Assembly: GCA_002104945.1 (NCBI GenBank)
Contig: MCFH01000004.1
Location: 434,001 to 498,000 of the forward strand
DNA length: 64,000 nucleotides
Source of the DNA: Piromyces finnis finn
Taxonomy: Eukaryota > Fungi > Neocallimastigomycota
Direction of reading: 5' to 3'
Positions 1 to 64,000 of the stretch are shown one piece after another. How positions within the stretch are numbered: the first letter of the stretch is position 1; each line of letters starts with the position of its first letter. The notes below the pieces were generated by a model. It saw only the letters and a list, made by a program, of their open reading frames with translations. It had not been told where the DNA came from and searched no databases. Position numbers and translations under genes: made by a program.

Positions 1-1793
1 ATTTGATGATACATTGTGTTCACTTTCAGGTGCTTTAATATCATTATTTTTCTTATGGGATATAATTTTTATTATTGGTTGATTAAGCTTTTCCATAATA
101 TCATTATTATTTTCCTATTATTAATAATATTAATGTATTAGTCTATTAAAATTATATAACCTTATATATATAATATTTAATATTAAACAATAATAATTAC
201 ATATTTATTTATTGATAAAACATTATTTTTTGAATCTTCTTCATATTTATGCTTTTCTTTTAAATTATTATTATTATTATTATGTTCACTTTTATTTTTA
301 TTATTATTATCTTCATCTGTATTTTTCAATTTACTATCTGAAAATGTTGTATTTGTTAATGAGCTTTCAAATGATATTATACTTGAGTCCTCATCTGTAT
401 CATTATATTCATTGTTATTACTTTCTTCATTTTCATCATCCTTACTTTCTAATTCTTGTAAAAGCAACTCTTCAGATGCCTTAATTATATTATTATTAAT
501 AAATTAATAATTAAATTTATTGAAATATTTAACATATCTTAACTATCTATTTTTTCATATATATTTATATTATTATTACATCAAATAATAAAGATGAATT
601 AACTTCTTTTTTAACGTTTTCTGTAATTAAATTTTTATAATCAGACGGTATTTTTCCAAATGTATCAACCTTTCTGGTAAAACTACCATTTTCTAATAAT
701 AAATTAACTATTGCATCTTGTTTATGTATATAGGCAAGATGTAAGGGTATTCTATGATATTTAGAAAATAATATTATTATAATTAAAAAATGCTTTTACG
801 TTTTAATAAATTAATATAAAAACTTACTGATCATTTGTGTCAACGATATTAACATTAATTTTTGCATTAATTAATTCTTTTGACATTTCTAATCGTTTTA
901 ATAGAATTGTATGGTGTAAATAAGAATATCCAGACTAATAATTTTATCATAAAATATATTTAATAGGTTAATTTATTATATATTCATATATATAATACAT
1001 TTATTGAAATATTTATCAATTATTACTTTATCTATAAAATTTAAATTTGGTTTTCTTTCTAATATTAAACTAAATGATTCCTTATCATTATTTAAAATTG
1101 TATAATGAAGAGCAGTACATCCAATATTATCTGTACAATTTATGGATGATCTATGATTTAATAATGTTTGGATAATTTGACTATTGCCCATCATAGAAGC
1201 CTAAATTTAATATATATATAAATATTAATACTGTTTTTAAACACATTTATTTGACTAAATATTTTCTAAAGTAATTTAATTATATATATTCAAAAAAAAA
1301 TATTTATTTACAATAATCAATGCAGTTTTATTATCTGAATCAACTTCATCTATATTCAAATTTTTCACTGTCAATATTTGATTTGTTAATGCTACATCGT
1401 TTAAGTATACAGATAAATGTAATGGTGTATATTGTTTCATAGAATCCTTTTTATTAATATTGTTTTTCTTTGATTGAAGTAAAGTATCAATCTTTTCTCT
1501 ATTATCATCTAAAATTGCAATATGAAGAGCATTTTCAAATATTAAATCATTTAAATTAAATGCATGAACATCACTAACACTTAATTGATCGAAAAGTTTC
1601 AATTGAGATGATTCATCCTTATAATTAATAAAATATATAGTATTGTATAAAAAATTGTAAATATATGTATATATTAATAATAATAATAATAATAAATATT
1701 TGGTTATTATTTTGTTAATAATACATTTTTATTCTTTTCTATTTCTTCATCATTTGTATTTTTTTTCCCAAAATGAAATCCAAATTTCAACAT
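1..1793 (-). CDS. Ankyrin-repeat protein, multi-exon, 3' end runs off the window
   Basis: ATG at 1793 (MLKFGFHFGKK). GT-AG spliced exons join ORFs 1276..1602 and 976..1194 and downstream pieces carrying ankyrin motifs (NALHIA, TPLHLSV, TALHYTI, YLHHTI, IPLHLA). An acidic low-complexity exon follows (183..467). Confidence 0.85.
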
Positions 1794-2614
1794 TTTTTAT
1801 ACTATATATAATTATAATTAACAATTTTATTATATTAAATTTTGTAATATAAAAAAATATAATAACAATAGTTATATGACATAAATCTGAAAATATAATT
1901 ATACAATGATAAAAAATAACATTAGAAATTATTTTTTAAAAGATAAAAACTAAAAAAAATAAAAAATATTAAATTTGTATAATATTTTTTTCTTTTTCCT
2001 TTAAGAAAATTAAAATAATATATTATTCTATTAATTATATATATTTCAATTTATATATAACTATTGGGATTAAAAAAAAATTGTTTACTTTTTGTTTTAA
2101 TCATTTTTTTGAGAATAGAAGCTTATTGATATTAAAGTTTTAAATAATGATAATTAATTAAAAATAAATACTTAGAGTAATTATTAAAGTTTGATTTTTA
2201 TATTTGATTTTTATTGGATATAATTTTTTAAAATATATATTACATCTACAAAACTTTAAAACTTTTATTAATCAGCATTTCAATAAATGTTAAGATTTTA
2301 TTTAGAATTTCAATAGTAAAAATATTTTAAGTTTTAATAATTAAAACTATTTTTTAAATTTATATTATAATTTGAATTTTTATATTAGTATTCAATAATA
2401 ACAATGGAAAAAGCGTAGTATTTTTTTATTTTACTTATTAAATTTTTTTATTTTTTTTTTTTAAGTTATATTATCTACTTAACCTTTTTTTAATGCTATT
2501 AAATTATTAGTATTCTAAATTATTAAAACAAAATATAGACGATAAAATATAAATTATATAATCTATAAAATAATATATAATATTTTTATAATTTAAAAAA
2601 TTAATATACTAAGG

Positions 2615-5600
2615 ATGTTGAAAAATAATAATATACAGTCAGAATCCTCAGAAATAAATATTAATAATAATGATTCTGAAATGAAAAAAGAAAAAAATAC
2701 ATCATCTAGTAAAATAAAAACATTAACACTTGACGATGAAGATGATGATGATAACGATAATAATAAAAATAATGACGAGAATATTAATGAAGAACAAAGC
2801 AATGATAATAATGATAATAGCTCTACTCATAATGATGATATCAAAGATAATGTAAGAATTAGTGACAATAATGAAGAAGAAACTTCAACAATTAAAATTT
2901 TTTCTAGAATTAGACCAGTTAAATATAAAGTACCAAATCGATATTGGATTACAAAACCAGAAGAAGATGTCTTAAATAATGAAAATCCCCTACCAAAAAT
3001 TGGGTTTTTGATTCCACGAAGTGAATCTCAAGGTTTAATTAATAATCAAAAAGAAAAACATGAATTTAAATTTGACAAAGTCTTTGATAAAGATACCAAA
3101 CAAGAAGAAATATTTGATGTAGTAGCAAAAGATGTAGTACTTAGGTATATTATAAGTACAAAAATATTTTCATAAAAAATAATTTATATTATATCATATA
3201 AAAATCATTTAATAATTCTATAAATAAAAAAAATATTAAAGTGTTCTTGATGGATATAATGGAACAATTTTTGCATATGGACAAGTAATTATAAAAATAG
3301 TTATATAATATATATATATGTGTGTGTGTATATATGTGTGTTATAATAATAAAATAATTATAATATAAATCATAATTAGACTGGTTCTGGTAAGACATTT
3401 ACAATTACTGGTGGTGCAGAAAGATATGAAGATAGAGGTCTTATACCTAGAAGTTTGCAATTTATATTTAAAGAAATTCAAAAGGTAGTGTAATAAATAA
3501 TAATAAATAAGTATATGCCAGTATAGCAATATTTATGGATAGTAATCATATTATATATACTTTCAACTTGAAAAAATATAACAAATCAATGTTTTAATAT
3601 TATTTATATATATATAATATATTTTTTATAAATCTATAATAAAAATTTTTTAGCGAACAGACTGTGAATATTCTATTAATATCTCATACTTGGAAATATA
3701 TAATGAAAGTGGATATGATTTATTGGATTCATCAAGAGAAGCAAAAAAACTAGAAGATTTACCGTAAAAATAAAATTTTATTTTCTTATAATATTATATT
3801 AATTTTATTAAAAAAAATTTTTTTTAATATAAATATATATTACAAATAGAAAAGTGTCATTAATGGAAGATGAAGATAATAAAATACATATTAGAAATTT
3901 AGCCTCTATACCAGCAGTAAACGAAGAAGAAGCATTAAATTTATTATTTATTGGTGATACAAATAGAGTTATTTCAGAAACTCCTTCTAATCCTGAATCA
4001 TCCCGTAGTCATTGTATATTTATTGTTACAGTTGTATGTAAACGTCATGGACATGATGCAATTAGAAAAAGTAAATTACATTTAGTAGATCTTGCTGGGT
4101 TTGTATTTAGTATCTAAAATGAAAAATATATTTTATTCGCTATTTCAATTATTAACTAAATATTAATATTAATTTAAATACTAAAATATATTAGTTCTGA
4201 ACGTGTTGCAAAAACTCAAATTGGTGGAACATTATTAAAAGAAGCGAAATATATTAATTTATCACTACATTATTTGGAACAAGTAATTATTGCATTACAT
4301 GAAAAGTCTTTAGGAAAAAGACAACATATACCTTATAGAAATTCAATGATGACCAGTGTATTAAGAGATTCACTTGGTGGTAACTGTAAAACAACTATGA
4401 TTGCAACTATTGCAGTAGAACCTGAATTAATTGAAGTAAAATTAAAATATTATTTAATAAAATAAAATAAGTATATAATTGTAATAAACTTATTGGATAT
4501 TATTATAACTTAGGAATCAATATCAACATGCAGATTTGCACAAAGAGTATCACTTATCTCCAATAAGGCAAAACTTAACGAAGAAATTGACCCACAATTA
4601 GTAATTGAACGATTAAAACGTGAAATTGCTCGACTTAAAACAGAATTGGCAATAGCAAGAGGTGATGGTGAAGATTCAAATGAAGAACTTCCTCAGTATG
4701 AAAAAGAAAGGTGATAAGTCATGAAAATATTAAAAATACTTTCAAATTAACAATTATTACTAAATTAATAATATAATATATAATAGGGTTCAGCAAGATG
4801 TTCAGAATTATTTATCATCTGATTTAGTATCAAACGAATTATTATACAACGATTACAGAAAAATTAGATATGCCTTTTCAATTATGAAAGTTTGTTATTG
4901 CAATTAAAATAAAATTAAAGCAATGTATATTAATTATAAATTAATTATAAAATATTAATTTAAAAAAATATTTTTAGAATATTATTAATGAAAAAGGTGT
5001 AAATGAATCCCAAAGTAAATCAAATAATATTGACGATGAAAAGAACATTATTGAAGTTAACAATGAAAATGTAACAGTGGCGATTAATAATAATATATCA
5101 AACAGTAAACTAGAAAGTAAAAATATTGAAATAAATAAAGCATGTGAAAGATTAAAGAAATTAATTGCCCATAGAGATAATGAAATAAGTAAGTAGAAGA
5201 TATTTTTTTTAAATTTCACATAAAAACACTATTATAACTTTAGAATATACTGATATACTGATATACTACATTCGTATACTTTATTTATAATTGAAGATAT
5301 ATTAATTGGAATGGTTAATGAATATAAAAAAAAAGTTGGAGAATCAAATATTTCCTTGAATGAAATAAGAGCTGTAATTTTCTAATATATGCATACATAT
5401 ATACATAATTTCAATTTATATAGATATTTTTATTTAATATTAATTTTACAATATTAACAATATTTTATATTAGAAATCTAAATCTTCTACAACAACATTA
5501 TCTTCGGAAATATATTTAAGTTTAAAAAATAAAAAAAATAATGAAAATAATTATAATGATGAACATGAAGAAATAAAAGGAAAACCTAATGCTAAGAATA

Positions 5601-6956
5601 TTAGTAGCTCCCCAGACAGTATTATAGATAATAATGATGATACTAATGATAAAAACAATAAAAAGATATCAATAATTCTATCACCCGAAGAAAAGATTAA
5701 AGCATATAATATATTTATACAAACTTATGAACCTCAAAAATGGATTGATAAACAAAAATTACTATTAAAAGCTAAATACATTGAAGCTAAACAACTTGGT
5801 GAAACAGCTAATAATTACAGAAATATCATCAGTAGGTTTATCTTTAAATATTATAATACATTTCATATAAACTAATAATTTAATATATAATAATATATTT
5901 ATATAAATTATATTAGAATCGTTAAAATCAAAATTAGTTAATGGGGTGGATACATTAACACCTGAAGAGAAAACTAAAATTGGTAGTAATGCATCAGAAT
6001 ATGCATCAAAGTAATTATCTTTTCAGATTTTTGAAAATTATAAAATATTAATTATATGTGAAACCTAATATATAAATTCATAATTCTATCATATTTTTTT
6101 AGATATCAAAAATCATATTGCCACTTAAAAGAAATGAAAATAGAAATAGAACATATACAACATCTACTTGAAAAGGCAAGATTTAAATTAACAAAAGATT
6201 TCGAATTTTGGATACTAAATAAATATACAACTGATAGTAGAATATTTAACACACCAAATAAATGTAATTATAACTATTTTTATTATAATAAGCTTTATCT
6301 TAATATAGACGCACTATTAATAGTATAATTTAAAACAATTAGTGGAAACAAATATTGAAAAGAATGAAAATCATAGTACAGAAAATAATTCCGTCAGTAG
6401 AATTAATCAAGAAAAAGGAAACAAGATTAGATCTAGAGAGCCATCAACAGAATATTCATTAAGGTCAGCTAAAGCCCTTTCAGAAAGATCTGCAGCTACC
6501 TCAGAATCTACATTATATAATCCAAGTATTTCATCTATTAATGATGAAAGCCAACAAACTTCAGAAAAGCATCATAGAAATAATCATCATAGGTCACCTT
6601 CTTCACTATCATCACATTCTTCAAAAAATAATAATGATTATAATAATAATAGATATTCATCAAGAAATAATATATCTAGACCATCATCATCAGTTTCACA
6701 ATCAAAAGTTACTAAATACCCCACATCTTCTAAAAGTGTACATAATCAAATTTTGAAACCTAATCCTTTAGCAAATTCTGTAGATCCAAAAATAATTCAA
6801 TATAATTCAAATTTAAAAGATTATAATAAATTATTAACAACTTCTCAATATGATAATATTGAAAGAAAGCAAAAAAGCATTTCAAGCTTTAGCAGTTCCA
6901 TAAAAAATGATATTGATATTTTCATGAAAACAAAAAATAATATAGAAAAAAAATAA
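2615..6956 (+). CDS. KIF6: Kinesin-9 family motor (KIF6-like), multi-exon
   Basis: Motor motifs recovered across GT-AG introns: [24 protein letters not shown]|TGSGKT (P-loop split by intron 3285-3379), [17 protein letters not shown] (switch I), LVDLAGSER (switch II), [23 protein letters not shown]. Coiled-coil exons and a Ser-rich tail follow, ending at TAA 6956. Confidence 0.9.
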
Positions 6957-7856
6957 TGAACTAAATTTATTATAATTAAATCACACTATTTTTTAAAGCT
7001 AACCTTCATTTAAATTTATGCATATATTATACCCAAAAATAATAAAAAAAATTATAATATTATAATAAAATGGGAAAATAATAATTATGCTGTATTTTTT
7101 ATATATCTTTTATTCTAATATCAATATCTCATATATTATCATTTATTATACTTAAAAAATAACAAAATATAGTTTTCATCATAAATTATCTTAAAAATTT
7201 TTCTTAAATTTTATTATTTAATAAATTTTGAAAAACCCTTAAAATCTTCAATAAATTTTTTTAAATTTAATATTAAATATACTTCCCAAATTTTATTAAA
7301 CTTTTTTTTGTTAAACGTTTTGTTTGTAGTTACTTTAAAATTTTCCGAGAACCATTTGAAATAAAATTTAAGAAAAGTATTAATTATAATAAAAATAAAT
7401 ACAATAAATATTGTTATCTGTTACTATAATTTATTTATTTATTCACTTGTATTATTAATTATCAGTAATATTACAATAAAGTTTAAATTTTAGTGTATAT
7501 AACAAAAAATTGATTACTTTTATATTTTTAATAACTTTAATTAAATAATATTTTTCAGTTAAAAAAAATATTTGAAAATTTACTTCTATTTTACTATAAT
7601 TTTAAAAAAAAATGATTTAATAATAAATCAAAACCAATTTATAACAATAAAACAACATTTTTTTATATATCTAATTAATAAATTCATGAATATATTTCGA
7701 GAATCAATATTAATTATTATATATAATTCATTGATTTAATAAATTTTAAATTAATAAATTCTTGATTATTTTTCTTTCTATTAACCAAAAAATAAAAATA
7801 AAAAAAAATAAGATATAAAATTTACATTAGGATAACATCTTTTATTATAGAATATA

Positions 7857-10800
7857 ATGAGAGAGATTGTTTCAATTCAAGCAGGACAATGTGGCAATCA
7901 AATTGGTTCAAGATTTTGGGAAACAATTAATGAAGAACATGGAATTGATGAAATTGGAAGATATATTGGAAATAATAAATATCAGCTAGAAAGAATAAAT
8001 GTTTATTATAATGAAACACAACAAAATAGATACGTACCAAGGTATTATATGATTTACTCTCATATTTTATCAGAAATTATTCATTAACTTAAAAATATTT
8101 TTATTATAAATAAATCAATAAAATATTAAATAGATCTATTATGATTGATCTCGAACCTGGTATATATACATATATATATTTTATATTATATAAACGTAAT
8201 AAAATAAGATTAATTTTTATTTTAATTATTAATAAGGTGCCCTTGACTCTATTAAAAGTGGTCCAATGGGAAAATTATTCCACCCAGAAAATTTTATTAA
8301 TGGTAATAAATGTTTTTTTTTATTATTAAATAATAAAAAAAATATACATATATTTATTTATATATCAATATAATTATAGGTAGTACTGGTGCAGGTAATA
8401 ACTGGGCAAAAGGTTATTATTCAGAAGGTGCTGAATTGATAGATCAAATTATCGATGCTATTAGAAAAGAAGCTGAAAACTGTGAATGTTTACAAGGTTT
8501 TCAATTAACACATTCAATAGGTATATTTAAAAAGGATTTATAATATATTTAGAAACAAATTATATAAAATTATATGATTTATTCAATAACAAACACCTAT
8601 TTATATGCATTAATAAACATGAAAAAAGGTGGTGGTACAGGTTCAGGTCTTGGAACTTTATTATTATCTAAAATTAGAGAAGAATTTCCAGACAGAATGA
8701 TATGTACATATAGTATTATCCCATCACCCAAAGTTAGTAATACAGTTGTAGAACCATATAATGCAATTTTAAGTACTCAACAACTTACAGAGTTCTCTGA
8801 TGAAACATTCTGTATTGATAATGAAGCATTATATGACATATGTCTAAGAACTTTACAATTCAAAAATCCATCCTACCAACATCTTAACTATTTAATTTCA
8901 GTTGTTATGTCTGGTATTACAACATCATTAAGATATCCTGGACAATTAAATTCCGATCTAAGGAAATTAGCTGTAAATATGGTTCCTTTCCCAAGACTAC
9001 ATTTTTTCACTCTTGGTCAAGCACCACTTTATCCTGAAAACTCAGTAGATTATTCCAAACTTAGTATTCAAGAATTAACTAATCAAATGTTTAATACAAA
9101 AAATTTAATGACTGCTTATAATCCAATGCATGGCCGTTATATGACTTCAGCATGCATATTCAGAGGAGATACACTATCTACTCAAGAAATTGAACAGCAT
9201 ATAAAAGAAACACAAGAAAAGAATAGTCCATATTTCGTAGAATGGATTCCTAATAATATCAAAATTAGTCTTTGTGACATTCCATCCAAATCATACAATC
9301 TTTCTAGTACATTTATTGGTAATACTACAGCTATCCAAGAGCCATTTAAAAGAATTGAAGAACAATTCTGTGCTATGATTCGTAAAAAAGCCTTTTTACA
9401 TTGGTACACTGGAGAAGGATTGGATGAAATGGAATTTACAGAAGCTCATAATAATGTTACTGATTTAATTAGTGAGTATCAACAATACCAGGATATACCT
9501 ATTGAATTCGATTTCCAAGAAGCTCATGAATTATTCGATGCAGAAGAATTAAGTGAATATGACGCACATGTCTATGGACGGAAATTAAGTACAGCTATTA
9601 GTATGAAAAAGAACTCAATAGTATCTAATTATAGTAATAACAATAATAATTCTATGCAACGAACATTTAGTATTGGAAATAGAAGTAGCATTAATATTAA
9701 TAATTATAATAATAATATTAATAATAATACATATGGAAATTATACTTCTCAAAGAAGAGGTTCAATACTTAAAAATTCAAGTAACTATAATCCAGATATG
9801 AATAATCATAATCCAAAAAGAGTATCTATTAGTTTTAATCGTCCATATCAGTCATCTAATGCAAATGAAAATAATAATAATAGTAATATAAATAGTGATT
9901 TACCTCCAAGAGTTCCTTTATCAACATACTCGGGTGTAATAAAAAAATCATCGAATAATAGTAGTAGAAGTGGAAGTGGAAGTATCAACAATAGCATCAA
10001 TAATATAAGTAATAATAACACTGGTGTTAATAATAGAAATAATTATATAAATGGTAATAATAGTAATATGAGTAGTAATAACAATATTGGAAGTAATAAT
10101 AATATAAATAATGGTAATAATAATAATATTGGAAGTAGCAATAATATAAATAATGGTAATAATAACAATATTGGAAGTAACAATAATATAAATAATGGTA
10201 ATAATAACAATATTGGAAGTAACAATAATATAAATAATTGTAATAACAATAATACTGGTAGTAATAATAGTATCAACTCTAATAGAATTGCCGATTTTCA
10301 AGTTGTGGGTAGTCAAACAATATTCAATAATGGAAATGATCTTAATAGTTATTCAATAAATAATAATTTAAACTGTGAAAATAATAGTAATAATAATAAT
10401 AGTAATAATAATCTTGAGCAAAGAATGATGTACTCTCCAGCAAGAAAGTCACATTCTAATAGTATAACAAGTTTATATAGCAATGAAAATGTCAATATGC
10501 AAAATCAAAACATAATAAGAAGTAATAACAATAGTCAACAAAATTCAATGAATAATTTGAATAGAAGTATTTCTATACCACAACAACAATCTAATGTAAT
10601 GCAAAGCACTATAAAATCACAATCCTCTGGAAGTGAATCTGAAGTCTATGACCGTGGATCATCCCAATCTTCTAATTCTAATCTCTCTACCATTTCGTTA
10701 AAGGCAAGAAAGGGATCTATCTTCCCAACTCAATTATTAGCTCAGAGATTGAATAAAAGCATTAATAATGCCAGACCACCATTACCTAATTTTAATGCAA

Positions 10801-11672
10801 GACCAAATATTGGTATTCAAAATGACTTTATTGAAGAAGATAATGAATATGATGATAGTAACAGTTCATTTAATAATGACAAAAATAACTTTAATTCAAA
10901 CTATAATTCATATAATAATGATAGTGATAACCAAGATATCTATCCTAATAAGAATGAATTTAATTCAACGCAAAATATTTATACTAACAATAATAATAAT
11001 CTTAATACAATATATGAACAATCCGATATTAATAGTAATTCCAGATTAAGTTCAAATAATTCATTTGAAAAAAATATCAATAATAATAATAATAGTTTCT
11101 CAAATAATAATTTAGACCAAAATAGATCAAGTAATTCAAACAATAATATAGCAAATAATAATATTAATAGAAGCATACCTCAATTCACAAGAAATAACTC
11201 GGGAAGTCAAAGTAATAGTATTAATAATAGCAACAACAACATTCAACAAATCTCACGTAATAGCTCTGGTTCTGGTTCAATAAATAAAGTAAATAATAAT
11301 AACGGAATATATAATACATCTAATAATAATATTAATAATTTAGAAAATCAACAAAATAGCAATAACTCAATGAATAATTTGGATCGTGATGCTTGTATTG
11401 ATAATAATGATTTAACTAACGATCTGTCATATCAAATGAAAAATATATATATGAATGATGACAGACAAGCATCATTATTATATAAGGAAAACAATAATAT
11501 TTCAAATAGTAACAATAATATAAATAATCAGCAAAACCAATATTTAGATAATAATGATAATTATAATCAATCAGTTCATTCATCATATAATTATATAAAC
11601 AATTCAATAAATAGGTTATTACATTCAAATAATTACAGTGGCTCAAATAGTAATACTGATCAGTCACAATCA

Positions 11673-11703
<31 letters not shown>

Positions 11704-13643
11704 GTGGTTCTAATATAAGCATGAGTAAATTTCAACACTATAATAATAGTAATAGTAATTCTAATATAAATATAAATCAACCTCAGCAACATAGTAATAG
11801 AAATAGTAGTTCCAATATGAATATGAATCAATCTCAACAATACAGTAATAGAAATAGTAATTCTAATGTAAATGTAAATCAACCTCAGCAACATAGCAAT
11901 AGAAGTAGTAGTTCCAATATGAATATGAATCAATCTCAACAATACAGTAATAGAAATAGTGGTTCTAATATGAATATGAGTCAGCCTCAACAACATAGTA
12001 ATAGAAATAGTGGTTCTGGTATGAATATGAGTCAACTTCAACAATATAATAATAGAAATAGTGGTTCTAATACAAATATAAGTCAATCTCAACAATATAA
12101 TAATAGAAATAGTGGAAATAGTGGTTCTAGCATGAATATGAGTCAATCTCAACAATATAGTAATAGAAATAGTGGTTCTAGCATGAATATGAATCAATCT
12201 CAACAATATAGTAATAGAAATAGTGGAAATAGTGGTTCTAGTATGAATATGAGTCAACTTCAACAATATGGTAATAGAAATAGTGGAAATAGTGGTTCTA
12301 GTATGAATATGAGTCAACTTCAACAATATGGTAATAGAAATAGTGGTTCTAGCATGAATATGAATCAATCTCAACAATATAGTAATAGAAATAGTGGAAA
12401 TAGTGGTTCTAGCATGAATATGAGTCAATCTCAACAATATAGTAATAGAAATAGTAGTTCTAGCATGAATATGAGTCAACCTCAACAATATAATAATAGA
12501 AATAGTGGTTCTAACATGAATATGAGTCAACCTCAACAATATAATAATATAGATAGTGGTTCTAATATAAATATAAGTCAACCTCAATTAAGTAATAGTA
12601 ACAGAAGTAGTCAATCCAATATAAGTAATTTACAATCATACAGTAACAGAAGCAGTCAATCTAATATGAATAACACACAATCATATAGTAATAAAAGTAG
12701 TAATTATGTAAATATGAGTCAACCACAGCTAAGCAACAGTAATAGAAGTAGTAATCCGAACATAAATTCACAATTAAACAATAGCAATAATAATATAAAC
12801 ACTAATCAATTACGTCAGTATAGTAACAGAAGTAGTAATTCAAGTATGAATATCAATCAATCACAACAACATAATAATGGAAGTAATAACTATAATTTGA
12901 ACATGAGTCAACCCCAATTAAGTAATAGCAATAATAGAATTAGTAATTCTAATATGAATCAGTTTCAACATAGTAATAGAAACAGTGGTTCAAGTTTAAG
13001 CATAAATCAACAATATAATGATAGAAATAGTGAATCCAATATGAATATGAATCATTCACAACAATATAATAATAAAAGTAGTAACTCAAATATATACAAT
13101 TCTCAAATTAGCAATAGTAGCAATAGAAATAGTATTTCTAATATGTCAGACGAATATTATAATAATATGTTAAATAATGGTTCTAGTAATAATATACCTT
13201 CATCTTCTCAACAATATAATTCTAATAATAGTATATCCAATCAACAATTAAATAATAATTATAATAATGATGTTCAACAACAGTACTACAATAGAGATGG
13301 TTCACATAGCTCAAATAATAGCAATAATAATTTATCAAATCAAATGAATAGTAGAAATAGTATTAATACATCTCACTATAATAATATAAATAATAATAGT
13401 AGTAGTGATTTATATGACTATCAATATAATACCAATAGAAATATTCAACAGCAAATGAATAATCGTATTCAAGCCCAAACGCCTCAATCACATCAATCCT
13501 TAAATGAAGATAGTTTCTATCAAATGAGTAGTCAAGAACAAATGTACCCAATTTCATTAAAAAATATGAATATGGTAAATAATAATGAATACAATAATCA
13601 ATTTAACCTAAATCAACAACCTAATAATAATAGAAACTATTAA
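7857..13643 (+). CDS. TUBB: Divergent beta-tubulin with a ~1,360-aa Asn/Ser/Gln-rich C-terminal extension (about 1,810 aa)
   Basis: Exons 7857-8041, 8134-8159, 8237-8302, 8380-8520 and 8629-13643 have GT-AG introns and total 5,433 nt, in frame. Motifs: MREI N-terminus, [57 protein letters not shown]. The acidic tail continues without a stop into low-complexity sequence. Confidence 0.93.
10083..10290 (+). repeat. Coding tandem repeat, about 5 x 42 nt (14-aa [14 protein letters not shown]), in the tubulin extension
   Basis: The motif aatattgg/aatactgg recurs at 10083, 10125, 10167, 10209 and 10251. Confidence 0.9.
11765..12600 (+). repeat. Coding tandem repeat, about 15 copies of a 17-aa unit ([17 protein letters not shown]; 20-aa variant with an extra GNS)
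   Basis: Visible in both the DNA (51-nt and 60-nt units) and the translation of ORF 8574..13643. Confidence 0.92.
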
Positions 13644-14327
13644 TTAGGCAGATATTTTCCCTTTTAATTTTATTACAATAAGCTTACATTTTTATTCAAT
13701 TCAATAACATGATTTTTATTTTTTTTTGCATTTTTTTCCAGATATTTTTAAAAATCATAGGTAACTTTTTTAAAATTCTATTTTTTTATTTTAATTACAT
13801 TTTTTATTTACAACCAAAGTTATTTTGTCATTATATTATAAGCTGCATTATTTTTAGTACACAACATCAACATTTTAATTTAGTACATTTGCAATCAATT
13901 TTTTATACAATATTTTCATTTTTAACAATATTCAGTTTTCTAACATTAAGATTTTGTAAATTGCAATCAATTTATTATATTATTTGTATTTGTCATAATA
14001 TTTAATGAAATAAATAAATATGTATGTTATTTATTAATAAATATATAGTTAAATATTTAAATATAAATATATAGATATGCAATATTGAAATAAATAATAA
14101 CAAAACAATAAAAACACATAAAAAAATAAAAAGACTTTTATTGTTTTTTCTATTATAATATAAATATTAAAAAAATAAATCATTTCTATTTATATATATA
14201 TAGAAGATTTTTATTTGGATAAATCTAATATGTAATATTAATTAATAGATAGAAATTTTATTATATCAAATAAAAAAATATCTAATTTTATTTTATTAAA
14301 TGATAGTATAGTGTATAAATAGTATTC

Positions 14328-18458
<4,131 letters not shown>

Positions 18459-18849
18459 TTAACAACTTTTATCTTATATTTATTTAAAGCATTAATAATT
18501 GATATAAACTTATTCCTTAGGAAATACTTTTATTGCTATTCTTAATAATAGAATAAGTGTATATTAATCATTTCTCAAAATATATTTATACTATTTTTTA
18601 AATAATATTAAAATTAAATATATTTATATACTAAATCTATATTTATAACTGTCTTCATCTTTAATATTTATTTAGATTTATAATAAAAATAATTTATACG
18701 TTAAACAAGCATAATGTTGAAAGATGTAACTTTAATATAAAATTATTAATAATAATAATAATAATGTTGTTGTTGTTGTTGTTGTTAATCCATTATAATG
18801 CTTAATTGATTATCTAATACCTAATATGAATATTGTTATAATTATTATT

Positions 18850-19075
<226 letters not shown>

Positions 19076-19286
19076 TATTTACTTACTTAATTGAAATACT
19101 ATAAATAATATTTATTTAAATCATTAATAATAAAGTTTACATTAATATTATTAAAAATTAAGCTTTTTAAAATTAAAACATTTTGAAAAATAATTTTGAA
19201 AAACAAAAGAAAAAACATTAAATACTTTTATAAAATAAAGAATATATATATATATAAATATTAAACATTAGCTATAACTATTTAAA

Positions 19287-20986
19287 ATGGACTATTACAA
19301 AATATTAAAATTAGATAAATCATGTACAGATGATACAATTAAAAGTGCCTATAGAAAAGTAATAAAAATAACTTAAATTAGTAATATTTATTAGAGATGA
19401 AATAATTCAGTTAAACACTTATTAATATATTATTTTTTATAGTTGGCATTAAAATATCATCCTGACAAAAATCAAACTCTTGAAGCCCAAGAAAATTTTA
19501 CCCTTATCGCTGAAGCTTATGACGTTTTGAGCGATCGTAAATATTTCAAAAAAATATTATTCTATACATAATAATTAATTTAGAAACTACTAACTTTACT
19601 AAACACCATTGATATTGTTAAATTATAAAGCACAAAAAAGAGCAGTTTATGATAATTATGGATATGATGGATTAAAACGTGGTGTTCCGGGAAGAGATGG
19701 TTATGAAGGTTATCATGGAGGATATTGTTTCCATAAGGATGCTAATAAGATTTTTTATGACTTCTTTGGTGGTGATAATCCATTTTCAGGTAATTATATA
19801 AAATTTAATTTGTATAAAATATTTATAAAAAAAATAGTTAATTAACATATACAATAATGATTTTGATATTTATTCAAATCATAAATTTATAGACTTTTTC
19901 ATTCCTGATAAAGGTGACAAATGGAATACAGAAAATATAGATGAAAATGAAAAAGATATTAATGAAAATGGTATTGAAAAAGTAATGTTTGGTAGAAAAT
20001 TTGGCGGTTTACATGGAATGAAAAAGACAATGAACGGAATTATGAAAATTAAAAAAAATCCACCATTAGAAAAAGAATTAGAAATTACTTTGGAGCAATT
20101 ATATAATGGTGCTATTAAATGTGTTAAAATTGAAAGAAAGGTACATTTATCAATTAAAAAATATTGTTATTATTATTACTAGTAGTAGTTAAATTAATAT
20201 TTTTATTTGTTGTTTATTACTAGATTTTAAATGAAGATGGTATGACTACATCTCTTGAAACAAAGAAATTAACTATTAATATTAAAAAAGGTTATAAAGA
20301 AGGAACAAAAATTATATTCCCAAATTTAGGTGATCAAAGCCCAGATACCTTCCCAGGTAACTTAATTTTAAAAAAAAAAAAAAGATATAAATCTCACTAA
20401 AAAAAATACCTTATATATTAATGAGTATATAATATACTTAATTAAAAAAAATTAAATTAAAATATGTGATATAGCGGATATAGTTTTTATTCTTAAAGAA
20501 AAACCACATGAAATATTTAAAAGAAAAGGAAATGATTTGTATTATCATGTTAATGTATCTTTACTTAAAGCATTAACAGGAACAGTAGTAGAAATTAAAA
20601 CTTTAGATAACCGTTTATTAAGAGTTCCAGTAAATGAAATAATATGGTAAGTTAAATCATAAATTTGCTTTATTTTCTTTAATATATATTTTTGTTTGTA
20701 TGTTATTTTTAATTGATTTAATTTTTTTTTTTTTTTCATTCTAACTTTAACATAACTATGTTAATATTTTAACTTTATTATTATCAATAATTCAAAATTA
20801 AGCCCTAATTATAAAAAAGAAGTTCCTAATGAAGGCATGCCAATTTCTAAAACACCAAATAAAAAAGGAAGTCTCTTTATTACTTTTACACTAGAATTCC
20901 CAACTTATTTCTCTGAAAATCAAAAATCATTAATTAAACAAGCTTTTGAAAATAAACCAAATAAAACTCAAACTGCTCAAGAATAA
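19287..20986 (+). CDS. DNAJB13: DnaJ/Hsp40 class B, radial spoke protein 16 type (DNAJB13), multi-exon
   Basis: Spliced J-domain MDYYKILKL...AYRKLALKYHPDKN...AEAYDVLSD. It is followed by the DNAJB13-like linker [26 protein letters not shown] and a C-terminal domain (GDQSPDTFPADIVF, SLLKALTG, VPNEGMPI, KKGSLFITF). Stop at 20986. Confidence 0.88.
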
Positions 20987-23003
20987 CTATAATATTTAAT
21001 TTCATAATTATTTAAATATCATTTTACAAAAGAAGTTTATATTTAATATAACAAATAAAATTTATATTATTTTATTATTTATACTTTATTTTTATTTATT
21101 ACATTAATACCATTAAAATAATATAATAAGACATATGTTTTTTTGTATTTCTTTAACATAAATAAAATAAAATTATACACAGTTTATTTAATCAATCAAC
21201 TCTAAGTTATTGATCATATATTTCCTTATATATTGAAAAATAATAATAAAAAAAGTATATTATTTTATTTAATAATATATAAAGTAATGCTATTATATAT
21301 TTCATAGTAACATTATTAGTATGAAATAATAAATTTTGTAAACAATAGATTCAAAGCTAATATTTTAATTTGTAAGTATTTCTATAAACATCATTTTTTA
21401 CTATAAAACACATTAATAAAAAAAACATAATTAAATATTTAGCCTTTTAAAATCTGTTAACTATACCTTTAAATATTATAACCGTTAAAAAACAAAAATA
21501 TTATTAATGCTAGTTTATATTTATCATATTCTAATCCTTTATTTAAAATTGTTACACAAATTTATAACAAATTTATGAAGAAATAATAACAAAAATAATA
21601 ATATATATAATTACACCTGATCCTGATGGTTTTTTTAAGTAATAAAATAGTTTAATCTAATATAGTATTAATAGTTATTATTTTTTTTAAAGCTCAATAT
21701 TTTATAGTTTTGAAATAATAAAGGTATTATCTTACTAGATTATACTAGCTTGCATTTATTTCATTATATAATTTCAATAAATTACTAGTATTGTTTTTTT
21801 TTATTAATTTTTTTAGTTTTTTTTAATCAAATGATAAAAATTGACAAATTTTGATTTTATTGGATTTTATATTTAAGCTTTGCTATTATTATTAAAAGTA
21901 TTATTATTATGAATTATTTAGTTATTTATATGTATATGGTTTCTATTTCATCCATAACATAAATTCAATTATAAATAATAATAACAATAGATAATTCATA
22001 GAGTGAATATTCATTACATATACATATTCAAATTATTTCCAATTTTCAATGGTACTAGTAGGTAGGTAGAGGTATTAATAGAATTATTTTTTTTAAAGGC
22101 ATATTAAAAATTAAAGTTTCTTATTATTTGATGAATATTAAGTATAATATATTGAAATATATTGTAATATATTAATAAAATAAAACAATAATTAATAAAG
22201 TTGGAGAATAATAATAAAATGTTTAACCCATTTCATTATTTATATCATATATAAAAATAAAAGATATGTTTTTATTTTGTTTATAAAATCTTTAAAAATC
22301 ATAAATAATTATAAAAAAGTAAATATTATTATAAAATAATACTAATTATTATTATTGTTTTTGTTTATTTATTTGTTTGTTTGTTTGCTGATGTTGTTAT
22401 TATTATGAAAAGAATGAGATAAACATTTATGGTTATTGATATATTTCAGGAATTAAGAATTAAAATATTATATTACAATGTTACAATTCCAAAAATTGAA
22501 AAATTTAAATGGCATAATTGCTGTTAAAAAATATTATATTTTAAATATTAATCATTGAATAGCAACAGAACATATACCTTTATTGAAAAATTAAAAATTG
22601 ATATATTTTAATGAAAATTAAATAATAAATGTATAACAAATATACTCTAAAATGATAAATTTTGTAATTCAACGATATAAATCTTTCAGATTAAATTAAA
22701 TATGCATATTTCATACAACATAAATTTCCATTTAAAGGAATAAGCATATTAGATAAAATAAAATAGAAATTCTATTTATTCATTCTTTTTTCTTTTTTGA
22801 TAAAAGAAAAAAAAAATGAATGAATTTCATTATTAATGATAAAATTTCCATTAATTAATATATATACTTCTCCACTTCTTCTTTTTTATTTATCTATAAT
22901 ATATATACAATTTAAAAGTACATTATTTTCTTGTTTAATATTTAAATATTAAATATACTCATTTTTAATATATTTATATGATTATATAAATAATAGATTT
23001 AAA

Positions 23004-23855
23004 ATGAAATTTTCCAAAGTTTTATTAACTTTAGCAACCATTGCTACTCTTTCTTTCGCCGAAGAAGTAGAATCAGAGAAAAAAGCTCCAACTGAAGAAA
23101 CTACTGAAGAAAAAATCATGAAAGAATTTCCAAAACCAAAGTTTAATACTGTTAGAACTAAAGAACAATGTGAACAAGGTTTTGAATTATTAAAAAGTGT
23201 TTATGCTGATATTGAAAAAGATCCAAAATGTACTTTTAATGAAAAATATGCTGAAGAACATAATTACAATCATGACTATACCATGGATATCTCTAATCGT
23301 GATTATTTCTGTAATCAATGTTTAACTAAATATTTAAAGCTTGGTAACCCAATGGCTGCTGCCTGTGGTGAAAATTCTCCAAGAGAAATGATTTTTGATT
23401 TATATTTCTTATCATCTGTTAATGCTATTGTTTGTGCTAAGGATAAATTACATGATAGATATTGTGAAGTTGTTATGGATGAATTATTTGAAAAAGAAAA
23501 AGATAAATCAGTTCTTAATTGGTCTGAAGATTCCCTTTGTGGTGAATGTCCATATTATTATCATGACATCTTTAAGGAAAGACCAGACTTTTACAAATCT
23601 GTTTCTAAGGATAGTACAGAAGACTCATTCATTGGTAGAATCTTACCATTACGTGATATTAACATTGATTGTTACAAAGAATTTGATGAAAAGAAAGCCG
23701 AAGCATTAAAAGAAGCTAAGAAAAATAAGAAAGCAAAGAATGTTAAAAATGTTAAAGTTAGTGAAGAACTTGAAGAAAATAATGATAAGAAAGAAGATGA
23801 TTCTAAAGATCCCGAAGAAAAATCAAAAAAACCTTCCGAAGCTGGTGAATTATAA
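23004..23855 (+). CDS. Secreted or ER-lumenal 10-Cys protein of unknown function, paralog 1 (C-terminus SEAGEL)
   Basis: Intronless 283-aa ORF with signal peptide MKFSKVLLTLATIATLSFA. Its ten Cys have the same spacing as in 25319..26149, and it has a Lys/Glu-rich tail. Confidence 0.88.
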   Translation: MKFSKVLLTLATIATLSFAEEVESEKKAPTEETTEEKIMKEFPKPKFNTVRTKEQCEQGFELLKSVYADIEKDPKCTFNEKYAEEHNYNHDYTMDISNRDYFCNQCLTKYLKLGNPMAAACGENSPREMIFDLYFLSSVNAIVCAKDKLHDRYCEVVMDELFEKEKDKSVLNWSEDSLCGECPYYYHDIFKERPDFYKSVSKDSTEDSFIGRILPLRDINIDCYKEFDEKKAEALKEAKKNKKAKNVKNVKVSEELEENNDKKEDDSKDPEEKSKKPSEAGEL

Positions 23856-25318
23856 GCAATTATTAAAACAATACTATAAAAATTAAATTAATAATAAACG
23901 ATAAATAACCAAAACAAAATAAAACAAAACAAAAAAATTAATCTATATAAAATATGAAAAAAAAAACAATAAATGATTTATTATCAATATTTTAATATTT
24001 TATGTATAAAGAATTTAATAACTTGAAACAAAAAATAGAATTAACACCCCTAATGTTTTTGTAAGTTGAAAAAACAACAATAATAAATTCTGCAGTAATT
24101 AAAAAATAAGAAGCAAATATATATTAAATATATAATAGAATAACACATAAACTTTATAAAAATAAAAATATATATATAAAAATAAAATAAAAAAAAAAAA
24201 GATTTACTATGTAATAAAATTAAAATAAAATACCTAAAAATATAATATATTTAAGCATATATGAAACTTCATTTTGTTTTTTTGTTTTTTTTTTTTTTTT
24301 TTTTTTTTTGTGAAAATTTTTATATTCAACTTAAACCACCTGTTTTTGCCAGAATTATGAAAAAGTCTAGCTAAAAGTTGTGCTAGAAAGTTTTCTAAAT
24401 CAAAAAATTGAATTTAAATTAATTTATCCAAATTTTATATGTTTTTGAGTAATTGTATACATCCAGTATAATTTGTAAACAAAATATTAATAAATATAAT
24501 TAAGTGTTTTGCTAGACTTTAAAAAAAAAAAACAAAATAAAATAAAAAAAAAAAAAATTAAGAATAATTAAAAGAGGTAATTTTTATAATAAAAATATGC
24601 TATCATATTTTAAATTTTTATTTATAATGAGATTAGTAATAAAGGAAAATTGATATTTTTCTACATTTATTATTATTGATTTAATAATAAATTGTTAAAA
24701 TTGTTGTTGTTAATAACAATAATAATAAAAAAAAAACAATACAAAAAAAAAACAGTAGCCATACCAGTATTAATAATAATAACAATAAAAAACAACAACA
24801 TAACAATAATGATACTATTTATATACCATTTATCGAAAATATTGTTATTTAATAGAGCATTACTACTTTTTATTGATAATTAATTTCATTGCTAATAGCA
24901 ACCATTTTTATTTTTAGTATATAAGATTTTATTATTTCCATATTAATTATTTTTCAATAATGTCTATATTTTATTTATTTTATCTTAGTTAATAATAATA
25001 AAAGCGATAATAATAGTAATAATAATATAAGAACAGTAATAGATTTTTGAAATATTTAATTATAAATGTAACAGGTGAAAAAAATGAAAATTTATAACAT
25101 ATAGTATTTGAAAACATACAAATTAAAATAAAATTTCATTTATTTTTCATTATATATATAATATTCAATCATTAAATTGTATTCATTTTAGTGTTTCGGA
25201 ATTTATGTTCATATGTAAAATAACAAAAATTAACTATAAAAAATGTTAAAAATTAATTTAAAATGAAATGTCTATAATATTATAAAATATATGTAGGTAC
25301 ATTTTTAAAATCAGCAAT

Positions 25319-26149
25319 ATGAAATTATCAAAATTATTATTAGTAGCAGCTTTCTTAGGTGTTGCTGGTGTTTTTGCTGAAGAAACAACAGAAGTAGAAG
25401 AAATGACAGAATTAGCAGACAAAGATGGAGAACCAGAATTATTTGATGAAGAAGCTTCATTTGATGAAGACTCCATGTCCGGTTCAAAAATTTGTGACAA
25501 AGCTATTGAAAAAATGACCGAATATCATGAAGAAATTGATAAAGATCCAAAGTGTTCTTTTAACGAAGAATATGCCAAAGAAAATAATTTAAGTGGTATT
25601 TATACCACAGAAATTGAAAATAGACAATACTATTGTACTAAATGTATTAATAAATTCAATGCTGCTGGTTTAGCAATGTATAAAATTTGTGGAGATCATA
25701 CTCCAGAAGAGTATCTTTATCGTGTCCAATTCATGTATTTCGTTGAACAATTACTTTGTTTAAGAGCTGCTGAAACTATGGCTAAAGCAAAAGCTAAAGA
25801 AATTATTTTCTGTCAAACTGAACTTGAAAGATTAACAAAGGAAGAAGGTAATAAACCAATTGATCAATGGAGTGAAAAGAGTATTTGTTCTGAATGTGTT
25901 GCTAAAACTCACTATATTGTTAAAAAGCACGAACACTTTTATAATGCAATTAAGAAAACTGAACAAAAGACTCCATTCCATGATATGCTTCGTTTCTTTG
26001 AAATAGAAAAAGAATGTTTCAAGCCATGGGAACCAGAAACTTATAAAAAAAGAAGAGATGAAGTTATGAAAAAATTAAAAGACGAAGTAGAAAAAATAAA
26101 GAAAGAAAATAAAAAAGAAGGAAAGAAAAATGAAAAGGATGAATTATAA
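25319..26149 (+). CDS. ER-lumenal 10-Cys protein of unknown function, paralog 2 (C-terminus KDEL)
   Basis: Intronless 276-aa ORF with signal peptide MKLSKLLLVAAFLGVAGVFA. It shares IDKDPKCxFNExYA with paralog 1 and ends NEKDEL-stop. Confidence 0.9.
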   Translation: MKLSKLLLVAAFLGVAGVFAEETTEVEEMTELADKDGEPELFDEEASFDEDSMSGSKICDKAIEKMTEYHEEIDKDPKCSFNEEYAKENNLSGIYTTEIENRQYYCTKCINKFNAAGLAMYKICGDHTPEEYLYRVQFMYFVEQLLCLRAAETMAKAKAKEIIFCQTELERLTKEEGNKPIDQWSEKSICSECVAKTHYIVKKHEHFYNAIKKTEQKTPFHDMLRFFEIEKECFKPWEPETYKKRRDEVMKKLKDEVEKIKKENKKEGKKNEKDEL

Positions 26150-26791
26150 GTAATGAACGAAATATAATATTTATCTATATAATAGGAAATGATTATATAG
26201 CTCTTTCAAAGAAAAAAATAAAAGAAGTTATAAATAACAAAAAAAATGATAATTTAAATATTTAAACGTAATTATAATTGTAACATAAAAATAATATAAA
26301 CAAAGAAAAAAATAAAATAAAATAAAAATAAAACAAAACGCTTGCCTTAATACAAATAATAAAGATTATATTCATAAATAAAAATAATAATGACAATAAT
26401 AATATCTTTATTTTTTAAAGACATAGTTAATATATTCAACCTTTTTATAAAAAAAAAAAATAGAATTATGATTTCTGTATTATTATTTAATATATAATAA
26501 AAGATTTATAGAAATATTTAAAATAATATTATTTCATTTTCATATGAAATCATTATTGTATGCATTACAAGAATATATGAATATTAAAATATAGCAAATG
26601 AATATTATTCAAAGATGCTTTAACTTATTTAAAATTTAAATGAAGGTTTTTTCTTTTCTTGTATTACAAAGAATTTCTTTTAATTTTATATTATTTTTTT
26701 TAAAAAAAAATTATGAATCTCCGACTAATAAAATTAATTATTAAAAATTAAATATATATTAAAAATAAATGATATTTAATAATGTACTATG

Positions 26792-26836
<45 letters not shown>

Positions 26837-26939
26837 GTACATATTAATATCAAGAAAGGATAGAGATTTTTTAATATAAATTACATAATTACATATTACA
26901 AAAAACAAAAGGAAATAAAAAAAGTATATATAATTAAAT

Positions 26940-28735
26940 ATGAATGGTACAAATTCAGAAAATTCAAAACGTTATGCATGGTTGGAAGATATATTTAGTG
27001 GAACAATTAATTATTTAAGTAAATATTTTATAAAGTTTTGATACATATCATACTTTAATCATTAATTTTTTTTTTCATTTAACATATAAACAGAATCATG
27101 TCCAGGTATATGTGAGGTAAAAGTTGGAAGTCGAATGAGTATCTCTGAAAGTCAAATAAAATCTTGGGAAAATGTATATTCAATATCAATATATTATAAT
27201 ATGTTATTATAAATAATACAAAAATGAATTTTTTTTTATGATTTTCTTATTCTTTTTCTATACAATTAAAATATTCGATATTTTAATCATAAAGGCAAAT
27301 TCACCATTTCTTTTGCCAAAAGACTTAAAAGCATTTTATTGTTTTTCAGATGGTTTATTAATTAATTGGAATATTCAATTTAAAGGTTCATTTCGATATA
27401 TATTAATAATATTTATGGATTTTTTTGTATGTTATCAATATTTAAATATTAATAAATTAATAAATTAATAATATTTTATTAAAGATGAGGTGATACCCAT
27501 AGGACAAATGCAAGTGAATTCATTAGAAAAATTATCGAAAATACACATATCTATGAATGAAAAATTAATGAATCATTTTAATAGTTATTTCTTTATGAAT
27601 GATAAGAGTTATAATAATAATAATAATGCATTCTATAATGAGACTTCTTCATGTATAATATCTCAAGATAATTTTTATGACACCATCATAAATATACATG
27701 ATAACTACATAACAAATGGAAATATTATGAGTGGTTATTTACTGTATGATTGTAAAAATTATGGAAAAGTTATTTTGCTCTATCATTCTAAATGTAATAT
27801 AATAGATAACATTATTCAAAACTATTTTATTATGATAATACAATTTATTAATTAATTACCTTGTTTATTTTTTTTATAAAAAAAAGTGAAAGCGGACCCT
27901 CAGATATGGTTCATTGATTCAAATAATGAATGGAATTTTGTAAGTTTAAATTTTATATCATATTTTAGATTAATGGTAAAAAATTATGGAATCTATGGAT
28001 GGCAATTAGCGTATGTTTTAATAATACTATTTCAAATTAATAAATGAGTATCGTATAAATTAATAATAATAATTTATTTATGATTAATTAATAACAGTTA
28101 TACTAAAAAAGGATTATATCAAAGTACACAGGTAAAATAATAAAAAAAAAAAAAGTATCATATATTTTTTTATTATATGATAAAAAAAATTAAATATTAC
28201 TAAACTATCAATTATTAGGATTGGTTGAGTTTCTATGCACCTGACAGAATATTATTTTATAATCAACATAGAGATCGTTTAAAAGAAAATTATAGTAACT
28301 ATTGAATAATTGTAAATTCTATATATAACACAAAAAAGTTGCTAATAAATATTACTTTTATTATTTTACAAATTTGATAAGAAATCGAGAATTATGATTT
28401 AAATTATATTAAAAATAAAATGGAGAAAGAAAATAATGAAAAAATAAATGCAGGGGATAATGCTTTTAACCCCCATGAAAATAACAATGAGCATGAATTA
28501 TTTTTATTAAAATATTTTGGAAGTGAAAAAAATTATAACCAAATGCTAAATTATAAAACTATTAAAAAAGCTCAATTAAAGTAACTATAATTATTATTTT
28601 ATTATTTTATAAATATAATTAAAAAATAATTATTATAAATATATTTATAAATAATATTAATATTGTATTACTATTTATAATTTTTTATTATATTTAATAA
28701 GTGCTTTAAAGAAATCAAAACTGAAAAAAAAATAA
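26940..28735 (+). CDS. TPGS2: Tubulin polyglutamylase complex subunit 2, multi-exon
   Basis: Spliced peptides match TPGS2 landmarks: ESCPGICEV, IKSWEN, LLPKDLKAFYCFSDGLLINW, VIPIGQMQVNSLEKL, YGKVILLY, PQIWFIDSNNEWNF, SYFRLMVKNYGIYGWQLAY. The last exon is uncertain (stop at ~28585 if unspliced, 28735 if spliced). Confidence 0.8.
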
Positions 28736-29129
28736 ACTATCTAAAAAGACATTAAACATTATATAAAAAAATTACATCTATATTGAATTAATTATATAAT
28801 AAATATAATAAAATTTTATTATATTACATTTAATACTATAGTTAATTCATATAAAGCTTTTTATTATAACCAGAATCAATAGATATCGAATAACAATAGA
28901 GTTAAAATTATTCTTAACAATAATAAGATACTTAAAAATAAAATAAAATTTTATTTTATTTACTAATTACTTTTATATTTTTATTTATTTATTTTTTTTT
29001 TTTTTTTTTTGTAATAAAAAGGGTTTATTAATATTTTAATTAACTATTACTAATAATAAGTTATTATAGTAAGATAACTAATAAAGTCTTGAATTCGAAC
29101 AAAATGTAGCACCCCATTTCATAATATAT

Positions 29130-29176
<47 letters not shown>

Positions 29177-29177
<1 letters not shown>

Positions 29178-32100
29178 GATTTAAAGTCTTATTGTTCGAT
29201 TTCTGTTTTGTGTTTATTTAAGGGTTACAATGTTTTAAAATTTAAAATTTACATTTCTAACCCTTTTAAAATTTATTATTATTAAAAGTTGACTTTTTAA
29301 AATTGCTTTAAAATATTTATTTAAATTAGTAGCATTGACTTTAAAAATTATTTCGAATAACTAATTGAGCTATTATTATTAGATTTTGTATAAAAGGCAT
29401 TCATTTTTATAAGAAATTTATTTTAAATCTGATTAATACTTTCACAGTGATATATATATATTAAATAATACTATATTAAAAAATTAAAATGATAAATAAT
29501 TAAATTTATAAATTATAATAAATTATATATAATAATAATAATGATGATGATAATGATGATGATGATAATTAAAATAAGAATATTTATATTTATATTTTCT
29601 TTTAAATTTAAACTATTTACATTAAAATAAAATAATAAAATTAATAACTATTTACAATAAAAGTAATAAAAGTAATTAGAAATAACAATAAAAGAAATAA
29701 TTAAAAGTTAAAGAATATAAAAAGTTATTTATTTTACAATTAATTAAAGTAATAATTATTTTTAATATTTTAATAAAAGTGTTTAATTATATTATTTTAT
29801 AACATGAATTATTATATTTGTTTACTTTTAAAGTGTAATTTACTAAAGAAATTACTGAATATTAAAATTAACAATTAATTTAACAAAAGTTATATATTTT
29901 GATCTCGATGAATTAAAGTTTATTATTTTCTTTCAATAATCAAAATATATGCAGTGTTAAGGATTAATTTTATTTTAAAATTTTGGTAAAGATAATTAAT
30001 TGAACTATAACTTATTTTAAGTTACTTTTAGGGTTAACTTAAAAAATCAGGCTTAATAATAATTTAATATTTATTAATTTCATTATCCACAAAAATGGTA
30101 CAGAATTTTATTATAAGTACCTTTTTATTTATTATTTGGGACACTACAACAATTATAAAAAACAAATTTATATTCTAGATGAATAATTATACTATTTTAT
30201 TTATTATTTTTATTTATAATTTTATTATTTATTATCTTATTACAATTTTTTATTATTATGAATTTTATTTATTATGAAATATATGCTATTATCTATTCTT
30301 AAAAATAGGTATAATCTAAGAAAATAAACTAATATTATTGTTAATTCCTTCACTAAATCTAACAACAATATTATTTACTTTTCTATTATTATCACCTTTA
30401 GTTACTTTATTTATAATAAAACTAATATTAATTAATAATAACTATATAATTAACTAAAAACTAACTAACTAACTATTAATAAAAACGCGTCTTTCTCCTT
30501 TCTTTAAAATAAATTATATTTTTCGTCATATTAAATTATAAAAAGTTTATTATACTTTATTGAATTATTTATAAGTTATTAATTTAATTTAATTTACCAT
30601 TCTTATTACTATATCAATTTATTAATTAAAAATATTTATATATATATATTTTATAAGGGTTATTTCATTTGTCAAATATATGGATTTATTACATTTTTCT
30701 GGATGTATTGTACCAAAAATGATACGTTATAAAATAAAATATCATAATATTATTATTTATTTTGAGGTTGTGGTAATAAGGAATATTGCTGAAATAATAT
30801 ATTCCAGTTATTAATAATTATGTGATATAGTTATTATGTATTTATTTACTTATTTATTATTATTTATTGTTATTATTATTATTATTATTATTATAAACAA
30901 AATAAGCCTTTTATTATTATTAAATATTTATCTTTATTAAAATATATTATAATTAGTATTTTTACATTTATTTATTATTAATAATACATATTTAAAATAA
31001 CTATATTTCCTATATAAATATACTACTTATTCACTATTAATATTACTAAACTACTACTAAATTTCTCATTTTATTATATCTTATTATCTTTGGAACTTAA
31101 TTACAAAATCAAGAACATCATTTTAATTATTTAATTATTAATTATATTTATATTAGTACATATTAAATATTTTTTTTTTAATTAATTTCATATTAATTAA
31201 TTTCATTATTAATTAAAGTTATTATTAATTTATTATTATCTTAACCCTTATATGAATTAACTGTTAAGTTTTTGGGTTTGGTTATGCGGCCAGGTCAGAA
31301 TGTTATTAATTATATAGTAAAAATGTTTTTTAAGAAATTAAATTTAATTATAAAATAACACCTTAAACTCCCAAATGAAAAATGAAAAATTTATATTTAC
31401 TTTAAAATAACTTTTTATAAATTTTTTATTTATTTAATAATAATATAAATGATATTATAAGTAACTATATAATTAAGATTATAACTATAATCTTTACAAA
31501 GAATTAAAATCGAATTCAATTCATTCTCTTTTATATTCTTCGTTCAGATTATTAAATTGATATTAATAAGAATAAAGTATTACATATAATATATTAGTAA
31601 TATAATTAAATAAGTAATAAGATTGTTTGTTTGTTTGTTTGTTTGTTTGTCATGACATAAAATAAAATAAACATATGATTAATCATTTAAACAGTTGATC
31701 CTAATTAGTAATTATAAAAACTATTCAATTAATAATTCATCATTATTAATTGATATTACCATAACATATTTGTTATAACTAAATAATTATTATTTTCAAA
31801 ATTATTTCTAATAAAACTTGCCGTTAACCTATTTTATAATAATTAAGATTATTTAATTTATAGGTATTAACTGTTACACCTAAATGGGTCTAGTTCTATT
31901 TTTAGTAACAATCGTTATCATTAATTAAATTAATATAACTAAAATTCCTATTGATATATTTTTAATTTCATCAAGTCATAAGAAATATTTATGATCCATA
32001 CTTGATATCATATTGATTTTAATTTACCTAATAAAATCTTTAAATGATCATAACTTCCTTAAATGATCAGTTAGAAGGACCGCGATTGTACCAAATTGTA

Positions 32101-32394
32101 GCTTTCTTCCTAAGCTTTCCAATAAACCTAGTTTCATCACCGTAGTACTTATAGCCGTAGCGATCGTTTTTGGCGAGTTACACCTTATTTCGTACTTGCT
32201 TATTTTTGGTTAAGGGTTATAGTATATTGATATTAAATTTTTGAAATCATAACCCTTTCACTGAATCAAAATTTAAAAGGTGACTTTTAAAAGTGTTTTA
32301 AAATAATTATTGAAATTATTTAATTATAATTATTATGTTTAATTAATTATAGATATTATCTGAATTTGTTTTAAATCCAGTTAATATCTTCACA
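29177..32394 (-). mobile_element. Decayed LTR-retrotransposon-like element: diverged direct repeats around a gag-like remnant
   Basis: Segments ~29190-29446 and ~32175-32394 share AAGGGTTA..TAACCCTT, TGACTTTT-AAAA..TTTAAAATA and TTTTAAATC...TTAATA..TTCACA (TGTGAA on the minus strand). Minus-strand 31950-32170 reads FIGKLRKKATIWYNRGPSN*SFKE, like the Ty3/gypsy gag LxGxAxxWY..W..FK motif. No clear PBS, PPT or TSD. Confidence 0.5.
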
Positions 32395-32457
32395 TTAACC
32401 TGGAATTTCTACCAAAAGTAGTATTTTCTGTTCGTCACGTATCAAAAAAATAAATAA

Positions 32458-32529
32458 GGAGGGTTGGCGCAACGGTAGCGCGTCCGCCTCCAGAGCGGAA
32501 GGTTGGGTGTTCGAATCACTCACTCTCCA
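32458..32529 (+). tRNA. trnW: tRNA-Trp (CCA), intronless
   Basis: Folds by hand: acceptor stem GGAGGGT/ACTCTCC, D arm GCGC/GCGC, anticodon stem TCCGC/GCGGA with loop CTCCAGA, T arm GGGTG-TTCGAAT-CACTC. Confidence 0.97.
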
Positions 32530-32534
32530 TTTTA
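32530..32534 (+). terminator. RNA polymerase III oligo-dT terminator
   Basis: TTTTT directly after the tRNA discriminator base. Confidence 0.75.
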
Positions 32535-32825
32535 TAAATAAAAATTAATGTTATATATTAAGAAATTAAAATCATAAATTTTATTTTCAAATACTAAATT
32601 TAAGTTATTAAAATGTTATTATTATTGTTTTGATTTTAAAACATAATAGATTTATTTTATTTAAAAAATAAAAAAAATTAATAAATATATATATTATATA
32701 TAAAAATTAATAAATCTTTATATAATTATGTTTATTATATATCAATTAATATTAATAATATTATTGATGTATAATAAATTTCAGTTACAATATTTTAAAT
32801 TAGATGAGATAGCAATTACTATTGT

Positions 32826-34809
32826 TTAAATAGGACTATTTAATGTACTCATATTTAAACTTGACCTTGAAGAAGATCTATGAGATTTAACTATCTTTTG
32901 AGCTATGACAGAACTATTACTAAAGGCTCGAGTTAAAGTCTCATTAATTGAGGTAAAGCTGTTTGTGGAAGCGCGACGATTATAAAAGTCATTTTCATTA
33001 TTCGTTTGAACTGTAAGAAATTTATTTTCACTAACAGGATAATTAAATATGTCATTATCACTATTTTCTATATAATCATAATCAATTACAATGTAGGATT
33101 CTATCGCTGATTTATTATCATTACTACTTGAATCTGATTCTAAACTTGCTATTGTTAATTCATCTATATTTTTTTGTATATTTTGTACCACATTATTAAT
33201 TTGATCTTTTGCATGATCTTTTGCATTGCTAATTTGATCCTTTGCATTATTAATATGATCTTTTGCATGATCTTTTACATTGCTAATTTGATCTTTTGCA
33301 TTGCTAATTTGATCCTTTGCATTATTAATTTGTCCCTTTGCATGGTCTTTAGCATTGTATACTTTTTCGGTAAAAGTACGTTTTATATTTTCAGCATAAT
33401 TTTCTAAATTTTGGGTAAACTGTGGATCACGTACTTTATTAGAAGCTGGCTTAATAACATTTTCATTTATAGAATTGACAGCGGAAGTTAAGAAATCCCA
33501 TCCTGTAGAAAGTCGTTTTTGAAATTGGGTTATTCCTTCATTCTTTAAATCCTTTTCAGTGCGAAGGGGTTTACTTCCAAAACCAGTATATTTTCCTCCT
33601 TTACTCGGTGGTAAATTTTCATCTCTTTGTTCATTTTCACGACCTTTTCTTGCAAAAAATTCTTCATTTCTTTCTTTACTTGGTCTGTATGCTCTAATAA
33701 GAGTGATATTATCAAATTCTTTTTTATTTGGATCTAACATATCTGATGGATCAGAGTTGAATAAATAAATATTTTCCCAATTACTATTAGCACTTGAAGG
33801 ACTGGTATTTTTACTATTATTTTTACTATTATTATTATTATCATTATTATTACTCTCATTACTCTCTATATTTATTTCACTAGAAGTTGAAATTCCAGAT
33901 GTTGTAGATATTGGTGACATTTGATTATCAGCATTTTCAATATATTTTTGACATATTTTTGTTAGTTTATTTGCATAAGTATTAGCAAAATTTGAACTGT
34001 ATTGCTCTTTTATCGACATATTTTTACGATATTCCGGTTGATTAGTGAAAAACCTTTCTGCTCTGTCATTTCCACCTAATTTCATTCTTAATATTTGTTC
34101 TTCATTCCAAGTATCTATTGTGATAGAACGAACTGAGCTTTCATCCAATAATCGATGTTCATCAAAACATTTTGAACATAAAAATGTACCATAATTAATA
34201 CTTGCCCTATTTTACAAATATATAAAATTTTAGTTTCACTATAAATAATATATATAATGTATATAATCTATTATTAATAAAATAACAATATTGTGATATA
34301 TGATATATGATATATATATAGATTCAGTATGTTAATTTTTTTTTCTTTGTATAAAATGTATTTTTACTATATCAATTTATAATTAATAAAAAGTTATTAT
34401 AAAATTTTAAAAACTATATTATAAATATATTGTACTAGTATCATTAGATATGTATGTATATTAAATTATTAAAAATTCTTTATATATATTGATTATTAAT
34501 ATATATATTATACCATATACATATATCATTTTATATCATTTTATATATCATATATTTTTTTGTACAATAAAACTAATAAATTTACCATTGCGGATCTGGT
34601 GCTCCACAGTCTATACAACTATTATTCCCATTAATATTTTTTAATTCTATATTAAAAACAATTATGCCATGAGTGTGCGTTAAAGAATGTATATGTATAA
34701 TAAATTTAGGATATTGATAAAATTTATTTTTTATTATTTAATTATAGTTTATCTTTATATTCGTTATATATATTTATTATATACCATTTAAAACTTGCTT
34801 GAAATCCAT
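32826..34809 (-). CDS. GCS1: ADP-ribosylation factor GTPase-activating protein (Gcs1/ArfGAP1 type), three exons
   Basis: Exons MDFKQVLN | ELKNINGNNSCIDCGAPDPQW | ASINYGTFLCSKCFDEHR...VRSITIDTW...MKLGGN. These give a C4 zinc finger and the Arg-finger HR. GGKYTGFGS and an ALPS-like LSTGWDFLTSAV segment follow. Confidence 0.88.
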
Positions 34810-34924
34810 TAAGGTTTATAATTAAATATTAAAGATATACAATATTAATTAAATAATATTTTTTTTTTAAAAAAATAAAAAGTGAAATAAAAGTGAAATA
34901 ATATATTTTTTGATTAATGACTTA

Positions 34925-35112
34925 ATGACAGTTATTAATTATTATTTTTTTTAATAAAATTATTATTTTAACATACACCTATTATTATTATAATACAGTT
35001 TAAAGTCTATATTTCAAATGACAGTTATTAATTATTATTTTTTAATAAAATTATAATTATAATTATTTTAACATACACCTATTATTACGATAATACAGTT
35101 AAAGTCTATATT
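34925..35112. repeat. Tandem duplication of ~100 bp upstream of the ArfGAP
   Basis: aatgacagttattaattattat...aacatacacctattatta...taatacagttaaagtctatatt occurs twice. Confidence 0.85.
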
Positions 35113-35329
35113 CATTACCTAATGATTATAAGCTTTTTGTTAATGTGATTCTATAAAATTATTTAATAAAATTATAAATTAATTTTTTCTTGAGTTTATT
35201 GGCCAATACTAATTAAATTAATTTAAATTATAGATATCAATTTCTTAATGTAATTAAGTCATCCTATATAATATATAATTATAATTATTAAATGAAAATA
35301 CCTAATAGGAATAATGAAAATACATAGTA

Positions 35330-35384
35330 CTACTGTTAATAATAATAATAATAATAATAATACTAATACTAATACTACTAATAA

Positions 35385-35419
<35 letters not shown>

Positions 35420-35785
35420 CTAATACTAATACTAATAATAATAATAATACTAATACTAATACTAATACTAATACTAATACTAATACTAATACTAATACTA
35501 ATACTAATACTAATACTAATACAATACTAATACTAATACTAATACTAATACTAATACTAATACTAATACTAATACTAATACTAATACTAATACTAATACT
35601 AATACTAATACTAATACTAATACTAATACTAATACTAATACTAATAATAATAATAATACTAATACTAATACTAATACTAATACTAATACTAATACTAATA
35701 CTAATACTAATACTAATACTAATACTAATACTAATACTAATACTAATACTAATACTAATACTAATACTAATACTAATAATAATAA
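35330..35785. repeat. (AATACT)n/(AAT)n microsatellite, about 450 bp
   Basis: Seen directly; it explains the spurious ORF 35314..35871. Confidence 0.95.
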
Positions 35786-36629
35786 TGAGTATTAGTATAA
35801 GTTGTTTTATACATTATTCTTCTTTTTTATTTTATTTTTTTATTATATTTAATACATTATTTTTGAATTAATACATGATGTAACTTTTTCTTTATAATCA
35901 TATAAATATGTCACCATATAATTTAATTTATTTTATAATTATTAAAGTTTGAATTCAAGAATTTTTATATCATAAATATGCCATAAAAACAAATTGAATT
36001 ATTGTTAGAATATGTGAAACGTTATGTCACATGTATTCAAATGTATTAAAACGTATTTGTATACATTGTATTTGATTATATGTTTAAGCCACAATGTAAA
36101 TGTATAAATACATGTAGTTTGAGAAGAATGTAACGCAAGTAGTTCTTTATCATAAAATATATTAATAAAGTTGACATAATTATAAACCTAAATTAAACAA
36201 CTCTTAATAATTATGAATTTTTCATAATAATGACAGTCATTTCATTGGATGAAAAATAATTAAGTTTATAGTAAAATTTGGATGGAATTTATTTACCTAT
36301 AGAAAAAATAAAAAAATGTGGATATTTTAATAAATATTAATATATAACCTTTATATAAATTTAATATATAATTGAATTGAAAATATTATATATAAATCGA
36401 CCGTTTCATATAATATTTAATAAGTTTTTATGTTTTTTTTTTTTTTTTAAAACACGCTATTTTTATAATAAATTTAATATAGTAGTATTCAAAATTTATC
36501 ATATATTATTCAATAAATTAATATTATACTATTTCAAAGCATAGTTGTAGTTGTATTAAGGAAATATAATTTGTAAAAGATTAATATATAAAAATAAAGT
36601 ATATATTATATAGTTATGAAACATTTAAT

Positions 36630-36862
36630 TAGGGGGCGGTTGACACGTGATCAAATTGACTATAAGAGGCTTAGCATTGTAGTTGTGAAATATCGTACAA
36701 CGACATGCATCTAATGTACATGGATTAAGTGAGCGTCGAAGCTGAAGAAACAGTATGACAGACCAGGAGGGTCACAACCACCTAGCAATAGGAATGAGCC
36801 AACGTTTCTCTAAGAACCACCACTGGAGCTAACTCTGATCGATGGGAGAAATGCACTCGGAA

Positions 36863-36892
<30 letters not shown>
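36630..36892 (+). mobile_element. Short non-LTR retroposon insertion (SINE-like or 5'-truncated LINE) with poly(A) tail and 14-bp TSD
   Basis: A GC-rich body of ~235 bp ends in A27 (36866-36892). It is flanked by ATGAAACATTTAAT at 36616-36629 and 36893-36906. Confidence 0.88.
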
Positions 36893-36893
<1 letters not shown>

Positions 36894-38190
36894 TGAAACA
36901 TTTAATAGATTAAAAAAATCTACTTGTTTTTAGTAATAATAAATGAAAAACTTTCATAATATTCCTTTGGTTAGTTAGTTATTATTTTATAATAAATAGC
37001 TCTTAAAATTTAGTTATTATTTTATAATAAATAGCTCTTAAAATTTATAATTTATTACTAGTATAAATTACTTATTTATAAATTATATATAATTAGAATG
37101 ATATAATTTTAAATATTTTATCATTATAATGATGCATTTTAATCTGGAATTATCAATTTCTTGATTTCTTGGTATTGCTATATTGTAATAATATTTAAAG
37201 TTATTGGTATATTTTGAATAAATTAATAATATATTTCTATACTATTTATTTATTAATACCAATTAAAATTTAATTTATACATTAAATGTCAAACTTTAAT
37301 AAATAATAGAATTACTATTTTTATTATTTTAATTTATTTAATATATATTATGTTTTAATCTTCAAATTAATATTTAATATTGTTTGAACACAAGTCAATA
37401 TGTTAATAAATTGAAAGTAATGGAATATTAAATTATTAATTTTTTTTAAATAATTATTTTTAATTGCAAGATTTAGAAAGCCAAAGCTAACCAAACAATA
37501 ATACTAGTAAAATTATACCAAGATTTTATATTATTATTTATTCTATTATTTAAAGTTTAATAGTATTGTTTTGAATATTAATTTAATATATAAATATATT
37601 ACAATTTAATATTAATATATATCATGAATAATAAAGGCATATTAATTTAAATATTATAAATTAGAAATATGAATTTTTAATATATCATTATTTAATAAAT
37701 TAACAAAATTTATAAAAAAAAAGCTCCAGTTTAAAAAAATATTTTATAATTATTCTTTGGAAATTAAAAAAAAAAAAGTTAGATTTTATTATTAAATAAG
37801 TTTTTCTAAATTAAAATAAAAGAAGAAAGCCTTTAATAATAAAAGGAATAAAAAAATAAAAGGATTCCTTAAATCAGGAGTTTTTTATAAAGTGAAAAAT
37901 AGTAGAAAAAAAGTAAAATTTCAAATTACAAAAAAATTTCAAATTAGCAAAATAAATTAATCAATTCATTAATTATATATTATTAATAAAATAAAATATA
38001 ATATTAATATTTTTTATTTAAAAACAATAAAGCTTTAAAGAAAAAATATTTTAACTATTGTGTTATATATTCAATAATAATATTGATTATTTATGAAAAA
38101 AAACTAATAGCAAAGGAAAAGCATATTCTAAAATATAAATTATAAAGATTTCCATTTTTTTTTTTTCAATATAACAATTTAGTTATAAAA

Positions 38191-41163
<2,973 letters not shown>

Positions 41164-41378
41164 AATTAATTTATTTTAATTGCCTTTTTTTTTTTTTAGA
41201 AAAAATATTCGGTAAAACGTAAAATATTTATAATTATCGCTATAAAAAAATAAAAAAAAAATCTAATAATAATAAATTTTAATTATTTTATTATTATTAA
41301 AAAGTAATAGAAATACATTGATTGTAATATAACAATATTTTAGTAGATTAAATTATTTTTTTATCAAATTCTTTTTGT

Positions 41379-41513
<135 letters not shown>

Positions 41514-41917
41514 AGAAGATAGAATTAAAAAAACTTAAAATAATTGGAAAATTTAGTAAATTGCATTATTAAATTTAGAAAATGTAAACTTTTAATAAAA
41601 AAGATATAGAATGGAAAGATTTCTAGGAAAAAACGATTAAAAATACAATGATAGAAAATTTGTAGACCAGAATTATCGTATGGTTTTTGAAATCAAGAAG
41701 TAGATTCATTTTAAATATTGAAGTTTGTTAAAGCTGGCAAATTAAGTGATTCAATTTTTCTAAATATTACTATCTATGTTGCTACCCTTTTCAAGTTTAT
41801 CGTGTTATTTCTTTGAAAAGGGCGGAATGTCTATTTTCTGAAATCAGATTTTGGTGGGTGAGTGAAATTTGTGTGATAATATAATAAAAAATTTACTATT
41901 AAAAAATTGCTATTGAT

Positions 41918-41984
<67 letters not shown>

Positions 41985-42399
41985 TCATTTGTAACAATAT
42001 TTATATGTTCTTTCTTGATGGAATTTTTAGCTTATGAAGAGTTACAAATTGATAAGATGGAACAAAGACGATTGAGTAAACAAAATTTACCGTTCTCATG
42101 TATCTCATGTTCCATATATAGTGGATACCATAACTTTACTTTTTAAAAACAATTCCTATTGTTAGTAATTCTATGTAACTATTTTTTTAAATAGATGTAA
42201 TATGACACTTTATGTAATTAAGAACTCCAACAATGTACCACTATGATATTCTTCTCGTTCCGTAAATGGGGTTCGATGGTAGTGTTTCTTTGAATGAAAA
42301 TATTAAAAAACCATGAGTAAATTTATTATTTTTTATTTATCTTTTTATTAAAATTATTATTTAATATAATGTAAATTTTAAAAGTTAAATATTTTGTCT

Positions 42400-43085
42400 A
42401 AAAAACAACAACAGCATTTTAACAACATCAACATCAAAAGCAACAACTGTTCATGTTGCAAGAGGGATAATTAAAGCATTCAAATTGGTTAAATAAATAT
42501 GTAATTTTTAATGATTTCCATGTTAAACATCTAGTCCTAATTTTTAATTTTCGTAATAAATTATATTTATACAGCTTTATTAATAATAGTAATAATAATG
42601 ATAATAATAGTATTAGAGAAAAAGAAAATAAAAATAATGTTAAGGATAACAATGACGATCTTTTTAATAATAATAATGTTAGACGTAATCGTTTTAATAG
42701 AAATAATAAAGATGATAGTTTTTTAGATAATAATAATTTTATTTAGTATGTGAGGAAAAAATATTTAAATTCCTTCTTGGAGAGAGAAAAGAAGAAGAAG
42801 TCTTAACAATAACAATTCAAGGAAATAGAAAGGTCTTTGTAAGGGGTCAAATTATACCATGCCTCTCATGAAGGATTAATATTTTTTAAATAGAACTTCC
42901 GATCAGAATCATGCCTTATGATGTTATTGGTCAACAATAATCAGTGTTAAAAAAAAATGGTTAAAGTAACAATCAAAAGCGGCATTGTCGGCAAAATAAT
43001 ATTACAATATGACTAGAACAAACAATAAACAAATCATAATTCTACTCCCCTGCCAAAATTTGATCTTTGATATTAAATCCCATTG
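42400..43085 (+). mobile_element. Decayed repeat or retroelement fragment homologous to 55.9-56.2 kb
   Basis: It shares ttaaattccttcttgg, aattcaagg, tagaacttc and tttgatctttga...ccc, in the same order, with 55920-56217. Both copies follow an AAT-rich linker. Confidence 0.55.
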
Positions 43086-43154
43086 AAAGATAATTACAAT
43101 TATTATATACATTATATACTTTAATGACCTTCTTATTTTAATAAAATAACTAGA

Positions 43155-43195
<41 letters not shown>

Positions 43196-45213
43196 TTTAT
43201 TTTTAATTATGTGCATTATAATTTTTATAATAATAAAAGTTTTAAAATACTTGCTGTTTTTTTTATAAGTTTGATCCATAAGAAATTATATCAATGATTT
43301 ATTTATTATTTTTTTTGTCGGTAAAAATGGATCTACTTTCACCAAAATCTTAATACATTTTTAAAGAAAGATATTGAAAGATGAATATATGATAACATTT
43401 ATAATTTTTTTCTAAGTTGAAATGTAATCTTTAATAAACATCATATCATTAATAAGGGAATAACACTTGATACTTTTAAGGAATATATTATTTTACATAT
43501 TATTTTGAAGAAGTGTATCATACTTTTATTATTTTTATCTTAAATAATTTTTTTTGATAGGGTTAGTAATAGATTTAGTGTTTACTGAGCTAAAGAATAG
43601 CGATAGCGTACTAATAAGATAATGTAACATCAACTCACTTTTATCTAGACAGTCTAATCCTAATATAGAGTCTTGGATAAATACTAGAAACAGTGTAATT
43701 TGTTTGTCAGATGTTATTTTTATTTTATAGTTGGTATGGATATTCTATTAGGGAAAAGTTAACCTTGAATATAATAATACATAATAATATAAAACTTTTA
43801 AAGGATATTATTACATCTTGTGTTTAAAATTTATTAATATAAAATAGCTGATATACTTATAGCTTGATGATACACAAAATACTTAATGCATAAAGAATAA
43901 TTATCAATATATATTATTATTACCCAATATATTGATAAATTATATAAGATAAATAAATAAAAGAGAAGAGATATTTTTTTTCTTGTTTAAAAGAGAAAAA
44001 AAAAATAAAAAACTATATAATACACTATATAATAAATGCTAATTTTGATTTTTTCTACATTTAAAATGGTTTGGTTATTCGACAGATCCATCACTTTTTC
44101 TTTTTTTCTGTACATTTATTACCACCACCAATACTATTTCTTCATTTTAACTTTTAGCAAAATAAAAAAGATCTACATTTATTATATTATTTTTTTTACT
44201 ATTTACATTTATTTGAACCAATAAATTTCAATTTAGCTCATATCTATAAAATTTTGTAGGAAGACATTCTTTCCTAAAATAAAAATGTATATTTCTTTTT
44301 ATAAATATTTCTATGATGAAATTTGCGCAGTTAATAGTCATAAAATATACAATTATATTATTCATTTATTTACTTTTTCTGTGTCTTCATTTTATCAATG
44401 TATTATTATAAATTATTATTACTATCCAGTAGTTAATAAATATATACCACTTTCTAGTTATACATAAATAAATGTAAATATTACATACAAAATAAATTTA
44501 ATTTATATTTTTTTATGTGATGGATAAATAAGTATATCAACAATTATTATTTATAAAAATGGGTAAAAAAAAAAGATTTAAACTTTATTTTTAATAAAAT
44601 AATTAGTGTAACCTAATAATTATTTATTATTTAATATAATTTTATGCAACTTTATTTATTATATTTTCCCGATTTTTAATTAAAAAAATGAATTGATTTT
44701 CAAAATTTTATTTCTTTATTTTTTATGATACATTTTTCTTAACCAATAATTCTTTATAGATGTGACTTTTTTTATTAAAAATTAATTTAATAAGTTTTTA
44801 ATTAAAAAAAAAAAGATATACCATTTTTAGTATGTAATTTTTATTACCACATTTGTTATATAAATACAAATTTAGTTTTCTTTTTTTTTTTTTATTTCAT
44901 TATTCTATATTATTATAAATTTTGAAAATTTATATATTTAAAAAAAAAAGGTGTTACTATAAATTTTTTTCAAAAAAAAAAAAAAAAAAACAGTAATACG
45001 TAATATAGATATACTATAATTTTTTTGATAAAAATTATAGTAATAGTCAAAATAAAAATAAAATATTAATCATATCTATACATATACAAAAGTGTACAAA
45101 AGTATACAAAAGCAATAGCTATAAAAAGAACTTAAAAGAATAATAAAATATCATCAAGTTTAACATATATCTATAATTTTTTTTATAAAAATAAATTGCC
45201 AATAAATAAAAAA

Positions 45214-46830
45214 ATGAGAACCAATTTCATTATTTCTATTGCAACCTTAGTATTAGGTGTTGCAAAAACATTTGCTGAACCAGATCCAAATTTCCATATT
45301 TATTTAGCTTTTGGTCAATCAAATATGTTAAGTGGAGATATTGAAAGTCAGGATAAAAATGTTGATAGTCGTTTCCAAATGATTTCAACTGTTAATGATT
45401 GTGGTAGTCGTCGTTTAGGTGAATGGTATACTGCTGTTCCTCCATTAGCTAGTTGTAATGCAGGTTTAGGTCCAGTTCCTTACTTTGGTAATACTTTAGT
45501 TGAAAAATTACCAAAAGAAATCAAAGTTGGTGTTGCCGTTGTTGGTATTGCAGGTTGTGATATTCAACTTTTTGAAAAAGATAGATATCAAAGTTATGAA
45601 CATGCTGATTGGATGACTTATTATATTGATGAATATGGTGGTAATCCATATGGTCGTTTAGTTGACATGGGTAAGATTGCTCAAAAATCAGGTGTTATCA
45701 AGGGTATTCTTGTTCATCAAGGTGAAACTAATAATGGTAATCAAGACTGGCCAAAACGTCTTAAGGGTGTTTATGAAAATCTTCTTACAGATTTAGGTTT
45801 AAAAGCAGAAAATGTTCCACTTATTGTAGGTGAACTTGTTCAATCCGATAAAGGTGGTATTTGTGGTGGTATGAATAATATCATTCAAACTGTCCCAGAA
45901 GTTATTCCAACAGCTCATATTGTTTCATCTGAAGGATTAGAACAACAAGGTGATGGTTTCCACTTTACTTCTGCTTCTCATCGTATTTTAGGTAAACGTT
46001 ATGCCGAAGTTATGTTAAGTATTTTAGATGGAACTACACCAATCAAACAAGGCGGTGGTGAACCAGATAAGGATGGTTATTATTTCCATAATACTTTTGA
46101 AAATGGTGCTGAACGTTGGGAAAATAGAGGTTATGCTAGTGTAGCTCAATCAAAGGATACTGCTTATAAGGGTAATGGATCTCTTTACTGTGAAAAGAGA
46201 GAATATAATTGGAGTGGTGCTTCCCGTTCTCTTTCTTCTAACGTTTTTGAACCAGGTAAAGAATTTAGTTTCAGTGCTGTTGTTAAGTATGATGAAGGAC
46301 CAGAATCTCAAACCTTTTTCCTTTCACTTCAATATAATGATGATTCGGGTGAAACTCAATACGATAAAATTGCTATTGTTAAGGTTACTCAAGGTGAATG
46401 GGTACAATTAGCAAATACAAACTATAAAATTCCAGCCAATTCTTCCAACTTAATGTTTTACATTGAAACTGAAGAAGAATTATCAAGCTTTTATGTTGAT
46501 GAAGCTATTGCTGCTCCAGCAGGTACTAAAATTGAAGGACCTAACTCTGGTGCATCTTCTTCTTCAAGTGACAATACCCAATGTTTTGCCATAAAATTAG
46601 GATACTCTTGCTGTCAACAAACCACCAAGGTTGTCTATGAAGATTCTGATGGAGAATGGGGTGTTGAAAATGGTGAATGGTGTGGTATTCCATCCACTAC
46701 TTCTTCCTCATCTTGTTGGTCCTCTGCTTTAGGTTATCCATGTTGTACTGTCTCAACTGACGTTTACTACAAGGATAATTCTGGTAGTTGGGGTGTAGAA
46801 AATGGTGATTGGTGCGGTATTCCAAATTAA
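45214..46830 (+). CDS. Cellulosomal acetylxylan esterase: signal peptide - CE6 - CBM4/9/22-like module - two fungal dockerins
   Basis: Intronless. CE6/SGNH motifs AFGQSNM, HQGE and DGFHF are present. A CBM_4_9-like module ([23 protein letters not shown]) follows, then two dockerins (LGYSCC...[11 protein letters not shown]; LGYPCC...[11 protein letters not shown]). The ATG at 45214 is preferred over the TTG start at 45196. Confidence 0.95.
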
Positions 46831-47083
46831 AAAAAAAAATAAAAACTTTAGGTGTGTAAATAAGCAACGTGACAATAAAACTGTAAAGTAAAAAAAAAAA
46901 AAAAAAATTATTATGTATAAATTAAAAATATTTGTAGTTATAAAAAAAAACAAAACAAATAATTAAAATAAAAATTATAAAAGAAAATGTAACATAGCTT
47001 TTTTTTTTTTTAAAAAAAATTTCATATAATTTATTAGTAGTTTATTAGTTATGTGTGTTTAGTGTACAAATGATAAATTTATA

Positions 47084-47125
<42 letters not shown>

Positions 47126-48364
47126 TTAAGAAAGGTGTAATATATATTTATTATTATTTTTTATTTTTTCATTAGCTATATATATGTATACTTTTATACG
47201 TATTAATAGTGTTTGCATTTGCCTATTTCCAATATAATTTCGTATATGTATAGTTCAATGATTTACCCATTTATTTGTATATTAATCTTTAATAACCAAT
47301 GTTCATTTTAATATTAATTAAAAATAGTAAAGATAAATAACTACTTATTTAACTATTCATTTTGATAGAAATATCCAAGTCTTTATACACAGTACAATTC
47401 AATAGTATATTAATGGTGTATCATTGTTGTTTTGATGTATATATACATATATTTGAAGTATACTTCTTTTTTATATTTTTTCAGTAATTAAATAGTGCAG
47501 ATTGACTAATTATTTATTATTTTATGGAAAACATTTTCATGTTAATAGAAAAAAAAAATATATCCTTTTTTAATAAAAATTACTCTGTTTCAATTTCAAA
47601 TAAAAAAAAAAAAATTTAAATTTTCTTTTTTCTTTTTTTGAAAAGATATAACAATATAAATATAGATATTTTCTTTTACTTTTTTTTTTTTTTTTACCAA
47701 TAAATAAATTAAAACATTTAAAAGATTAAAAAAAAAAGGAATATATCAATTTTTTTTTTATAATTTATAATGTTTAGAAAAAAAAAAAAAAGTTTTCAGA
47801 GAAAAGAAAACACTTTTTCAATATTCCATAAATGTTAATATTAATTATTTAATTTGAAATAGAAATATATAATAATTTTAACTATTAAAAATTTAAATAT
47901 ACCATTTTTTAAAAAATTATATCTTCTTTTAATACTTTGCCTTTTTTTTTTTATTTTATTTTATCATAAAAAAACAAAGATAAATAAATATTCTTAATAG
48001 AAAGAATATAAGGACCAAAGTATGAAAGTTTTTTTTTTTTTTTTAGAAAAAAAAGTTTGGTAATTGTATAAAAAATGTTAAGTAACAATCATGGGGATTT
48101 CAATAACCTTCAAAATACTCGTAGGGCAAGAGGAAGTAGTGATGATATTTACGATTTAACAAATTATATTTCAAATTTGAATTTTTCTAGTCATGACAAT
48201 GTTTCTCTTTCTTCCAACCTATCATCTGCAAGTATTAGTTAATGATGATAGTGATTACGATTTTTCAGAGATTATTCAATATTCAGAAAAAATCATAGAT
48301 ACTAAATATACCAACAAGTGTCACCCTGTCCTTTTTTTTTTTTTTATTAATTCTCTATCATTCT

Positions 48365-50150
48365 GTGGATGAAGATCAATATCCATCCATTTATCAAGAG
48401 TTAAAATGTTTTTTAATGGAAAAGGGATTAATGAAAGGAGAAATGGATGAAAAAGTTTTGCAATTCGATTTAAATGAATTAATTTATCGTTGTTTTGATA
48501 TCCTACCAGAAAATTTAATTAATATGGCAAAAATTTATACTATTAAAATGTGTTATCATTCGCATAAAGAAAATCTCAATAAGATTATTATTATTAATTG
48601 TTATATTATTTTCCAACTTTGTTGTTTAGTGTACAATAATCATTGATATAAATTTGAATACCCTAGACATGGCTGGACAAAAATATCCGAATTAGAAATT
48701 GTTCAAGACATTAATATATTTTTTGGTATGCGTTTGGAAAGTCTTTGTGAGCAATTAAAAGTCTCATTAGATAATTTTCCCTTTAATATATCTGAATATC
48801 TCTGTTCCAATTTTGTAGGAGCTAAAGATATTGAACAGGTAAATTGAGTATTGAGTGTTATACCTTAAAGATTTCAAAGATAATGTTGATAAGAGTCCGG
48901 TTTTACGATGTAATGATTGTGTCTATAATTTCAGACTGCGAAAAACAAGATCTGGTAGACCAAGTGATTTTTGTGTAAAAGGGACCGGTTATGACTTTTA
49001 TTCTGAAGAGAATAATGAATAAACGAGAGGGTTAGTGATGCAATTCTTTCAAGACGTATTTATTGATGAAGAATTTATCACCTATGTCTTTAAAGTTTTA
49101 GCTTCCACACTAACCCTTGGTAATAAATTATGTTCCTTTCTTTTCTTCATTGGTAGTGGTAGTAATGGTAAAACCACTCTAAGTAATATGCTAAAATATG
49201 CTTTAGGGGATTATACGGCTACGCCTAATGTTTCCTTATTTCTAAGCCAATCTGTGACAGCAGATAAACCCAATCCACATATGTATGAGTTGAATAATGC
49301 CCGTATAGCAATATGTGAAGAACCTGATGTTAAATCCGTGACCATTACTGGTGATGCCAAAGCTATTACAGGAAATGTTGGTATTTTACGAACGAGAATT
49401 CTTTATCAAAATTTAGAATCCATCTATGTTGATCTTCTTCCAATCATTAATACGAATTACAAGTTAACCATTACCAATATTGATACTGCTTTGATAGATC
49501 GAATTATTGCCATTCCTTTTCTTCAACGATTTCTTCCAAAGCATCAAAAAGAACGAGAAGAAAAAGCGGGGGATACACATGTTAAGATAAAAATGGTTCA
49601 ACCTCTATGGCAAGGAAGACATCTACAACGACTTGCACCTGCTTTTATGCATCTTCTTCTTGACTATTATCAAGAGGATTATACAAAGGTAGGCATGCCA
49701 GTAATCGTACGAAAGCATGCCAAAGATTTTATTTTACGATGTGATCATGTTGGACGTTTTATTAAGTCAAAGTTAGAGGATGTTTATGGGGAAGAAAATA
49801 CAATTCTTTATGATAATTATCAAAAACATGAAGAAAAATCCGTCATTCATGATGGTGAAGATACAACTATTAAAGAAGTAAATGATGATACCATCCATAA
49901 TAACACATCAATTTCTGATCCATTTTTGAAATTAGATCAACTCAAAAATATTAGTAATGTTTTGATATTAAAGTTGGAAGATGTGTATGGTGTATGGTTT
50001 CTATCGAAAGTAGTATCGAGCTTATGTAACCACACGTACGCTTAACTATACTATTACGGAATTTCGTTTAGATTTAATCAAATATAAGGTACGATTAAGA
50101 AAAGGTCATCAATTACAAGGTTTAACTTCTCCAGAGGATGATTATTTAGT
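48365..50150 (+). pseudogene. Decayed D5-like primase-helicase (SF3) of NCLDV/Polinton/virophage type, an endogenous viral element
   Basis: ORF 49035..50045 has Walker A GSGSNGKTT, LGDY, Walker B IAICEE, ITG, motif C IINTN and the Arg finger DRIIAIPF. The interrupted upstream frame ~48880-49010 reads LRCNDCVYNFRLRKTRSGRPSDFCVKGTGYDF, which is D5_N-like. Stops and frameshifts occur between 48646 and 49035. Confidence 0.85.
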
Positions 50151-50199
50151 AGGTAAGACTTAAAAAAAAAACCTATTTATTTAATACTAATAATAATAT

Positions 50200-50235
<36 letters not shown>

Positions 50236-50373
50236 AATATATACTATTATATTATTATGAATATATATCTCTCTTTCAGAAATCTAGGATAAACATTAAT
50301 TTATATATTAATGCTTAATGAGATTTTATTATAAAATAAACTAATGTTGTATCTAATACATAATTTCAATAGT

Positions 50374-50545
50374 TTTTAATATTTGTAAATATCTATCTCT
50401 ATATTTATACATTTATTCAACTTTGTTATTTTAATATTTGTAAATATCTATCTCTATATTTATACATTTATTCAACTTTGTTATTTTAATATTTGTAAAT
50501 ATCTATCTCTATATTTATACATTTATTCAACTTTGTTATTTTAAT
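50374..50545. repeat. Perfect tandem repeat, 3 x 55 bp
   Basis: aatatttgtaaatatctatctc starts at 50378, 50433 and 50488. Confidence 0.95.
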
Positions 50546-52812
50546 AAAGGTAAAAGACTTTTTTTTTTTTCTTACATTGGAAGCATGTAACCAAAAAAAT
50601 ACCACCACCTGCGATGATGGTGACATTTAAAAAATCTTTTTTTTTTTTTTAAATTTTAATCGTAAACAAATTTATATTAAAAAATTTTTAAAGTTTTTTT
50701 TTTACCATCCTTTTTTTTTTGGAGATGGTCAGTAATGAAGAAACCCATCATCATTGTCATCAGCAGCATCATTGCTATCCTTACATTAATACGACCTTAA
50801 AATGTAGAATTAATTTCAAAAAGAGCAAAGAAATACTTTTTAATTACAACTAACAAACAAGCAAATAAAAAGAATCAGTTTTTATATGTGTATATGTCAA
50901 CTTTTTTTTTAATAAGTTAATTGACATCTATTTTCTCTTTTTTTTTTTTTTTTTTTTTAAAAAAAGGTGACTAAATAATAATAACAAGCTAGTCATTGTT
51001 ATTTTTATTCAAATCTTTTTAATCCTTTCTATTATTATTTTTTTTTTTTTTTCTTTTCTTTCTTTTCATACATAAAAGTGACAACAAATCTCCTCCCTTA
51101 TTTAAAATTGTGTGAAACAAATCTCCTTTTTTTTTAATTTTCAGTTCATCTGTCACTTTTTTAAAAACATAAATTTATGTTTTCATCCCATTATTTAATA
51201 TAACCACATGTAGTTCACATGTCTATACTATCACTGTCAATTCTGTGTAACAATAAAAAGGTTAAATTTAAAAAATCAATCAATCATTTTGCAAAATCAG
51301 ATTAAATACACCAATAATATTATTTTCGATCCATTAGCCTATCAAATGAAATGAAATGTATTAAAACAAAAATGGATTATATACTAGATTAAACTTTTAA
51401 TCTATATTGCCATATATTATACCATATATTATTTTATGAACTAAATCCTTTTTTTAAAAATTTTCATATTGACTGGAATCAATAAAAAATAAGGATAAAA
51501 TGATTTGTATATTAACAATATAATTTAATATATGAAATATAAATATTGTTGATGAAAAGATGTTACAAAAAAAGAATGAATGAATAAATAAATATTTAAA
51601 TAAATAGTAATAGATATATGAATGAATGATAACTATGAATTTAAATAAATTATTAATTTTTTTTTTTTTAAAGTCTTCTTTTAAACCATGTTAGAGGGGG
51701 AGGGATCTTCATAGACAGTCTTTTAATGTATTATTTGGTGGTGTTAGGTGTCGAGAGTTGAGCGATTATAAAAGAAATCCTCATTATCCCTACGATAATA
51801 AAAGTTTAATTATCTATTAGAGATAAAGATTTTATCGGTACAAAGGATAATTGATATTTTAATCAATTTTTTTTGTATGTGATAAAATTCTTATGGTTTG
51901 ATTAGAAATAACCAGAATCTTAAAAAGAGTTACCACAAAAGTCTGGTAGTCTGATAATTCTCTAATTATTATCTCTCTTTTACTATTAATACACAAAGAG
52001 TAGGATTAAAATAAATGGATTCCTTTTTTTTTTTTTTTATTATAATCAACAATAACAACAATGTATTTTTTTTTTTTACTATTCTTCTTTCATTACTATG
52101 CTTATGTTTATTACCACCACCACCCTATAGGCTTATTATAGGCCTGCTATTCCCTTTTTTAACCTCCCTTTTTTTTTTCTTTTAATTTGTTTTTTTTTTT
52201 TAAATTAAAAATTAAAGTTTATCTGTAATATATTATAAATCAAATATAAATAAATTAAAAATATATGATCAAATATATTAAAAAGAATAAAATCTATTGA
52301 TTCAAATTATTTTTAATATATGAGAAAAGTTTTGAATTTTTTTTTTTTTTTTTTTTTTTTTGAATATAAAAATTTGAAGAGAAAACGTTTTTTCAAATTT
52401 TTTCTTTCTTCTTTTTTTTTTTAATAAAGAAGGAAAAAAAAAAAGGAAGTCTTCCTACCACCTAAAAGAAAATAAAATTTAAAAGTCAAATTTATTTTCT
52501 TTAATAATAAAAAAAACTTTTGAATTATTTCATTTTTATTTTTTTTATTCAATCTAATTTATTTATTTATTAATATTTAATTTATAATCAATTCCTTAAA
52601 AAAAAAAAAGGTAAATATTGAAAAGTAAACTATAAAAGAAATCATTATACCCTTTTTTGTAGTTTAGGAAAAAAAAAAACTTAAGTTTACTTAATATGAG
52701 ATATTAACATATTTTATGTTATCATATTATAGGAAATAAAAAACAATAAAAAAATACAATAATACAAATAATTATTTTATCATAGAATTAAATTAAAAAT
52801 AATATATCAAAA

Positions 52813-54270
52813 ATGATTTCTTCAATAAATTTAACTAATGCTATCGCCAAAAACGTTACAAAGGCTGTTGGTCTTAGACCACTTATTGGTTCAGTCAGTC
52901 AATTAGCTAGAGTTAACAATCAATTAAATACTATCAATAGATCATTTGCTTCAGTTTCTGTTAACCCAATTGGTATTAACAAAAACCAAAAGAACGTTCA
53001 AGCTAATGTTTTCAAGAACCAAGCTAAAACTCCATCCCAACTTAACAAACAACCACCAAGAATTCCAGCTACTTTCACTTTAAAGACTGGTCAATCTTTC
53101 AAGGGTACTTCATTTGGTGCTCCACTTACTGAAAGTGTTTCTGGTGAAGTTGTATTCACTACCTCTTTAGTTGGTTACCCAGAATCTATGACTGATCCTT
53201 CTTACAAGGGTCAAATTTTAGTTTTTACCCAACCACTTATTGGTAATTATGGTATCCCAGCTCAAGAAATGGATGAATTCGGTTTATTCAAGCATTTTGA
53301 AAGTAATGATATTCACGTAAAGGCTATTATTGTCTGTGATTACGCTAAAAAATACTCACACTGGAGAGCTGTTGAAAGTTTAGGTGAATGGTGCGCTAGA
53401 CATAACATTCCAGCTATTGAAGGTGTTGATACCAGAGCTGTTGTTACTATTTTAAGAGAACAAGGTTCTACTCTTGGTGAAATTTTAATTGGTGATGCCA
53501 AACCAGCCAAGGAATTAGAAGATCCAAACAAAAGAAACTTAGTCGCTGAAGTTTCTGTTAAGCAAAAGCAAATCTACAACAAGGGTGCTGAATTTAAGAT
53601 TGCTCTTATTGATTGTGGTGCTAAACAAAATATTATCAGATGCTTATGTAAGAGAGGTGCTGAAGTTCATCTTGTTCCATGGGATCACGATTTCTCAAAG
53701 GATATCACTAAATACAATGGTTACTTCATCTCAAATGGTCCAGGTAACCCAGACTATTGTGATAAGACCATTGAAAATTTAAGATACTTACTTGTTCGTG
53801 AATCAGCTAAGGCTGTCCCAACTCCAATCTTTGGTATTTGTATGGGTAATTTATTATTAGCTTCTGCTGCTGGTTTTGAAACTTACAAATTACCATACGG
53901 TAACAGAGGTCACAACCAACCAGCTATCAACTTAAAGACCAACCAATGTGTCATTACTTCTCAAAATCACGGTTTTGCTATTCGTGATTCTGAAGACAAG
54001 ATGGTTCAAGGATGGGAAAAATACTTTGTTAATGCTAACGATGGTTCCAATGAAGGTATTCGTCACAAGACTCTTCCATTTGCTTCTGTCCAATACCACC
54101 CAGAAGCTAAGGCTGGTCCACATGATACTGAATACTTATTCGATGAATACATGGAAACTGTTAGAGAATACAATAACCTTAAACAACAACAAGAAACTGC
54201 TCAAGCCGATAAGAATGTTTCAGTTCAAAATCCATCTAAAAAGATTAATGTTACCGTTACTTCATCATAA
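52813..54270 (+). CDS. CPA1: Carbamoyl-phosphate synthase small (glutaminase) subunit, arginine-specific type, with N-terminal presequence
   Basis: Motifs GEVVFTTSLVGYPESMTDPSYKGQIL, SNGPGNP, nucleophile GICMG, KLPYGNRGHNQP, TSQNHGFA and QYHPE. About 75 extra N-terminal residues are basic/hydroxylated, lack acidic residues and contain RSF-A. Confidence 0.95.
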   Translation: MISSINLTNAIAKNVTKAVGLRPLIGSVSQLARVNNQLNTINRSFASVSVNPIGINKNQKNVQANVFKNQAKTPSQLNKQPPRIPATFTLKTGQSFKGTSFGAPLTESVSGEVVFTTSLVGYPESMTDPSYKGQILVFTQPLIGNYGIPAQEMDEFGLFKHFESNDIHVKAIIVCDYAKKYSHWRAVESLGEWCARHNIPAIEGVDTRAVVTILREQGSTLGEILIGDAKPAKELEDPNKRNLVAEVSVKQKQIYNKGAEFKIALIDCGAKQNIIRCLCKRGAEVHLVPWDHDFSKDITKYNGYFISNGPGNPDYCDKTIENLRYLLVRESAKAVPTPIFGICMGNLLLASAAGFETYKLPYGNRGHNQPAINLKTNQCVITSQNHGFAIRDSEDKMVQGWEKYFVNANDGSNEGIRHKTLPFASVQYHPEAKAGPHDTEYLFDEYMETVREYNNLKQQQETAQADKNVSVQNPSKKINVTVTSS

Positions 54271-55249
54271 ATTAATCACATAAATTTTCGTCGCGAACAC
54301 CACTAGAATAACAAAACTTAATAATAGAAAGTATTATTATATATATATTTATTTTGGGGATGGTGGTGATTCATATCCGTAGTATAATATATAATCATAA
54401 ATATTTAATCTCACTTTTTTTTTTTATTTATCAAGAAAAAATTTTTTTATTTTAGAAGTATAATTTTAAGAACAATATTTATTTTTTTATATACCAAATT
54501 ATATACAAGAAACTTTTTAATCATTCATATTTTTAAGTTAAAAAAAAGTCTTTTTTTTAAGTGAAAAAGAAAAAGGAAAAAAAAAAAGAAAATGGAAAAA
54601 TTTATGTTTTTTTTTATTTTCCTTTGCTCAAGAAAAAAAGTATTTGGGAACAAGTAAAAAAAATTGATTAATAAGGGTGTTTAGTTTTAAAAGTCGTCAG
54701 TTTAAAAAAAACATGGATTTAAAAAATCAAAAAAAAAAAAAAAAAAAAAATTGAAAAAAAATGAAAAAAAAAAAAACCTTACATTTTTAATCATACCAAA
54801 AAAAATTAACAATAAAATAATAATAATCATTATTTATTTTTTTTTTAAAAATGTAGAACATCTTTTAGTATATTTTATTATAAAAATAAAGAATAATAAA
54901 ATTATTTTTTTTTAAAAAAGTTTTTGTTTTATAATTGAAAAAAGGCACGGGTAGAAGGAGTCATCATTCTCATGATGTGGTGTGTAAAGTATATCATTTT
55001 TTAAAAAACAATTTTATTTTTATAAAATGTGAAACTAAATCTTTTTTTATTTTATATTCCTTTTTTAAATTCCTTTTTTTTTTTTTTTTTTATTTCGTTT
55101 CTTTCAGGAAATAATTTAGTGATGTGCTTCATTGAAAAGGTAAGTTTATTTTTTTTTTTTTTTAAAAAAAAACTATTATATTTAAAAAAAAAAAAAAAAT
55201 TATTAACCTCTTTGGGTGTTATACATCCGTAAATTACTTTTATCCAATA

Positions 55250-55708
55250 AAAAGGAATTGATGATGATAATACTAGGGATTCTCCTTTAGGAAATTCAAT
55301 TAAAGCCCAATACTAGGATGACAATAAATTTATTGTAAAACTCAAGATTTTATTAAATTATGCCATGAGTACCCAGAGTTTGCCTATGATTGATTTCTAT
55401 TGGCTATTGAAAGCAAGAAGCAGATACAAGTTTAGAGGGCTAAAGTTGCAAAAGATGCTACATTTGTTGAATCAGTTTGTCGTAACTACTATCCATGTTA
55501 CAGGTGTGGGGGATCAAAGTATTAAACATTGATTATTAGATTGTCCAACTTTTTTTTTTTTTTTTTGGATATCCGTAGTTGTATAGTCCAACTATTTCAT
55601 TTCATCCGTCCTATCAATAATAATGAAAATGTTAATATCAGTAGAGATAATAATAATATTAATAGTAATAGTAACAATAGTAATAATAATAACAACAACA
55701 ACAACAAC

Positions 55709-55760
<52 letters not shown>

Positions 55761-56220
55761 GTAGAAGTAGTAGTAGTAGCAGCAGTAGTAGAAGTAATAG
55801 CAATAGTGAAGATAATAATTCTAATTTAGATAGTAATTTAATGAATAAAATAGTAATAATTTTAATCACCCGGTGAATATTAATGAGTATGATTATTTTA
55901 GTGTATATGCAATAAAATACTTAAATTCCTTCTTGGGAGAAAAAGTTTTAACAACGTCAATTCCAATTCAAGGGAACGGAGAAAGAACTTTGCAAGTGTC
56001 AGGTTTGATCGGGTACTTTTGAAGGAACACCATTCTTGGCGGTAACAACAGAACTTCTAACCAAAATTATGTCATTTGTTATGGACCAGCAATGGTCAAG
56101 GTTCAAAAGGTTTGAAGCAACATCCAAGAGCGTCAATGCTGAAGAAACAGTAAGACAGGCCAGGAGGGGATAATTTTATTCCATGACAAAGTTTTTGATC
56201 TTTGACTTGGTGTCCCATTG
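55250..56220 (+). mobile_element. Decayed retroelement with a gag/ORF1-type CCHC zinc knuckle
   Basis: 55494-55550 reads PCYRCGGSK..(frameshift)H*LLDCP. An AAT-rich linker and a GC-richer block follow. That block is homologous to 42760-43080 and, over ~45 bp, to the poly(A) retroposon at 36733-36775. Confidence 0.55.
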
Positions 56221-57258
56221 GATGTCAACTACAATTATTATACTTTTAATAGTGGCTTTCTTACTACAATTAAAATGACTCGAATACATTATAACCCAAT
56301 TTATATTCATTTGTGTTTATTTAAACCTATTTTTTTAATTTTTATTTTATTTTTTTTTTTACTTTTTTTTTTTTATTTTATTTTTTATAACATATATTAT
56401 AATTTTAATTAAATTAATAAAATTTAAAAATAGTTGATGCCGTTAAAATAAAAAAAAAATGAAAAGGAATTTATGATGATACTAGGAATCATTTAATTAT
56501 TATTATTATTATTTTTTTTTTTGGTTTAGTTAAACCATCCATTGATTTATAATCGTTAGTGTCTACTAAAGAAAATTGACCCATCCTTCGATAAGAAAAA
56601 ATGGAAACCTTTGATATCCTTTGTGACTACTAGGAAGATAATTATTATTATTTTTTATCCCACTTTATACACTTTATAATATTTAAGGTATTATTATTAC
56701 AATATACTGATATAATAGTGTAATAATCATTCTTCTTTTTAATATACCATTGATTTTTAAAACTTTTTTATACACTTTGAAGAAATTCTTATTTTATCAG
56801 TTTTTGGTTCACGTTGAAGACATATTTTTATTATTTCCATCTCTTTTAAAATAATCACCCAAACCAAGCCCTCACCAACATCTACAATAGTATCACCAAT
56901 CGCTGGAATTTGAGAAACATAATATTTAGCATCTACAGAAAATCCTTCCCATCCATTTACTTTAACATTATATTTTGTTAAATTTGGTTCTTTAGGATTA
57001 TTACTTTGATAAATTTTTACGTACAACATCTTTACTTGGAAAATCTAAAATCAATCAACTATTATTATCGAATAAAAATTTAGTTAATCTGGTATTTACA
57101 TAATCTGATGATTCTTCTATATTAGAATCAAAATGATAATCATTAACTGTTTTTTTACCATCTACTCTTGCTACATTTATAAAATTGAAATTATTATATG
57201 GAATTGTTTCAGTTATTTTTTTGTGATAAATCTACACCTTTAATACTATTTGCTAAAC

Positions 57259-57444
57259 CATCTTGTGTAAATTTCCATTTTTCAGTTCCATATAAATCTA
57301 AATTATAAGCACCTTGAATACATCTTGTGTAAATTTCCATTTTTCAGTTCCATATAAATCTAAATTATAAGCACCTTGAATACATCTTGTGTAAATTTCC
57401 ATTTTTCAGTTCCATATAAATCTAAATTATAAGCACCTTGAATA
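57259..57444. repeat. Perfect tandem repeat, 3 x 62 bp, inside the minus-strand pseudogene
   Basis: catcttgtgtaaatttcc starts at 57259, 57321 and 57383. Confidence 0.95.
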
Positions 57445-57540
57445 CGATAAGTTTTATTAGTTTTTTTCGTTCAAAATAGGATTACATGTTAAATCATTAG
57501 TAGGGTATTTTCTACAACTTCCTATATTAGTATAAATCCT

Positions 57541-57616
57541 AGATTTTTGGCCATTTTAGCCAGACTTTTTAGCCAGACAAAATCTGACCTTAGCCAGGAT
57601 TTTAGCCAGACTTTTT
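57541..57616. mobile_element. Cluster of TTAGCCAG(A) motifs resembling DNA-transposon subterminal repeats
   Basis: Four copies of ttagccag lie within 75 bp and interrupt the pseudogene frame. Related motifs occur at 24345-24520. Confidence 0.4.
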
Positions 57617-58145
57617 ATTGGTAAATAAATCCCCAATCTTTCGTTCATCTATTACATCAGTAAAATGTAGATATCTATAACCATGTCTTATACTTAAACA
57701 AGGAATAGTATCTATACCAGGTATAGGTTTATTACCATGAAAAAGATACAATCATTCTTTTTCGTCATCATTCGTTGAAAGTCTTCCACCAAGATATCTG
57801 TTTCCTAAATATAATTGTTTTGTAATGTCTAAATTTTGAGTTTGTGGAAATGTAGCTTGAGTTCCATAAAGTGGACTATAATACATGGAATTAAGAATTC
57901 TATAATGTATTAATTTTTCTATATCATACGTTCCACTATCATGAAATATTGATTTCATAAAGATATGTACTATTGGATATAAAATTCATTCAATGAGCAT
58001 CAATATCAATATCATCCGCCGCCGCATTACTATTAATAAAAATACAAGCAATAATAAAAATTTCATTGGTAAATATTTATTATTTTATGCAAATATTATA
58101 TAGAATGATTTTTAATTCATGGAAAAAAAAAAACAAAAAAACAAA

Positions 58146-58906
58146 ATGTATGCTAAAAATATATTAATATTTATATGTATTATTCTATGTAATAGTAAAA
58201 TTAATACATATGAAATTCTAACCAAGGATGAAGTATTCAATATAACTAATAAATAAATATTATATTAGTTTTTATTGTAAAAATAAAATATGTGTTTCAA
58301 CAGATTATCAGTATAGTGATCATACTATTGAAATTCCCGATAAAAATGGTGAAGTAAAACAATACATTACAGATACATGTACATATGATGATATTAAAAT
58401 AAATAAATGTCATTTTCCAAAAAGTTGTACTATTGACTCAGAATGTTTATATAATAAGTGTTTTAATAATTTTTGTGTTTTTACTAACACTACATCAATA
58501 ATTCATTGTGATGATATCTAATACATCATCTATATTATTTAACGATAATAGTTCATATATGTATTGTGGTAAACCGTATGGTGAAGCATGTATTAACAAT
58601 GAAGAATGTTCTTCTATGAAATGTTATGAAAATCATTGTGCAATGCAATCTGATGGTCTCTCTGATAGTGATAGTGTAAAAGGATTAGCAGCAGCAGTTT
58701 TTTTAATGTTTATAATTATAATGATTGTAATAGGCATTTGTTTTAAATTTTATTATATTAAATATAAAAAAAGTATAATTTATTTCATTTGTTTTTTAGA
58801 TATTAATAATTATTCCCATTCAAAATCTAATTTGCATTGTGATAAATTAAATAGTGAAGAAGTTCATAAAATAATAAAAGTGATGATAATTAAATTGAAG
58901 AATTAA
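58146..58906 (+). pseudogene. Cys-rich single-pass membrane protein (Dickkopf-N-like family common in gut fungi), frameshifted
   Basis: Signal-like N-terminus, CTIDSECLYNKCFNNFC, HCDDI, SSYMYCGKPYGEACINNEECSSMKCYENHC and a TM segment (AAAVFLMFIIIMIVIGIC). The frame is broken by an extra AAAT near 58250 and an extra A near 58520. Confidence 0.7.
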
Positions 58907-59538
58907 AATAATATAGAAATATTTTAATTATTTAATATTATTTTTAAAAGCTGTAAACATAAAATATAGTAAAGTACTCTAGATAACTTAAATCAGAGCA
59001 ATTTAAGTAACAATCCCAATAGAAATAGATTTAAATAATGAAATTTTATGTCAAGTCCATAGAATAATTGAAGTAGTAAAACTTTTTTACGATTTAAATT
59101 TATTTAAATGAACATTTATAGTTATCAATATATATTCATTAAAAAAATTATCAATGAAAATGTAATTGTCATTATGTAATTGCTTTTATCAAAAGAATAA
59201 ATTATTATCAATACTTTAATAAAAGTTGTATTGAAGCCTATAACTATAATCAGGAGTTAACTATAAACTTTCAATTGTTTGATTTGATGTTGTATGAAAA
59301 TGCTTTATATCCTTATATATATATCAATGAAAATGAAAATATAATAAAAAATCAAGAAAAATTAGTATATACGATGAATAGCTCTAATCCGTCATTAAGT
59401 ATGAAGCTTTATAACCGCCGGTATAAACAATTTACAGAAACTATTGAATTTCAGGTTTTGGATTGGTGTAAGGTATATGACTGTTAAAAAAGTATTAATA
59501 TATCTTTATTATATATTGATTTTCATATAAATAATAAT

Positions 59539-59572
<34 letters not shown>

Positions 59573-62500
59573 GCCATTAAATATTCCAATAAAAATGAAT
59601 TATAACTGCTTATTTGGTAGATATTATACTAGATATTATTAAAATATCTCTGCTTATTTGGTAGATATTATACTAGATATTATTAAAAATAAAGTATTAC
59701 CAGTAATTGCTGATAAAGATGAATGTATTAAGAATAACAAAGTGGAATAATAATTAATATAAATCACCAGAAAATTCAGGATATAAAATTATATATTGAT
59801 CATAGCCTTGTGTCTCATGACAAAATTTTATTATTTGATTTAGTATCGAAATCAAATCTTGTTCCTACATGGGTTAAAGTTATACGAAAGTACAAAGAAA
59901 AGAAAGAATTTGTTTATTTTAATATTACATGTAGACTAAACGAACAATGGAAAGGACAATTTCCTTCAAATTTATATATTTCTTATGGTTATGAATTACC
60001 GAGTTTACACAGACAATATTTTGATACTCCAGAAATAAATAATAAATTTTATAACATGTTCTAAATGTAATAAATCCATTAATATTCCATGTCAAAAGGA
60101 ATTAATAAATAATGTAAAATAAAAGTAAAAGAATAAACAACTAAAAATAATAAATAAAAATTACAATTACAAGGATATTAATATCTTTTCTCCTTTTCAA
60201 TAGATATTAACATGAACATATATCCATATTGTGTTTTTGATTATGTCTACAATTTATTTTATATATATCATTATTAAGATTTAAATCTATCAGACTCAGA
60301 TTATTATTTAAAAGAATAAATTGTTATTTTATTATTATTCATTATCTATCCGATAATTTCATTATTTAAGGAAAAGGAGAAACTATTTATTATTATTAAT
60401 TTTTTTAATTATACCAAAGTTTTTATATATCATCCATGAATAAATACTATTTATAAACTATTAAACTAAAATAATCTATACAAGGTTTTCCCCACCACCA
60501 CCGCTCTTTAATATAACGATAGGAAATCAAAATTTGATTATTCTTTTATTACAATAACGAAAGGTTTCATTGGCCTAAACTTTATAAACTTTTTTTTTTT
60601 ATTAAAATTCAAAGAGAGATCAAGTCTGTCATGATTTTTCTAATTCTTCAAATCAATGATAGATAAGGATAAACTAATCTCTTAACAACAATATAATAAT
60701 TCTCTTTAATATAAAAAAGATGAATTGAATACCTATCTAATCATTTTTTTTTTTATAATGAGAAAAATAAAAAATAAAAAAAAAAAAAACAAACTATAAA
60801 TTTAAAGGTGTTTTTAATTTAATCCTAAAAAAAAAAAAAAATGTGACTATTTTAAAATCTTTAAAAACAAACAAACAAATTGGTTTAAAGTGAAATATTA
60901 TATATATATATATATTTTTTTTTTTAATTATTTTTATTAAAGCGAAATATTATATATATATATTTTTTAATTATTTTTATTAATATCAAACAGTAAAAAA
61001 TATATATAATATTTTTTTTTTTTTTATTAATTTAAACTAGTAAATGTGATATTTTTAAAAACTTTGAATAAATTAAAAGTAACTTTAAAAAATAAAGTTT
61101 ATTCAATAATGATAATGATAAAAAAAAAACTTTTTAATTAAAAAAAGAATGAATCACTCTAGTTCTTTTTTATTCACACATTCATTTTTTTTTTTTTTCA
61201 TTATTATCACTATCAAAATTGATCTAACACATTAAGACTATTTTTAATCATTAATTCATTTTTATAGGATAGATTCCTCTATGTATAAAAATAGATAGTT
61301 ACTTTTTTATCCAGTAGATAAACTAATTTAATAAATAATAAATATTAAATTATATTTTTAGGTTATATAAAGATTAAAGATTAAGTTGGATAGTTACAGA
61401 AACATGAATTATTTGTTGAGAATAAAGTACATTATAAATTAAAAGAGTTAAAAAAAAAAAAAAAAAGAATACTATTGGAAATTAATTCCTATATAAAAAT
61501 TATAATATTTAATATTACATAAATTAAAAAAAAAAAAGCTTTATAATGTGATGTGAAAAAAAAAAAGAAAAAATAGTTAAACTATAACAATAATACTTTT
61601 TTTAAAGATGTGAAAAAAAAAAATATTTGATAGTAAACTATGGATAATTTTTTATAATAAAGTTTATGAATTTTATCACTTTTTCATTTTTATTTGTAAA
61701 GGAAAATGATTATCTTTGAAAAAGGTTTAGGTTAATAAAAAAAAAAAAAAAAAGAATTGATTTTAATTTCTATTAATCCTATTATACCTTTTTTTTTTTT
61801 TTTTTCACTTTACCATGATCCGATGTTTTATTTTATTTTTATTTTAATAATATTGGATTTTTTTAAAAAAAGTATCATTTAATAAGATTTTTAATCTAGA
61901 GGTGGTAACAAAAAAAAAAAAAAAAAGAATGACTTTTATTAAATTCATTTATTCTTTGCTTATTTATATTTATTTAACTTTTTGAATATATAAAAAAGTT
62001 TCTATAAATAAAAAAAAAAGATAACTCTTAGGATTAATAATAGTATTGATTAATATTTATTAATATAAATAAAAAAAAAAAAAAATAAAAAAATATAATC
62101 AAAATTAATAATAGAAAAAAGTTAATTAAAATGTGAAAAAAAAAAAAAAATCAATGGCTATTGATGTATATTTTTAAACCTTTTTTTTTTTAAATTAGTT
62201 TTACTTATTTAATAAAAAAAAATTTATTTATATTTATTTTATATTATTTAATATTGACATTTTATTAATAGAATGAATGTTTTTTTTTTTTTTTTTCCTA
62301 TTAAAAAAAGTTTTAATTTTTTTTTTTTTTTTTGAATAAATACCAGTAAAATTTACTTTTAAAAAAATTTTTTTTTTGTTTCTTTTATTTTAACAAATTA
62401 AAAAAAAAACAAAATCAACCTTTTTTTTTTTTAGAATTAAAAAAAGAAATCAATTTCTTTTCTTAAAAAAAAGAAAATCTTAAATAAATAGAAAAAAAAA

Positions 62501-62705
62501 AATAAAAAAAAACTAATTTAATAATAATAAAATATTATTAAAAAATAATAAAAAAATAAAAAATTAAAAACTATTTTCTAATAATTATTAAAGAAATATT
62601 TTTTTATTATTTTTTAATAATAAAAAGTTTATAAATTTCTATCAAAACAAACAAACAAAAAAACTATCTTTTTTTTTAAACCTTTTAAATATAATAAAAT
62701 AAAAA

Positions 62706-63142
62706 ATGGAATCTACTCCAAAAGCTAAAAAGGCTAATAGATGTGCTTTTGAAGGCTGTAATGCCCGTGTTGTAAAAATTATTGGTGACTGTAGATACTG
62801 TCAACAAAAGTTTTGTGGTAACTATCAATAAAATATTTTTTTTTTCCATAGCAATAGGCCTCTTTTCCTATCAATAGCTTTGGAATTAAAAAAAAGAGGC
62901 CTAGTGTTTTTTATATATTTATTTTAATTGAAAAAAAAAAAACATTGATGGATAATAAATTTCTTAATACTATAAAAAATATTAAAAATAAATATTTTTT
63001 TTTTCTTCCCTATAATTCAATAGGTACTCACAGATTACCAGAAACTCATATTTGTCCAAATTTAGCTACTTGTAAACAAGCTTCATTTGAAAAGAATTCA
63101 AATAAGTTATTAAACGAAAAGTGTGTTAAATTGAAGGTTTAA
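62706..63142 (+). CDS. Small AN1-type zinc-finger protein, two exons
   Basis: Exon 1 (62706-62817) MESTPKAKKANRCAFEGCNARVVKIIGDCRYCQQKFC and exon 2 (63024-63142) GTHRLPETHICPNL together give the AN1 Cys/His pattern. Confidence 0.9.
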
Positions 63143-64000
63143 ATATATCCCAAACCAATCTATAACCTTTGAAAACATAAACTTTTCCCTAATAACTATA
63201 TATCAAAAAAAAAAAAAAAAAAAGCCTTTTCAAAAAGTTATAACAAAAAAAAAAAAAAAAAAAACCCTAAAATCTAAATATATTTTAAACCATAGTTTTA
63301 TATAAATAAATCCAAAAAAATTATTGTATAAAATTTAAAAAAAAAAAAAATAAAAAAATAAAAAAGATTTTTTTATTTATTTTTATTATTTTTTGGGTAT
63401 AAAGTATTATTTATTTAAAATAATAATAAATAATTATAATGAAGAGAAAGAGTATCTATCTATCTATATTTTATATGTTTTTTTTTTTATAGACAAACAA
63501 AAAGTCAAATGTAGGTTTATCGTTTTGTGTAGTAATGTTTGTTTTGAAAAAAAGTGTATTTTTATTGTAGATAGGGTTCACTGATAGTAGAGAAAGTCAA
63601 GGAAAAAAAAAAAAAAAAAAAAAACAGCCTGAATAAAAAAGAATATTTTTAAAAAAAAAAACTAATTAGTAATGATTTTTTTTTTTTTTGAATGGAACAT
63701 TGAATTCCACCACCTCCACTTTACCACTTTTTCTGTGTAACATTTTTAAATTTTGTTGTAATGTACTTGCATTTTGTAATACAATTAAAAAAAAAAAAAC
63801 TTGCAAAGAACAACTAGTATCCCTTTTAAACTTTTATTTCTGTTGATGTGCCAATTTTATATCCATAACAAATAATAATAACAACAAGATAGTTGATAGA
63901 CAATGAATGTTTTTATTTTTTTTTTATTTTTTAATTTTATTATTTATAGTTTTAAAAATAATTATTTTTTTTTTTTTTACAATATTTTAAATAAAAAAAA

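Follow-up and report, generated by a model that had tools for sequence, protein, structure and literature searches.

A beta-tubulin gene of Piromyces finnis with a conserved 1,359-residue C-terminal extension

The question raised by this locus is whether a beta-tubulin gene of Piromyces finnis that runs on for about 4 kb beyond the usual end of a beta-tubulin codes for one protein and, if it does, what the additional part of that protein might do. The gene lies at 7857-13643 on the forward strand of the window, by which we mean the whole stretch of 64,000 nucleotides of contig MCFH01000004.1 that was analysed, and all positions given below are window positions on that strand. The window also contains a CBM10 dockerin gene, and the original prediction was right in placing the DNA in Neocallimastigomycota. 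No tubulin of such architecture was known to the original prediction, but the type had been described: in Chytridiomycota and Neocallimastigomycota, Findeisen et al. 2014 (Genome Biol Evol, PMC4202323) had reported variants of beta-tubulin whose C-terminus is extended by up to 1,100 residues of low-complexity sequence. They annotated the Neocallimastigomycota variant by hand, described the extensions as 'not conserved across species' and covered the class in one sentence. The P. finnis gene is almost certainly the ortholog of that Neocallimastigomycota variant, being from the same phylum and having a beta-tubulin and a low-complexity extension of ~1,000 residues in one gene structure, although its tail is longer, 1,359 aa as against 'up to 1,100'. 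What is added here to the 2014 report is that the tail is conserved inside the phylum, that there is evidence for its selection and expression, and that the public annotation is in error. We consider it highly probable that the tailed tubulin is real, translated and conserved.

Gene structure and the tubulin body

The gene has five exons, all of its introns are GT..AG, and its 5,430-nt CDS codes for a product of 1,810 aa and 204 kDa. Exon limits were set by RNA joints and by the public protein ORX58424.1 (P0230), and the spliced CDS reproduces residues 1-459 of that protein exactly. Exon 1 (8041 being its last position, from 7857) ends in YVPR, matches Pfam Tubulin, corresponds to residues 1-62 of P0230 and is covered by a spliced RNA contig. 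Exon 2 (8134-8159) is a micro-exon of 26 nt (SIMIDLEPG), and an RNA contig has GATCTCGAACCT between 8054 and 8236. Exons 3 (8237-8302) and 4 (8380-8520) are each followed by a GT..AG joint, at 8303-8379 and 8521-8628 respectively, which is present in runs X2 and X3 and agrees with the CDS check. Exon 5 (8629-13643) holds the rest of the tubulin body (8629-9494, GGGTGSG to SEYQQYQD), an acidic and aromatic segment of 23 aa at the usual position of the E-hook (9495-9563), the low-complexity tail (9564-13640) and the stop codon TAA (13641-13643). The window has an open reading frame of 1,689 aa at 8574-13643, and from 9500 to 13640 the coding frame has no stops while the other five frames have 73-423. 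That a spliced tubulin body reads on in one exon without a stop, as had been claimed, thus agrees with both the ORF and the RNA-based exon structure.

The body matches both Pfam Tubulin (PF00091) and Tubulin_C (PF03953, 1.8e-30 for the exon 5 part), and its best 60 PDB matches are beta chains without exception (60/60, E ~1e-209). Residues 1-448 are colinear with PDB beta-tubulins apart from one 1-residue insertion, and AF2 recovers the tubulin fold with a pTM of 0.72, giving the acidic segment only low-confidence helices. The T1 loop GQCGNQ and the T4 loop GGGTGSG can be read directly, the near-invariant positions of loops T1 and T3-T7 are unchanged, the M-loop Tyr is kept, and only 22 near-invariant tubulin positions are altered in the whole body. 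Identity to other beta-tubulins is 62-69% and the branch leading to the body in the tree is long, at ~1 change per site. Across four species the body has a dN/dS of 0.02-0.06, and the acidic segment is 100% identical, with a dN/dS of 0 although dS is 0.7-2.6. Judged from its sequence, the gene product is a divergent but intact beta-tubulin isotype, and most likely it would pair with alpha-tubulin and enter microtubule lattices, as predicted from the intact nucleotide-binding loops and the M-loop Tyr. As Findeisen et al. 2014 word it, the tailed form is a variant next to canonical beta-tubulin genes; no canonical beta-tubulin paralog of Neocallimastigomycota was among the 120 best matches listed, a search that is uninformative on this point.

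Conservation, composition and motifs of the tail

The same gene structure, with the tail in the last exon, is found in four genomes. As the original prediction had anticipated, tailed orthologs are present in Anaeromyces robustus, Neocallimastix californiae and Piromyces sp. E2, where the read-on ORFs are 1,561, 1,383 and 1,461 aa long and the tails measure 1,094-1,272 aa; each of these ORFs occupies a gap of ~4 kb that is unannotated in its own genome. A partial read-on ORF is also found on one metagenome contig. Within Neocallimastigomycota the tails are 54-65% identical, they share ~19 conserved islands in the same order, 345 columns of the four-species alignment are invariant, and in all four the last residues before the stop codon are RNY. 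For the tail dN/dS is 0.21-0.33 and it lies between 0.2 and 0.3 in every segment, repeats included, as computed from a protein-guided alignment of low-complexity sequence with dS ~1, which is near saturation. This is well away from the value of about 1 that had been named as speaking against the tail. In a frame-blind nucleotide alignment the tails are 58% identical, compared to 33-37% in shuffled controls, 182 of the 196 gap runs (93%) are multiples of three, and mismatches are more frequent at codon position 3 (0.33-0.39) than at positions 1 and 2 (0.17-0.30). By these comparisons the tail is kept under purifying selection in four Neocallimastigomycota genomes.

Conserved islands are spread over the whole tail. 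The proximal part (9570-9935) has motifs of the basophilic-kinase type, and in each of these islands 6 or more of 8 columns do not vary among the four species: VYGRKLST (9570-9593), a 12-aa motif (9753-9788), RVSISFN (9819-9839) and a second 12-aa motif (9900-9935). It is followed by 5.2 copies of a 42-nt (14-aa) tandem repeat (10056-10273), and then by a middle part (10302-11444) in which the four-species alignment places the islands GSQTIFNNG (10302-10334), one of 12 aa (10428-10463), SLKARKGS (10695-10718), LNTIYEQS (11001-11024) and NDLSYQMKN (11418-11444). The second array (11689-12611) has 17.3 copies of a 51-nt (17-aa) repeat of the type SQQYSNRNS-x-SNMNMN and is present in all four species. 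Both arrays were found with TRF, in keeping with the in-frame repeat units noticed earlier, and both vary in copy number by species. The conserved C-terminal end (13488-13640), of the form ...QQPN..RNY, includes the islands SHQSLN (13488-13505) and one of 11 aa (13515-13547). The putative kinase sites RKLS, RRGS and RKGS were in the original prediction; we find these and also KRVS, and most are kept in the orthologs.

One alternative is that the tail is translated but is mostly neutral ballast, which arose by slippage in replication and by AT bias and is tolerated at a solvent-facing C-terminus, so that a few short motifs close to the junction and to the C-terminus matter, or none at all. The repeats differing in copy number by species would fit this, as would tail lengths that span 1,094-1,359 aa, the wording of Findeisen et al. 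2014 quoted above, and chytrid relatives whose tails are far shorter or unrelated. When a profile of the middle tail was searched against 1.84 billion representative proteins there was no match beyond one 57-aa fragment, which also fits. On the other hand, a frame of ~4 kb has been held free of stops in four genomes at dS ~1 when one nonsense mutation would delete a dispensable tail, dN/dS is low in all tail segments and in the repeats too, and the invariant columns have been kept, as have the sequence in which the islands follow one another and the terminal RNY. We therefore regard the ballast explanation as unlikely.

The composition of the tail raises another alternative. As had been noticed from the translation, it is rich in N (30%), S (20%) and Q (9%); N and Q together make up 40%, Y is ~4.6%, K+R+D+E account for ~0.10 and ILVFMW for 0.16 of the 1,359 residues. 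This is the much Q/N, with few charged and hydrophobic residues, by which Q/N-rich prion-like domains are recognized. AF2 gives the tail a pLDDT of ~36 and no secondary structure, so that it is predicted to be disordered. The tail has a pI of 9.6 and a net charge of +26 whereas the tubulin body has a pI of 4.8. It was proposed in the original prediction that such a prion-like tail seeds or decorates microtubules with a condensate-forming domain, maybe at the zoospore kinetosome or as an MTOC substitute; on this reading tubulin would gather in the condensates, and microtubules would be nucleated or organised there. The composition, the predicted disorder, the multivalent repeats (x17) with evenly spaced Tyr and Met, and a KIF9-type (flagellar) kinesin as the upstream neighbour in three genomes are in line with this. 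However, composition is weak evidence at ~20% GC, since coding sequence is AAT-rich there by default; 369 Asn codons are AAT and 47 are AAC. Moreover, repeat number is free to vary between species, conservation is strongest in short motifs of the basophilic phospho-type, which are neither condensate-specific nor aromatic stickers, and the kinesin synteny is at most suggestive. Seeding of condensates is, in our judgment, quite improbable.

Transcripts and public gene models

Spliced RNA contigs of runs X2 and X3 continue past the junction to 9673 and 9759, and a contig of 2,232 nt from run X1 is colinear over 9300-10168, so that RNA contigs join the tubulin exons without a break to as much as 600 nt of the tail. 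Farther on, the tail is represented at similar depth by contigs over 10420-11660 and 12520-13662, which differ from it in no letter and end ~20 nt beyond the stop codon. The RNA cover of the 5.4-kb CDS is made up of several records broken at repeats, with gaps at 10374-10419, at 11661-11828 and in parts of 12068-12519, and 9854-9991 is bridged by matching length only. Depth in X1 over 8600-9599 is 0 in one table and 24 in another and is unreliable there. The original prediction of a single transcript is borne out in that the junction is bridged and the tail is covered, with gaps, to its stop; as one unbroken record it is not, since the contigs break at repeats. The GTGAAT near 9553, which had been pointed out as a place where splicing might occur, is crossed by RNA contigs without a splice.

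In the public databases this gene looks different. Four models (JGI/NCBI) end at 462-502 aa, each with a different isoleucine-rich C-terminus, and ORX58424.1 has an 'intron' at 9589-9668 which shifts the frame into junk that ends at a TGA at 9799-9801. If these models were right, an intron or terminator after the acidic segment would give a tubulin of 460-500 aa and the downstream 4 kb would be untranslated or a separate transcript. There is a candidate GT..AG intron at 9589-9668, and contigs lose rare isoforms, so that a minor spliced or shorter transcript, or one of the tail only, could escape. Nevertheless, the RNA contigs of X1, X2 and X3 show no joint at 9589-9668 and all read through it unspliced, the C-termini of the four models are unrelated to one another, and the downstream frame is conserved, selected and closed by a common RNY-stop in four genomes. 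A short tubulin as the sole reading is highly unlikely. The four public Neocallimastigomycota models are wrong, being cut short and given invented C-termini. Because of this truncation, proteomics, transcriptomics and genome comparisons based on these models miss the tail.

A decaying or non-functional duplicate that has lost its C-terminal stop, to which the long body branch, the identity of 62-69% and a 1-nt deletion with an in-frame TAA in the metagenomic ortholog fragment L005 might point, is effectively refuted by the body dN/dS and the unchanged GTP loops in a gene that is expressed, correctly spliced and conserved in four genomes. From the conservation of the ORF, the purifying selection and the RNA contigs that bridge the junction it is very likely that the tail is translated, as originally predicted.

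Related tubulins and a possible role for the tail

The tails of chytrid genes that we inspected are short (62-127 aa) or unrelated and the gene neighbourhood is different, and in the comparison of the P. finnis type with chytrid tailed variants neither shared synteny nor tail similarity was found. A free tree does not fix the position of the Neocallimastigomycota tailed tubulin, and constraining it to group with the chytrid variants is not rejected (p-AU of 0.56, lnL of +1.6), so that orthology of the two is possible. In contrast to the wording 'not conserved' of Findeisen et al. 2014, the tails within Neocallimastigomycota are alike in sequence, in their islands and in their common end. A metagenomic beta-tubulin fragment, P0104 / L008 (JGI 3300041861), comprises the C-terminal half of the body and a Glu/Gln/Asn-rich tail of ~795 aa in one ORF; it is an independent case on one short contig, with an unrelated tail sequence and a canonical-like body.

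Canonical beta-tubulin tails, which are 10-27 residues long in our comparison set, are Glu/Gly-rich and variable. The P. finnis tail resembles such an E-hook in that it begins straight after helix H12 (…EYQQYQD), its first 23 residues are acidic and it is expected at the outer surface, but its acidic part is rich in aromatic residues and does not vary between species, and 1,359 further residues of overall basic character come after it. In composition it is like the prion-like domains of yeast Sup35 and Ure2 and the Asn-rich regions of Plasmodium and Dictyostelium and, as with Plasmodium Asn repeats, this may largely mirror the AT bias of the genome. The structural MAPs tau, MAP2 and MAP4 and the side-arms of neurofilaments place long disordered chains at the surface of a cytoskeletal polymer. 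By analogy and not by homology, there being no sequence similarity, the tail may be compared to these projection domains and side-arms in its basic regions, which are rich in Ser and bear sites of the basophilic-kinase type; as read from the sequence, it differs in being part of the tubulin chain itself, whereas a MAP projection belongs to a separate protein that is bound non-covalently.

The best explanation, which we think probable, is a single genuine gene that combines a beta-tubulin isotype with a disordered, mildly basic extension of 1,359 residues, and for the extension we propose a MAP-like projection. This projection mechanism is put forward tentatively, as one possibility. Since the C-terminus of beta-tubulin sits on the outer surface of the microtubule, the tail would form an outward-pointing, MAP-like brush with a covalent link to tubulin; both this projection and the competence to polymerise are drawn from general tubulin structure. 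A basic tail on an acidic body, with conserved R-[RK]-x-S-hydrophobic sites, could make a reversible contact controlled by phosphorylation, either with the microtubule lattice or with other partners, and the repeat blocks might serve mainly as a spacer of variable length. More doubtful, as a speculation that goes further, is a tubulin with a MAP built into it. Its tail would be exposed at the outer face of a specialised array of microtubules in the zoospores or thalli of anaerobic fungi, where it would attach to acidic surfaces of the lattice, crosslink adjacent microtubules or form condensates, with a PKA-type phosphorylation switch at the conserved RRxS sites; such a protein would be the first natural case of a tubulin C-terminal tail enlarged to a complete regulatory scaffold.

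It is at the C-terminal tails of tubulin that microtubules are engaged by motors, MAPs and modifying enzymes. To our knowledge the class of tailed beta-tubulins has been unstudied since the single sentence of 2014, and the corrected coordinates, the conserved motifs and the predicted phospho-sites now give experimental handles on it. A conserved and expressed tail of 1,359 residues is a natural experiment in how much of the microtubule surface tubulin itself can include.

Reading frame and conservation of the tailed tubulin gene

A beta-tubulin that ends in a giant disordered tail is the product of a single conserved, selected, and transcribed gene of Piromyces finnis (7857-13643, plus strand). 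The window holds an ORF of 1,689 aa (8574-13643, plus strand), and 5' of it lie four short exons split by AT-rich GT..AG introns. Exon ends were set from RNA joints and from the demand that the spliced CDS match the public protein. This gave, all on the plus strand, exon 1 at 7857-8041, exon 2, a micro-exon of 26 nt, at 8134-8159, exon 3 at 8237-8302, exon 4 at 8380-8520, and exon 5, with the end of the body and the tail, at 8629-13643. The CDS of 5,430 nt codes for 1,810 aa (204 kDa). Within exon 5 the motif YQQYQD ends at 9494 and is followed by an acidic/aromatic segment of 23 aa (9495-9563) and by a tail of 1,359 aa (9564-13640), rich in Asn (30%), Ser (20%), and Gln (9%), and then by TAA. 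The stop-free frame with in-frame repeats described in the original prediction is borne out: the coding frame is free of stops from 9500 to 13640, the other five frames have 73-423 there, and the tail contains two in-frame tandem repeats on the plus strand, a 42-nt unit present 5.2 times (10056-10273) and a 51-nt unit present 17.3 times (11689-12611). An antisense ORF of 305 aa with Ile/Thr/Arg/His repeats (11670-12587, minus strand) was rejected as a gene; it arises as the reverse-strand reading of the 51-nt coding repeats. Scans of the window for tRNAs and Rfam families gave nothing bearing on the tubulin gene, and a scan 3' of the stop for bacterial-type promoters and terminators, a model not meaningful for a fungus, gave results equal to those of shuffled controls.

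Read-on of the last tubulin exon is shared by Anaeromyces robustus, Neocallimastix californiae, and Piromyces sp. E2, with ORFs of 1,561, 1,383, and 1,461 aa, respectively; these are tailed orthologs of the kind for which a search had been proposed. About 19 short tail motifs, or islands, are kept in the same order in the four genomes, and the tails share a ...QQPN..RNY-stop end. By the method of Nei and Gojobori, dN/dS is 0.02-0.06 in the tubulin body (identity 94-97%), 0 in the 23-aa acidic segment (identity 100%, dS 0.7-2.6), and 0.21-0.33 in the 885 ungapped columns of the tail (identity 54-65%), in every sub-region including the repeats, although a protein-guided alignment of such low-complexity sequence could be biased. 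The tail values lie below the value of about 1 that had been named as counting against the prediction, and it is improbable that the tail is for the most part neutral ballast. Because of the possible alignment bias, the tail DNA was also aligned blind to frame. In this alignment 182 of the 196 gap runs are divisible by three, mismatch is higher at codon position 3 (0.33-0.39) than at positions 1 and 2 (0.17-0.30), and sequence pairs are 58% identical, compared with 33-37% when shuffled or reversed controls are aligned. JGI metagenome 3300010977 supplied a fifth ortholog, a partial one on a contig (L005:1-2329), in which the tail keeps the islands and 606 open codons. It carries a 1-nt deletion after KRVSIS and one TTA-to-TAA change, at which the other orthologs have Leu, Asp, Gly, or Ile and after which open codons follow; these lesions are either sequencing errors or marks of a damaged copy or allele. 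That the tailed tubulin is a pseudogene is very unlikely and was rejected in view of the dN/dS values and the intact motifs.

Transcription and the public gene models

Transcription was examined in four small RNA runs from the same organism that contain 28-86% of the region's sampled words. In a contig of runs X2 and X3 the introns are removed: it includes the micro-exon and has GT..AG joints at 8303-8379 and 8521-8628. The spliced X2 and X3 contigs extend unbroken to 9673 and 9759. A 2,232-nt contig from run X1 matches 9300-9853 and 9992-10168 with 138 letters of its own between them. Since this gap of exactly 138 letters corresponds to a skipped repeat of 138 nt, the contig stays colinear through the first 600 nt of the tail. 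Additional contigs cover 10420-11660 and 12520-13662, with small pieces between, without any differing letters, and RNA depth drops past about 13662. Contigs break at the repeats, so the CDS is covered piecewise and never by one record, and rare isoforms are hidden by contigs. Contig depth is similar over the tail and the tubulin part (21 versus 14-18 in X2 and 12 versus 9 in X3), but depth tables on this conserved tubulin gene are unfit for quantitative use because over 8600-9599 X1 gave a depth of 0 when 6 kb was analyzed and of 24 for the same bases when 1.2 kb was analyzed.

The body is 100% identical to the public P. finnis protein ORX58424.1 (502 aa), encoded on MCFH01000004.1, up to ...DAHVYGRKL. 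The 90%-identity cluster of this protein also includes models from A. robustus (473 aa), N. californiae (468 aa), and Piromyces sp. E2 (462 aa). All four public models stop soon after the acidic segment, each with a different isoleucine-rich junk end, and the DNA 3' of the model is unannotated for about 4 kb in every genome. The P. finnis model shifts frame by using an 80-nt intron at 9589-9668. The RNA contigs have no joint at this intron, and it is very unlikely that these truncated models are correct. Nor is there a joint at the GTGAAT near 9553, across which the contigs run as had been predicted. A homolog search limited to proteins of 920-2,930 aa found no annotated full-length tailed ortholog, and the long matches were gene-model fusions. 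A corrected annotation of the tailed tubulin is of immediate practical value.

Related tubulins and neighboring genes

The original prediction held that no tubulin of this kind had been described, but beta-tubulins of Chytridiomycota and Neocallimastigomycota with low-complexity tails of up to 1,100 residues were noted once as a class by Findeisen et al. 2014 (PMC4202323), who described these tails as lacking conservation between species, and the architecture is therefore not new. Literature searches found no later work on this class. The P. finnis tailed tubulin is a real feature, longer and better documented than the 2014 record of the class. The chytrid genes that we inspected, unlike those of Neocallimastigomycota, have short or unrelated tails: at most about 127 aa in B. 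dendrobatidis, where the next gene is 130 bp away, and 62 aa in Polyrhizophydium. Their neighbors (Sec2p and RSP3) also differ; in B. dendrobatidis (L006:6001-8603) and Entophlyctis (L007:6001-8631) the beta-tubulin lies between Sec2p/RAB3A-like and Radial_spoke_3 genes. The single B. dendrobatidis beta-tubulin gene has two public models, P0225 (446 aa) and P0215 (553 aa), at a tree distance of zero. A clade of chytrid and Neocallimastigomycota tailed genes was neither rejected by the tree nor recovered as such, the long branch being a concern. No canonical Neocallimastigomycota beta-tubulin was found among the best 120 matches, a result uninformative about its presence. In one ORF (P0104, L008:67-3039) on a contig of JGI metagenome 3300041861, about 795 Glu/Gln/Asn-rich low-complexity residues follow the C-terminal half of a beta-tubulin that is canonical-like; this is an independent tailed beta-tubulin from some eukaryote.

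About 1.5 kb upstream of the P. finnis gene and on the same strand is a KIF9-type kinesin gene (about 2615-6328, plus strand; L003:4759-8472; Pfam Kinesin, Microtub_bd, and KIF9), and both A. robustus and Piromyces sp. E2 have such a gene beside the tailed tubulin. In other organisms, KIF9 kinesins belong to the flagellum. This neighbor hints at a link to the zoospore, and we do not count it as evidence. The downstream gene (14328-15926, minus strand) has a 465-aa model without a Pfam match, and its N-terminal ORF (...KRRHFSKLYNTMPLQHPVMSISDKAIVQYNKRK...) is kept at the same position in the four genomes. Elsewhere, 45196-46827 (plus strand) encodes a carbohydrate esterase (SASA) with CBM_4_9 and two CBM10 fungal dockerins, a typical cellulosome component of anaerobic fungi.

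The tubulin body and its tail

The body matches Pfam Tubulin and Tubulin_C, and its best PDB matches (about 1e-209) are all beta chains, colinear save for one inserted residue. Its identity to other beta-tubulins is merely 62-69%, and the four orthologs were placed on a long branch. Comparison with 24 other beta-tubulins shows 22 changes, most of them conservative, at nearly invariant positions, and none of these changes is within nucleotide-binding loops T1 or T3-T7; element boundaries are approximate and follow the 1JFF structure. The M-loop sequence is altered and the tyrosine aligned to Tyr283 is kept. AF2 with a 29-sequence alignment recovered the tubulin fold (pTM 0.72), with the acidic segment at pLDDT <50, and AF2 on the body plus C-terminal segment and on the tail gave no confident structure outside this fold. 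For the middle 542 residues of the tail, AF2 gave a pLDDT of 36.5 without secondary structure, a weak result from a four-sequence alignment that is consistent with disorder. A profile of the middle tail searched against 1.84 billion representative proteins matched nothing except one 57-aa fragment, and the tail is therefore lineage-specific.

The tail is basic (pI 9.6, net charge +18 to +30); the body with the acidic segment has a pI of 4.8. Conserved tail motifs include GRKLST, QRRASILK, KRVSIS, and KARKGSI(Y/F)P, and QRRASILK is close to the classic PKA substrate, LRRASLG. A condensate-forming or MTOC-type role, as was proposed at first for the tail, seems to us quite unlikely. Because the tail is basic and its basophilic sites are conserved, our results suggest instead that it may be a phospho-switchable, MAP-like projection or tether, with its repeats serving as a spacer. 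From what is known of tubulin structure, the body would be able to form dimers and to polymerise, with the tail expected to stick out from the outer microtubule wall.
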